A DNA stretch of 64,000 nt from Oikopleura dioica (Eukaryota > Animalia > Chordata), in assembly GCA_907165135.1 (NCBI GenBank), contig OU015567.1:6138001-6202000 (forward strand), read 5' to 3'. The notes beneath the pieces are model-generated. The model was not told the DNA's origin. It worked only from the letters and a program-made list of their open reading frames with translations, and did no database searches. Below are positions 1 to 64,000 of this stretch, piece after piece (positions within the stretch are counted from its first letter, which is position 1; each line of letters opens with the position of its first letter). A program made the position numbers and the translations under genes.

Positions 1-843
1 CGGAAATTGCATTGAGCGCTGACCCTGAAAGCGATCAGCAGTGCATGTCGATTATTTTGTCCTTCGCGAGTCCTGACAGTCCGGATTATCCGAGCTCGAA
101 GACATCCAGTGCCTGGGAGCTTTACAAAACATCACCGGTTAAGAAAACAGAGACGGCAAAGCCAAAACAGAAGAAGAAACCTAAGAAAGCAGCTCCGAAA
201 TCGACCGCAGAAAAGATTCTCGATGCGCTCAGCCACGAGGAAAGAATGCTGCTGGCTGAGGTTGGCCCCCGCGGCCAGCACAGACTTGGCCAGGTTGCGC
301 TCTTGCTGGATAGTGGCAAGTTTGAAAAACTTTCTAGTATTAATTGCCAAAATGAGAAAGGATTCACACCACTATATTTGGGTACGAAAAACTTATTCTT
401 CTTTCCTTCGAGCGATTTTTAGCTGTGAGCGGCAACCACGTGGAAATCTCCAAGCTGCTTATAAATGCTATTCTGGACAAAGAAGACCATCCTCGAAAGA
501 AAAACACTTCTTTGAACCACAAATTCGGAAAAGAACTCAATTCCGTTCTTCACATCGCAACTGAGCAGGGCAATATTCTTCTCGTTCACGCCTTACTTGA
601 GTACGTCAACTATCTCTTTCTTATGTAATTTTCAAATAGAGCCGGTGCGAGTATGAAGATGAAGAATGCAAAGGATCAGACCCCATTTGATCTTGCTCAA
701 TGCGGAAGCAGTTCCAAAATAACCGCTTTGTTCAACCAACATCAAGGAAAACTTCTCCTCGAGTCTCAACTACGTAAGATTTTCAAAACGACTTCCGTAA
801 CACAGACTCTTTAGAATCGAATCAACTCATGAAGACCTTTTAA
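1..843 (+). CDS. Ankyrin-repeat protein, 3' part (multi-exon, starts before window)
   Basis: Spliced translation gives ankyrin motifs GFTPL..A, NSVLHIATEQGNILLVHALLE, KDQTPFDLA; short GT-AG introns (e.g. 382-422); stop TAA 841-843. Confidence 0.75.
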
Positions 844-1009
844 TCCATCAACTTTTGATGATCCACCCTCAAAATCCTCCTCTTTCTGTACAAAGTGTTT
901 CTTTACTGATCTATTTTTCTACAACCCAACTTTTTCAAGATTTCTTATTTTCTTATGACTTTCAAAATTTCTTCTTCTTAGTTTAATCTTGCTAGAATCA
1001 AAAGAAATC

Positions 1010-3050
1010 ATGTTCGGAGGCGGGGGATTCGGGTCAAACAGTAACAGCGGCTTCGGCAATTCTGGCGGAAGCTCGTTATTTGGAAATAACCAGAACAAGA
1101 GCAACTCGCTTTTTGGAAACAATCAGAATAATTCTGGTAAGAGTTACACATTTTTTGCTTTTTTATCCAGTTCTAGGTGGAGGAATGTTTGGCGGTGGAA
1201 ACAACACCTCTAACAGTTTCTCCTTCGGAGGAAACAGCAATTCGAACAGTGGAACATCCCTCTTCGGCGGCAACAATACATCATCATCATCCAGGTATCT
1301 TTCGGCAAAAATACAGTTTTATGAGGCCTTTTTTCCAGTCTTTTTGGAAACAATAGCAACAACCAAAATTCCTCGTCGCTTTTTGGCAGTTCAAACAACC
1401 AGAACAACTCTGGCGGTGGCCTATTCGGCAATAGCAACAATCAATCCAGTGGTTCTTCCCTTTTTGGCAATTCTGGAAGCAGCTTTGGCAACTCTGGCAA
1501 TGGAACTGCTCAAAAATTTGAGGTGCCTTATTCTTTTTCTCCTTTTTTCTTTTTCAAACAATTTTAGCCGAAAATGTCTACCGATACAAATCCACGGGGC
1601 GGCTCGCAAAACATCAAAATGCTCTGCTACTCTGCCATGTCTCACGCGCAAAACAAATCCTTGGAAGAACTTAGAATAGAAGACTACATGTCCAACAGAA
1701 AAGTAAGTTTTAAAAGATCCTAAAAATACCTTTGACCTTGAGTGAACCTTGAGCTTCAAAGTAGCCAAGAAAAGATAGTAGGGTTCGAATAATTAGTGAT
1801 AAGTCACACGTCAAAATTGCGCTTGAAAATGAAAATAAAAAGAGAATAGAATGAATCCGCCTATTTTCGTTTTTACGGGAGCGACAAACGTAAAGAATAT
1901 TTTAGTAAAATTTTTTTATCAAGAAAATTATATAATTTTATTGGTAATAAAATTGAAGAAAATTGAGCAGAAAATTACTTCCTTTATATTTTTTTATCGA
2001 TACGTGCACAAATTAAATTTCATTATCGTGCACGTTTTATGACTAGAAATCAATAATTACGAAGCAAAGATTGAAGTTTTTAGCACTTTCAGCTACAAGA
2101 ATATTCAATCTGTATTTACGACTTTTTTAGTCCGGATCGGGGGTGGAAGCAGCCTCTTTGGTTCCTCTTCAAATACGAATTCCTCCTCGGGTGGCGGCTT
2201 ATTCGGGAACAGCAACAGCACGAGCTCATTTGGAAACAACAACAGCAATTCATTATTCGGCAACAAGTCGACTTCCAACACCGGCGGCGGTCTTTTCGGA
2301 AACAACACGTCGAACAGCAACAGTGGAGGGGGCTTATTTGGAAATAACAATCAGAACAAGTCTTCGTTTGGATTCGGCAACAACTCGAGCACCAACAACA
2401 CTGGCGGAAGTCTCTTTGGAAACAACAACTCGAATTCTGGAAATAGCGGCGGTCTCTTCGGCAATTCGAACAATACATCCAACTCTGGTGGCAGCCTCTT
2501 CGGCAATAACAACTCTACGTCTACCTTCGGCAACAGCAACAACACGGGCGGCTCGCTCTTTGGCAACAACAACTCGAACAGCAACTCAGGCGGCGGTTTA
2601 TTCGGAAACAACAACGCAAACAAACCAGCCAGTGGCAGCCTCTTCGGAAATACAAGCACCAGCAATACTGGCGGCTCTCTCTTCGGCAATAACACCAATA
2701 ATTCCAGCGGAGGTGGTCTGTTCGGGAATAACAACGCTAACAAGCCGGCCAGCGGCGGTCTCTTTGGAAACACGACCACATCCTCATCGGGAGGCGGCTT
2801 GTTTGGAAACACAAACAACAAGCCTGCCGCGACCAACAGCTTTAGCTTCGGCAACACTTCCACCTCTACCTCTGGAGGAGGCCTTTTCGGCAACACGAAC
2901 AACACCGGCGGTGGTGGACTTTTTGGTAACACGGCGAACAAACCTGCAAGCGGAGGTCTCTTCGGCGGATCGACCAATACTGGCGGCTCGTTATTCAGCA
3001 GCAACACGACCAACAACGCCAACAACACGCAAGTTGCTCAACCCGCGCCA
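1010..3050 (+). repeat. Asn/Ser-rich FG-repeat coding region of NUP98
   Basis: Many GG(S/G)LFG(N) units separated by N/S/T spacers in the exons at 1010-1550 and 2131-3050. Confidence 0.9.
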
Positions 3051-6000
3051 CAGGTTAACATCGATGCAACTCTGCAGCAGCTGATATCCAATCCTTACGG
3101 AGACTCGCCGCTTTTTAGAAATACAATTGTCGACAAAGGTAATAAAAAAACTTTTGAAGCTGATCGCATTGACCTATTTGTTTCTAGCGAAATTGCAAGA
3201 GCAATTGCAGCCGGTTTCACCGATCGCGCAGAAAGCTGCTTTGCAACCAGCTTACAAAGTGACGACTAAGCCAACTAGATCTGTTCTCAAGCCGCAGGTA
3301 AGACTTCTTCAATCTGATCATACTCTCATTATTTTTATAGCAACAACGATCTAACAACCGCTCTCTTTTCATCGGACTTGAGGAAGAAGCCGACACTTCA
3401 TTGAACAGCTCTCAGCTCCGTCCCAAGAAGTCCGTGAAGAAACTCACCGTGAAAGTCAACACATCTCGTCGAGGCAACGACTCCGTCTTGTTCAACAAGA
3501 CCAAAGAGACAGATACAACAGTGAGCTCTCTTCCTGCTACTCCTCGAACTGGGCGCATTCCGCTCAATCTTGAGCCAGCGACTTCTGATTTGACTAGCAG
3601 CAACGGCTTGGATACGTACATTGCTTCTCCAGAACGAAATGGACAAGCGAGCAATGAACAAAACTCGCTGGACTCGATTCGACGAGACTTCAAAGAGCGA
3701 CTCAACGAATCTTCTTTCCTTGACTCGAACAGAACAACACCCGCTTCTGAAATTGAGAACTCGATCGTTGAGAGCGAACCTCACCCAGCTGGCATCAAGC
3801 TCAACCGGCCAGGCTACGAAACAAGCCCGCCGCTTGCTGACATTCCTGGGCTGAATGAAAACGGAGAATGCTGGGTTAAGGACTTTGCCGTCACTCGACG
3901 AAATTATGGACGGATCTTTTGGCCAGGACGAATCAACATTGCTGGGCTTGATTTGGATCAAATCGTTGAGATCAAACGAAAATCTGTCGTTGTCTACCCT
4001 GAAGAGCTGGAACATCTCAAGCCACCGCAAGGAAATGGACTCAATCAGAAAGCAGAAGTGAGTTTGGTCCATACCTACCCAAGAAACAAGGAAACGCAAG
4101 AAATGATCAAGGATCCAGAGCGAATGGAGCAAATGGGATGGCCAGCCAAGTTAGAGCGAGCGACGGAAAAGATGGGTGCGCGATTCCTCGATTTCGATCT
4201 GGAAACTGGAACCTGGTCGTTTTCAGTGAAGCATTTCTCCAAGTATGAGCTTGCTGACTCTGACGAAGAATGCGAGCCAACTCCGAAAGGAGCAGGGATT
4301 GCGGAGAAGCTTCCATTGCCGAGAATCGGTGCTCAGATCAAGCAGAAAAGCCTGCTCAAGATTGATGAAGAGCCAGTTGGATTAGGTAAGATTCAAACAA
4401 ACCAGGACGCGATTACTCGACCGGCTGTAATAGAGAACAAGCGGCTTTTAGCATTGCAAATTAATGGTTATCTTGTTAAGCTCGGATAAGTGGAAGATTA
4501 GACGGATTAAATTTACATCAATTTTGATCCGATATCAACCTTCAAATTTTCTGACTAATCAATCAAATATATAATCTTCAGTAATTTTTCAAAAGCAGCT
4601 TCGATATCATAAAAATGGGCAACAAGATCAATCAATATTAACTTCATTATCATCTTAGTCAAAATAAATGTCTTTTGATTGTATAAGATGGGGTAACAAG
4701 GTGTTATCACATCTCTAATTATACGGGATAAGCTAGATAATTTAAACGAAGTAGAAAACATTAAATTAGGTAAGATTTTATAACACTCTGGTTCAGGCGG
4801 TGGCGATATCGATCAAAAAGACGAGGAAGAAGAATTCGAGATGATCACTAGCCACGACAGATCGCACGTGAACGAGCTCCCCACAGCCAACACCATCAAC
4901 GGGTGTCAAAAAATTCAGGTTATCCTCTCTACTTGAAACCTTTCTGTTCAACTAGATACATGAAATAAAATATATAATTGAAAATCAACAAACTTTGCAT
5001 TGAAATTGTGTTGACGGTCTTTTGTAGGACATGAAGTTCTCATTCTTCGGCCACGACGAAGAAATGACAACGCAAAATGAGCCGATCACCAGTTTCAGTC
5101 ACTCCGTTCTCCCCAAGGTTGTGTTTTGTTGTTTGCAGTACATTGTTCATATTTTTTGTAGTCTTCCGACTCTTTTGTTGCGAATCAGAGCGTTAATGCA
5201 AAGTTGAATGCCTCTCTCAATTTCGATCCACTGAGCATTTCTATTTTCAATCCAAGACCAGAGCTCCGCAAGACAGATCCGACTCCCTCCCAGTTCCAGG
5301 AGACCACCCTAAATACTTCCACAATTGGAGACATAAGGACCGCATCCAGACGCCGTCACCGTGTCCAACTTGGAGCAACACCACTTGGTGAACAAACTTG
5401 GTCTCGAAAAGTCGCAACGCTGTTGAAACTCAACAAACAAGTCAACGACGGAAACACTTTCCGATGCGGATGGGACAACAAGGCCAACTACGCTCACGGA
5501 GGCGCTGCAGTCAAAAAGTCAGCCCGGAAGCAAACGACGCGAGAATTCTCACCCAGTCACGTGGCTCCGTAGCTGGTTTTCCGGCAAATCTGAGAAATGG
5601 TGCTCTTACGGTTCGCCTCTCTGAAGACGAGAAGATTTCCCAGAAAAAGATCATCCACTGCTTTATCGACCATGCCAAGTTTGAAGACTACGAAGATTAC
5701 GAATTTGTAGCCAGACAATTGCAGTTTGATGAGAGCAGGGCTCAATCACTGATGACCTCTCTCCTCGCCTTGGCGAAAGAATCTGTCGACGCTCAAACCT
5801 CCACTTTCAACAGTATCCAATACGATATCGTGTCTCTCATCACTGCTCTCTGGAACGATTTGACTTGCAAAGATATCAAAGCGCTTAAAATCCGGGAACG
5901 AAGAAAACAGCTGTCGGACTGGCTCGCCAACTGCGTTTCCCAAACAATTGCTAGTGTTTCTGAAGACGTTTCTTCAGCACCAAAGCGAATTCGATACCTC

Positions 6001-7681
6001 CTCAGCGGAAACCAGGTCCAAGAAGCTATTTCCGTCGCTCAGAAAAACGGACTCTTCCAACTCTCTCTTCTGATCCCCCTCGCCGGAAGTGACCGAGTCC
6101 AGCAAATGCTCACCCAACAGCTCGCCGAGTGGAAGGAGAATAGAATCGACACGACCATCGACGAGGATATTTACATGATCTACCAAATCCTAGCTGGTAG
6201 GCCGAAAAATGTCAAGACGGAAGGAGAAGTGAATGTCTTGAGCGATCTTGATTGGCGGCGCGCTTTTGGTTTCTTCTTGTGGCACTGCTCGACGAATGAA
6301 AATGATCTTATTGACGCCATTGATTTGTATGAAGAAGCGTTTACATCTGGCCACTGCGCTTATCCTGTGCCTCTGAAGCTCCAGCAGCGAATTCCCGAAG
6401 GTATGAAGGATATCTTCCCATCTACCGACATCTTCGACATTTTATACATGATCTTGAAGCTCTACAGAAACTCGTAAGTTTAACCCCTCCCTTCCACTTT
6501 ATTAACACTCCCTATCTTCAAGCCATGAGCCACTGAACAAGCTTCTCATCCCTGAGACAGCTGGTACAGAGTCGGTTGATCACCGACTCTCCTTTTTGGT
6601 TTACATTCTTTTGCGAACCTTGGGCTACACCACAGATGACCAAAGCGAGCAAATACTGATCACTGCCTTTTCAAGCGAGTTGGAAAACAACGGCTTATGG
6701 GAAGAAGCCATCGCCGTTTCTCTCATGCTCGAGGATCCAAGGTAAAAACGAGTTCTGATAGCAATAACACATTCTTTAGCGACCGAGAAAGGTTCGCACG
6801 ACAGATTCTAAAGCGAAATGTCAAAGTTCAAGATGTCGACTTCCAATTTTTGACGAATACATGTTTCATCGACGAGAAGTGGATTTTCGAAGTTAAAGCT
6901 CTTGAAGCCCGTCGATGGAAGGATTGGAGAGAATGCTTTGACTTCTTAGTCAAGGCAGATTTGCCCAACGCTGCACACAAGGTTTCATACATTCTTTTGT
7001 CGTTAATGAATATTTACATTTTCAGATAATGATGGAGCATATCATTGCCGAAGCACTTGTGAATGGTGAGAGTGAATACTTAGAAGAAAAATTGAGTCTG
7101 CTACGAGAGGCTGATGAGCAAATTGAAAACTGGGATCTACAAGGACTTGTGTACCTTGACTACTTCACTGCCGTAACTATTATTGAAAAGCTCAAGCAAA
7201 ACCCATCGGTATGGCTTCCCGACGCGTCCTCATATTTATTATATTTTCACTAGCCCTCGATCGACGAAATAACTCGCTTAGACGAGCTGGCACCGCAGCT
7301 TGCCGATTTGATCACTAGGATCGGCGGCCTCTCAGCTGCGAAGCCCATCGATTGTCTCGCCCGAGCAGGTGCAGTTATAAAATGCATTAATCGATATGAT
7401 GCTCTGATATAATATCAGTGATATTCTTTATGTCTGTCAATCAAACTCAGAAAATCATCCTCATCCTAGAACTCGCTCGGGGAGCCCTGCATTTATGGAA
7501 GCTTCGCCGCTTTATGCTCGAATCTCATAATTCGGGAATGAGTGGCAAGAATGAATTGGAAGAAATTGAAGAGTTAGAAAGCCTTGTCCAGGCGGCCCGT
7601 ATGCCTGGCGATTACGCAAGCAAAGTTATCAGAAAGGGACTTCAACGAATGCTGATGGGCGAAGAGCTAGAATCGTTTTAG
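1010..7681 (+). CDS. NUP98: Nucleoporin Nup98-Nup96 precursor
   Basis: SLFG/GLFG repeats, GLEBS-like segment (NKSLEELRIEDYM, ~1650-1700), autoproteolytic domain with HFSKY (4232-4246), Nup96 region (FRCGW, DWRRAFGFFLW, GLWEEAIAV); stop at 7681. Confidence 0.95.
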
Positions 7682-7966
7682 AGTGTTTAATCTGCATCTT
7701 CCATTTTATCTGTACTTGAAAGAAATTGAGTGATTCAGAAGCAAAGAAATATTAGTTCAAATCAATGACCACTACTAGTTTATATCTCCTCCACTTTTCC
7801 TCTAATAATAACAATATTACAATTGTGACTTCAGTTTTATCCTCCCTCGCGTTATCTGCATACATGTGAATTGATACAAAATTCAAATCATGACGAATGA
7901 AATTGTGTTTAACTGCCCTTCACTATCATTTTATTACATTTGTTTCTATTCAGATAATTAGTTGAT

Positions 7967-9175
7967 ATGGTATCAGAAGAGGAGAAAATATGGGTCCCGT
8001 CATATGAAACTCGTGATATTGAAGAATCCGAGCCTAAACCCATGAGTCTTGGAGAATCGATGATCTTAGGAATGCGTTTTATTGTTTTATGAAAGACATG
8101 AAGTCAGTATGAAGTATTTTTAAAACGATCAAAAGGTGCGGCCTGGACAGCAGTCTACCTGACTCTTCCCATATCATATTTCTACGTCTGGAAAAAGCGC
8201 AAACAAAACGAAGAAGTGATCGTCACACGCCTCGGGCGCGTACAAAAGCCAACAAAGGGCTCGTATTTGCAAAAACTCCCATTCATTGATAGCGAGGTCT
8301 CGATTAGCCTGGAACCAAAAACTTCGTCAATCAAAAAGCATCTTTTACTGACTCTGGATAAAGCCGCTGTTTTGGTCGGAGTCGACGTCGAGTGGCGCGT
8401 TAGTGATGCTGTTGTTGCTTACAAATCGGCGACAAATTTTGAGGAGTGCTTTTTGAACGCGCTGAGGCCTGTGCTGAGGAAGAGAATTGAAAGAACTGTC
8501 ATCAGGGTGCTCGCTACGGAACAAAGTAGTCTTGAGTCCAAGCTCCGCACCGACTTCAACTACGAAGGGCAGCTTTATGGCATCGCTGTCGACGCAGTCG
8601 TCCTACACGTCGAAGCTTCCGCGACACAACCTTATCTCAGCGGTCGAAAAGCTGATGTTGAGCTTGAGCTTCCTGCCGATCCAATGGCCGCAGCTCTTAA
8701 TGGAGCGCCAGTTCCATCAATGGGCAACTTTGGCGATGTTCTTCGAAACGCTGGATCCGCCCTCCCGCCAAATCTAATGGAAGATCTCATTGGGGGCTTG
8801 GCGAATCATCCTGGCTTTACGAATATTCTTCAAAACTTGGGTCAATCTCAAACTTCATCTGACTCGCCGCTCGAAAAGCCGAAAACGATAGAAGAGATTG
8901 TATCATTTTTCAAATCAAAGAATCTACGACTCAAGAAACGACTAGACGTTATCATCGACAATGAAACTACAATTATAATCACTGATACTGGAATTCACGA
9001 ATCACTCGTCGACGCATGCAACCAATTCATCCCCGCAGCCGAAGTTAAACTGTCGCTCGAAGATTTGGCAGCTTTTATCGCTCGAGAACAAAGCTACTTG
9101 GAAGCTTATCAAGCCGGAAAGGTAGCATTCAGTGGAGACGCATCGCTAATCAAAGATTTACTTCAACAACTTTAA
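7967..9175 (+). CDS. STOML1: Stomatin-like protein 1 (SPFH/band-7 domain plus C-terminal SCP2 sterol-carrier domain)
   Basis: Hydrophobic hairpin YLTLPISYFYVWK, VIVTRLGR..LPFID (SPFH), C-terminal AYQAGKVAFSGDASL (SCP2); one intron near 8075-8140. Confidence 0.8.
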
Positions 9176-9632
9176 TCACTTCTTTTCTGACTGCACTACT
9201 TCTGTACACTGTAAATTTAATTATTCAGATAACACTAATAAATTGTATTTTTGTAAACTTATTCAATTACTTTCGGGAAAAGTACAAATTTGGGGGTCGA
9301 TGGAAATCAGTTAATCGGAAGATTATTCTCTCCTACGCTCGTTAGTCTAGTCAGAAGACCGGTTCTTAATGATATCTAAAGGGAAATGATATTATCTGAT
9401 ATCTCATTAAGTTCAAGATGTGCTCAAGATGTGCTCAATGACCATTTACTTACATTCGTTGATTATTATTTCCACTACTCGCGACAACCGGTAGATCTTC
9501 GATCGAATTAATTGTATATATTTCTGAACCGAGTGTTGGTAAACTGTTCGTTTAGTTAGTTTGAGTGATGAACGCTTCCGTAAATTGAATAGGATGAGAA
9601 TCGAGAGCAAAAAATTTTATGTAATGCATTCG

Positions 9633-9997
9633 TCAAGTCTTTATTTTGAGCTTATCTCTGATAAGAATAACAAATTTGACGTAAAATACGGTAACAGTGG
9701 CTTTCAGCCTTTTCTTGAGATGGTAAGTTTGTACAAAAATAAATATCGTACTTGAATCAATCACTCAAACTCTACTCACGGAATTAAGATAAGAAGTTGA
9801 AAACATTTTTTGATTGATGAGTACTTATCGTTTTCCTCTTTGTAAAATGGGAGAGTGCCGAGGATATATTTATCAATAGAATCGCGCACTTTTTCAAATT
9901 TTAATAAGTTTTCAAAGCCTGATTGCGAACCAGTGCTGTAATAAATACGCAAATTATCACCTTCGTTTCGGAACGATATTGCGCTTTGATGATTCAT
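9633..9997 (-). CDS. Possible small membrane protein (2 exons), head-to-head with androglobin
   Basis: ORF 9776-9997 ends at a GTGAGT donor; splicing extends a hydrophobic stretch LLILIPTIFIFV, but the intron would be only ~29 nt and no family motif is seen. Confidence 0.3.
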
Positions 9998-10189
9998 AAT
10001 CTCACTGTTATCGGATTTGAGTTGAAAAATAATATTTCGAAAATAGAAGACGAAGTTAGTTTAACTAACTAAGTTAAATCGATCATTCCTATCAAAAAGG
10101 CGTGATCTGTCGGCGTGTCTCTAGAATGCCCTGGGAACACAAACAAACAAGTCAATTTATTCAGACAGATTTCGTAAAGGACTCGGGAT

Positions 10190-13100
10190 ATGCCTCCCAA
10201 AGCTGTGCAAAAGAAGGAGTCTGGCACCATTGAATGCTCAACGTAAGTACTCTTCCTTGATTTCTTTAATTTTTCATTTTTTTCTCTGCTACCGAAAGCG
10301 ATACAAATGGTAACATTTGCTTTTTCGCTGCGGAACGGGGCACTTCCTCTTTGTCACATTTTGGGTTATAGTTTAACAATCTGGATAAAGTAGTATTTGA
10401 GTAGTTGTATAGAAGGTAAACATTCCGTTATCCGCTTCCTCCCGCACTACAATGAAATCGTCTTTTCAAAGCTTATCGCCTTGAAAAAGCTTAACTTCAA
10501 TTTTTTGTTTCCACTTCGTCAACTAAAAAAGAGAAGATGCACCGTCGTAAAACTGTTGCAGTGCCAAAGACAGTTCCCGAAAATGTCGGATTTTCGAGAC
10601 GCATGACCACGATGCAATCGAAGGAGAATAAGCCCAGAACGGAATGTTTTCGAATACCTTAAAAACAAAGCATCTTTGAAAATTATAATTGTTATTCTAA
10701 TTATAAGTCTTACATAAAAAAAATTATATAACCAGTTATATAAAAGTTGCGGATCTTATTTCTCTATAGTTTCATGTTAATGACGCTTATTACGTCCGAA
10801 TAAAGAATATTATTTGAATTGAAAAAATAATTGGAAATATAATTGAAAAATTATATTACCAATTATATAACAATTAGGGCGGTCCTTCTTCAAAATAAAA
10901 ATAAAGAATTTAATTTGATAATAACAGTATGTCCTCATTTGAGAGTTTAACTCTAATAGAGTGTGCTAAAAACTTCCTCAAGCCCAGTAATCGTCGCAAG
11001 ACCGAATATTTTGGCAAAACGCGCCCTTTCAAAAGTACTTCAGCTCGGTTGCAATTCTCTCTCGTTTGATGCTTCATATTGCAGCTTTGTTTGACTTTTG
11101 AGATTTCACCGCTACAATAAGACACATTTTCCAACTGGAGCCAATTTACAGTCTTGACCTCATAATTCTTTTGAACTAGAACATGGTCGTTTTTGCGATT
11201 TCGCGAATTGTAACCGCATAAAAAGAAATTAGCAAACGAGGTGGCTCCTTCATCTCAGGCCTTGGAAAGAAAAAGAAGCCCAAGTATGTTCTTTTTCATC
11301 TTTTTTGATGGATTTATCTTTTTTGTTTTGAAAGTATCAACAGTCTATTTTTGACAAGTGTTCTATTTGTTCACAATTCTTACGGGAATTTACTGATATT
11401 CAGGCCGGTCGAACAAAGAAACATTTTCACCTGGCCGGAATGGTGCGATTCATCAATCAACAACGAAAAATGGGACGGCGGATCATCATCGCCGAGCAAA
11501 AAGCCTGAAAAGGGTAAATCCCCCTCTCCCGCGCTCTTTGACGATCCAGAAGGGCAACCTGCCCTGCCCGAGTCATTGGCCGCCAAATGTAAGAGCTGGA
11601 AGAGGATTCCAGAGCTCTTTGCCAACGGTGGGGAACCTGCGTTTTTGAGGAGTCGCCTGGGCATGGCTACAAATCTCAGAGTCATTACAGTCAGTATCTT
11701 TCAGAGACAATCTTGTAAACATCAATTTCGACAATTTTGACAACTTAGATAAATTTACTCAGGATTAGGCTTGATCCGTAAAGAGTACTAGAAATAGACA
11801 GGAGCCAGATTTCAATTTGTAGCCAGCTGAGATTGCCCCCATCGATTGTCCAAACAAATGCCAACTTGACGTTCTCGCCCTTCATTCGACATTTATTGAG
11901 CGCTATCAGGACGGTGCAAGAATTCACGCATGAAAGCGAGGGCTTGGAGGAATTTCGCCCTGGTTATCTCATTTATTCGCTGAATAAAACTGGTGGAAAG
12001 GAGCACAAACCGCTTGTCAATAATAATGGAAAATATGCCGTCAAGGTAAGATTTAAATTTCAACTCTGAAAACATCTCCATTTTTAGTTGTATTTTATGG
12101 GCAAGTTCCGTAAAATCATCATCGACGACAATATTCCCTGCGACGAGCATGGTATTCCGCTCTTGCCAGTTTCGCAAAATATCGCAGAAATCTGGCCCTT
12201 GGTTCTGTCAAAAGCACTTCTGAAAGTTTGCTCATTTGGACTGTCGCCGCGAAGTTCTGAAATTCCCGAATTTCATCTCGTGACGGCGTTGACGGGCTGG
12301 CTGCCAGAGGTGCTGAACGGCTCCTGTGTTAAAACATGGGAGCTATTGCAGGAGTATCTGAACGAAGAACTCCTTGAGCAGGCTGCCCCAGTCGAGGAGG
12401 CGAAACCCGCGGCGAAGGAAAAAGAAGGAAAGGGTGACAAAAAAGACAAGAAGAAAAAAGACGAGGGCCCCGCTTTGCCACCAGCAAAAGTCGGTACATT
12501 CTGTCTTGCAGAGATCGAATCCCCCGATGCGCCCATCCACCCTTGTCAAATTGTCAAAGTTCGCGATCGACCGCTTCGGCCGCCATCGCCGGATCCAGAA
12601 ATCCCCGCCTGGAAACTTATCAGGCCGAAACAAGACGTCCTTGAAATGCTCGCCGAAATCGAAAAGAAACAAATTCCAAATCGCTGGTGCATGATCCGTT
12701 CTCCCTTCAAAACGGAACGCGATGAAGCGGAGGAATCAGAAGTTCCCCCGAGCGAGACCCCATCAATGCAGAGCGTGGCGAACCACACTGTCGCGAATCC
12801 AAATGACTGGATGCGAATCGAAGACATCACAAACGACGAAAACTCGCGAATCTATCTCTTCCACATTCCAAAAAGCAACGAGCTCAAAGTCACGGCGCAC
12901 GAGAAAGTGACCAATTTTGACGAGTTCTTCGTTGACGATCATCACGAGAGCTTCTTCTACGCAGACATGCCAGAGGAAAACCAGGACATTATCGTCTCCT
13001 TTCAAGTGTTGAACTCGAAGCTTCCACCAAAACCATCTTCCGCTTCCGAAATCAAGGAAGAGGAAAACCAAGGATCTGATAACGCCGTGTTTATTCCAGA

Positions 13101-15969
13101 CGCGGAGTCTAAGCACAAGGAGCAAATAGAGGCGGCAGTTCTTTCATCGCTGACAATCCAAACATTTAACCCTCGAAAATACGTCCAGAGCTACGAAAAT
13201 ATACTTGTCAACGAGACATACTGTCAAGGCTCAGTCAGGTTTCGACTTCCGCGCGGCCGCACTCTTCTCCGCTTCAAAACCAAGGCTAAATTCATGTCAA
13301 CTGTGAGCATCATCTGCAACGCTGAAAATGGACCACACGTCAACTATGGAACCTACAGTGAGCTACTGACGGCTGCTTCTGCTGATGCTCCCGTCTTGTG
13401 GCACAAATATGCGAAATCAATTCTCGCTGCGACGCAAGCTGTGACAGCTTCTTTTGGACAAGGAGAAGAGTACGTAAAACTTATCAGAATCTTGAAGAAA
13501 CTGATCGGCAACGATAAGCTCTGGGAAGCCTACCGCATTGCATTCTATAAATTCTCCTCGAGCGTTCTGAAAGAGAAAGCAGTTATGGAAGATCTTGGGG
13601 CACTCAGAATGCTCTTCCGCGATTTTCATCCAAATCCTGGTCCAGCTGAGTTCTTCATTGATCTAGTACCGCCTATTCCCACTATCCCTGACGAACCTCC
13701 TAAAGCTGGCGCCAAAGGAAAAGGCAAAGGAAAGGCAAAGATGCAGAGCCCGTTCACGCAAGGTAAGCACAGTTTATAGCCGTAGATAGAGTCCACTAAC
13801 ACCTCTTTTTTCACAGTCACAACCTCTGTTAAAGCCGCAACTACTCTCATAAAAACGTGGAGAGGTCATATAGCTCGTATGAACTTTGACGCTCTGATGG
13901 GCCAAAGTCCCGGCGCGAAAAGGCGGCAAGAAAGCGCATTGAACCGGTTCAAGTTGTTCTTTGAACAGCTCGACGAAAATGCGCCAATGAATCTTCTCTA
14001 CAAATTTATCGAAGAAGCTCGGTTGGCCGGACAGGAGATAAAACAAATAGCTGCAGATATGGAGAAGAATTTTAATACTGTCTGCATGACCGGCAAGTAT
14101 AACTCGTTCGTTGGTGGTAAGACGGTCTTATTCCGCGACTGCTTTACAATCGAGGAGCCTACAGAAGTGTTCCCAATCTTTACCGAGTCCAACGCGGGTT
14201 CAAAGCACACGACAACCATCAGACTCCTTGATGAGGAAGGAAAACCGATCGGCAAAATCCTCCGCCGCGTTCGACCAGTCACGCTGAACCCCGGCAAATA
14301 CACGATATTTGGCGATGTTTCGTCATCATGTTGCGAGCCATTCGAGTTTCCAGCAAATGCCAGCTGGAAACTCCAGATCGTTTACGATTTCAATCGCTCA
14401 ATTGACTTGCCGCAGAGGGAGTACAAGACTCAGCTTACAACTAACAAAGGCGCTTATCTTCCTCCATCGTCTTCCACCTTCGAGCCTGGTCTTCTCTTCC
14501 GCTACAATATTGGAATGGCAGCAAATACGCCCGCCGCGTATTTCGTCAAAACAAGCTGCGAAACCGCAAAAATGAAGCTGATGATCAAGGACAATGGAAA
14601 AGAAGTCTTCTGTACTTACGGAACTGGCGAGATTTTCATCCCTTCCTGGGAGTCCAAGGTGAATTCTGTTATCGAAAACGGACTTGGGAGCATTTCAAGA
14701 ACAGCTTCAAGGACGAGCAATAAAGGCAAGAAATCATCAACGAGTGTGAGCGAGGTACAAGACTCTGAGAGTCAAGAGAACAACGCAAAGCTGACGATTG
14801 AAGTTCACTCCAGCAAAGGATGGAAACTCACTGAAGAACAACAAGAAGGTACTAAAGGGATATTTTAAAAACTTTTTGTTCAAAGTAAACTTTAGCGGTT
14901 AAAATTCTTCGCAAGCGATACGCGGAAAGCATCAAAGTGCACGATTCTTTGGCGAAAAAGACATCTTCCAAGGCCGTCACAAATGTAGACAACGAAATGC
15001 CTGAAAACTGCGCTTCCTGGAAGCTGATGATGTTCGTCGATGCAGACAAAGCGGACTCGGTCGAGTTGAAGCTGGACACCTCGAGAATTGACAAAATTAA
15101 AGCGATGAAACTCGCGTGGGAGGCAGCAGATCCAGGGAGATACGAAAGAGCTGTTGCAACTCGTGAGAAGTATCTCGAATCAGTTGGTAAGATTAAAGAA
15201 GTATCTAAAAAATTAACTACAGATGTTTTTAAATTGACGTAAAAAATGATTGTACTCCGTATATAACAGACATTCAGGTGGAAAACCGCCAAAACTAAAA
15301 GACCTTCTGGCGAAGATTCCAAAGTCTGTGATGGAAAAGAACGCCGAGGAAATGATGCGAGACTACGAAAAGGAGCGCGAAAGACTCGACAAGTTTTTGG
15401 CCGACGATGAGGAGCGACGACAGCAGTTACTCGAGCAATACAGTAAGTTCTTTTGATATTGTGAATTTGAAGTGGCTTCAATAGGATATTTTCAATGAAA
15501 ATATTCAATTTCATTGACAGACAAGAGACAATCGTATCCTATCAATCTGTCTCAATGTTGTTGCATAAGATATATTATCATAAATATTCTTGGAGTTGTT
15601 ACAATATGTTATATCATCGTTAAACATCTGAAGATATACCGTATATGATATACAATATTTTGATCCGGTAGATGGTGGTTGAATATTTTCTCTCTCACGG
15701 ATGAAAAATGGTGATTTCTGACCGTCAACGTTGTTCAGTACATTCATTTCCATGTCATCAGATGTGTTTTTTCAATTCAGACTGAAAATGATTGTGCTTC
15801 CCTGGTGTTTGCTGTGTAATACTGAATAATTTTCACCGATCTTGGGAATACCTTGTCATTGAATTCCTATTAAGCGCAAGACTACGAAACGCTGGAGGAA
15901 GAAGAAGAAGCAATTTTAGAAGCAATACATCACTCACTCCGACCAGCGCGCCTCGAGGCCAGCGTGTAA
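10190..15969 (+). CDS. ADGB: Androglobin (calpain-like domain, circularly permuted globin with IQ motif)
   Basis: WPEW..IN.EKWD, FDDPEG...SWKR, GKYAVKLYFMGKFRKIIIDD..P..EIWPLVLSKALLK, IQ-like AATTLIKTWRGHIAR, C-terminal IKAMKLAWEAADPGR all follow the ADGB layout; last exon (stop 15967-15969) is tentative. Confidence 0.85.
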
Positions 15970-16190
15970 AACTCACTCAGAATGACGCATTATTCAAGTT
16001 CATTTGTTCATGATTCACGCACCCCGTTTCTCTGCTCACAGATCTCATTTACTTTTCTACTCATCTGAATATAAAATATATTTTTCTATTTAAAATTTTT
16101 TCAATTAAAACCAAAACGTCTTTTGTCAAATTCCTTGCTGTAGATTGAAAAGAGGTGCCTTACCAAGTTGGGAAGAGATAGAATAACAAA

Positions 16191-19100
16191 ATGCCGTTGA
16201 CGATTCCATTGAAGCAGGCTAGTGATGTCGACTTATCGACTAGGTTTGGGGTTTGAGAATTGAGCCGCTGAAAATTAGCTGAAAACCAAGATAGCCGTCC
16301 GAACAAAGGTGCAGGTGTCGGCACGCCTATTTCTGCTTCAGAATAAATATTCTCTAATCCCCAAAATAGAGTCGCTTCGTTCCTCAAAAATAACTTTTCG
16401 GAACTTGGCGCCGAGGCCTCCAACCAAATGGCTTCAGAGCTCGACAAGCTCCGTCGAACTGCTTGTGTAAAAGCGCTCGACAAGACTGAGACTTCTCTCC
16501 TTGTTCTGACCAAATATCACGATCAGCTTGTCAAAATTCAAGGAAAGATTCCCTTTTCTGTGAAGGACTGCGCTGTTACTTTTGCTTGGAAGGACCCATT
16601 TGAAAAGAAGTCTGCTTTTTCATCCAGGTTTGTTGAAAAACAAAAGATCTTTGTATTCATTGCTTTCGTCTAGCAAGGGAAAGATAGCCATGTGTTCGGG
16701 CGACTTTGAACATTTATGCGTCCTCTGGAATTGCGGCGCGCTCATGTCACAGATCGCCGCGTCACAAATGGACGATGACGAGGGGGCGAAAGAAGCGGTG
16801 AAGAATTTCAACAGGGCTGCGGGCATATACAACTTCATCAAAGACAATGTGGCCGGTGTGCTCAACAAAGTAGGGAGCAATGCTCAATTTTGCGTAAATA
16901 ATACTTCCTACGTAGGAGACTCCGACTACTGATTTGCTTCCTACGACCCTGACGACCTTATCAGTTTACATGTTGGGGTGTGCGCAGGAGCAGATTTACC
17001 ACAAGGCCAGCCGAGGCGGGATGAAGCAAAATGTTCTCGCCAAGCTCTGTGAACAAGCATACCATCACTTCAAGGAGACGAACCGTCATTCTCAGCAAAT
17101 ATCAAAGGTTTCTGATATGTTAAACCTTGAGATGTATCCCACATGTCTCCACTCGAGACTCTCAAAAATAACAACTGTGTTCAGGAACTTGTTTCCTACT
17201 CAAACACGAAGGCAAAGTACTTCAAAGCGCGGGCTCAATGGCACCAGGCTAAAGCTCATCAAGCTGACAAGCAATTTGGAGAGATGATCTCGAGGCTGAG
17301 AGTTACAGAAGGGCTGGTGAAAGAATTATCAAAGGTATCATTGCTATTCAATTACATTTGATGGAACAACTTGTAAATAAAGAAACTGACTAACAGACTT
17401 GCCTTGTCCGCAAAATATAAATCATCAATCCACATTTTTCTTCCCTAGGAGTCTCAAAAGTACAAGACTTTCTACAACGACGTCAAGAATCTACGGGAAG
17501 AAGCCGAGAAGGAAAATAGCTTCATCTATCACTGCGTCATTCCAGCACCAGATAAGCTCGACGCAATCGGTCTCGCAGCTGTGGCCAAAGCAACTCCGTA
17601 CAAAAGAGGTGATCTTCTGACGCCACCAGACAAAGCTGTCGATTTCTTTGAAGCTGTTCAACCCATTGAAGGTGAGTTACCGATGATAGCAATAACCAAC
17701 TTCAAATAATGAGTGTGAACTAAAATTGTTTATATACAAAAAGGCTGTTTTCTACTATTTTTTTTCAATTTTATCCATTTTATTTTCAGTCAACGAAGCC
17801 AACGCCACTTTTGAATCAAAGAAAAAGGCATTCGTTGATGGTCAAATCGAGCGAATTCGAGAGTTGACGACAACTCTCAACGGTGTCTTGCGTACGATGC
17901 ATCTTCCAGAAGCAATTGAAGAGACATCTGGAGCTGGGGTACCAAGAAGTATCAGCGATAAGGCGCTGGATGTTCGGGTTAAAGGAGGAATCGACAAGAT
18001 CAGAAGCATGTCAAACAATATTCCAGGTAGACTTGAACAAAATTTTTCATCGTTCATTTTTACTCTTTCAGACTCTTTGCAGCGAAACCAGGACTTGCTC
18101 AACGAAGCAAAGCGTATGTTGACAGCAGAACAAGAATCAGATGCTGCTCTTCGAGCTCAATTCGGCACGAGACTTACAGTCACTCCCAGCGACCAACTGA
18201 CGAATTCGCTCTGGACAGACTGTCAAAAATACGAAGGGATTCTCCAGAAAGCCGTGGAAGCTGACTCCATTGTCAAGCAAAAGTTGGAAGACAACGCTCG
18301 CGGTCTCGAGCTTCTTTCGGGCACTGATGATCAACTGAACGAAGCATTCCCTTCTGGCTCTGTCGCGAATGTTCTTTCGGACAATCCAGTCATCAAGGAA
18401 TTGAAATCTTTGTGCCAGCAATCTGATGCCTTGAAAAACGAGCGGGACGTGATTGAAAGTGAGCTTCGAGGAGCTACAGTCACCATGAACATTGAATTCT
18501 GCCAAGCGCTTCAAGAGCAAGGCGTGATCAATGCAGAAGAAATGTCTGACGAGAAGCTAGAAAGTGCTTATGCCGAACTCGTCGGACAAATAGATGATTC
18601 TCGAGATAGACAAGAATCAGTTCTGGCGAATTTGCAACGCTGTAGTCAAGAGTTTTCCATGCTGAAAAAGTCTGGTGCTGCGGAAGAAGAGCGACAAAAG
18701 GTTCTAGGACAGATTAATGCTGCGTACGATAGTTTCCGAGAACTCTGTTCAAATTTGGAGGAAGGGACAAAGTTTTACAACGACTTGACCAACTACCTGA
18801 TCCGCTTGCAAGGAAAAGTGAGCGACTTCTGCTTCGCGCGAAAGACGGAAAAGGATGAGTTTCTGAGAACTCAGACTAATGTTGCGAGTGAGGCAGGAAA
18901 TATTGCGACTCCTTCGTTTTTGAATCAAGCTCAACCACAAGCTCCAGCCCCCGCTGCGCAGCCAGAGAATCCATCAGGTCCTCCAGCTCGCCCTCCTCCG
19001 CCTTCTTTCCAACAAGGTCCCCCACAACAGCTACAGGATCAGCCAGCATGCCCTCCTCAACAAACCCAGGGAGCTCCAACTCCTGCCCCGCGAAACCAAC

Positions 19101-19762
19101 CGCCACAAGGACCTCCATCGGGCGGTTACCAGCCACAAGGACCTCCTCCTGCCTACGCTCCCCAATACCAACAAAATCAATACCAGCCCCCGAATCAGCC
19201 ATATCAGCCTCCATACGGCCATGCTCCTAATCCTTCTGGTGCACCTGCTGCTCCTTATCCTCAGCAAAATAACTATTGGAATCAAGTATGTAGCAGTATT
19301 CTATTTTTGTTATTACCCGAGGTTAATCAATCTGAGATTGCCAATCTCTTATCCAGGTTTTCGTAAGGGCATTATGATATAAGAAGCTGTAAGCTTGAAC
19401 TCAGGTAGAAATCTACCGACAAGAAATTTGAATAAAATTCATTAATCTGACAATTTTATACAAATTTGGTTGTTTTTTAACAAAGTTTGATTGATTCTGA
19501 ATATGTGATACCGATAGAAGTTCTATAGAACATACCTTACGATGAAATCTCGTAACGATCTTTTTAGCAACCTCCTGCTGGAAACTGGAATCAGCCCCCA
19601 CCGGGTCAGAACGCCGGCTATCCGTCCTACCCACCGCAGCAAGGAAACCAATACCAGCCATATCCCAGCCAACCGGGTTACCAAAATCAGCCTGGTCAAA
19701 ATCAAGGTTATCCACCACAACAAGGCGGTTACCAGGGAATCCCTCCATATCCTCCTCGCTAA
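16191..19762 (+). CDS. PDCD6IP: ALIX (Bro1 domain, V domain, Pro/Gln/Tyr-rich tail)
   Basis: TIPLKQASDVDL, FAWKDPF, AAGIYNFIKD, AEKENSFIYH, NLEEGTKFYNDL, long P/Q/Y-rich C terminus; stop TAA 19760-19762. Confidence 0.93.
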
Positions 19763-20168
19763 TCTTCAACTCCAACGCCTATCATGTTCTGATTCAAATC
19801 GTTTGTTCAAACTCCCTTCTTTCCAACCTTTTTCAACCGTTAACATCTTCGTCATTTACAGATAACACCGTCTTTTAGCGCATTCCTTATCTGATATAGT
19901 ATCTGGTTCAATAAAAAAAAACTTTCAAACGCCCTGTACAGACTGTGCAATTGCTCTTCCCGTTCAATTTTCCTTTTCCTAAAAGCAACTCTTCAAGATT
20001 TTCGAAATCTCAGTAGTTTTATACTAATCAGTGATGATTCCTCTCTTCTGAAAGTTCACAAGAAAAAAAACATATTTTTGATTTACATCATGTTCGACAT
20101 ATAACAATAAAAAATAAAAATTCTCTCGCTTTCATGTTCTTATTCTCTTCAAAGCATTTCTTGTCAGA

Positions 20169-22604
20169 ATGTCTGTCGCAGCTGGGCTGAGGCAAATCCT
20201 CCCGGAGCCGACGCAGCAAAGCTTCGATGAGGACATCTCAGCTACTCAAAAAGAGCGAACGCAGGCATTAGTTGCAACTCGAAAGGAGCCACCTCCATAC
20301 GGCGCGCGAGCCGGTTATGTTCCCCGAACAATTGCCGACTTTGGCGATGGAGGTGCATTTCCAGAAATTCATGTGGCCCAGTTTCCCCTCGGCATGGGCA
20401 AGCCAAAGACAAAGAAGTCGAATGCGCTGGCTGTGCATTTGGATCAAGACGGAAATGTCAAGTACGACGCGTTGGTGAAACAGGGACACACAGACAAACG
20501 CGTCGTGCACTCCAAGTTTTCAGACTTGGTTCCAAAGGAGATCCTTGATGCGGATGATGCTTCGCTTCAAATACCAGATCAGGTTGGTTCAATCAAACAA
20601 GTGTTTTTGTTCATTTCAACATTAAGGATAAACTCGATGAAAACACGCAACGAACACGAGACGCACTCGAAAAGATCTGTAACGACAAGATTTCAGCCTC
20701 GATGCCAGGCCAATGCGCCAAGAAACAAGCACCAGCTCAATACATCAGGTACCGGACCATCGATTTGTGGAATTATGATCGTTTAGATACACTCCTTCCG
20801 AACAAGGGCACGGATATGCCGGAGGAGCGAAGCAGCGGATCATCAGAATGGTAGAAGTGCAGGTCGATCCAATGGAACCTCCGCGATTCCGCACGAACAA
20901 AAAGATCCCACGAGGTCCTCCCTCGCCACCAGCGCCAGTGATGCACTCCCCGACTAGAAAAATTACGCAAAAGGAACAATTGGAATGGAGGATTCCTCCT
21001 GCCATCTCAAACTGGAAGAATCCGAAGGGTAATTTATTCCAACAAGAATTTTATTGTGTGAAGGATGATCTTGAAGGCAGCTATTAAAATTATTTGAGCA
21101 ACCTGGCACGAATAAAGGATAAATAGTATAAATTATACTGTATAATAATAAAAAAAACTATATGAAACTCTCTATTAATAACTTACAAAGGGTATCTTTG
21201 ATTTAGAGACAATTAAAATCCTCCTTTTCAAAGCAAAAAAAGCCTTCATGACTATCCTTGTGGATGAATAATCAATAACTTCATGTAAATGTAGTCTCAG
21301 TCGTAGCAATTCAGGTTACACAATTCCTCTGGACAAACGACTGGCAGCAGATGGTCGTGGTCTTCAATCGACGCATATCAACGAGAACTTTGCTAAACTG
21401 TCCGAAGCACTGTACATTGCTGACAGAAAAGCGAGAGAAGCGGTTGAAATGAGAAGCCAAGTTGAGAAGAAAATCGCCAACAAAGAAAAGGTAGACTTTG
21501 GGAATTTTTTGGGATTTATTTTGCGTCAAAAGATCATTATTTCTCGATTCTTAAAGGATTTGACGACAATACAAAGTGGACTTTCTGAACCAGAAAGAAG
21601 ACCATTTTGAGGAAGCAAGGCTAATTTCTTACTTTTTAGGAAGGAAAAGAATCTGAACTGCGTGAACTGGCCAAAGCCGCGCGCGCCAAACGAAGCGGCC
21701 TCGCCAAAAGTCCCAAGAAAGAAAACGAAGTCAACGACGAAGACGAAGTGCGCGAGCGTGACGAAATCAGACGCCAACGTCACGAGCAGCGGAAGCGAGA
21801 GCACAACATTGCCCGCGCCGCGCCTGGAAAACAGTACGTTCTTGACCCCGCGCTCATACTAATTTCAAGCGTAGAAAGGAGCTCCGCTCGCTCGAGGACA
21901 GAGATATCTCCGAGCAAGTCGCGCTCGGCCTCCCGGCGAAGAAATCTGGAGGCGATGCGTTGTTCGATCAGCGGTTGTTTGGAACGAGCAAGGGAATGGA
22001 TACAGGATTTGATCGTAAGTTGAATATTCTCTTCTTATTTCAGATTTTGTAATCTGGGAAAAAACTTTGTCGATTTTATCAAGAAATATCTAATATTTTT
22101 GATAATATCTAAAATTACTCAAAATTGGTCAATTTGGCAATATTTTATTCTCTCACTTCCTCATGATACAATTTTATCACACAATTATTTTTCAGATGGA
22201 AACGACGAAGCTTACAATATCTACGATAAGCCTTGGCGCTCCGAAACGACGCTTTCGAACCACCTTTACCGGCCGCCTAAAAACCGGGACTTGGACACTT
22301 ATGGCGATGATATAGAAGAAATCGCGAAGCAGAAGCGCTTTGTTCCAGACAAGGGCTTTGAAGGAGCTGATGCTTCGGCGCCAAGAGGATCTGGACCTGT
22401 TCAGTTTGAAAAGGATATCTTTGGTGTGGACGAATTGCTGGCGGATGTTAAGAGGGTAAGTTTGACCTTTTTAGGAGCAATGAACCCGTGAAAATAGGGG
22501 AACCAGGCCGATAGAATCTACTAGAAAGTTCAATTAGATAATTCTTTCAGGGATCAAAAAGAGGGACAGACCGTGAAGATAAAGATTCAAAGCGACGTCG
22601 ATAG
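20169..22604 (+). CDS. SNW1: SNW domain splicing factor SKIP/Prp45
   Basis: DFGDGGAFPEIHVAQFPLGMG, DPMEPPRF..KIPRGPPSPPAPVMHSP, PAISNWKNPKG, GPVQFEKD.FG. Confidence 0.97.
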
Positions 22605-23024
22605 TTATGAACTTCCCACTGCCAGAAGAAAACACTTACAAACATCAAAAACTTGTTCCTACCAATTTGAAAATCACACCCCATTTTCCACCAAATTAAC
22701 CACTTGACCTTGGTTGTATGAAAAGTTGACTTTTCATACTTCCTTCTTGGAACACCACCAACTCCAAAATCACGAAGCACCTTTCGGGAATGTGATGAGT
22801 CATCGCCACGTCACTCACCCGCCCACGCGTCCGCTTGAGCATGATAGGCCCCTTTTTCTTCTTGAAACTGTTAGAGATAATTAACGATTCTATTCTTTTT
22901 TTTTTCTTTTGTTGAGAGCTCAATCTTATTACAGTATCTGTCTCCGAGATTATCGCAGAAAAAAGCTTGCGATATTTCATCCTGAGTAACATACAGCCAT
23001 GCTAACATTGTTAATTTTCTAGAG

Positions 23025-24528
23025 ATGGGCAAGTTATACACCTACCCCGATAACTTCCGTGCCGATAAGATCAAGGCCGTCGCCGCTATCTCCGGATACA
23101 AGCTCGAGGTACAACTTGTAGTAGCATTTGTATAGTCACAAGCCTATCATTACGCTGGGTAAACTTTATATGTTATCTTTCGGGTTAGTTGGAGCGTAAT
23201 TCCGATAGCTTCGCCAGACCCTCTACGTAGTGGCTTATCTTATTAATATTAATAATTATGATCGTGTAGTATTTCTTCTATCGCACTATCTCATCTTTAT
23301 CTTTCAGGTCGCCTCTGACTACGTCCACGGCGTCACCAACAAGACACCCGAGTTCGAGTCAAAATTCTTCGGAAAAGTTCCCGCCTTCGAGGATGGCTCC
23401 ACCGCCCTCTGCAACGACACCGCCATCGCCCACTTCGTCGGCAACGATCAAACACGAGGTGGTGCCAAGGCCCACGACGTTCTCTGCTGGTCTGGCTTTG
23501 CCGACAGCACCCTTCTCCCCGCCATCGCCCAGTGGGTTTGGCCTACTTTGGGTGTCATCGCTCCCAACAAGCAGCACGTCTCCGAGGCCAAGGAGAGCCT
23601 TAAGAAGGCCTTCACCTTCATGAACGGCTACCTTGCCACCTGCACTTTCCTCGTTGGTGAGCGAATCACTTACGCTGACATCGCCGTCGCCTTGACCCTC
23701 AAGTCCGGCTACGAACAGGTCTTCACCCCAGAGTGGCGAAAGGCCTACCCCCATGTTAACCGATGGTTCTTGACCACTGTCAACCAGCCAGCTGTCGCCG
23801 GCGTCATCGGTGAAGTCAAACTCGCAGTCAAGGAGGCCCAGTTCGACGCCAAGAAATTCGCCGAAGTCTCTGGCAAGGCCAACAAGAACGCTGCCAAGAA
23901 AGAAGCCAAGAAAGAAGCGAAGAAGGAGGCAAAGAAGGCCGAGCCCAAGGCCGCCGCTGCCCCCGCTCCCGCCAAGGAGGACAAGCCCGCCGACCCATGG
24001 GAGGGCCTTGCCAAGCCATGTGTCGACATGGACTCCTGGAAGCGATTCTACTCCAACAACGATGAAGACAAATCCGTCGAGCACTTCTGGAACAACGTCA
24101 TCACCGACGAAGTCAAGAAGGAGTACTCCCTCTGGGTTGGAACTTACAAATACGCCGACGAGCTCACCCAGCCCTTCATGGCCTCCAACCTCATCGGTGG
24201 CATGTTCCAGCGAATTGAGAAGCTCCGAAAGCACGTAAGTAGATTCAAAATGATGCTTTTGCTGATTACTCTTTATTAGGCTTTTGCTTCCTGCGTTGTC
24301 GGTGGCGTGCCCAACGACCTCAACATCACCGGTCTCTGGTTCTGGCGAGGACAGACCCTTGCCTTCCCCCGATCTCCTGACTGGCAGATCGACTACGAGG
24401 TCTACGACTGGCAGAAGCTCGAATGGGACGCCCCCGAAGTCAAGGATATGGTCGCCAAGTACTGGATGTGGGACGAGAAGGCCCAGTTCGCCGGCAAGCC
24501 CTTCAACCAGGCCAAGATCTACAAGTAA
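23025..24528 (+). CDS. EEF1G: Elongation factor 1-gamma
   Basis: GST-like N terminus (KLYTYPDNFRA, GKVPAFE), KKEA linker, WKRFYSN, FMASNLIGGMFQR, WQIDYEVYDW; strong C-ending codon bias. Confidence 0.97.
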
Positions 24529-24810
24529 ATCCCTCTTTCTTTCCCCAAGTTCAGGGAGTTCTGCTTCCTCTTATTACTTAGGCGCAATTTCCAATTCATC
24601 CCTCCTTTCTGTCGTAACAAGAACTGCTTCATTTTTCCGATAATATAAGTTAAATGAATTATTGAAAGAAAGTGATAAAAAAAATTTGTTTATTTTTGTA
24701 TTATTTTTATTTTTTATCGATTGGGCAGATTTACAGAGGACTTGAATGTAAATTTCCAATTGGAAATGCAGTCGCAGGGAAAGTTAAAATTAAAGCAGAT
24801 AAAAAGAAAC

Positions 24811-25083
24811 TTAATACATTCGGTTTCGGTAGTGAGACTTCATTCGATTTCGGAGGGAGGATCGGGCAGCTCCGAAGCGGCTTCTCGGATTCGGTTGGGT
24901 GTAGACAAGTCGTGCTTGGTCGTTGCCGAAGTAACCCATGTTAGGGTTCGTTCGTCTTCCCATCTGATAGTCAATGCCGGTCTGGATATGATTGTTAGCA
25001 TTGTTCATGTAGCGCTGGTGGCTGATTCCATCGCAAGCGACGAAAGAAACGGAAACAGCGAGAAAGAGAGTGTTGAAGAGCAT
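24811..25083 (-). CDS. Small secreted basic peptide, copy P1 (90 aa, intronless)
   Basis: Signal-like MLFNTLFLAVSVSFVAC, Arg-rich tail; 81/90 identical to 27543-27815; TATA box upstream. Confidence 0.85.
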   Translation of the reverse strand: MLFNTLFLAVSVSFVACDGISHQRYMNNANNHIQTGIDYQMGRRTNPNMGYFGNDQARLVYTQPNPRSRFGAARSSLRNRMKSHYRNRMY

Positions 25084-25152
25084 GTTTAGGTTTTATTTGT
25101 TTGTTTGATCGGTGTAGATGATTTGATGATTGTTGCAGGTCTCTCGTCTTCC

Positions 25153-25215
25153 TTATATATTCTCAAAATCGGGAACGGTGGCGTCCGAGCTTGTCAAAAA
25201 TACGAAGAGCGCCGC
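25153..25215 (-). promoter_or_regulatory. TATA promoter of P1 with upstream motifs shared with P2
   Basis: Minus strand reads GCGGCGCTCTTC ... CTCGGACGCCACCGT ... GAGAATATATAA; same blocks at 27411-27468. Confidence 0.75.
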
Positions 25216-25532
25216 GTAGCTCACGTCTGCTAGTGTCGCTATTATCATAATTAATGTAAACTTTTTTTACATGTCGTAGCTCTTACTAAACACTGGGCAA
25301 AGCATCACTTATCAAATATAAAACGACATGCAGGCAACTTGATAGGGAGCCCCATATACGGGTACCATACGAAAGCATGTAAAAAGCTGTAGTACATCGG
25401 CTATCCAAAATGTGCCTGGATTTTCATCTTATGAACCTAACTATAGTCGATCAAACGTCTTCCTTTTAGAATGCTTTGATGAGATCCTCAAGTTGAAATA
25501 TCACACTCCTAAATTTCGATTGGAAAGTAATA

Positions 25533-26299
25533 ATGAATGGATTATCCAAGGACATCGACAATCGCTATCGGTCCGGTCCAGCACCGCCCAAGCTGCTTTC
25601 AATGGACTGTCACACATGCAGAAAATACCAAGAAATCGAGCTCTTTCTTTGCTGCTGGCTCGACGGGACGCAGCCGACGGCATACTGCTCGCTAGAATGC
25701 CAGCAGACGGACTGGAATCGGCACAGGGCGCTGTGCTCGCGAAATACGCGTCCTCTCGATCGACTGAGAAGAGAATGCGACAAAAAAGTAGAAGAAAATC
25801 AGCACACACTGCAGTTGCTAGAAACGGCGAATAAAGACCTAAATCGGAAGCAAATGGACATTTTAAAGCTAAATGACTGTAAATACAAATTTCTCGATAC
25901 ACGACGTTAATTTCTCTTTCTTTCTAGGTATATATAGAAAAGACGAGAGAATAAAAGATCTCGAACGAATAAACGAAAAAACAAACGCTGACAAAACCAC
26001 CGCGCTAGAATTTGCAAAAGAGCAGGAAATCAAAAAAGATGCCTGGATAAAATTAGTCAATAGACATGAAAAAACGTAACTTATTTTTCTACAAAAACAT
26101 GTCTGAGAATCATCTTCCTTTTAGCATTTCCGAGAACACCAAACTTGAAACAAAAATCGCTGAAGATTCCAAAAAAATTAACGACATGCGAAGTGGTGTA
26201 AAGAATCTTATGGACAGGTTCATGGAGGAGAAATCAAAGCACAAGAAAGAGATAGAAGAGTTACAGTCTCGGCTCGATCTTCTAACTTCTGACAGCTGA
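25533..26299 (+). CDS. MYND zinc-finger plus coiled-coil protein (3 exons; start uncertain)
   Basis: CHTC...CC...YCSLECQQTDWNRHRALC matches zf-MYND; followed by K/E-rich heptads across two short GT-AG introns. Confidence 0.75.
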
Positions 26300-26577
26300 T
26301 CTCTACTAAGTCAATCTTCACCGATTTAACTGTACTGTACAGACACTCAGTAACTATCTATTCACTGCGAGAAACACGCCTTCTTCAGGCTCGAATATCG
26401 GAGATACAGTTCATAAGCGAACTTTACTACACATATTTTGATTATTTGACTTCTTTCTTTTTGCAATTTCAAAGAACCTATTTTAACAGGACTCCAACTT
26501 TCTTTCCACCTCAAGGCTCCAAAAACATTAACAGCAATAATCACTAGAGCGCTCTTTCTTGTAAATGATCATTTTAG

Positions 26578-28474
26578 ATGATAAAAAGTATCCGAGTAGT
26601 TAGACCTTCCATCAGAAATCGGACAGATAAACGTTCGCCCTTCAGTCCTCGTCAGAACTGGTTCAGGTGACGATTATTCAAAATTTACTGACGTGACAAA
26701 AAATTTTAGTTCTCCGAAATTAGCGAATTCTCGAAAGGGTTATCTTTCCTCAATTTACAAGAAATCGGAGCAATCCAGTCAGAATAAAGTGATCTTTGAA
26801 ACCGAAAGAGCGCCAGTAGAATCTACAGTCACCGTGAGACGCAACCATGTCGATCAGTTTACCGACCGAAATTTCATACTAATCGATTTCGAAGCCATCA
26901 ACAGCGAAATCTGCGAATTCCCGGCAATTTGGGCACGCAACGGCGAAATCAAAGCCGTCTTCCACGCATACTGCCGGCCAACAAAGGCGATCCGACCAGA
27001 TCGATACAATGGCTTTTACAAAGACTTTCTTGGACACAACTTGAAGTTTTATCTGAAACAGAACTCGTTTAAAAACGTCGAGTGGCAGTTTTGCAAGTGG
27101 TGCAAGCATCACAAACTTATGGTGGAGACGCAGAAGGGGATTTTTAATATTGCTAGTGATACTGCCATTGTGACCCAAGGAACTGAAGATTTCAACTTCC
27201 TCAATACTTCACTTCTCAATAATAAAGGTTAGAGTTATGAGACTTATGTTGTTACAGTTGGTCACCTTTTATACAACAGGCTGTCGAAAACTTTTTTTTG
27301 TTTCATTATTAGAGAACACAGAAATGCATCTTTTTTCTATGAGAAAAAATAAGTACTGATGATTACGTTTAAAATTGCATACAACGACATGAATGGCAGG
27401 CATGAGTTCGGCGGCGCTCTTCAGTTTTCCACTCGGACGCCACCGTCCACAAAATCGAGAATATATAAACGAAAAGATCGCCACGAAAGAATCATCTACT
27501 CATCTTCAACAGCCAACCAACCAAGCAATAAAAAATCAAAACATGCTCTTCAACACTCTCATTCTCGCTTTTTCTGTTTCCTTCGTCGCCTGCGATGGAA
27601 TCAGCCACCAGCGCTACATCAACAATGCTAACAATCATATCCAGACAAGCATTGACTATCAGATGGGAAGACGAACGAACCCGGACATGGGTTACTTCGG
27701 CTACGACCAAGCCCGACTTGTCTACACCCGACCCAACCCAAGAAACCGCTTCGGAGCTGCCCGATCCTCCCTCCGAAATCGAATGAAGTCTCACTACCGA
27801 AACCGAATGATCTAAGAGTTTTTCCAACACTTTCAAAGTCCTTTTTACCAATTCATTACAATGAAAGTCTCTTCTGTATAACCTTCCTCTCTGTATATCT
27901 GCCAATTCTTAATAAAAAATTCAAAAATTGAAACAAATAAGATATACAATCTTACAATTTTCGTCGGTTGACTTCGTAAGCTCACCCCTAATCATCAATA
28001 GTCAAAATGATCTCATCCTCTTAGGACTCTTAAACTATACTCTCTGACAGTCTGTTCAAACTAGAATTTAAGCAGTTTATCCTGTTTTGAGTAGTGATTT
28101 TATCAAGCGCCAAGCTGCCTAAAATCTAAAACAATGATTTTTTGTTTGCAAATTCTTATAATATATGACAAATATTATCACTATCATTTCACTATCACTT
28201 TCAAACAACGACCATTCTAAGTAATCATTTAGTTTCAGCGAAGGAACGCCCTTGCTACAAATATTTCTACGACCTTGACGCTTTATGGATTCACGCAATC
28301 GGCAGCGATCCTCCTCGCTCACCACGAATGCACAACATGGCCAAGGATCAAAACTGGCCCGATGTTCCCAACGCCCATTCTGGCATTCATGACACACTTC
28401 AGGTCTTGGTTCAGACTTTTATTCATTTTTTATTGTTATGCAAACTTTCTCAGACAAAATTGACAATTCTGTGA
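26578..28474 (+). CDS. ERI1-family DEDDh 3'-5' exonuclease (exons 26578-~26666, ~26709-27227, 28239-28474)
   Basis: ExoI ILIDFEA..EICEFP, FHAYCRP, ExoII VTQGTEDF; a phase-1 intron 27228-28238 joins to RPCYKYFYDL and ExoIII AHSGIHD. Confidence 0.8.
27411..27468 (+). promoter_or_regulatory. TATA promoter of P2, inside the exonuclease intron
   Basis: GCGGCGCTCTTC (27411), CTCGGACGCCACCGT (27432), GAGAATATATAA (27457), matching the P1 promoter. Confidence 0.75.
27543..27815 (+). CDS. Small secreted basic peptide, copy P2 (90 aa), nested in exonuclease intron
   Basis: ATG 27543 after an A/C-rich leader; 90% identical to P1; AATAAA near 27911. Confidence 0.85.
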   Translation: MLFNTLILAFSVSFVACDGISHQRYINNANNHIQTSIDYQMGRRTNPDMGYFGYDQARLVYTRPNPRNRFGAARSSLRNRMKSHYRNRMI

Positions 28475-28482
28475 CAGAGTTT

Positions 28483-28710
28483 CTAGTTTTGTTGATGATG
28501 TTTGATGAAGAGCATTTTTGAGTATCGTCGTCGGTCACGTCTTTCGTTTGGGTAGCTGACGATACGGGCCATTCCGAGATAGTTGTTCTTGATTCCCGAA
28601 TCGGGGTAGCTGCCCATTTGCTTCATTAGATGAGTGTAGGCACTATTGCGACCCCGGTTGAAGTTGATGGAGTCAGCTGAGACAAGAGCGAGAAATGGAA
28701 AGAGATTCAT
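28483..28710 (-). CDS. Small secreted basic peptide P3 (75 aa), diverged paralog of P1/P2
   Basis: Signal-like MNLFPFLALVSA; shares D.I...R, QMG, Y.G, AR(I/L)V..PN.R; TATATAAA at 28782-28792 and A/C-rich leader. Confidence 0.7.
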   Translation of the reverse strand: MNLFPFLALVSADSINFNRGRNSAYTHLMKQMGSYPDSGIKNNYLGMARIVSYPNERRDRRRYSKMLFIKHHQQN

Positions 28711-29122
28711 GTTTTTGATGTTTTTTTGAGTGGTTGTTTTTTGTTGTAATTGTTGATGTCCCGAAGGTTTAACCGCTGTGCTTTTATATAAAATTTTTGA
28801 GGCGCTCTTTTGGGAATAAGGGGGGTAGAGGGTCGTTTCTCCAGGCACCAGAGATCGACGATCAGAATCTAGTACTGCTCACTAATAATACTGGATCGGA
28901 TTTAGAAAGATGATTATATCATAAATATCATTTATAAATCTCATAAATAAACCGAACCATCATAGCTATATTACGTTTTCGACGGATTAAGAAGGAAGCT
29001 AACAAGCGACTCGACGGAAAATGTTTTACGGAGAGCGCTGAGAAAAAATCAAAATCATCAATCAGCGCCAACGAAAAAATGAATTGATCCTTATCCAAAA
29101 AATAACGTTTTGTTTTGCTAGA

Positions 29123-31329
29123 ATGAGCGGGGGAATGTACTGCAATGATGATATGGGTGCGCTGGTGATGGATATTGGCTCGCATTCGGTCAAAGCTGGT
29201 TTTGCTGGTGAAGAGCATCCGAAAATTTATTTCAATAATGTTAACGGAAGACACGTGGACAAGGAGACAGGACAAGTTACGAGGATCTTCAGAGATGAGT
29301 TTCTCAACATCCCCAAGTCTAATGTCGAGGTGCGCGACCCCCCTATCTTCCTCTTTCATCCCATTTTAAGATAGAAACATGCATGAACAAAGGATACATC
29401 GAAAACTGGAATCTATTCGAAGAACTGATGGACCACATCCTCACAAAACGGCTCGACGTCGAGCCTGAATTCCACCCCATTCTTTTCACAGAACAGGTAA
29501 AGTGCCTCTTCTCTCATTCCCTCATTATTTGAAAAAGGCACGTGCGCCGCCTGCAATTCGCGAAAAACTGTTAGAAATAATGATGGAGAAGTTCAAAATT
29601 CCCGCTTTTTTACACTGCCAAGAATCCAGTACTGGCTTGCTACGCAAATGGCCGAGCAAGTGGAATCGTTCTTGATGCTGGTGCAACTCATACAACCGCT
29701 TCAGCAGGTATTAGCTTTGATGTCAAATAAAAGCCTTGTATAAGTTAGTATAACCTTAAATTTAAGCTGATGTAGCTTGTTCGATGATTTACTTGAGTGC
29801 GTTAATCACACTCCAGCTTCTCTTCTTTAGAAGGAAATAGAAAGGAATAGAGCGTTCAAATTCGAAGTTGCTTCCCTGATGAATCACTTGATTGATGTTA
29901 TTTTTTTTAAAGTTATGGAAGGATACGTTATCAAAAACGCGATCATCCAAAGTCCCATCGGAGGTGACTACATCACTCGCAATGCTCTTCAACTCCTGAA
30001 AGCGTCTGACGAGAAACTTCATCTTCCCTACGAAATATCGCATAAAGAAGAGCTCAAACCTGGTCAGACAGGTGAGCCTTTCTCTTTCATCAACAATGGG
30101 CAAAGTTCGCTTTCTAGCGCCGGTTTTTCACCTGAAGAAAAATTTGCCAGAAGTGACGAACTCGTGGCGCGCGTATCAGGAAACAAGATTGGCGCAAGAC
30201 TGGGTTCATCAGATTATTCAAGTCTCTGAAAACGAGTAAGAGGGTCCCTATTGAAGCTTTGACTCTACCTTTTTTCAAGCTACCGGCCAGAAGAAGCCGC
30301 GATGCGTCCTTCCATAGAATACGAGTTTCCAAATGGCGCGAGTGTTGGCTACGGAGTAGATCGCTTTCGACTGGCTGAACCGCTCTTCAACACGAGAATG
30401 GTTGATAACAAGAACTCCCTCCTTGGCGTCGGGCATTTGATAACGTAAGAATAAGACTTTTTTCGATGAATTTTAAAGAACCATAAAAAGCAGAAAAGTT
30501 AGATCATATGGTATTTCAAAATTGACGCTAGAGTAAGGCTCAGGAAGACCAACCGTGCACCACTCCATGAACTTAAAATGTGGACAACCCTAACCATCCA
30601 CAGATTCTGAAGCCACGCCTCTATTTTTACCACTAAAATGGGTACCGTTATTACGGCACAGAAACGTGTGGTGCGCCTCACGAATTTACTCTATGAAGAC
30701 CACCTGACGCAAGTTTCGTGTGTGACCCACTGAACGGATTTTCAATGACGAGCTCAACTTTCTTCGATAATTTTAAAGTGCGATATGACTGATTGTAATC
30801 TCCGTATGATTTATGGTTCAAATTTTGACCTTCAAAGTATCGGTATCATCTTGGCACTATCATATGATTTACAAATTATCATATAAATTGTCGCCCTTCG
30901 GACTGAATACGTATTCATAGAACGTCACTTCACTACTGCGAAAACGAAATACGCCCGCAACTCGTCTCCAGCGTCATTCTTACTGGAGGAAATTGCAATC
31001 TTGCAGGGTATGATTTTTGATTTTCTTCTTCGATTCTTTTCAAACTGAAATTGGTAGTTTTGTTGATCGAATCAACATGGAGCTGCAGAAAACGCCGCCG
31101 CACATGAAATTCAAAATCGCAAACGGACAGCCAGGTGCCGTACATCAAACCGATCGTCGATTTGGGTAAAAAACGCGTCCCTCGGGCAGCTTTATGTTTT
31201 CGTTTTCTGTTTAGTAACTGGATCGGCGGCTCGATCATTGCCTCACTGCCATCATTTGCGCCCATGTGGGTTTCGGCGAAAGATTACGCTGAAAGTGGCG
31301 TCAAAATCTTTGAGAGAAAGTGCATCTAA
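29123..31329 (+). CDS. ACTL6A: Actin-related protein BAF53/Arp4
   Basis: [52 protein letters not shown]; one apparent +1 T frameshift at 29606-29611. Confidence 0.9.
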
Positions 31330-31623
31330 ACGAGAGAAACGACATGTTCCAATTCTACAAACTGCTACTGCTTTAAATCCTTCTTTTCTTCTACTGACTA
31401 TTTCTATTCTAAGAACTGCCGAATTTCCATTCTACATGTATAAAAAATCCTTATCCAACATCTATTTGCTTTTTTTATCGATGGGCCATCGACGATGGCT
31501 TTTTAGGAATAGGGCCGAAGTCTTGCTCCAGAATTCTCTAGAATAGTTTGATCGACCATCTTTCTAGATATTTTGCGGGATAAAGAGATTGATTTTCATT
31601 TTGAAATTCAGAGAATATCGACA

Positions 31624-34370
31624 ATGAATCGGCTTGACGAAACTGCGCAAAAAGAGAGTTCGACGGGAAAGGGCTTGTCGGACTCTGGCTATAAAACAGA
31701 GCCAAATACGAGCCAGGGGAACGCAACAGTGACAAGTGAGGCGGATATTGGGATGAATTACGAAGAGATCTGCAAAGCCCTCGCTCCGGAAATACGCCCA
31801 GAGGAGTATAGAAGAGTAACGGCGACTGTCGAACCTGAGGTCGTCGAGAAAGACCTTTTTCTCCAGAGAATAATGATCAATGAAGCGTTGTTGCCACTGA
31901 GAATGATGCTCCCAGAGGGAACTTCAAAGACAGGCCTTCTTTTGAAGGTAATGCAAATATTTGATACATTATAATGATATATAATAATAATATTATACAA
32001 TAATATTAACAATTATACTAAATATTTGATGCAATTAACAAATGTACTTTAGAACTTCAGAGGACTTGTAGAAACATATCCCAAAGTACTCTCATTTTAT
32101 TTGCCTCTTCTGGAAATCCACCGCCATCGATCAGAGCGATCCAAGTTCCGCGACATACTCACTGAAGTAAAAGCAAATCTGAACAGCGTTATCGGCATTC
32201 AAAGAGTTTGTGAAAGAATAGATGCCAGGTAAGATGTCAGAAGGAAATAAATAACTACCATCGTCCTAGATACTTTTCAAAATCGTCGATCATCAGTTTG
32301 AATCCTGAAACAACGATTAATTCGATTCAACATTACAGTGGCAATCAAAGTAGCGGTATGCGTCGGTCGGTCTTCACGTCTTCCTCCCGCCTCACTCATC
32401 CCTCTATTTCGCGAGACGAAAGCAATCCAATCAAAATCAGAAAGACCGATCAAAACTCGCCCAAGTCCAACATTCAGAGTCCAGCAGACAAATTGCCTGG
32501 AAAAGAAAATGTTCTAGCGGCGGGCGAAGTGAGCCGAAAGAGTGTTACGCCGGAGAAAATCGCTGTCAACGATATCAAAGAAGAGATCAAGTCGAAACTG
32601 GCCGTGCCAAAAGTCGATCCAGTCGAAGAAAAAGAGAACATCGAAGTCAGCCGAAAAAAGACCTCATTCAAAGTGCCAATTCAAACTCCGCGCTCGGCTT
32701 CTGCCAGTTCCAGTAGCCACACCCCTCGGGCTCAGCAGCAGCAGACAACAACGAGGCAAACGAAAACAGTTCAAATCAAGGGCAAAACGTACCAAATACT
32801 CGACAAGCTCGGCCAGGGCGGATTCAGCAAGGTGTACAAGTGTCTCGACGATCATCATGGAATGTGCGCTCTCAAATATGTGGATTTAGCCAAGGTAAGT
32901 TCTCGTTGAAGATTGGGGTCGCTTTCCTACCAATTTTTTCTTAGGTCGACAAGAACAACTTGGACGGCATCAAAAACGAGATCTACCACTTGGAAAAGCT
33001 CCAAGGAAAGCCAAACATAATCCAACTCTACGGGCACGATATCCAGGATAGCAGAAATTTATTCATCATTCTTGAGTACGGCGAAATAGATTTCCAGGTG
33101 CGAATTCGGCCTTACTTTCTCCCTTGTTAACTTTTTCTAGCAATATATTCTGCGTCATCCGAAGCTTTCTCCCACCGATATCAAATTCTTCTGGAAACAG
33201 GTAATTTTTAACAGCTCATTTAAGAAAGCAATAAAGAATTTTATCTAAATTCATATTGCTTTCGATAACTACCGGCTTTTTTAACAAAGCCGGCTTTTTT
33301 GTACACCCAGTGATGACGAAAAGGCGAATCGGAAAGTGGCAAAGCGCACATACGCGACTTGGTCACGATATTCAGATACCGGCTCTTGTCAAAAAAATCC
33401 ACAAGTAGTCGCATTTACTCGTGATACAAAAATGTTTATAAAGAATCCTGACCAGAGCACAAAACGGGCATTTTCCAAGTTCCGAAAATAGTGGCTGGAA
33501 AATGTTTGGATTTCTTTTCACATTGTTTTCTTTTTTTCAACAAGTCGGTGCGGCTACTGGATTATGTCGACAAAGTTCTTTAGTAATCTGAGGGTTGTGC
33601 TCTTTTTTCTCTCATTTTTCTGGTTTTACCGGGCAGTCGTTAATCACGCCTTTTCTGAGTAGATGGTGACCGCCGTTGGAGTCGTCCATGACTGTGGAAT
33701 TATTCACCGAGACCTGAAGCCGTGTAATTTTGTCCTTGTGCAAGGAGAAGTAAAACTGATAGACTTTGGTATCGCCAACTCAATTGAGACAGATGTGACG
33801 AGGTAAGGAGTTCCAAACGGAAAGTTTTGAAGTAGAATTTGTTCAGCATGGCCTCGGATATGATTGGAACCCTCAATTATATGTCACCTGAGCAACTAAA
33901 AGAGACTGAAACTGGCTCAAAAGTTGTAAAAGTTGGCAAGTGGACAGATACGTGGTCTCTTGGATGTATTCTCTATTTAATGGCGTATGGGAAGTTGCCT
34001 TTTCAAGAATTCAAGGTACTTAAGCGATCAAGGAAATGAGTTTTACCGTATGCAAATAGAATAGATTAGTACATTGGAGCATCAAAGGCCGCAAACATGT
34101 TGACGAGAATAAATTTTCTTTTAGAATCAAATGATGAAAATCGCCAAGATCTGTGACGACTCTCACGTGATCGATTTCCCGATGCACGAATGCCTCGAGA
34201 TCATGCCAATGCTGAGACAGTGTCTGGATCGCTCGCCGAAATCGCGCCCACTGCCGCACGAGATCCTCTCATCCTTTTTTTACTCGGCAAATTTGGTCGA
34301 AAAGCTCAAGCATGTGCATTCGTACATGAGCGACAAAGAGCTGCAGCAACTATACAAAATGATAACATAA
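31624..34370 (+). CDS. TTK: Mps1/TTK dual-specificity mitotic kinase
   Basis: [65 protein letters not shown]; N-terminal helical region. Confidence 0.92.
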
Positions 34371-34678
34371 AAACTTAAAACATTCACTTCGATATAAAAA
34401 GACCCCTGCCGTTAACTTTCATCCATTCCATTTTTTTCACAAATTCACTAAATAAAGCACACGAAAATAAATGTATATTTCTATGACATCTTCTCCTCGT
34501 TACGCTTCTGGGTTGCACTTAACTTGTGTGCGTAATGCTATGATCAAGAAGTTTCTCTCTTACTCAAAGTTGTCAGTGACAATCGCGAGCTAAGTCAAAT
34601 CTAAAAGGGCAGAAAGATTACGGGAGCAGCTTAAAAGCAGGACTCGCAGCGTACTTTCGTTAGTGAGAGAGCAAAGCC

Positions 34679-36976
34679 ATGGAGACAGATGCCTCCATGA
34701 ATATTATTTATAACGAGAATAGCAGGAATCGTTTTTTTTTACCGAGCTAACGGAAAATAGCAAAACAGGAAGAAAAAATCGGTGAAAGTGATAAAATCAG
34801 TGAAGATGATTTTCAGCCAGCCGCAGATTTCCAACCAGGCTTAGAGAAAAGATCTTCCTTTTGTTATCAACGATCTATATCTGCCTCAGTAAGTTCTTGA
34901 CTGAAGCTTTTCTTGTTGTTTTAAGGGTAATGGTATACATCGGCGCGGCGCTGCTCGCTCGATCCGCGCTCCGCCAGAACATATTTCTCACGAGGCCGTA
35001 AAATCTGAACGGATCGAGATTTTTTCGAGATTTAAACAGATTCGGAATCCTCAAAGTCTCTTCTATAAACTGATCGAAAATTAAAACAATTTTCAAAGAG
35101 GAACAATGTGAAAAGTGCCAGTTTCCTTCAAATAACATTTTCTCCATAATTTCTCATCCAAATTTTTTGAAAATTAGACTGTCTTGTAGAGAATCGTCAG
35201 CTCTACAAATCCTGTTTTTCAGATTTTTGTTTTGAGCTTTCATTAATTTTACATCGCAATTTGGAAAGAGCGCTACTTCTTCTCGCGCCTCTCCGCTCTC
35301 TATTTCTCACGCCACGCCTTCACAGCGCTGATTTCAAGGTCGCTTATTAAAATCCGAAGAGCTTGAAACAAAAATCTGAAAAACAGGATTTGTAGAGCTG
35401 ACGATTCTCTACAAGACAGTCTAATTTTCAAAAATTTTGGATGAGAATTGTCGAAGAAAATGTCATTTGAAGGAAACTGGCAATTTTCAGATAGTTCCTC
35501 TTTGACAATCATTACGATTTTTGCTGTGTTAATAGAAGTAACTTTGATGATTCAGAATCTTTTTAAATTTCGAAAAAATCTTCATCCGTTCAGATTTTAC
35601 GGCCTCGTGAGAAATAGGTTCTGGCGGAGCGCAGATCGACCGAGCAGCGACGCGCCGATGTATACCATTACCCTTAAACTTCAGTCCGCGGTTTCTAACT
35701 CCTCAGTCAAATCTACCTCTTCTCCAATTTATGAGTTTTCGAAGCATGCTTTGGACAGAACTAATGACCTTCTTGATACGATAGGTACCATAAGATATAG
35801 CAAGTATCATGACAATATGAACAAAAAGTTGGGTATGCGAACGGAGGAGATGAAACTAGTCAAAAGTGCGTGCTGGTGATTAAAGATAGAAAAAACGAAG
35901 ATTGGCCGTCGATCTTTTCCAAGCTGAAAACTGCGACCAAGGTCTATCAATTTGCGTTTGAAGAAATTTACATTCTCTGCACATCGACTGGAATGTCCCA
36001 AATCTTCGTCAAAGCCACGGACGAGCGAATACCAGCAGATATAGTGCTTATCCGGTAAAATAAGCGTGAGATATTCGTATTTATATTTTCAGTGAAAAGC
36101 CGTTCAAGAAGGAGCACAAGGCGATTTTACTAGCGCTCAAAGTTGGAGGCATTCGGACGGTGAATTCGATAGATTCTATCAATGCGTTCTTTGAGCCGCT
36201 GTGGATAATGACTGATTTGAAGAACTCGCTGAATAGATCAGGTCCTGGTTTAGTGACGTTTATCTAAGAGATCACCTCATCTAAAGGTGCACCTTTTGGA
36301 TCTTGAATAATTTGAAATCAGTCTATCAGCGCCTAATTCGACTAACTACTCAATTATCTGCACATCAACAGATGGTCTGACGAAAATAAAAGAGTTCCCA
36401 GCGACAATCATCTCTGGAAATAATAACGACACGTGTGTAAGGATCCGGTCTACGGAGCAAATTGGCAATATAGCCGCTCTTTTAAAGAAAGCGTCTGATT
36501 ACGTCGTCGTAGAGCCACAAAGTATCGTCCCTGAAAATCGGCTTTTTCTCAAGTGATTTAAGTGAGGACGCTGTTTGAAGTTCATATTGTCAAAATTGGA
36601 GATTATGTCCGAGTCTTCAAGGTACTTTGAATGATTGATGCAGTTAAAATGTTTGAAGATCACGCCTCAAGCCAAGTCAATGGTCTTCGTAGAGCCGATC
36701 GACTTTTCTAGCGAGTTCAAGCATTGGATGGAGCATCTGGCCCTGCTTCATCCAGACATGGACATTGTTGGCATCAGAGCTCATTTTACCACCGAAATGA
36801 CTTGGAAAATCTATCAGGTTCAATTCTCAAAACATTTCTTCATCTCAACTGTTCAAAAAAAGGTCGAATCAACATGGCTAACACTTGAAAAACTCATGCG
36901 CGCTGAGATTTTGGAGCAGATGGCAGCGCTTGTCATCAAAAAGCTCGAGAAATGCGATTCACCTTCAACCAGGTAG
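34679..36976 (+). CDS. Divergent synapsin-like (C-domain, ATP-grasp fold) gene, multi-exon
   Basis: Exon peptides VLVIKD..EDWPSIFSK, KVYQFAFEEI, ADIVLIRE, GGIRTVNSIDSI..F..LWI, EFPATI, YVVVEP, FKHWMEH..DMDIVGI follow the synapsin C domain in order; junctions near 34688 and 36240-36330 unresolved. Confidence 0.65.
34925..35673. mobile_element. Foldback MITE with TTAA target-site duplication (Kolobok-like GG...CC termini)
   Basis: TTAA|GGGTAATGGTATACATCGGCGCG ... CGCGCCGATGTATACCATTACCC|TTAA with ~330-bp imperfect inverted arms; no ORF with family motifs. Confidence 0.9.
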
Positions 36977-37199
36977 CCCAGCAAAATGGCCCTAAAGGGT
37001 GCTTTCGTGAGCAAAAAACCTAGAATTTCTAGGGCTTTTCGCCAATTTAGCCGAACTCGACGGCGCAAATCCAGTCTTCCCCTGGCAAAAGAACAGTTTT
37101 CTTCGTCTATGACTTGATTGATTCAAATTTTTCAGTAAAAAAGACTCAATTCTACATTTTTTTATATCTTGAATGAATTTATTCGAGCAAGAGAGCAAT

Positions 37200-37795
37200 T
37201 TAGCAGATCTTGTTGATGTTGACCTTGTTGCCGTTCTTGCTGCCCCAGCCGTCTTCGTTGCAGTAGATCTTCTTGGTCTTGGGCTTTTCGCAAAGTGGTT
37301 TGCACTTCTTTCGCTTGGGGCCGTCGCTGCCGTTCTTCTTGTGCTTGCACTTGAAGAACTCGGGATCCGCCTGAAAATTTTTATATAAAGAAGCGTGAGA
37401 ACATTGATTTCAATAAAGACAATTTGATTCAGAATCAAATAAGAGGAGCTTACGAGACCTAAAGGTAACATTTACGTCAAATAATCTCAAAAATTGGGCA
37501 ACTGATTTGATTAAATTGAGATGATTCTCTCTAGTCTTTGATTGAGAACTTTGAATAAACATTCTTGTTCAGTAAAAGCTTCTGTTCTCAGCGCCAAAAA
37601 AAAATTTTAAGAAAAACCGTCAATTTTTTCATGGGCAAGCTTTCCTCCCTGTATGCGAAATGCTACGTCTACTGTAGATAACTGTACCTTGACACCCTGG
37701 CACATCTGAGCGCCCTTCTCGTCAGCGTTATTCTTTCCGCGCTCGGAGTCGTCTTGGGCGAGGGCGGCGACAACGAAAAGTGAGAAAATTTTCAT
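37200..37795 (-). CDS. Small secreted Lys-rich 6-Cys protein (92 aa, exons 37795-37688 and 37370-37200)
   Basis: Signal MKIFSLFVVAALA; phase-0 GT-AG intron gives ...MCQGVK/ADPEFFKCKHKKNGSDGPKRKKCKPLCEKPKTKKIYCNEDGWGSKNGNKVNINKIC*. Confidence 0.8.
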
Positions 37796-38538
37796 TTTGC
37801 AATTAAATCTTTTCACCAAATAAATTAATCTCCCTCTTGGAGAATCCCCGCTTATATGCAGCAAAAACAAGATAATGATACGTTGGCGCTGTCGCGTGAT
37901 AAGAAAACTGCTGAAGCTAAGAAGATGCAAAAATTTATCATCAAGGAGCGTGGTTTTTATTTTTGGCTTCAAAGAATGGCTAGTGGACAGCTTGATTTTC
38001 GACTAACACATTTTCAGCTAAACTCAGGCGACGTTTTCCTCGGTCTTTTGCTCGTTTGATTCTTGTTTGGGCTAAATTTTTGCTCGTTTTGGTTGAAATT
38101 TGAAACATTACCATTCGAGGAGATCGTAGTTTCTTGACCGATTCAAGAATCATTCCCAGGAGGAATAGAGTAAAGACGAAGCCCCAAAGAATGTAGAAGG
38201 AAGCAACTTGCTCTTTCGTGAAACTCTCTGTCGCAGCATCAACCTGTTCTTCCGTCTATTTCAAGTTTTAAAGATTCCTAATGAATAATATTAGGTTGAA
38301 AAGCTTGAATAAACTTTGAATCTCGAAACTTTTCCTGCACTTTCGCGTCCATGCTCAAAATCAATGACCAAAAAGTTCAGAAATGGGGAACTAATGGATC
38401 TCCTAGAGTTCGATGATTTCATCTAGATTCTAGAAAAAAAGTAATCTAGGATTAGTCTAGAAATTTCACCAGTAAGATATACGAATAAGTTATTTGGAAT
38501 AACTTTATCGATGACTAAAAACCAAACACTAAGCTAAA

Positions 38539-38785
38539 CCCGTTAACCCGTTGCCGAGCGCGGAGCAGTTTCGCTGCTACGATACGCCCCGAGGCTCGAA
38601 ATACGGCACACTTATTGGCGTAGAAGCCATTTTTACGCCTACCGCTCGGCAACGGGTTAACAGAGCAGTAGGCTTTTGTCCATGCAAGAGCTCCTCTGTG
38701 ATTGATTTAAATCATGGATCTGGACATGTGATTGGCTACTCATTTCCACGCGAGACAATGAGACGGCCCCGCGCGTGTTAATGGG
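38539..38785. mobile_element. Probable older piggyBac-type MITE hosting the 110-bp element
   Basis: Left end CCCGTTAACAGAGC (after removing the insert) versus right end read inverted CCCATTAACACGCG; right flank TTAA, left flank TAAA. Confidence 0.5.
38547..38656. mobile_element. 110-bp piggyBac-type mini-MITE, copy 1
   Basis: TTAA|CCCGTTGCCGAGCG ... CGCTCGGCAACGGG|TTAA; second copy at 40388-40497. Confidence 0.85.
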
Positions 38786-39135
38786 TTAAATTTAAAAAGT
38801 GCCATCAGATCAAACATAAAAACGATAAGTGTCGTGAGCAATCCTAAAAATTTCTTTGCTTCAACAAAATGGCGCCTTGGCAAACATTTGGCGTACTACA
38901 CGTGCCCGTAAATTTTCGCCAAAATTCTCGTCGGAGGCGACGTGGTGAACCATCCGCGCAAATAGCACTTGTTTGAGTTGCTATTCATTTTCACTAGAGA
39001 CCAAAGAGAGGAGACAAACCAAATCAGACAAGTTAAACATTAACCATTCCTGACATTGGAAGTTTGATTCAAAATTATTCACGTAACAGAGTTAATACTA
39101 GAATTTTTTCTTCCAAGAGACGATTTTTGCCGCCC

Positions 39136-40141
39136 ATGGGAAATTGGAATAGGTACGGAATGAAGTACATCCTCTCAAGAATTCATCCCTTTTTTAGCCA
39201 CCCAGAGCAAAACATCGACAGAGAGCCCCCACCAACTCAATTTCAAGATCTCGATGGTAAGTCTCTTTCATACACTTTGTACATAAATGGCTTGAACTCT
39301 ATTACAATAGTATTTGGTAAGTTTTTAACTGAGAGCCTCTGATGAGGAAAAGGATTAATCTTAATCCGGAATGTTTTTATTTTTTATCTCAACGGCTTTT
39401 TTTTTGGAAAATATAATTAGCGGATTATCCCAGCAGCTTATCATGACATAACATTGTTACAATAAAACTGGATTTGTTTAGAGGCGAGCGAGTACCACGC
39501 TGACATCATCGCTTTCAACGACTACGGCTGGATCTACATTATTGGCGTCGTTCTTATCATCTTCCTTGTCCTCGGCTGCTGCATTTGTCTCTGTCGGCTA
39601 GGCGAAGATAAGGCCGTACCAGCTGCTTCCAAAGGCTACCAGGTGAGCGAAACGACTTGATAAGTGAGAATCAGCGTGTTTCGACGAAGCTTTGTCTTGC
39701 GTCGAAAAAACATAACACGTGAGAAAGAATCGCTTTTCCAAAGCTATTAATTATAGCCTGTTGCGGAGCAAGAGCCAGTCGTCCGAGCAAATACAATGTA
39801 TGCGGCTCTTCCTGAACAGATGCCCGCTGGATTCGCCAGCCAAGGACAGAAGCAACCCTCCATGGTAAGACCAGAATATCGTTATTCAACTTATCAAACG
39901 GTTTAATACGCAGATGTATCCAGTCGTCAGCCCCTCTCCTTCGATGAAACAGGGTCAGCCCTACGTCCCGCACTACCCGCCACACATGACCATGCAGTAC
40001 AGCCAGCAGATGCCCCCACAGTACGGCTACCCACAGCCAATGTACAGCCAGCCCTCACGCGACTCCGTCTACAAGCCAGTGCCCAAAGCCGCGGACAGAA
40101 CCGGCGACGCACGAAAGAGCCCTTCGCCCGAACAGGATTAG
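39136..40141 (+). CDS. Single-pass membrane protein with juxtamembrane Cys cluster and Pro/Tyr/Gln-rich tail (4 exons)
   Basis: Spliced: MGNWNS..DE ASEYHADIIAFNDYGWIYIIGVVLIIFLVLGCCICLCR..YQ MYPVVSP..PPQYGYPQPMY; canonical GT-AG introns. Confidence 0.75.
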
Positions 40142-40387
40142 TTTCGACTGCATCTTCAATAGTTTTTCAATCAATAAAAATGTGGTAAAATGGAAATAAA
40201 GGGTTATTCATAGTCTGAAACTTCTTGCAGAAATCAGGTAGCAGGTGCATCAAGCTTTCAAATCAAACAAAAATACCTGCCTTTAGTCTTGCTTAGAAAA
40301 CCAGACTTGTCAAATGTCGAGGAAATGTCGGAAATTGGGACAGCTAGGTCTGTAAACAAGGAGTCGTTTCTCAAAAAGTGCCCTTAA

Positions 40388-40497
40388 CCCGTTGCCGCGC
40401 GCGTAGCAATTTAGCTGCTACGACTTGCCCCGAGGCTCGAAATACGGCAGATCTATTGGCGTAGAAGGCATATTTACGCCTACCGCTCGGCAAGGGG
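40388..40497. mobile_element. 110-bp piggyBac-type mini-MITE, copy 2
   Basis: TTAA|CCCGTTGCCGCGCG ... CGCTCGGCAAGGGG|TTAA, colinear with copy 1. Confidence 0.85.
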
Positions 40498-40569
40498 TTA
40501 AATTGGACATTGATCTTCAGATAATTAATATGAAATTGAGAAGCTTGAAAACAGCGCTTTGTTTTTAAT

Positions 40570-43500
40570 GAGGATGTTTTTGAAGAAAACTTCATCGTGG
40601 AAGAAAGTCTCGCTGAGAATAATCATGTAAGGCAAAGTTCAAAAGGGCTGACATAAATTATACAAGCTACTTGAGGACGACAGACACATCATGCGACAGA
40701 ATACGAATGACACGGTACAACAAGTGCCTGTAAAACAAGAGGAGAAAATTGTGGCTACATCAAGCCCGCGTGTGTCCATTAGCTCATCTTCTGTATCTCT
40801 ATGTAAGTAGCGTTGGTTTTGGTTCGATAGTTATTCTGAAAATTAAGGCTCAGAAAAAAGTGGAACATCTGAAAAACAAGAGCATCAATCATCAGTTCGA
40901 TCAGAAAATGAAGAAGCATTTGAAGTCGTGGAGAAATCGGAAATCGTGGATGAAGCTCTTCTTGACGAGTCTTTGAAGTCGGATTCCCAAGAAAAAGCTG
41001 CTGAAAATCCTGAAGTAAATATCTTCTTTGAGGACCAACAAACACGCGGAAAGAGTGAAAGTCCTCGCACAGTAATCAGCGAGGATGATATCGAGGAAGA
41101 GCGGAAGAAGATGGAAGAGGATTTAAAGTCACGGGACGATGATTGTATGCTTTGAGATTAGATAGTATGAAAACATAATTATTTCCTGCGTTGTCTTAAA
41201 ATTAGGATTAGTCGCAAAGTCATATGCATAAAGACATTCATTTTTTCAATTCATTAATCCCAAAATAAGAAGGCTGAAACCGTCTCTGAGCCGATGCCAC
41301 CTTTTACAATTAGCGACTTTGAAAAACACGTTCGAGGAAAGGCTCTAACTCTCAAAGAATAAATTCCCATGTGTACAAAATCAAGAGCTTTGATGAAACA
41401 GGCATTCAAGAAACCGACGGAGCAATGACCGAACCGATTACTCCAGGAAGTTCGTTAACAAACGTCACTGATGCCAGCACGGAGAAGAATATTTCAACGT
41501 CGCAGGCGTCCCTGGATTCGGAGAGTACTTTAAAATCCGAGGACTTACAGGTAAGGCCGTAAGGGACTCTGCTGGAACATTCTGATCAAGATAATCATTT
41601 TATAATAGCAGATGTAAAACAAGAATCTAGCTTAGATATGCGGATTAATTTAATGAAAAACACTTATTTTCACCGGCTGCGGACTTCAGTTCGGAATGAA
41701 TAAATTACCATAATTATTCATTTTCTTTAATTAAAGATTGTTACTACAAGATAATTGAATCCAAATTCTCCTCCAGCCGGCTGATTGCAACATAAGCCCG
41801 TAATAACTGCTTAGGTTCGTCGGCAAGAAACGCTTGAAGCCTTCAATGAAGCTGAAAAATCCATCCACGAAGCGAATGAAATCGCTTTGCAAGTCTTGCA
41901 AACTGGTAGGGCGTTTTCTACCGCTTGCTTTTTCATCTCGTCGTTTTAGATACAGAAGATTCACTGGACTTTCAGGAGATTGATTCTGACTTAGCAACGA
42001 CTCTGAGTCTTACATCGACAACAACAAATCAAGTTACTATTACTAAAGGTAATATACAATACTCAGTTAACTTCTTCTCATGCCTTCATCAATATCAATT
42101 TTGTCGTAGGAGAAAATCAACAATGTGTAGCCGATGGTGTCATCAAAGAGTCAGATGGAGAAGCACCTGCAGAAGGTAAAATTAAAAGCTATATTTAAGA
42201 CTTATGTTTAGGGGGTGCACAGTGGGAAAATCGGCAAATTTAAAAGTATATGTATCTTTATTATAACCCCGCGAATAGATCCGTTTTCATCTAAGGATCA
42301 TTTGATTTCATTAAAAGAAACCGAAAAAAGCACATTTTCAACCCTTAAATCACGTGACAAGGGTTGATTCAACAGTTTTTTGTCTGTAGAAAAAAAGTGC
42401 CAAAAGGTTACCTCGTAATTTTCGAGTATATAAAAGAGCAGATCAAGCGCTTTCAAGTGATAGTCATATGATCTTGTGGTCTCGTGAGGAAAAAATTCTA
42501 GAGCCGATTTTCTGTCAAAATCCTTGACTTTTTGGCCAAGAGGGTGTTCGAATCCCGACAATAACATTTTTTTTTTCAAACCGTTTTTTCCCAATAAAAT
42601 GATCAACACTGATCATGTGATCTAGGGTGAGTCATTTTTTGTCCTCAAAAGGACTATTCTGGTGGAGAAGTGCTCCTGGAAGACAAAAATTTTCGACAAA
42701 TTTTTTCAGCCCCCTTCCTTGATTTTTAATTTTAAGGGGCTTGACGGCCCTTCGGGCCGTTTCAGCCCCCTTCCTTGATTTTTAATTTTAAGGGGCTTGA
42801 CGGCCCTTCGGGCCGTTTCAGCCCCCTTCCTTGATTTTTAATTTTAAGGGCTTGACGGCCCTTCGGGCCGTTTCAGCCCCCTTCCTTGATTTTTAATTTT
42901 AAGGGGCTTGACGGCCCTTCGGGCCGTTTCAGCCCCCTTCCTTGATTTTTAATTTTAAGGGCTTGACGGCCCTTCGGGCCGTTTCAGCCCCCTTCCTTGA
43001 TTTTTAATTTTAAGGGGCTTGACGGCCCTTCGGGCCGTTTCAGCCCCCTTCCTTGATTTTTAATTTTAAGGGCTTGACGGCCCTTCGGGCCGTTTCAGCC
43101 CCCTTCCTTGATTTTTAATTTTAAGGGGCTTGACGGCCCTTCGGGCCGTTTCAGCCCCCTTCCTTGATTTTTAATTTTAAGGGGCTTGACGGCCCTTCGG
43201 GCCGTTTCAGCCCCCTTCCTTGATTTTTAATTTTAAGGGGCTTGACGGCCCTTCGGGCCGTTTCAGCCCCCTTCCTTGATTTTTAATTTTAAGGGGCTTG
43301 ACGGCCCTTCGGGCCGTTTCAGCCCCCTTCCTTGATTTTTAATTTTAAGGGGCTTGACGGCCCTTCGGGCCGTTTCAGCCCCCTTCCTTGATTTTTAATT
43401 TTAAGGGGCTTGACGGCCCTTCGGGCCGTTTCAGCCCCCTTCCTTGATTTTTAATTTTAAGGGCTTGACGGCCCTTCGGGCCGTTTCAGCCCCCTTCCTT

Positions 43501-44850
43501 GATTTTTAATTTTAAGCCCCCTTCCTTGGGGCTTGACGGCCCTTCGGGCCGTTTCAGCCCCCTTCCTTGATTTTTAATTTTAAGGGGCTTGACGGCCCTT
43601 CGGGCCGTTTCAGCCCCCTTCCTTGATTTTTAATTTTAAGGGCTTGACGGCCCTTCGGGCCGTTTCAGCCCCCTTCCTTGATTTTTAATTTTAAGGGGCT
43701 TGACGGCCCTTCGGGCCGTTTCAGCCCCCTTCCTTGATTTTTAATTTTAAGGGGCTTGACGGCCCTTCGGGCCGTTTCAGCCCCCTTCCTTGATTTTTAA
43801 TTTTAAGGGCTTGACGGCCCTTCGGGCCGTTTCAGCCCCCTTCCTTGATTTTTAATTTTAAGGGGCTTGACGGCCCTTCGGGCCGTTTCAGCCCCCTTCC
43901 TTGATTTTTAATTTTAAGGGGCTTGACGGCCCTTCGGGCCGTTTCAGCCCCCTTCCTTGATTTTTAATTTTAAGGGGCTTGACGGCCCTTCGGGCCGTTT
44001 CAGCCCCCTTCCTTGATTTTTAATTTTAAGGGGCTTGACGGCCCTTCGGGCCGTTTCAGCCCCCTTCCTTGATTTTTAATTTTAAGGGGCTTGACGGCCC
44101 TTCGGGCCGTTTCAGCCCCCTTCCTTGATTTTTAATTTTAAGGGGCTTGACAGAGGCCTGGAACTCTTAGTTGATCAGTCTCAGTTACGTCCCCAACCCC
44201 ACCCACACCCGTTGATATTTAAATTTAAATTATCCTTGTTTTTTTCTTAATTATGGTTTTTATAAGACGTCGATTAATATCTTTAACAACTTGTTTCTCT
44301 GGAGTTAAACAGTTGTAAAAGAGTTTTGACAGTGAAATTAACGATTTTTAATTTTTCATTTTTTCCTTCTGATGGATGAGGATGGATCCGGATGTGGTTT
44401 TTACGACGATAAAAATGTTCAGTGATCATCAGCGATTAATTTTATGCAAAAAAGCCTATTCTTAATCGGCTTTAAGAAAAATCGCATTTTGATCTCAGGG
44501 GACCTCAGGTGACCTTCAATGACCCCAAGTCACATGTCAAAATGATCAGTGGATCATAGGCTTTCCATTGATGAATCATTCATCCCTATAAGAGGATGAT
44601 AAAAAAATCGATTTTCCCACTGTGCACCCCCTACTTATGTTGTAAAATTTACAATGTAAATGTTATTGTCTATTTCTTCGTAAATCAAACATCTTTCAGC
44701 CTCGATTGATATCAATGACGCAGGTGTTGATACACTTGTGAAAGGTACCTTTTTTGAATAATAAAAATCAAGGTATTCATACTTTCATATTTTTCAGCAA
44801 AAAAATCATCCTCGCCAGTTCCTGAAAATGAGCCTTCTGAAACTCAGTGA
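40570..44850 (+). CDS. Acidic low-complexity multi-exon protein (start not resolved)
   Basis: Series of short E/D/S/T-rich open exons bounded by GT/AG sites (e.g. ORF 40928-41155), last exon ending ..EPSETQ* at 44850; no family motif. Confidence 0.5.
42209..44633. mobile_element. Non-autonomous hAT-like DNA transposon (2425 bp) in an intron
   Basis: TIR TAGGGGGTGCACAGTGGGAAAATCG / CGATTTTCCCACTGTGCACCCCCTA; 8-bp TSD CTTATGTT at 42201-42208 and 44634-44641. Confidence 0.9.
42704..44151. repeat. Minisatellite, ~26 copies of a 55-56 bp palindromic unit
   Basis: Unit GATTTTTAATTTTAAGGGGCTTGACGGCCCTTCGGGCCGTTTCAGCCCCCTTCCTT; variants differ in G-run length; one unit with an internal duplication near 43516. 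Confidence 0.98.
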
Positions 44851-45617
44851 CTATCTTTTCTTCAAAAAGACTACTACCATCTTGTTTGAACTACAACTGT
44901 TCAATAATATTGTTTTGTAAATAAAAATTGTATGTTCTTAATTTTTTATTTACAAATTGAATGTACAAAAATTTACGCTTCGAGGCAATCCTGAGGCGCG
45001 CATCGTTTGCAGCTAAAGCCAATTTGACCATCTTCGATATTATCGACACATTTTTCTATAAGAACAATAAGCAGGGACATTGATGAAAGTTTAGTCATTG
45101 AAGAAGTCGTTCTAACCTGATGGTTTGCAAGGTTTGATTTTGCACCAGCCGAAGTCCTCGATTTCTTTTTTGTCGACACACATTGGCTTAACACGAAGAT
45201 AACTAGGCTTATTAGATGAAAATTTGGCCACTTTTTCTAGCTTAGTTGAGGGGTCATATGACACAGATTCTGAAAGCCCAGAAGCTGAGCTTTCATTTGA
45301 GCCCCATATCGAGTGGTCTGGGTCATGCCCGCAAGGCAATTCATGGCACCGGAAGTTCCGAAATTGGCACTAGAACTCTTCAATCGAATTTTTGGTTGCC
45401 GGTACTGGCTTCAAATGGCTTGTAAGTAGGTGCGTTAGAAAGCCCAGCGTCTGAGCTTTCTAAAACGCCAATAAAATACTGTTGCCAGACTTTCTAGTGG
45501 CCGCTAGAGGCGCTAGAAAGTTGGATGAAATTCCGGAAGTATGAAATTTTCACTAGAAACTTGTCAATTAGTTATAAATATTGATGTAGTCATTAATAAT
45601 AATGTATAAAAAAGTTG

Positions 45618-45914
45618 AACCGCGGTTGAACCGCGCGGTTGACCATCCGGTTCGGCCCGGTTAACTCTAGAATATCCCCAAAACCACTGAATATGCATAT
45701 CAATCGACTGGAAATTGAGCAGAGAACAAAATAAAATATAAACCGCGGTTGAACCGCGCGGTTGACCATCCGGTTCGGCCCGGTTAACTCTAGAATATTC
45801 CCAAAACCACTAAATATGCATATCGATCGACTTGAAATTGAACAGAGAACAAAATAAAATATGAACCGCGGTCCAACCGCGCGGTCGATCTTCCGGTTAG
45901 CTCTAGAAAATCTT
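45618..45914. repeat. 123-bp tandem subrepeats (x2.5) inside left TIR, mirrored in right TIR
   Basis: AACCGCGG core at 45618, 45741 and 45864. Confidence 0.9.
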
Positions 45915-46002
45915 CAAAATTGATATCAAATTTGACAAATTGACAAAAAAAGACAATCATAATTATTCTTTCTAAAACCATCATTTATTTTGTTATCTCC
46001 AC

Positions 46003-49000
46003 TCAAAAAGGCACAGAAACAGATTCTTCATCTTCGAATTCCGGCTCATCTTCAATGCTCTCTCCAATTTCCAATTCGGGCTCATCTTCAACACTCTCTA
46101 CGACCTCCATCGCATCATCCTCTTCGTTCTCTTCCATGATTTCAGCCTCTCGCGCGATTTCCTCTTCATCTCTTGCATTCTTCAGAAGATATATCTGTCT
46201 GTCTTCTTTTTCAAGCTCTTTTGCCTTCTTTTCATTCTTTGGTCGCTCAAGCATTGCCTTCTTGACAATTGCCTCTTGTTTTGCTGGAGTCATTTCCTCA
46301 AGCCACTCAGCAGTTTTGTTGTACTAGAAATTTAAAAGTTTTTAAATTAAAATCAATGAAAATACCATTGCTTCGGCAACAATGAAAGTTCGCCTCAACC
46401 CAAGTCTCGCGTGGCTTCGTTCAAGATTTTTGAGGACCCCGAAGACTCGTTCGACGAGCCGAGAAGTGCCAGTCAAAAACCCATCGTGGTCAGCCACCTT
46501 CTTTCCGATCTCCTCCCACTTCTTTTTTCTTTTAAAAATTTCTTGTGACTTCGCTCCAGGCTCTGTCGGGCGATTTTGTCGAGCTTTTTCCGCTGAACTC
46601 CGTCCAAACCTCTAAACTGCGTTCGAATTCTCGCCAAGACAGCTTTCATCGACTCGTCTTCATCTTTGACGGCAGTAATCATTCGAGAGAAGCAGTTCTT
46701 TTCGTCGGCCATCATCGCATTGTAGTAGTCCTCAAGCCTCTTGAGAGCGCCAAAGATGATGTTGTAGGAGCTGGAAGTTTCGGAGACAACAGCATGAAAT
46801 TCCTTGAGCGCCCCGTAGAAGACGAAGAATGGAATGGAGCAAATCAAAATAACGATCCTTGAAAGGATCGTTGACACCATTCTCTTCCTTGATTTCAAAA
46901 AAGAAGAAGAAGAAGAAGAAAAAGAAGATCCCTTTCCTGTTAAGTTTTCCATTGGGATCATCGGCGTTGTGGAAACTCTTGATAAAATCTCGTAGAAACT
47001 TTGCCGTGTCGCTCGAATCACCGCATTTTCCGCCAAGAACTTCGTTAAGAAGGTTCAAGTGCAGCCAAAAATTACGCATATTGGTTGGCACCACGGCAAA
47101 ACGTGAACCGAGGTCTATTTACGGATTTTTAATGAAATCAAGGAAGAAAACTTGGACTGACGATCATAAAACCTCTAAAAATGAAATCAGCGCATCTTAA
47201 TTCATCCTAATCGGAGGAAAAAGTACTAAAAATGAATTTTGAAATTTTGATGACTCGACAGAATTTTATGATTCATGAATCTTTTGTTCCATTAAAACGC
47301 TAGAATTCGACTAGAACGGTGTCAAAAAGAGTAGTTTTGGGGTCATTTTTGAAGGAGATTTCAAATTTTATGATAAGAAACAACTAAGACTTCGTCTTAG
47401 TTTGTTTATTCTCATAATGGGTAGCTCATATAATATAATATAATATAATATAATAACAAGCTCATCATTGAAAGATGAAAACCAGAAGAAGGCATCTCAG
47501 CTGTTAAAAAATCGTTTGTTAAATAAATGCGATTGCCTAGGTTAGTAACAGTCTTTTCTTGGTTCTCTTCTATGATTTCATTATTAGAAAAATCCTTTCC
47601 TTGGCCGAAGATACGGATTCGGGTGCCATACCATACTTCTTGCTGGGCTTCAAGCTCGTTACGAAGGGATTTGGCGTGGTGACCGGTCAAGTTGAGGGTA
47701 CGGGCGCCAAATAGAGTCATGATTGCCGTGAAGACTTTCGAAGCTTTGGCAACATCGGGATCAGGAGTATTCAAAGACTCGTCGTTGGGATCAGGGTTGA
47801 AGAGGATTTTCTTTGCGGGCTTCTTTTCGCTCCAGTCCTTGTAGGTGTATCGTTCTAATAATGAAATCATAGAAGAGAATCGAGAAAAGAAAATTACCAA
47901 GCCAAGCAGTCGCATGCATTTGACAAACGATTTCAACAGCTGAGATGCCTTCTTCTGATTTCAATCCTTCAATGATGAGCTGATTGGCGTGTAGCTGAGC
48001 GGCGCAGCTGTCGGAAACCAGGAAGCCAATTTTTTGTTTTAGGATCGACCAGAAAGGAAGAGCTCTAAGTTTCGCCAGAATTTGTTTCGCCATGTCCTCG
48101 CCTTTTGATTTTAAAGTAAGCTCCAACAATTTTGATTTAAAATACCTTTTGAAACAAGGGTTTCATAAAGACCAATCGAAAATGCTCGACCCTTAGTGTT
48201 GACGTAGACGATGCCAGTTGCGCGTGCGCTGTGCACTAACGTGGCGTCGTCTATTAATAGACAACCACCGGGCTTTGCGGCCTGAATTTCTTCGATGAGT
48301 TGCTCTCTTGCCAAGGTTTCAATGCAGAAGCGTTTGGAGTTGATTGTGGCTGCTGTTGGTGGATTCTGGCCCTTCAACTCAGTCAGGCTGGCACAGAGGG
48401 TTTTGAAAACAGTCTCGCAGGTGCGTCCGTGGAGTCCCCTCATCAAGAAACAGAGAAGGATCTGGATAGCTTTGGGATGATAAGCAAGTTGGTTGAAACC
48501 TCGAAGATCTTCTGCACCATCGACGCCATCAAAGGAAAGTCGTTGTTTCTTGAAGAGCTCGGTCGCTGACGATGAAGAAAGGTTGGCTTCGTTTTGCTTG
48601 TTCTCTTCGTTGTCTTCAGTTTCTTTCGACGCTTGCGAAGAACGGAGGATTCTGGGGGTGGATGAAGAAGAAGGCTTGTCCTCAAAGACGTCATCGTCTC
48701 CGTCGCTCAGGCTGACCTAAAAGTCTCTGTTAACCCTAGCCAGCCAAAAATGATTTTTCTCGGGTACCGGTCAAGATACTCCATATTTGGCGCCAGGGAT
48801 TTACCTGCAAATAAGACTATACAAATGATAAAGGTCAAATTATATGGTCTTGAGGAAATAGATTAAACCCTGCCTATCAAGATGCAATAGAAAAAACCGC
48901 TTCAGAATGAGTTTCTTAGAAATTAAACGTTAAAATGGCTGAACCCCTTTTTTACTTGCCTCAAAACCGCCTTGAGAAAGTGTGAGAGCTGATGAACTCC

Positions 49001-49421
49001 TCTTTTTTGCATCACGAGCCGGCTGTTGGCGTGTTTTTTCTTGGATAAAATGGGCAAAGGATGTTGGAGAGTCTTCATCTATCTTCTTTAAACTGAAAAC
49101 CTCTGCAACTTTCTGCAAGACCCGACCTCTTGTCCCTTTCCACTCGTGAGTATCCGGAATCTCAAAGAAAGCCTTTCGATTCTCTATAATTTGAAATCAA
49201 GGAAGAACATCATTTAAAACATTACCGTCTGACATTAAGGCGTCAGTGAGAGCTACTTGAGCAGCAGAACGGGGGGCTGAGATTCTCTTTCTTACTGTTC
49301 TGCGTTCGTCCTTATCTCTCAATTTCTCTAGTGATGTCTCTCGGCCGAGCATTCCAAGATCTTGGAGGAGAATAAGAGCCATTGAGCAGTTTATTTTCCA
49401 TGTGTGACGGAAATCATCCAT
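46003..49421 (-). CDS. Intron-containing DDE transposase, hAT-like motifs, with apparent frameshifts
   Basis: LLIDDAT (~48250), VSDSCAAQLHAN (~48010), CxxH CQMH (~47920), LGSRF (~47105), TSRLVERVFG (~46450); frame break at the T6 run 46523-46528. Confidence 0.75.
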
Positions 49422-51743
49422 TTTCGAGAAAAAGACGAAGAAAAACGAAGAAAAACGAAAAATTGAAGCAGTAAAGAAGGAGAGACTGAAGCGCGCATCG
49501 AATCAGCGCCGACTGATAAGAATGTGCGCAAGCCTAGTATTACTCAGAATGACAGAAAAGGTAAAATCAACGAAGAAAGAAGTAAAAAGTCTTCTAAAGA
49601 TAAATTTTGAAAATTCTGAGAGGATTTCAAGATTTTCTAGAGCTAACCGGAAGATCGACCGCGCGGTTGGACCGCGGTTCATATTTTATTTTGTTCTCTG
49701 TTCAATTTCAAGTCGATCGATATGCATATTTAGTGGTTTTGGGAATATTCTAGAGTTAACCGGGCCGAACCGGATGGTCAACCGCGCGGTTCAACCGCGG
49801 TTTATATTTTATTTTGTTCTCTGCTCAATTTCCAGTCGATTGATATGCATATTCAGTGGTTTTGGGGATATTCTAGAGTTAACCGGGCCGAACCGGATGG
49901 TCAACCGCGCGGTTCAACCGCGGTTCAACTTTTTATACATTATTATTAATGACTACATCAATATTTATAACTAATTGACAAGTTTCTAGTGAAAATTTCA
50001 TACTTCCGGAATTTCATCCAACTTTCTAGCGCCTCTAGCGGCCACTAGAAAGTCTGGCAACAGTATTTTATTGGCGTTTTAGAAAGCTCAGACGCTGGGC
50101 TTTCTAACGCACCTACTTACAAGCCATTTGAAGCCAGTACCGGCAACCAAAAATTCGATTGAAGAGTTCTAGTGCCAATTTCGGAACTTCCGGTGCCATG
50201 AATTGCCTTGCGGGCATGACCCAGACCACTCGATATGGGGCTCAAATGAAAGCTCAGCTTCTGGGCTTTCAGAATCTGTGTCATATGACCCCTCAACTAA
50301 GCTAGAAAAAGTGGCCAAATTTTCATCTAATAAGCCTAAAGATAACACAAACAGCAGTCTGTAACAGTTAACAGTGTATTCAAGCAAGTTAGTACCTCCC
50401 CCAACTTGTATCCAGCCATGCGTCCTTGGCGACAACTGCAGCGAATCGTCGGGCCACCTTCGGAAATTATCTTGGTTCTGAACAAGAATATCATTGTCTA
50501 TTTTTGAGTTGAGCGAATGGATCTTATTTTTATCTCAAGTACTAGTGTAGATTCACAATAAAATATTCTGCCAGAATCTTCAAATCGTGCACTAATTTTA
50601 GTGTCTTTGTTTTGTCCCGAATTTATTTTAGAATATTTCTTTGCCAGATCCATGGTTATTCCATTGAGAAGTCCCCTATTTGATTATGACGGATAATTCG
50701 ATAATAGGAGCTACTCACCCGACTTTGATCGATGGAGCAGTGTATCTTGTTCACAAGCTTTAAATCGCATGATTTCAATTCGAAAAAGAATCTGAATTTC
50801 TCTGAATAGTTCTGTAAGCTTTTCCTTTCACAAGCCTCATCTGGTAACATCTGACTGTAGCATCCAGTTATCATGTCTCTTCCAGCGCAAATTATCAGCA
50901 AAAATAACTCTTTCATATTTTTTTAAAACGAGAAAAAAAGATGGGTTCGATACAATTAGAGGCGAATTTGAAAATGCTACACGAATTAAAGATTTAGGCG
51001 CGATTCAACATTTATTACACTCACGACGTTACTTTGCATCTAATTTCGCGCATGCAAATGCAACAGCTCATCGAAACAGGGGAGCTTATCAATAATTCAG
51101 CGTGTATATCGTGCAAGCTTCTAACAAGATCTCCAAAGATGATTAAAGCAATCTTCGGCATTATGAGGGCTCTGTCGAAGGTTTATTGAAGATCGAATGA
51201 AAATAATATATTGTGACTTTATTTCTGATCGAACAACGATCAGTTCCAGCCATGTCCGATAAGATCATCAAATATATTTTTGTTATTGATCTGATTTTTA
51301 TAGTATTTACAATACTTGGAAGGCAGTTATTTTGAAGAATGATGATGACGATTTCAAAGATAAAATAATTGTCGAAATTATACGATAAATCTGATATAGT
51401 AGGTTCTTTTAGAACCGAGATAATTATCAATCGTATTCCTGACTTATCTCGTACTAAAAGAACTCCTATTTCAGAACTATCGTATAATTTTGACAATTCA
51501 CAATTATTCAAGCTTTGAAAAATTGAAATCGTCATCATCCTTCTTCGAAATAAATGCTTCCTCATAACTACAGTCTGTTATTAAAAATTCCCTATGATCA
51601 TCGCTAATACCCTCGTTTAGCAGCTCTTGATCAAGGAAATGACTAAAAACTTGCTAAGCCTGACCTTTTATCTTGCCAACTTTCAAGTATAATTGTCCAA
51701 TATCCAACTCATAAAGGAACTCTACCTTTTTTTAAGTTCAAGC

Positions 51744-53312
51744 ATGCCATCGTTGAAATCGAAGGGCAGCGACACGAGAGAGATTCTATTTGGCCTTGAC
51801 GCGAAGAATAATTCAAAGTCTGTCAAATGCCCGATTTGCAGCGAACGGATCAGGTGAGGCCCGATTAGATTTATTAATGAATTCGGATCAGTGTGGACTT
51901 GACGACCTTTACGGCTCATATCATTTCTCATATGAAAACAGGCATTGTTAAAATGAACTCGATTTAACCCTCTATCACCCTATACAAATCTAATATATAA
52001 CTTATATATAATATAAGTCAAATATAATAACAAAAAAACAGGAGATTCACATGAATGCCCAATCTGTATCGAGATGAGATCAAGGAACTTATCATTCTAC
52101 AGAACCTCTGGAGTGACAATGTTTGACACAACAAAACCGTTCAAGAAATCGCTAGAAAGACACATTTCGAGCAGACATCAGTTTTCTTGCGCAATGTGCT
52201 CTGAAACGTTGCCAACAAAGATGATAGATTCGGTCGTCTTCGGTTTAATACTGTTTATTTCGAACCCCTATTCGACCCTCTGAAAGACAGTCATTTGAAC
52301 AAAACGCGGCACACATTCACCGACGTAGATTTAAACAGCAGCCAAGCAGCACTATCAAAATCATTAGACCTCAGTTCTACCAGAAGTAGCACCAATCAAG
52401 TCGTCTTGAACCAAAGAAAATCCGTCGATCTTCCAAAGAAACCGCACAAGCCGCCCTCACTGCCGAAAAGTCTGCGGAAATCAACGAAGAGAACCGCTCT
52501 CAAAGTCCCAAAACTACCAACACCCGCAACGCCAAAAATAGAACCGGAAGAGATACCGTACTTGTTCGACAGAAGCGAGAAGCGAAAAGGAACGTCTAAC
52601 TGGCCATATTTGTACAGCATCGTGAAGACGAAAAGCTCACCAGGAAGATGGTTCACTGCGGTTACGTTTATAATGGAAATGGACGGGAAATTCTATCACG
52701 TGCGCAAAGACGGTATTGGAAACGATATCAATCAGATTCACATGAAATGTAACAACGGTGTGCGCCAGTGTAAATGGAAAGGACTTCTCCACAGGTAAGG
52801 GTAAATTAAATTCATTTATTCAGCTATTAGCCACCTGAAATTATGAGATTTTTACCCAAGAAAATAAACTAATTATATCCAATTAAATCGTCTAGGCTCC
52901 TAACCAACCTGCATACTAATAATCATCTGAAATTTTCAGAAAGGATCGCCAGCTGACAGCGAATGATGTTCAGTTCTATAATCCTGAGAGCTACACGGTT
53001 CTGGAACACTCTACCGAAGAGCACTTAGGAAAGGATCCAAAATACAGTTTCGTCTCAAAAATAGCTTTCAAATAGCATCCATTTTTAGCGCAGTGCATTG
53101 AAAACGCTCATGAAAATGAACCAACCGCTGAAGAAGCCTCTTCCCTGCCTCAAAATATCGAAGTAGACATCCTTAAGGTAATTAATCAATAAACCTACAC
53201 AAGTGCATATATTTTAACCGCAAAGGTTTTGAATGAATCCATTCGCCGCAGAAGCAGCTGGGTAAAAAAAAAAGCAAATGGAAAATGCATCCTCGGAGCA
53301 TTTTCAACTTAG
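51744..53312 (+). CDS. Multi-C2H2 zinc-finger protein with FLYWCH-like module (3' end uncertain)
   Basis: CPIC..HIISH, CPIC..HISSRH, CAMC..HLNKTRH, then FYHVRK..HMKC..QCKWKG..EH; includes a GC-AG intron. Confidence 0.65.
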
Positions 53313-54893
53313 GGATTTCGAGAACGAAAATTTTAAGGTTTAAATTTTCAATTTAGTCTGTTTCCGACATGCGGGAAAGAGAAGCTGCACAGGCTGCCAA
53401 AGCATTGAGTCTAACTTTGCCAAGGTTTCAATGCCATTAACTGTAACTGTTGTTTTTACATTGAATAATATTTTCAAACCTTCGGAAAAGCTGACGAGTA
53501 ATCTGGGAGAGCGCGAGAAGCCGCCAGAAAGGCCTGGTTCTGCGAGAAGATCACGGCACATGTTCCACTCGCTGAGAACGCTGGAACTGTGAAGAAAACT
53601 CTTACAACAATCTGTGTAATCAAATTCAATGTTTAATTGATCCACTGATTACTATCATGAGACAATCTGAATATCAGAACATGCCGGTACTTTAGTTACC
53701 CACCTGATTTCCTGCTCAATTAAACATGCTAATAAAATTAAATGAACGGAACAAGTAAAGCATGAAGACACAATAATTAAACCTTGAGATAATGTTGAAA
53801 TAACAATCTCGAATCGTCCCGCTGTTTTCTCTTCAATTATCAGATCATTCTTCTTCCACGCGTCGCGCCTGGAGGTCCTCCGTGGGAGAGCGCCTCCATC
53901 CAACACTGACCGGCCCCAGTTAAGTCGCGTGGGCGGGCGTGACATCGAGCGCTGATCCTGATTGGCTCCCAACGCTGCAGTACTTTTGCTCAGATTTCTC
54001 TTGTTTTCACTGAAGCTTACTGCTTTTAGAGTCGACGAAAATTTAAGAGATAAGATTCTTAAAGAATAGCTGCTATTTAGTTTGCTTCTACCTACTCTTT
54101 TCTTTCTTCTAAGGCTCTCCTCAATAAAACCTTTTTCAGAACTGAATGAGAGAAAACGTTTTATGCGATGGTGGCCAAGAGACATGCTGCCGGATGTTGC
54201 ACCCAGATGGGGAGGTGACTTCAGAGTACGACCGAAATAACGGTTGCGCTACCAATATTACAGTTAAAACTGCCTTTGTTATAATTTCTGATAAAAAAGC
54301 TTTCACATTTTCTCTTTCCTTAAAATTCACCACACAACTTCTTATCTAACACATTTCTTTTCAGAGAATGACTGAAAATGAGGAGTGAATCCTTCGAGAA
54401 AACCAACTGCCACGAAGAAAAGGATGCGAAGAATCCGGTTGGCAAAGGAACAAGCCCTAATACTGCCCCTTAGAAATACCTGAAGGTCTATTTCCCTATA
54501 ATTTTTATGCACAATACAGTCTCATTTTAACTCTACAACCAGTGTGTTCTTTGTTACTAGCAACTCTGATTAATCAAAAACTGAGGTAATCTTCTCTCAG
54601 ATTTTGACAGAATTCTGGTCTTGGCGGTTTAAAAATTTATTGAATAGTGAAGAATATTTGACATTTGCTTGAACTCTCGAGTAACTACAGTAACAGACAT
54701 GTAGAATTAGAATTGGATGAGAAAAAAAGAGTAAAATTGTAAATTCAATGGTAGGTTTTGGATCCAGGAAGCAGAAAAAATAGAGATAGAAAGAGGAAAA
54801 TGATGAGGATTAAATTTTGGATACAGACGTAGATACAGACAGGGCAGTTTCGAAGAAAGGGTACTGTAAGAGTAGCGGAAGGATAGATCGCTT

Positions 54894-55670
<777 letters not shown>

Positions 55671-55801
55671 CCATAAGTCGATCTGAACAAAACTTGGATT
55701 AAAGAGGCATCGCATTGTAGCAGTTGTATTGGAGTCTAGGTAAAACGGTTGAAGAAATTGAAAGAGAAGGATAGAAGCGGATCTGATAGGTACAGTAGCT
55801 T

Positions 55802-58290
55802 TTACAGAAGATTGGATTGTGCGCAGATTTCGTCGTTTTCTGAAGAAAATGTTAAGGGAGTTTCAATCAAAATTTATATTCAAGGCAAAATTGGTCTACT
55901 TACGCGAATTGATGAATTTCTTCCAGACATTTTGCAGCTCTTCGGGCTGCAGCTTGTGGAATGTCATGACTTCTCTATATACACAATTGTCATGATCGAG
56001 ATATTTGACGCCCCAGCTCTTGAAGCCCTTGTGATTCGTCGGTCTAAGGTTAAGTTTCCGAAGACAGACGCCCATAAACGCGTCGTCTATCGGAATTATC
56101 GGCAGCTCTTTCATCGCTTCGAAGATCTTTTTCGCCATGACGTAGCTCATGATGAAGCCGCCACCAGAAACGTACGGAGGATAGTACTTTTCTGGCCAGA
56201 GGTTTTCGGAGACGTAGTATTTTGATCGCTGGTCTGTGATTCTCGGAGAGGGTAGAGAACGGAGCCAACAAACATGTTTCGCTGCTGGGAAAGGGAGAGC
56301 GATTCGATGTAGCTGACGATGTTCGGGACATTGGCGAAAATATCATCGTCGCCCTAAAATTTATGTTCGGCAAAATTCAACTTGATAGGAGAAAATAACC
56401 TTGAAGATAAATTGCGCTTTGGGGCAGTGTCTCGGCAACCATCGCAAAAACATGATCTCTTTTAGCGTCAAATTCCTGAAGGAATCCTGAAAATCTCCTT
56501 GAATTATGTCTCCCCATTCTTTCGCTTCCTCCTTCAGTAGCATTTCGCGTCTTTGATTTGCTTCATCTGTCGTATTTGACTTGCCGAGCAGGAACAGTCG
56601 ACGGATCTTCAATTTATCGCCGATCACTTGAAAATAGGATTACCCAATCAATTCAATTTACACGAATTCACCTGGTATTTGCTGCGTATGCCCCCATGTA
56701 TCTCGTATTGCTTTTCTCCGTGAGAAACTTCCAGTCATCGATTTTATAACCATCAGGAGATACACTTGCTCAATCTCATTCTTGTCATCACGGCAAACAC
56801 TCCCAGTACTAAAATAGGATAATTACATATAAGAGCTAAAGCTTATTTCTTAAGAAATAAAAAGCATGATTTCATTGTCCAGTGGATTTAGCTGTTCCTT
56901 CAAAAGCAAGTACTCAAACTACTCGTCCATAAAATCATTTTATATATTCTCAAATACTCAATCCAGCAATAAACCCATCAGTTAGATTAAATAACTAAGA
57001 TGAATTTAAAAAACTTTTTGCAGGCAAAATTCTGACTTTGCCTGTTTTCATCCCTAGCAGAAAGCCCGTAAAATTTCGAGTCGACTAGACTAGATTTGGC
57101 CTTAAACCGTCAGACGATGACGTCATAAATGACGTATGAAGTTGGCAAAAAATGGCGATTTTGGCCAAACTTTGAGTCAGTATTTAGGGCCATTTTTGAT
57201 GGAATTTTTCGGTGTTCTATAGCTCAAATTGATCCTTGTAAAAAACTGAACTAAGGTTTTCAAGAATTTTTTATTTTGTTGAAATTTTTTTTTCGCGAAA
57301 TTCTAGAGCCCACTTTTTCATAAAAAATTTTTAAACCCATAAAAACCTTAGTACAGTTTTTAATAAGCTTTCATGTGAGCTATAGAACACTCCGTAATTC
57401 TATCGGAAAGGCTATTAAAATTAGACTCAAAGTTTCACCTTTTGGGACCTTCTGACGTCATTTATGACGTCATTCTCTAGAAAATGTCGAAAACGATTTG
57501 GTCGAATCGACTCAAAATTTTACGGGCTTTCATAAGGCTACAAAATCCGGCCAGGTCAGAAATTTGCCTGCAAAAAGTTTTTTAAATTCATCTAAATGTA
57601 AGCACTCTTTTTACCATCGATACGACTGCTCAAAATAGGAGAAGTTCGCAGTAATCCTTACTTGATTGAAAATGGGTAATATTTTTTCTGGCTATAGTCG
57701 GCAAAGGTGACGTTTTTCTCATCATTCTTGTCTTGATGCATTTTCATTGCGTCAAGATTGAGCTTCATTTGAGCCTCGACGGAGTCAAGCGATGGATCAT
57801 CCGGGTCTACGTGTTGAAGACGGTCGAGTTCTTCGAGCTCGTGGACTAATTGGCGAGCTTCTGCAAGTTGATCAGCGTAAGGACGCTAGAATAACGTATA
57901 TGAATGTCTGTCTGTCTGTTTTATTGGAAATATGTAGTGTACACATGTACCATGAATAATAATCAACGAAATCATCACGAGAAAGTCGTTCTAAAACGGG
58001 ACAATTATGATACGAGATCTTGTAAAGTATAATTTTAATTTATTTTTTATCATAAATAATTTAGAGAAAATTGCCATCGAGAGAGGCATTCTAAACTGTC
58101 ATAATCTTTGATAAAATCTATTCATCTATTTGATATGGTTATGTTACAAATGTAAAAATAAAATTACCGAAGAGTCTGGTGCTAAGCCTTGGTGACGAAA
58201 AAGAAAGTTCAGCCCAAGCTGCACAACAATGACGAGAGCAACGATAGCTTTGTAATACGAGGATCGAACATTGGAGTCGTTATCGGACAT
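55802..58290 (-). CDS. GT31 beta-1,3-glycosyltransferase (B3GNT-like), type II membrane
   Basis: Signal anchor AIVALVIVVQLGL, LLMVIKS..RRKAIRDTWG, DIIQGDFQDSFRNLTLK, FKGDDD, YPPYVSGGG, PIDDAFMG. Confidence 0.9.
56998..57593. mobile_element. ~600-bp foldback MITE in an intron of the GT31 gene
   Basis: AGATGAATTTAAAAAACTTTTTGCAGGCAAA / TTTGCCTGCAAAAAGTTTTTTAAATTCATCT with long imperfect inverted arms; no clean TSD. Confidence 0.8.
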
Positions 58291-58701
58291 TTTTAAAGCG
58301 ACCAAAGCCTTCTTTGTCACTACACCTTGCAACTTTTATCTACGTACGCGCAGCATCTGAGAAAAATTATTTGCAAAATGATTTACGAATAGCTATAATT
58401 TTTATATCCAAGAAGAAAAAGAAGAAGAATATGCTGAACTTTGAAACTAGTTATTTTTTCCTTAAAACATCAGAACGCGGGTTAGGCAAAAGAAGAAGAA
58501 CACCAAATTGAGAGAAGAGCTTATATTTTTTTTCGTATGGCATTTTCATTGAATTGGATTAAATAAAAAACAGAGAAAAGAGGACTTTTGAAAAGTTGGC
58601 TAATGCTGACATGGGTTGGTTTTGAGATGAGCGAGGGAACACCGGAGATGGCTACGTTTTTTCTTCAGATTAGAGTTTGGGATTTGTAGATGAACGAGAC
58701 T

Positions 58702-61250
58702 TTAGGCAGCTCCGTTTCCATTGAGAGAGTGTCCATTTGCGGGTTTGGCGCCGACAACTAAATTTTCAATATTTTCATGATGTGTAAAGTAAGAAACAAT
58801 TTTTTATTCATCAAGCTTTCATTTCATATTTTGAACGATCGAATTCCAGGCTTTCGATATTTATACGGACAAAATTTCATAGCTCTTCTTGATAAAATCA
58901 AGCCATGAATTATCGACCTGAAGTAACTACTTGACGCACCTTTCTCAATGATATGCTGAACAACAGGTGGATCAGCCAAAGTCGTTACATCTCCGATCTC
59001 GTCAATTTGTCCAGCCGAGATTTTTCTCAAAATTCGTCTCATGATCTTTCCCGATCGAGTCTTGGGCAATCCATTGACGAAGTAGATCTTCTCCGGAGCA
59101 GCGAACTTGGCAAGACGTCCGCGGACGAGTTGAATCAGCTCTGATCGAACGTTTTCTTGTTTGAGATCGACTTGGTCCTTGAGAATGGAGAAAGCGACTG
59201 CGGACTCGCCTTTGATCTCGTGGGGGATGCCGATGACGGCGGTCTCCGATACGGACTCGTGCGAGTTCTTAAAATTGATTTACAACTGATTATTTTGACG
59301 CTTGATTACCAGGACATCTTCAATCTCGGCAGTTCCAAGACGATGGCCAGAGATATTGATAACATCATCCATTCTACCGGTAATCGTTACATATCCGTCT
59401 TCGTCTCGGACAGCTCCGTCGCCGGAGAAATACATTCCAGGGTATGGCTAATTAAAAGAAGACTGAATCATGGAATAGAATTCAATTTTTTACGTTGTAG
59501 TAAGTTTCCAAGAAGCGCTTATGATTGCCATAAATTGTTCTCGCCATTCCCGGCCATGGTTTCTTGAAGCAAAGAGCGCCTTCGATCTTCTTTCCGGATT
59601 CCCAAGCGATTTCTTTGCCCGTTCCAGGGTCACAGATGGCGACTTCGATTCCATAAAATTGTCGCATCGCCATTCCAGGCTTGATTTCCGCTCCTTGGTT
59701 GCTCGGCCTCGGCGTTAGAAGATTCCCACCCGTTTCTGTTTGCCACCAAGTATCGACAATGTCACATTTTCCATTGCCGACAACTTGATGCAACCAGGTC
59801 CATGCAGCGACGTTGATGGGTTCTCCAACAGAGCCGATAACTCGGAGCGAAGAGAGATCGTGGCTCTTGACGAATTCATTTCCTAATCGCAACAACATTC
59901 GGTATGCAGTCGGTGCACTGAAAGGATGAGTAGATTTGAGTAATTAAAAAATAAAAAACATTATATAAAGCAATTGCTGCCCCTCCCACTATTATTTCAA
60001 AAACATCAAGATAATCCAAGATCTAATAAATTATGAATTGTTATTGTTATTGGCTTGGAAATATTTATTTTATGTGAGAATTTTATTAAAAAGTCACTTA
60101 CCCATAAAATTGAGTTACGTGGTATCTTGCCACTGTTTCCCAATATCTGCCGGCATTGGGATATAATGGATGAGAATCGAAGCACAGCGTTGTTCCACCA
60201 TTAGCCAGAGGTCCATAAACGACGTAGGTGTGTCCGGTAATCCAGCCAATATCGGCGACGCAGGCGAAGATGTCAGAAGGTTCAAAGTCAAATACATGCT
60301 TGACCGTCATTTGAGCATAAAGGAGATAGCCGGCAGAAGTGTGGACGAGTCCCTTTGGCTTGCCAGTGCTTCCAGAAGTGTAGAGCAAAAACAGTGGATC
60401 CTCAGCGCTGACTTCGACGATTTGGCAGTCGGAACTCGCAGCGTCGATTTGAGAACTCAAATCTTCAAATGACTCCAACCAGCCATCTCGATTCCCGGCC
60501 TCGGAATAGACGAGCGTTTTTCGCAGACTTTGAGATTTGTTGGCAGCGTCGATAACGATTTGCTTGAGGTTGATGGTCTTGCCGCCGCGGTCCGTGTAGT
60601 CCTGGGCGAGAAGGAGTTTGCAATCGGCATCATCAATTCGATGGGCGAGCGCTTCGGCGGAAAAACCAGTGAAGATGACGGAATGGACAGCTCCGATTCT
60701 AGCGCAGGCGAGCATGGCCGCGGCGCCTTGAAGACCAACGGGCAGGTAAATAGCAACGCGATCGCCCTTTTGGACGCCGTGCGCTTTTAGCACATTGGCA
60801 AACTTGCAAATGTACTCGTGCAATTCACGGTAGGAGACTTTTCGGCTCTTGGATGAATCGTCCCGTTCCCAGATCAGCGCAGGCTTGTCAGCGTGATTTG
60901 GAAGGTGGCGGTCGACGCAGTTGTAGCAGACGTTGAGCTTTCCATCTTGGAACCACTTGATTTCGCCCGAATTCACGTCGGAAGCATTGATCGTTTTTGG
61001 CGGCTGCGTCCAGCTGAAAAATGGAGTTTTTGATGATTCAAGACTCAAATTAACCCCTGATCGAGTTCACTAGTAAATAAACACTCACTGTGGCTGTGCT
61101 TGTTTACCTTAGGCGTGACATAGCACAGCGGCCCCAGAACTCATCCGTTTGTCCGATGGAATACTTGTAGAGCGCTTCGTGCGAGTCAAATTCACCTTGA
61201 AATTCCTCGAATTTCGTCGAAAACCCCGACGAGGGTCGTCTATCCGACAT
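58702..61250 (-). CDS. ACSS1: Acetyl-CoA synthetase, ACSS1-like
   Basis: [63 protein letters not shown]; last exon tentative. Confidence 0.9.
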
Positions 61251-61498
61251 GTTTCGTTTTTTTCTAAAAGTAAAGATTTTTAATGTTTCGAAGATTTTGT
61301 ATTTCGGAAAATTGGTGACCACCGACAGTGAAAATCGCATTTATTTTTCGCGTAAATAAATATTTTTAAGAAAACTTTTAGGACTCGGGAAAACGAGGAT
61401 TCTTTAGCAAATCTCTTTCTCATGCTTGTGTTTTTTGCGTTTCTTCGTGGACTGTGTCTGTTCAGCGGGCTCCTTTTTTTTTTGATGAAACATGAAGA

Positions 61499-63212
61499 TC
61501 AAACAAACCAGTTTCTCAAATCAATAATCTCTTCTTTCTCCCACGTGACCTGTGTTCTAGAGAAGGAACCCTGTCCTATGTACGTTCTCAAATGCTCCGG
61601 ATCCGTGTCTGGATAAATCCCGTGTCCCAAATTGGCAATGTGTCTCACTCCTTCGAATTTCTTCAACATCTCCCTCGCTGCTTTCTGAATCTCTTCCTTC
61701 GGCGCATACAACTGGCACGGGTCAAGATTGCCCTGGACGACTTTGCTCTTGAGCTCAAGAATTTGCTCTCGTGAAATTGTCCAGTCGACTTGAATGATAT
61801 CATACTAAAGAAATCAAGGAGACGAGAATTTGACGAGTAAGACCAAAAATTTGACACTAATAAAAAAGCGGTGCTTTAGGAATTTATTGCTACGACTTTG
61901 ATGCTTTTATTTACCTCGGAATCGACAAACTCTTTGTTCATGAAATGACCTCCTTTACAGAAAATAGAAACAGGTGGAGCATCCTTTCCTAAAAAAGATA
62001 TTTTACGATGCTTTTTTCCGATGTCTCTTTAAAATGAAAGTTTCAGTTTTTCGTACCTAATTTAGCTTTGACTTGAGTAGCAATTTTTTTGAGCAATTTG
62101 AGTGTAAATTTGTGGAATAATTCGGGAGAAAGGGCGTCGGCATGAGATTCAAAAACTTGCAGAACTTGAGCTCCGGCGCGGGCTTGTCCGACGAGAAAGT
62201 CGATGCAGACATTCGTCAGTGCGTCCAGCAGCTTTTCGCTGGCCTCTGGGAATTGATACAGCCACTTTTTCGCCTTGAAAGAGCTTGAAAGCTATTCTCT
62301 GTTTCTGAACTTACCTTTGAGTATGTTTTGGAGCCGCCACCTTCGACCATGTAAGCCATGAGCGTCCAAGGGGCTCCGACAAAGCCAAACAGTGGCTGTT
62401 TACCGCCAATGGTTTTGCGCGTCAGTGTGATTGCATCGTAAACGTATTGAAGAACTTTGTTAACGTCAGGTGATAGGTTAATTTTGTCTAAATCTTCGGG
62501 CGCGTCCAGCGGCGAAGTAAAAGTTGGCCCTTTTCCGGGAACCATAACGCATTCCATTTCCATTGCCTAAAATTTCAAACTGAAGCATCCTTCCGTATTA
62601 AAAACTTGACTTCGTTCCGTACATAAAAGATAGCTGTCTCTATTTAAGACTACAAATACGTAGAAGCGTTCTGATCTCCCCAAAAGTTACATAAACGAGC
62701 CTTGTGAGACACATCTATCGACATTTATTTATGAAGATATTCACAAATGGAGACTTAAAGGTGTTCTCTAAGAAATACTTCAATTTGCTCAACTATCGTG
62801 AGATATCTCATAATTATGAAAATGTAAGATAATTACACAGATACAAAATAATAAATAGATAAGTATAAATAGATAGAATGTTATCATTTCCCACCGAGAC
62901 GTCTAACTAATAGTAATGCTGTGTTACCATTTTCGTATTTTTAAATGCGCGTACCTGTGGAATCACCATAATATCAGAGAAGATGATCGACGCATCAAGA
63001 TCAAATCTTCTCAGTGGCTGCATGGTAACTTCACAGGCATGCTCCGGATTTCGGCAAATTTCGAAGAACTCGTGTTTCTTTCTGTACTCCCTGAACTCAC
63101 TCAGGTATCGTCCTGCTTGTCTCATGATCCAAATCGGAGTCCGATCGACTTCCTCTCCTCGGCACAGTCGCAACACACGGTCATTTGTCAGCTCAGGAAA
63201 ATCACTGCTCAT
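61499..63212 (-). CDS. UROD: Uroporphyrinogen decarboxylase
   Basis: [61 protein letters not shown]. Confidence 0.95.
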
Positions 63213-64000
63213 TCTGAACAAATCCGGGTTTGGAAATATAAATTTCCCAGAAAACAAACTGTTGTAAAACTGCATGGGTTCTGAGCCTCAAATTTATGAT
63301 TATTATGAGGCTTATCTTCTGAGAGACAAAAGCGGATAATCCGAAAATGAACGCAAATTCCAACATTTTTTACTACACGAATAAATGTGAATAATTGGAA
63401 GATAATCTGAACAGGGATGCTGATTTTTTTCGCTAGGGCGCGCGTCGCTTTTAAGCGGGCGCAAAAGTCTTTCGCCCGAGCGCAAATTTTGTTTCGGCTG
63501 GCGCTCTCCCGGACGATTTGAAAACTGCGCCAGGGATTATCGCGCCGATAAATTTTTGCGACGCCTGCGCGGGTGGACGCCGCCGCGGCGATATGATTTT
63601 TCGCTGATGATTCAGCTTTTTCCCTTTCAGTTCATTCTTGAAAATTCAACCCACATAGAGTCAAAAGAGCCTTCTAAGATGTGAAATAGGCCATCAATGA
63701 TTTCAGGCGAAAGTGATAATTTCAAAAAAATTTTTGCGGGTCCGGAAATCATAAAAAATCTGAAAGTGTAGTTTTCTTCAGCTCGTCGAGACGAGTCGAA
63801 TGATGGGTCAAACTATTGATGACTCCAAGGATTAACCGGTTAGCTGGCAATTTCCCGGAAAATACATTTCCCGTCGCCGTTTTTGTTCTAGAAATGCTAG
63901 AATGACAAAAAAAGCGGGAAACTGGTCCTTGAAGTTAGTTCTTGTGTGGGTGAAAAAATGAGAATCATATCTCCAACCATAAGATGCTTATCACCAAAAT

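Follow-up and report, generated by a model that had tools for sequence, protein, structure and literature searches.

On chromosome 2 of the Okinawa Oikopleura dioica genome (GCA_907165135.1, OU015567.1), three short open reading frames (ORFs), here called P1, P2 and P3, raise the question of whether they are genes at all and, if so, what kind of secreted product they would encode. They lie in a window of 64,000 nucleotides, the whole stretch of DNA analyzed here, in which the original prediction saw a cluster of orphan genes for secreted, Arg-rich peptides and proposed neuropeptide precursors, antimicrobial peptides or oikosin-like house proteins as candidates.

Gene structure and genomic context

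All three ORFs are present and intact as first described, with lengths of 90, 90 and 75 aa. P1 (24811..25083, minus strand) comprises 90 aa, including a putative 17-aa signal peptide, and a stop codon; P2 (27543..27815, plus strand) is its inverted duplicate; and P3 (28483..28710, minus strand) is a probable distant paralogue of both. The description of these ORFs as TATA-driven with A/C-rich leaders is borne out, with a TATATAA element 76, 81 and 80 nt upstream of the ATG of P1, P2 and P3, respectively. The corresponding promoter and 5' leader regions span 25084..25233 (minus strand, TATATAA at 25153-25159), 27393..27542 (plus strand, TATATAA at 27462-27468) and 28711..28860 (minus strand, TATATAA at 28784-28790), and alignment of the upstream regions shows the blocks GGCGGCGCTCTTC and CTCGGACGCCACCGT to be common to P1 and P2. 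The putative 3' untranslated regions (UTRs) occupy 24690..24810 for P1 (minus strand, AATAAA at 24706-24711 and 24689-24694), 27816..27925 for P2 (plus strand, AATAAA at 27911-27916) and 28373..28482 for P3 (minus strand, AATAAA at 28429-28434 and 28418-28423), with distances from stop codon to AATAAA of 100, 96 and 49 nt downstream. We take P1, P2 and P3 to be three independent, intronless, TATA-promoted genes, with predicted mRNAs of about 0.4 to 0.5 kb. An Rfam scan of the window found no RNA families.

Between the inverted duplicates sits a plus-strand gene (25533..27232) that Pfam identifies as a MYND zinc finger gene with a coiled coil and a weak exonuclease-like region; it is unrelated to P1/P2 and serves as context only. 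The annotated 470-aa model at this position covers 25533-29082, taking in P2 and P3, and is probably chimeric. In the GenBank annotation P1 is the only family member, its exact protein being present in NCBI/UniRef from GCA_907165135.1, and its model comes from an RNA-seq-hinted AUGUSTUS annotation; P2, P3 and the further paralogue P4 described below are without annotation.

Evidence for selection on the encoded peptides

The placement of P2 and P3, unannotated and within the 470-aa model, would fit a reading in which P1 to P3 are not genes and are instead chance ORFs, pseudogenes, or exons or UTR of the MYND model, as would the long ORFs on the strand opposite P1/P2. We regard this as highly improbable, and the evolutionary tests already contradict it. 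Marine metagenome contigs with 92% identity to the window carry P1, P2 and P3 intact, and the ORFs are unbroken in all wild contigs: P1 in L003 and L006-L009, P2 in L003, L004 and L010, and P3 in L003/L004, where its wild allele P0002 has two nonsynonymous and five synonymous differences (dN/dS 0.10). Against wild orthologues, dN/dS is 0.07 to 0.36 overall (P1, 0.07 to 0.23; P2, 0.20 to 0.36), with binomial P values of 0.006 to 0.009 in each of four comparisons, and variable sites fall at sense codon positions 1/2/3 in the numbers 7/5/19. Only in the proposed frame do we observe this third-position excess and a dN/dS well below 1, and the sense-frame pattern therefore rejects the long antisense ORFs, which a prokaryotic gene caller mostly took in place of P1/P2 in the metagenome contigs.

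The extent of conservation also argues for genes rather than chance ORFs. Identity to L003 is 91 to 98% over the coding sequences (CDS) and about 110 to 150 bp of flank, compared with 79 to 80%, with indels, in true intergenic DNA, so that the conservation islands around P1, P2 and P3 are the size of transcription units. The upstream blocks are 92.7% (P1, with 79.9% in the adjoining intergenic DNA), 98.0% (P2) and 90.7% (P3) identical to L003, and the 3' blocks 92.8% (P1, 24700-24810), 95.5% (P2) and 95.5% (P3). Furthermore, P1 carries the same promoter block, lies 5' of the MYND gene in the opposite orientation and hence cannot be one of its exons, while an AATAAA at 27221-27226, just 5' of the stop of the 26693-27232 ORF, could mark the end of the gene upstream of P2.

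P1 and P2 share 90% identity at the protein level and 92.7% over the nucleotides of the CDS, without an indel, and this similarity falls steeply at the start and stop codons alike, to 62% in the 5' leader, 66% in the promoter block and 41% in the first 60 nt past the stop. The original observation of near-identical peptides with drifted UTRs thus stands, as does the purifying selection on the peptide that was drawn from it. Gene conversion between the two in recent times was considered and rejected: the paralogues of one genome do not group together (paralogue dS 0.13 to 0.25, orthologue dS 0.07 to 0.17), so there is no sign of conversion since the lineages split. From these patterns we conclude that P1, P2 and P3 are real conserved genes; their expression is indicated by conservation and one gene prediction, and a shift of family codon usage toward that of EF1G is a weak hint that it may be fairly high.

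Family membership and distribution

The kinship of P3 to P1/P2 is suggestive, not proven, with BLASTP E values of 0.002 to 0.003 and a score of 9.7 bits against a profile made without P3, which ranks it third of 244 window ORFs and is equaled by 5 of 2,000 composition-matched shuffles. One of the motifs used to link them, AR.V..PN.R, is correct for P3 but is one residue longer in P1/P2 (AR.V...PN.R). The database searches led to a fourth paralogue, P4, found in at least two copies on another chromosome (the PAR chromosome; OU015568.1, near 3.32-3.33 Mb), in the form of identical copies inside a 9.2-kb tandem repeat, so the predicted three-gene cluster exists but is not the whole family. A further member, P0003, emerged when 1.84 billion representatives were searched exhaustively with a profile, and is a wild P4 allele. 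Comparison of P1/P2 with P4/P0003 gives dS of 1.1 to 1.7, dN of about 0.3 and omega of 0.19 to 0.30.

Across the 1.84 billion representatives and 5.8 billion proteins searched, the family consists of only three clusters. Neither the exhaustive profile search of the former nor word-indexed searches of the latter, with P1 and the family alignment as queries, returned relatives beyond it; Pfam gave nothing passing cut-offs for any member (best E value, 0.02), and a PDB profile search gave nothing (best E value, 0.18). Back-translated patterns run against JGI metagenomes produced 107 matches, 0 of which were confirmed, and the sole exact 20-mer match there (L011) is on a contig of 58% GC without a family ORF and is thus a match by chance. 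A query with the antisense 137-aa ORF, designed to recover contigs called on the wrong strand, retrieved only close wild alleles. Within the whole window, tblastn with the family found no further members; one weak match (52045-52167, minus strand, E value 0.05 to 0.2) has no ATG ORF of at least 40 aa. The literature on Oikopleura neuropeptides, antimicrobial peptides and amidation contained nothing on these genes. The statement that no family could be recognized accordingly holds against all of these databases and, as far as can be seen, the family would be confined to the Okinawa-type Oikopleura dioica lineage. With its short intronless ORFs, signal peptide, narrow lineage, local and dispersed duplication and poor annotation (one annotated copy among at least five), it resembles orphan genes for small secreted proteins as a class, although these are a category rather than a family and are silent on mechanism.

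Predicted properties of the products

Each product has a secretion-type N terminus, judged by eye from the hydrophobic core and the -3/-1 rule, with a core of 12 to 14 residues and small residues at -3/-1 (V-A-C|D, V-S-A|D, V-A-S|D); the signal peptide of P3 is short (12 residues), and the starts in the family are MLF, MNL, MQL and MLL. The only Cys is residue 17, within the signal peptide, and the claim that the products are Cys-free after the signal is therefore correct. The mature proteins, of 60 to 73 residues, are Arg-rich and hydrophilic (pI 10.5 to 11.2, net charge +8/+9, GRAVY about -1.3, range -1.2 to -1.4), with Tyr making up about 8% of residues, and an N-X-S/T sequon for N-glycosylation occurs in no family member. 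They are predicted to be intrinsically disordered, with which an AlphaFold2 model is consistent (mean pLDDT 56, pTM 0.25), its low confidence being weak evidence with an alignment of 8 rows. Three parts are conserved, namely the approximately 12 residues that follow the signal peptide (D-G/S-I-S/N-x-Q/N-R-x-x-N-N/S-A), the block G-Y-F/L-G ... A-R at the center and the tail, which is basic (R-x-R ... S-S-L-R-N-R).

Given conserved blocks at the N terminus, in the center and in the tail, we propose that the protein acts mainly as a whole polycation. In the reading that we favor, tentatively and with slightly less than even confidence, the genes belong to a family restricted to one lineage and encode secreted, disordered polycations that act mainly whole, with P1/P2 possibly cut at G-R-R. 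After signal peptide removal, the product would be exported as a Cys-free, unglycosylated, hydrophilic polypeptide of 62 to 73 residues and net charge +8/+9, and the pattern of conservation, seen in few sequences, suggests that it would then bind an extracellular polyanionic partner. Mussel foot protein-3 is a cationic, disordered, adhesive protein rich in Arg, Asn, Gly and Tyr, of 5 to 8 kDa and with many variants. The family shares the size range, a pI above 10, the absence of Cys, the Arg/Asn/Gly/Tyr-rich composition and the many variants, which we regard as a lead only; its Tyr content is lower, and sequence similarity would not be expected.

Processing at G-R-R and the prohormone alternative

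The amidation and dibasic cleavage signal predicted for P1/P2 is present as QMGRR, and the count of 24 residues in the segment between signal peptide and site is right; the signal is, however, specific to the P1/P2 clade. P3 has QMGSYP, and the earlier remark that it lacks the site is correct, while P4 has QMRKWR and P0003 has KMEKWR. P4 and P0003 thus lack the Gly, and P3 and P0003 lack the dibasic pair, so that amidation is not a family-wide feature. Within P1/P2, G-R-R is invariant in 7 of 7 distinct sequences, including one with a synonymous Arg-codon change, and it probably lets a convertase cut there, giving a near-neutral 24-mer and a tail of 46 residues with charge +8. In the favored reading this cut would be a clade-specific addition in P1/P2, not the ancestral mechanism of the family.

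Were the genes prohormones, a convertase cut after R-R, carboxypeptidase trimming and conversion of the Gly would yield DGISHQRY(M/I)NNANNHIQT(G/S)IDYQM-amide, a signaling peptide of a few neurons or endocrine cells. As in Gly-dibasic neuropeptide precursors, the 24-residue segment directly follows the signal peptide and ends in the single canonical G-R-R, and its first 12 residues form the best-conserved block across paralogues with dS above 1. P4, moreover, keeps a dibasic RK at the same position, without the Gly, which again delimits a 24-residue N-terminal fragment, and lineage-specific neuropeptides are known in tunicates, such as the Ciona-specific peptides (PMC6475428). No sequence similarity of the family to known peptide families was found, and a literature search pairing "Oikopleura" with "amidating" found nothing. 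Furthermore, the segment after the site appears to be about as constrained as the 24-mer: 2 of 24 positions vary in the 24-mer and 6 of 46 in the tail (within a set spanning at most 10% divergence), and the GYFGN, AR and SSLRNR blocks persist between paralogues even at dS above 1. This pattern is more in keeping with a protein used whole, or in two functional halves, than with a classical prohormone whose spacer is disposable. The ready duplication of the family, including the identical copies in the tandem repeat, and codon usage leaning toward highly expressed genes also argue against a hormone, and P1/P2 have one site only, at which processing and amidation are putative. A neuropeptide precursor is consequently possible but not favored, and we consider it unlikely. 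A possible RFamide in RSRFGAAR was rejected, its Gly lacking a following basic residue and the motif being absent in P3, P4 and P0003.

On the other hand, the invariance of G-R-R in P1/P2, together with the dibasic pair kept in P4, means that processing could be more central than we have assumed. P1/P2 might also specify a peptide signal peculiar to the larvacean lineage, in the form of an amidated 24-mer with perhaps a second, cationic ligand from the tail, born within a young orphan family whose members P3 and P4 lack the amidation site; we see this as a rather slim prospect.

Host defense and house assembly

Many antimicrobial peptide precursors have a layout of signal peptide, near-neutral piece, dibasic site and cationic piece, which that of P1/P2 resembles. 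The whole cationic protein, or the +8 tail freed at G-R-R from a neutral pro-piece, might bind and inhibit microbes on the surface of the animal, in the gut or in the house. Ci-MAM-A and Ci-PAP-A of Ciona are linear cationic antimicrobial peptides of ascidians, and like their precursors the family is small, secreted, Cys-free, strongly cationic, lineage-specific and multi-copy, with genes that are in addition intronless and TATA-driven. The resemblance ends at the hydrophobic face, which the family does not have: the tail is very hydrophilic (GRAVY -1.25 to -1.35) and not amphipathic (largest helical hydrophobic moment 0.48), unlike membrane-active peptides, and overall the largest helical moments are 0.39 to 0.49 with a negative mean hydrophobicity. 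The family is also under purifying selection, with dN/dS of 0.1 to 0.3 and no diversifying selection seen, and similarity to the Ciona peptides or to other known antimicrobial peptide families was not found (Pfam, PDB, 1.84 and 5.8 billion proteins). The sequences neither support nor exclude an antimicrobial role, which we judge to be improbable.

A role as house component, in which an Arg/Asn/Tyr/Gly-rich polycation from the oikoplastic epithelium would bind acidic glycoproteins or cellulose, is suggested by the composition of the proteins and by the hint from codon usage that expression may be high. Among secretory tissues this epithelium is the dominant one, homologues are lacking for 44% of the 80 known oikosins (PMC3390340), and orphan genes mark oikoplastic territories (10.64898/2026.03.31.715263). 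The family and the oikosins have in common the organism group, secretion and, in many cases, the lack of homologues. Despite this, no oikosin homology was found in exhaustive searches that included NCBI proteins. Oikosins are described as highly glycosylated, many with extracellular domains, and 59 of 80 start with M(K/R)(I/L/F), a start that is typical but not strictly defining (PMC3390340); the family has no sequons and starts with MLF, MNL or MQL. The absence of any relative seen outside the Okinawa-type lineage would, moreover, be odd for a core house component. The oikosin-like idea is unsupported by homology, and we regard it as very unlikely.

Implications

The family is a solid but ordinary orphan-gene finding, and its functional roles are candidates only. 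To the very compact genome of O. dioica it adds an unrecognized family of secreted proteins under evolutionary constraint and, with one of its at least five copies annotated and two swallowed by a neighboring model, it illustrates how annotation can overlook small genes for secreted products. If the reading of an amidated 24-mer were true, the birth of a hormone from a generic secreted polycation would be traceable stepwise among the paralogues of one species complex. Should the products be hormones, defense peptides or house-assembly factors, they would offer a handle on the lineage-specific physiology of an ecologically dominant zooplankter and would be relevant to how rapidly the cryptic species of O. 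dioica diverge.

Three intronless genes with a common layout

The three ORFs lie exactly where the original prediction had placed them, P1 at 24811-25083 (-, 90 aa), P2 at 27543-27815 (+, 90 aa) and P3 at 28483-28710 (-, 75 aa), in a compact metazoan genome context that includes Nup98-96, androglobin, ALIX and EF-1-gamma; the genes called near P1 also include SKIP/SNW and an actin-like one. P1 and P2, inverted duplicates in head-to-head orientation, stand on either side of an unrelated MYND-finger gene, and P3 is tail-to-tail with P2, 668 bp past it. As had also been proposed, all three combine a TATA element with an A/C-rich leader, in one compact order of TATATAA, leader, ORF and AATAAA, with TATATAA 76, 81 and 80 nt upstream of the ATG and AATAAA 100, 96 and 49 nt downstream of the stop in P1, P2 and P3, respectively. 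P1 and P2 further have a promoter block in common (GGCGGCGCTCTTC, CTCGGACGCCACCGT, GAGAATATATAA). Across the whole window, TATATAA occurs 26 times versus 4.5 expected from shuffles, a count that includes palindromic double counts and small clusters (e.g., 10724-10870 and 51994-52011).

The exact P1 protein is encoded in NCBI record OU015567.1 (GCA_907165135.1, Oikopleura dioica Okinawa, OKI2018_I69), which agrees with the tunicate source that the original prediction had in mind; the published annotation, made by AUGUSTUS with RNA-seq hints, includes P1 as a predicted gene. P2 and P3 were not found in the protein collection, and both fall within the range of a 470-aa MYND gene model. This GenBank model (25533-29082, +), probably a chimeric prediction, runs from the MYND-finger ATG to a stop at 29080-29082, crossing P2 on the same strand and P3 on the opposite strand and reaching the actin-like gene at 29123. 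The real MYND gene could end at the AATAAA at 27221-27226, which just precedes a stop at 27230-27232. Its last large exon (26600-27232, +) gives a sub-threshold RNase_T/DEDD exonuclease match (E 0.0012; 19.9 bits versus a cut-off of 24); MYND, coiled coil and exonuclease-like domain make an uncommon combination.

Evidence for coding status

Identity between P1 and P2 is 92.7% over the CDS, without indels, compared to 66% in the promoter block, 62% in the 5' leader, 41% in the first 60 nt past the stop and 67% in an island around the poly(A) signal, which agrees with the earlier claim that the UTRs have drifted beside a kept peptide. An in-frame upstream ATG in P2 would yield a 140-aa ORF; we reject this reading in favor of the 90-aa one because P1 has a stop codon 12 nt ahead of its ATG and because, upstream of the common ATG, similarity drops and indels appear. 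The P1-P2 synonymous divergence of 0.19, far below that of the UTRs, fits codon constraint or ancient gene conversion, with no sign of P1/P2 conversion since the sampled lineages split.

When the family, and also the antisense ORFs chosen by prokaryotic gene callers, served as queries, wild contigs from ENA marine metagenomes, Tara Oceans and others, were recovered (L003/L005, L004 and L006-L010), and the P1, P2 and P3 ORFs are intact in all of them. Nei-Gojobori dN/dS is 0.07 to 0.36 for differing P1/P2 pairs and 0.10 for P3, with nonsynonymous differences below the neutral expectation in four comparisons (binomial P = 0.006 to 0.009). Of the 31 variable sites among seven distinct P1/P2 sequences, 7, 5 and 19 are at sense codon positions 1, 2 and 3, respectively (P = 0.004), which upholds the postulated selection on the peptide. 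Contig L003, 92.4% identical to 24430-29844, reveals conservation islands of transcription-unit size: identity is 94.5 to 96.9% in the three CDS and 90.7 to 98.0% in their flanks of ~110 to 150 bp, versus 79 to 80%, with many indels, in truly intergenic DNA (25234-25532 and 27926-28372). P1, P2 and P3 are real genes, and we infer that they are expressed. NNC makes up 0.71 to 0.76 of Y-ending codon pairs in P1/P2, versus 0.87 in EF1G and 0.46 to 0.62 in eight ordinary neighboring ORFs, and Arg is mostly CGA; this codon usage weakly hints at substantial expression.

On the opposite strand, the P1 and P2 CDS are covered by long open frames, 122 and 137 aa in length, respectively (24721-25089, +, and 27492-27905, -). 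Since sense position 3 is antisense position 1, the 7/5/19 pattern rejects them as coding frames. The ENA contig gene caller nevertheless chose them in place of the true genes, and such small eukaryotic genes are therefore hidden from protein-database searches.

L003, L004 and L006-L010 (Tara Oceans PRJEB4352, ERZ17293588, ERZ27290310, ERZ27290470 and ERZ28655000) are Okinawa-type O. dioica, ~8% off the reference over 5.4 kb. L002, L004 and L007 come from one sample and have equal coverage (6-7x), as would be the case if one animal's genome had been sequenced in that sample.

Extent of the family

In keeping with the original prediction, which recognized no family, neither Pfam nor PDB gave a match, nor did JGI metagenomes. 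Among 1.84 billion representative proteins, profile searching returned only P1/P2, one P3 allele and a new 79-aa protein, P0003 (E = 6.5e-15); the identical three clusters came out when 5.8 billion proteins were searched by word index. Relatives in other organisms were thus not detected in protein collections, where small ORFs often go uncalled. P0003 lies on wild contig L002 (2369-2608, +), and an adjoining ORF shares a 90%-identity cluster with an OKI2018_I69 protein on OU015568.1, the PAR chromosome. There, at about 3.32-3.33 Mb, we find P4, two identical unannotated 89-aa ORFs (L013:2811-3080 and L013:12005-12274, both +; also L012:12054-12323) within a ~9.2-kb tandem duplication, so that this genome has five or more family genes, only one of them annotated. 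The duplication also repeats annotated genes for 252, 109 and 412 aa, along with a VWA/EGF gene, and the array may extend past the fetched DNA.

P4 is 52% identical to P1 and 76% to P0003, its wild allele. Omega is 0.22 for P4 versus P1/P2 (dS about 1.4, dN about 0.30), 0.19 to 0.30 for P1/P2 versus P0003 (dS 1.1 to 1.7) and 0.32 for P4 versus P0003. A CGA-to-TGA nonsense change has cost P0003 its last 10 residues; the DNA past this stop is still in frame and resembles the P4 tail. The P0003 gene region is 83% identical to the reference, versus 89 to 93% in its flanks. The 20-mer TCCTCCCTCCGAAATCGAAT, coding for SSLRNR, is identical in P1 (24842-24861, -), P2 (27765-27784, +) and P0003 (L002:2584-2603) and differs by one base in P4, although paralogue synonymous sites are near saturation (dS above 1). 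This and further exact runs (TACTTCGGCAACGA, TCTTTCGTCGCTT) could reflect codon bias, nucleotide-level constraint or chance.

P3 is a probable member: pairwise E-values are 0.002 to 0.003, and against a profile built without it P3 scores 9.7 bits, ranking third of 244 window ORFs after P1 and P2, a score matched by 5 of 2,000 shuffles. It adjoins P2 and has the same gene architecture.

Protein properties and the processing site

Judged by eye, the signal peptides (MLFNTLFLAVSVSFVAC|DG, MNLFPFLALVSA|DS, MQLRSFFHALVVSFVAS|DG; predicted cleavage marked) contain a hydrophobic core, and their last residues fit the -3/-1 rule. Mature chains have 62 to 73 residues, pI 10.5 to 11.2, net charge +8/+9 and GRAVY -1.2 to -1.4, and none of the family members has Cys past the signal peptide or an N-glycosylation sequon. 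The low AlphaFold2 confidence (mean pLDDT 56, pTM 0.25, tentative helices only) fits predicted disorder. Paralogues conserve the ~12 first mature residues (D-G/S-I-S/N-x-Q/N-R-x-x-N-N/S-A), Q/K-M, G-Y-F/L-G, A-R and a basic tail with R-x-R, including S-S-L-R-N-R in P1/P2/P4.

P1/P2 have exactly one dibasic site, and Gly stands directly ahead of it (GRR at 42-44); the site is invariant in 7/7 variants, and its cleavage would yield a 24-mer of net charge -1 and a 46-mer tail of net charge +8. The amidation and dibasic signal proposed earlier exists in P1/P2 (QMGRR), but P4 (QMRKWR) is dibasic without Gly, P3 (QMGSYP) has Gly without a basic pair and P0003 (KMEKWR) has neither. Constraint in P1/P2 is about equal in the tail and in the 24-mer, and tail motifs are kept between paralogues with saturated synonymous sites. 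Since other members lack the site and the tail is constrained too, amidation is not a family property; it would be at most a P1/P2 innovation. A hormone or neuropeptide precursor processed at GRR, as suggested by the original prediction, is thus possible for P1/P2 but not favored, and we consider it unlikely: the conservation pattern differs from that of a classical precursor whose remainder is dispensable.

Possible function

An antimicrobial, host-defense family would be in line with the charge and the gene-family dynamics, but the sequence is hydrophilic and non-amphipathic and omega is 0.1 to 0.3, making this role improbable as well. A house component is more doubtful still, as the family lacks homology to oikosins, glycosylation sites and an N-terminus of the oikosin type. 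Our tentative preference, held at somewhat less than even confidence, is for lineage-restricted polycations: the chain would be exported, intrinsically disordered and active outside the cell, mostly as a whole, with P1/P2 optionally cleaved at GRR. Candidates for the polyanionic partner would be a receptor, microbial surfaces or the house matrix with its acidic glycoproteins and cellulose. The family is new, and its kind, orphan small secreted proteins, is familiar.

Follow-up and report, generated by a model that had tools for sequence, protein, structure and literature searches.

A peptide gene nested in an intron of a predicted ERI-type exonuclease gene of Oikopleura dioica

The window analysed here is a stretch of 64,000 nucleotides from Oikopleura dioica (GCA_907165135.1, contig OU015567.1), and all positions are counted from its first letter. 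It includes a host gene of four exons (26578-29082, plus strand) whose spliced coding sequence is open for 297 codons, and three members of a small peptide gene family that are called P1, P2 and P3. The exons of the host were located by tblastn with P0002, a homologue that is 81% identical to the window protein, and they are collinear. The gene order over 24430-29844 recurs at 92% identity in L005, an independent contig from a TARA metagenome, and a further sequence, L003, spans window positions 26308-27362. Because L005 is collinear and L003 overlaps the locus, the arrangement is not an assembly artefact. The features are as follows.

24811-25193, minus strand: P1 coding sequence (24811-25083) and promoter; intergenic, the other copy of the duplication with P2
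26578-26666, plus strand: exon 1 of the ERI-like exonuclease host, from tblastn of P0002
26667-26709, plus strand: host intron 1, 43 nt, GT..AG
26710-27227, plus strand: host exon 2, with ExoI D89/E91 (26885-26893) and ExoII D190 (27188-27190), from tblastn and the spliced coding sequence
27228-28232, plus strand: host intron 2, 1005 nt, AAAG/GTTAGAG ... CATTTAG/TTTCAG, from orthologous mRNA and genomic junctions
27432-27542, plus strand: P2 core promoter and 5' UTR, with the block CTCGGACGCCACCGT (27432-27446) and the TATA box TATATAAA (27462-27469)
27543-27815, plus strand: P2 coding sequence, 90 amino acids, intact in the window and in L005
27816-27935, plus strand: P2 3' UTR, with AATAAA at 27911-27916; 96% identical to L005
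28233-28402, plus strand: host exon 3, with ExoIII H251..D256 (HSGIHD, 28376-28393), from tblastn and the spliced coding sequence
28403-28965, plus strand: host intron 3, 563 nt, CAG/GTCTTGG ... CATCATAG/CTATAT
28483-28710, minus strand: P3 coding sequence, 75 amino acids, nested antisense in host intron 3
28966-29082, plus strand: host exon 4, with a TGA stop at 29080-29082, from tblastn and the spliced coding sequence
29083-29125, plus strand: intercistronic spacer of 40 nt, AG acceptor and the ATG of the Arp gene (29123), from the sequence

There are three environmental mRNAs of the 81%-identical homologue (L002, L006 and L007), and they join the host exons. The complete 40-nt spliced leader (SL) of O. 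dioica, as quoted in 10.1101/353979 and credited there to Ganot et al. 2004, is fused directly to the ATG in L002 and L006. The 3' 23 nt of the SL are present at the same join in L007, which also ends with a poly(A) tail. In the window, a TTTTAG acceptor at 26570-26577 immediately precedes the host ATG and is likely the SL trans-splice site. The spliced coding sequence stays in frame only if intron 1 has the borders 26667/26709, and this matches the L002 cDNA (NWF-S-SPK).

An earlier, first-pass annotation of this DNA had correctly noted that the reading frame of exon 2 stops after ExoII (it ends in NNKG and a stop at 27232) and that a donor GT is present at 27228-27229. The host starts upstream of what was modelled there: exon 1 begins at 26578 and is followed by a 43-nt intron. 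The exon that was drawn at 28239-28474 does not reach 28474 but stops at 28402, as there is a donor at 28403 and a further exon at 28966-29082. A cDNA homologue reads HDTLQ-LYYVFDG across the position of intron 3, and the continuation is located at 28966 in the window. The nearer acceptor once offered at 27257 fails on comparison: L003 has a deletion there, and in L005 the reading frame meets a stop after four codons. Searches of the sequence collection and of JGI metagenomes found no transcripts of the window's own lineage for the host, P2 or P3, and when JGI metagenomes were scanned for the lineage's own spliced junction, neither of two candidate acceptors gave a match. Thus, the junction, the choice of AG and the expression of P2 rest on orthology and conservation. 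With an exon structure that is backed by orthologous mRNAs, the arrangement of host and nested genes at this locus appears to be genuine.

Immediately downstream of the host is a gene of the actin family, encoding an actin-related protein (Arp), which is called at 29123-31329. The adjacency of host and Arp is also found in a distant lineage (L008). The SL acceptor (TTTTAG/ATG at 26577/26578) and the very short spacer before the Arp gene are features of SL operons, and they suggest that the host is probably SL-trans-spliced and that the two genes probably form an SL-resolved operon.

The first-pass annotation took the host for an exonuclease, and this is supported, with the predicted fold of P0002 and the family profile pointing to the ERI-type DEDDh group. 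The Pfam family RNase_T (PF00929) matches residues 87-258 of P0002 with E = 9.4e-5, covering profile positions 14-164 of 164, at a score of 23.4 bits that lies just below the gathering cut-off of 24. The AlphaFold model of P0002 has a core pLDDT of about 80-95, and its top PDB match by Foldseek is ERI3 (7k05; E = 3.6e-10, TM 0.72), after which rank ERI2, 3'hExo and CRN-4. A comparison of the family profile with ERI3 yields E = 4e-4, with DFE, GD.D and HSG..D paired in the alignment. The ExoI and ExoII motifs of the window align to DFEA and GDWD of ERI3, and ExoIII aligns to HSGIDD. All DEDDh positions are filled in the window (D89, E91, D190, H251 and D256). As had been proposed, intron 2 parts ExoII from the H-x4-D of ExoIII, such that the residues D, E and D are encoded by exon 2 and the residues H and D by exon 3.

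There is no match to the window exon pieces alone in Pfam or PDB sequence searches, and phmmer of P0002 against the PDB likewise finds no match. The nuclease is identified only via its full-length homologue, the profile of that homologue and its predicted fold. An exhaustive search also returned P0014, a repeat protein of 583 amino acids, which was left out as a spurious low-complexity match. Like members of the ERI1 family (ERI3/PRNT1, ERI2, 3'hExo/ERI1 and CRN-4), the host has the predicted fold, with a TM of 0.72 to ERI3, and the five DEDDh residues aligned in their usual contexts DFEA, G-x-x-D and HSG-x-x-D. However, identity to that family is low, at about 21%, and the Pfam threshold is narrowly missed by the homologue. 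Some 70 N-terminal residues are disordered, and a SAP domain is lacking. Recognisable relatives were found only among appendicularian-like marine sequences. The host is predicted to be a divergent ERI-type DEDDh 3'-5' exonuclease.

The P2 unit (27432-27935) lies wholly within host intron 2 and on the same strand as the host. This supports the earlier description of a complete peptide gene there with its own promoter, coding sequence and polyA signal. Its product begins with a hydrophobic N-terminus of 16 residues, which is followed by 74 residues that are very basic and hydrophilic (pI 10.9). There is no Pfam match and no confident predicted fold for P2. A word-indexed search with P2 retrieves only the P1/P2 cluster, and no relative was found when JGI metagenomes were scanned with the P1/P2 alignment. 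No Rfam family matches anywhere in the window, so no known RNA gene accounts for the intron.

P1 is the only family member in the NCBI annotation. P2 is 91% identical to P1, and the two form an inverted repeat consisting of 292 nt at 91% and 93 nt at 71%. The promoter is included in the duplicate, wherein the promoter block is common to P1 and P2 while the flanks of both have diverged. Another shared motif, CTCTGTA.ATCTGCC, lies just 5' of the polyA signal of P2. A G-R-R site, of the Gly-plus-dibasic kind sought in prohormone precursors, is invariant in the four P1 and P2 sequences and absent from P3. The N-terminus is hydrophobic over 16 residues in both P1 and P2, and over about 12 in P3, which suggests that the P1/P2 peptide is putatively signal-peptide-bearing and may be secreted.

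P3 is a distant paralogue of P1 and P2 (BLASTP of P2 against P3, E = 0.002). Upstream of it on the minus strand is TATATAAAAG, about 75 nt away near 28785, and there are AATAAA motifs near 28425-28440. A P3-like open frame is found in the same intron and on the same strand of the distant lineage L001 (tblastn, 4e-5). P3 is an older member of the family than the P1/P2 duplication.

The history of intron 2 can be read from the same lineage. The first-pass annotation had called for the intron size in orthologues that lack P2, and in L001, which is without P2, the intron is at the same position and only 43 nt long. L001 ends before the position of P1, and the parent copy is either P1 or P2. The dS between P1 and P2 is about 0.2, whereas it has reached saturation when the window is compared with the L002 lineage. 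This pattern argues that P2 arose by a recent local inverted DNA duplication into an intron that was formerly about 43 nt long.

Our proposed account, which we consider quite probable as a whole, is that of a four-exon ERI-type host that is kept functional with a duplicated P2 nested in one intron and P3 antisense in the next. A small transcription unit comprising a TATA promoter, a 90-codon ORF and a polyA signal would have been copied in its entirety into the intron in the Okinawa-type lineage, and this insertion of the P1/P2 unit would have enlarged host intron 2 from about 43 nt to 1005 nt. RNA polymerase II on the host would read through P2 and P3, and the 1005-nt and 563-nt introns would then be spliced out, the former mainly at the AG at 28232. 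The host transcript probably runs on across the 40-nt spacer into the Arp gene, as in an operon. P2 would have separate transcripts that start at the P2 promoter and are probably limited to a particular cell type or stage, and selection would keep both the host and its guests. Any interference, for instance through promoter occlusion or through early polyadenylation of host transcripts at the P2 site, would be at most partial or cell-type-specific, leaving the host unsilenced.

Several details of this account have competitors. The main acceptor of intron 2 is most likely the AG at 28231-28232. The three homologous mRNAs read NNK-VSMDRR-PCYKYF over the junction, and the genomic orthologue L001 splices as ...AAAG/GT...TTAAG/TTTCTATGGAC, which places the orthologous acceptor of the window at this AG with the product NNK-VSAKER-PCYKYF. 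The first-pass annotation had instead joined 27227 to 28239. The TTTCAG ending at 28238 and the in-phase reading NNK-A-KERPCYKYFYDLDALW...AHSGIHD are both there as described, but the orthologous acceptor is 6 nt upstream, and the proposed intron of 1011 nt is accordingly shortened to 1005 nt. The AG at 28237-28238 lies 6 nt inside the conserved exon. Since this AG keeps the frame and L005 matches the window at both AGs, it may serve as a minor or alternative site. Its use as the main acceptor, which would give NNK-A-KER and a protein two residues shorter, is possible yet doubtful. TTTCAG is a good acceptor, and the upstream AG is only some 12-13 nt past the best branch-point-like CTAAG, which could favour the second AG. 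However, this second AG is absent from L001 and L002, and the V-S encoded before it is conserved across lineages. A different objection is that P2 might be a decaying duplicate of P1 which is not expressed and whose only effect was to lengthen the intron. Neither the NCBI annotation nor the protein collection includes P2, and the lack of P2 transcripts in the searches above fits this view. Nevertheless, the reading frame is intact in two lineages, and comparison with L005 reveals an excess of synonymous change (dN/dS 0.20; 7 synonymous, 5 non-synonymous; P = 0.008). Purifying selection is also evident from the P1 and P2 orthologue pairs combined (P = 2e-4), and dN/dS against L005 is 0.23 for P1 and 0.10 for P3. 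Moreover, the P2 unit is 96-98% conserved (98% for the promoter) beside remaining intron sequence that is 71% conserved with many indels. There are 2 mismatches in the 111 nt of the promoter region, whereas the intron's 3' part has 27 in 285 (Fisher P = 0.009). A dead copy is therefore very improbable. Similarly, there is hardly any likelihood that P2 lacks its own promoter and is released from the host or operon precursor as an intronic cistron by SL trans-splicing and polyadenylation. Operons in O. dioica are resolved by SL trans-splicing, and there are AG dinucleotides in the 5' region of P2, such as in CAACAG at about 27507-27512. Yet this candidate AG is not found in P1, whereas the TATA box and upstream block are exactly what P2 has in common with P1, and on this basis a trans-splicing origin of the P2 mRNA is rejected. 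In addition, P1 is antisense between its neighbours and must have its own promoter. The conservation pattern favours P2 as a separate transcription unit under purifying selection, and both P2 and P3 are inferred to be expressed.

The more consequential question is whether P2 controls its host. The first-pass annotation proposed that P2 activity could truncate or silence the nuclease. In its full form, this idea holds that transcription of P2, or its polyA site, would materially shorten or switch off the exonuclease together with the downstream operon gene. It would imply mutually exclusive expression of host and guest, by analogy with transcriptional interference of the H13/Mcts2 type. P2 is on the same strand as the host, its canonical AATAAA is conserved in L005, and a guest of the same family, P3, has been kept in the neighbouring intron across deep divergence. 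Such interference is also documented at a mammalian nested locus (PMC13309782). Selection on the host speaks against this proposal. Over its whole coding sequence, the host has a dN/dS of 0.11 (16 synonymous, 7 non-synonymous; P = 8e-7). Conservation of exons 3 and 4 relative to L005 is 97-98% (97% for exon 3), and their dN/dS is 0.2 on small counts (4 synonymous, 3 non-synonymous; P = 0.04). In both lineages that bear P2, the host is thus under purifying selection, also in the exons that follow P2, which indicates that P2 has not silenced the host outright. Furthermore, the host can function without P2, since the lineage that lacks P2 retains the same protein. We therefore regard regulation of this kind as unlikely and retain the reading of a functional host with a separately transcribed guest. 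A still bolder idea is that the peptide family and the exonuclease/Arp unit are functionally coupled, with guests in two consecutive introns acting as a cell-type switch. If this were true, firing of the peptide promoters would abort host elongation and turn down both the nuclease and the downstream operon gene, and this would be a case of regulation by transcriptional interference in a chordate whose genome is compact and has operons. We consider such coupling distinctly improbable.

The O. dioica genome is compact, in the 70-Mb class, and nested genes as a class are well known. The result is thus useful rather than surprising, and it provides a tidy but ordinary example. As in other animal host/nested pairs, the intron of one gene houses a second gene, complete with promoter and polyA signal. 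Same-strand nested pairs are nearly as frequent in mammals as opposite-strand pairs (survey PMC11694760). Mouse H13/Mcts2 is one nested pair for which host read-through versus intronic polyadenylation is a recognised issue (PMC13309782). Relative to pairs of that type, the scale here is tiny, with a guest of about 0.5 kb, an intron of 1 kb and a host of 2.5 kb, and the guest derives from a DNA duplication that includes the promoter rather than from retroposition. Also unlike H13/Mcts2, members of a single guest family occupy neighbouring introns, one on each strand, and the host probably belongs to an SL-resolved operon.

The value of the locus lies partly in its use as a dated natural experiment, wherein two lineages have a same-strand guest bearing a polyA signal and one still has the intron at its original 43 nt. 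A comparison of these lineages could thus measure how a same-strand nest affects the output of its host, and possibly of the operon. Intron-nested genes and operons of O. dioica have been flagged as annotation hazards (CORAL preprint, 10.64898/2025.12.04.692336). The locus resembles those in the CORAL preprint and in 10.1101/353979 in its short introns, intron-nested genes, SL at AG/ATG and tiny intercistronic spacers, but differs from the nests noted in the CORAL preprint in that the nest of P2 in the host is not annotated. The NCBI model (470 amino acids) fuses the host with an upstream MYND gene and omits P2 and P3. The corrected structure parts two merged genes, adds two small nested genes that had been missed and recovers a complete DEDDh active site. 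The NCBI model shares its last base with the end of host exon 4.

There are four collinear exons of the ERI-type exonuclease gene (the host) on the forward strand of the window, as located by tblastn with the homologous protein P0002 as the query, and the spliced coding sequence is open over 297 codons with these exon borders. Small peptide genes of one family, P2 and P3, occupy two of its introns, and a related gene, P1, is intergenic.

Features of the host gene and of the peptide genes (window coordinates)
24811-25083, minus strand: P1 (on OU015567.1 of assembly GCA_907165135.1, at 6.15-6.17 Mb)
26578-26666, plus strand: host exon 1, 89 nt
26667-26709, plus strand: host intron 1, 43 nt
26710-27227, plus strand: host exon 2, 518 nt
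27228-28232, plus strand: host intron 2, 1005 nt
27543-27815, plus strand: P2 coding sequence, a 90-codon frame in the ORF table
28233-28402, plus strand: host exon 3, 170 nt
28403-28965, plus strand: host intron 3, 563 nt
28483-28710, minus strand (opposite to the host): P3, a 75-codon ORF in host intron 3
28966-29082, plus strand: host exon 4, 117 nt

A search with the exon 2 ORF yielded P0002 and P0003, which are 284-amino-acid proteins (81% identical) encoded on contigs of ~0.9 kb. Three mRNA contigs (L002, L006 and L007) encode the host homologue. In L002 and L006, the complete 40-nt O. dioica spliced leader (SL) is joined directly to the ATG, and is preceded at positions 1-8 of each contig by ACATGGGG, which we take to be a remnant of a template-switching oligo left in the assembly. 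L007 starts within the SL, whose 3' 23 nt are likewise joined to the ATG, and carries a poly(A) tail ~15 nt past the stop codon. The SL sequence used is that quoted in 10.1101/353979. Two genomic contigs from TARA Oceans marine metagenomes are close to the window, with L005 collinear across 24430-29844 (92% identity) and L003 matching 26308-27362 (95%).

In the ORF table, one frame (26693-27232) closes with NNKG* and another (28241-28474) includes AHSGIHD. A GT is located at 27228-27229 and a TTTCAG ends at 28238, such that nucleotides 27227 and 28239 join in phase. The first-pass annotation had built its model on this join, and its donor, phase, ExoIII motif and nested gene all stand, while its acceptor is probably displaced by 6 nt and its exon end is wrong. 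That model lacked exons 1 and 4 as well as the 28403 donor, and the C-terminal stretch in it (VLVQTF...TIL*) comes from reading on into intron 3.

The mRNAs encode NNK-VSMDRR-PCYKYF at the exon 2/3 join, and the genomic orthologue L001 reads ...AATAATAAAG|GT...TTATTAAG|TTTCTATGGAC at intron 2. The window reads ...CATTTAG|TTTCAG|CGAAGG, and use of the first AG (28231-28232) would give NNK-VSAKER-PCYKYF, which has the length of the orthologues and retains their V-S. The second AG (28237-28238) lies within the conserved codons and is found only in the window/L005 lineage. This comparison makes 28232 the likely main acceptor. Both AGs preserve the frame and are unchanged in L005, so the second may serve as a minor alternative site. 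A nearer acceptor at 27257 had also been proposed, but it is not conserved: the segment containing it is deleted in L003, and in L005 it is preceded by a 7-nt insertion and followed by a stop four codons later. Any product of this site would be a truncated protein without ExoIII, and is more likely to be noise than a regulated form.

The window's exon pieces alone match nothing in Pfam or PDB. The full-length homologue matches PF00929 (RNase_T) with E = 9.4e-5 and a score of 23.4 bits (cut-off 24); the alignment spans its residues 87-258 and positions 14-164 of the 164-position profile. All that an exhaustive HMMER search returned were fragments the size of exons, from appendicularian-like sequences; P0017 among them begins with a translated SL. 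For an AlphaFold model from family sequences, pLDDT averages 68 (core ~80-95; first 67 residues disordered), and the best PDB match is ERI3 (7k05; E = 3.6e-10, TM 0.72, 196 columns, 22% identity), with ERI2, 3'hExo and CRN-4 also matched. The family profile aligns with ERI3 (E = 4e-4), pairing ILIDFEA with LVLDFEA, VTQGdeD with VTCGDWD and AHSGlhD with PHSGIDD. These fold matches and the profile alignment argue that the host is, by predicted fold and motifs, a DEDDh exonuclease and that the motifs had been read correctly at the outset. Catalytic residues D89, E91 and D190 lie in exon 2, and H251 and D256 (28376-28393) in exon 3, so intron 2 does part ExoII from ExoIII as originally described.

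P1 is the sole family member within the protein collection, from which P2 and P3 are missing. P1 and P2 form an inverted repeat of 292 nt at 91% identity, plus 93 nt upstream at 71%. A four-way alignment of P1 and P2 from the window and L005 reveals a shared block, CTCGGACGCCACCGT-(N)-GAGAATATATAA, located ~80-110 nt upstream of the ATG and nowhere else in the window, and a motif immediately before the poly(A) signal is likewise common to all four copies. P1 is oriented opposite to the genes on either side of it, EF-1 gamma and a MYND gene, and must therefore have its own promoter, which P2 inherited.

Identity between the window and L005
P2 promoter and 5' UTR: 98.2%
P2 coding sequence: 95.6%
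P2 3' UTR: 95.8%
Remaining 3' part of intron 2: 71%, with many indels
Non-P3 part of intron 3: 72%

Mismatches number 2 in 111 nt of the P2 promoter versus 27 in 285 nt of the intron's 3' part (Fisher P = 0.009). Separately, the stretch of intron 2 located 5' of the duplicated unit (27228-27431) is 91% identical, well above the 71% of the 3' part; this may reflect P2 regulatory sequence that reaches further upstream, or just a lower number of indels. The dN/dS of P2 between the window and L005 is 0.20 (7 synonymous and 5 non-synonymous changes), that of P1 is 0.23, and that between P1 and P2 is 0.26; the synonymous excess for the two orthologue pairs combined has P = 2e-4. The P2 product has a hydrophobic N-terminus of 16 residues followed by 74 hydrophilic, very basic residues (pI 10.9) with an invariant G-R-R. 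It matches no Pfam family and has no confident predicted fold, and its composition suggests a secreted basic peptide or precursor.

P3 has TATATAAAAG ~75 nt upstream, a 5' UTR ending ...ATCAAAAAC-ATG that resembles that of P2, and AATAAA motifs following it on its own strand, ahead of the host exon 3 donor. Its similarity to P2 is weak but specific (BLASTP E = 0.002, 35% across 60 residues), and its dN/dS against L005 is 0.10. In the distant lineage L001, the corresponding intron holds a P3-like frame in the same orientation, open up to the contig end (tblastn E = 4e-5). In the still more distant appendicularian contigs L008 and L009, exons 3 and 4 are fused, and both P3 and its intron are absent. 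The intron preceding the ExoIII exon in these contigs (L008 1-283) is at least 283 nt and is full of GGGTCAAATTTC-like repeats.

We consider it quite probable that two independent gene types share this space, wherein the host pre-mRNA would be spliced across P2 and P3 and each guest would be driven from its own TATA promoter. The conservation pattern of P2 speaks against its being a dead duplicate, which is very unlikely, and also against an SL-processed intronic cistron, which is less probable still. It had also been proposed that P2 activity truncates or silences the nuclease. H13/Mcts2 is a documented precedent for guest activity truncating a host (PMC13309782). The host dN/dS between the window and L005 is 0.11 (16 synonymous and 7 non-synonymous; P = 8e-7). 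The two exons that follow P2 (3 and 4) share 97-98% identity with L005 and have a dN/dS of 0.2 on small counts (4 synonymous, 3 non-synonymous changes; P = 0.04). In evolutionary terms, as judged from these substitutions, the nuclease has been neither silenced nor truncated, and substantial regulatory interference by P2 seems unlikely.

The host stop codon (29080-29082) is followed by 40 nt and an AG, and then by the ATG of the actin-related protein gene Arp at 29123 (spacer 29083-29125). Because of this tight spacing, the recurrence of the adjacency in L008 and the SL on the host mRNA, the pair looks like an O. dioica operon, and the recurrence suggests that it is conserved. In that case, transcription reaching Arp would have to proceed through both the poly(A) signal of P2 and the P3 unit on the opposite strand.

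The first-pass annotation had suggested comparing intron size in an orthologue without P2, and L001 provides this: its homologous GT..AG intron is 43 nt. Synonymous divergence (dS) is ~0.2 for P1 versus P2 and ~0.09-0.15 for orthologues in the window and L005. Against the L002 lineage, dS from the window is saturated, with a host dN of 0.13. These values and the short L001 intron mark the duplication as recent: it took place once the L001 and L002 lineages had branched off, shortly before the window and L005 diverged. This is explained most economically by the insertion of a ~0.5-kb promoter-to-poly(A) DNA copy, with flanking material, into a short intron. Because L001 stops just short of where P1 would lie, neither P1 nor P2 can be named with certainty as the parent.

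The public OU015567.1 model has a single 470-amino-acid product across 25533-29082. This is probably a merged model, because the span covers both the MYND-domain gene (stop codon 26297-26299) and the separately trans-spliced exonuclease gene. The P2/P3 nest is unannotated, while nested genes as a kind are already known. Such pairs are common in animals, and in mammals the same-strand pairs almost match the opposite-strand ones in number (PMC11694760); intron-nested genes are among the known annotation hazards in O. dioica (10.64898/2025.12.04.692336). Modestly unusual here are the presence of one family's guests in two consecutive introns, the splitting of an active site over the interrupted exons, and the availability of lineages with and without the insertion for comparison.

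Elsewhere in the window, a 56-nt tandem unit is repeated 25.8 times at 42704-44151 (97% matches) and contains short GC-rich palindromes; this array has no ORF of at least 120 amino acids, and its 2-kb bin shows a strongly negative AT skew. Two 123-nt, 2.3-copy arrays at 45618-45898 and 49645-49927 are mutually reverse complementary with ~3.7 kb between them, an arrangement that resembles a mobile element with terminal inverted repeats.
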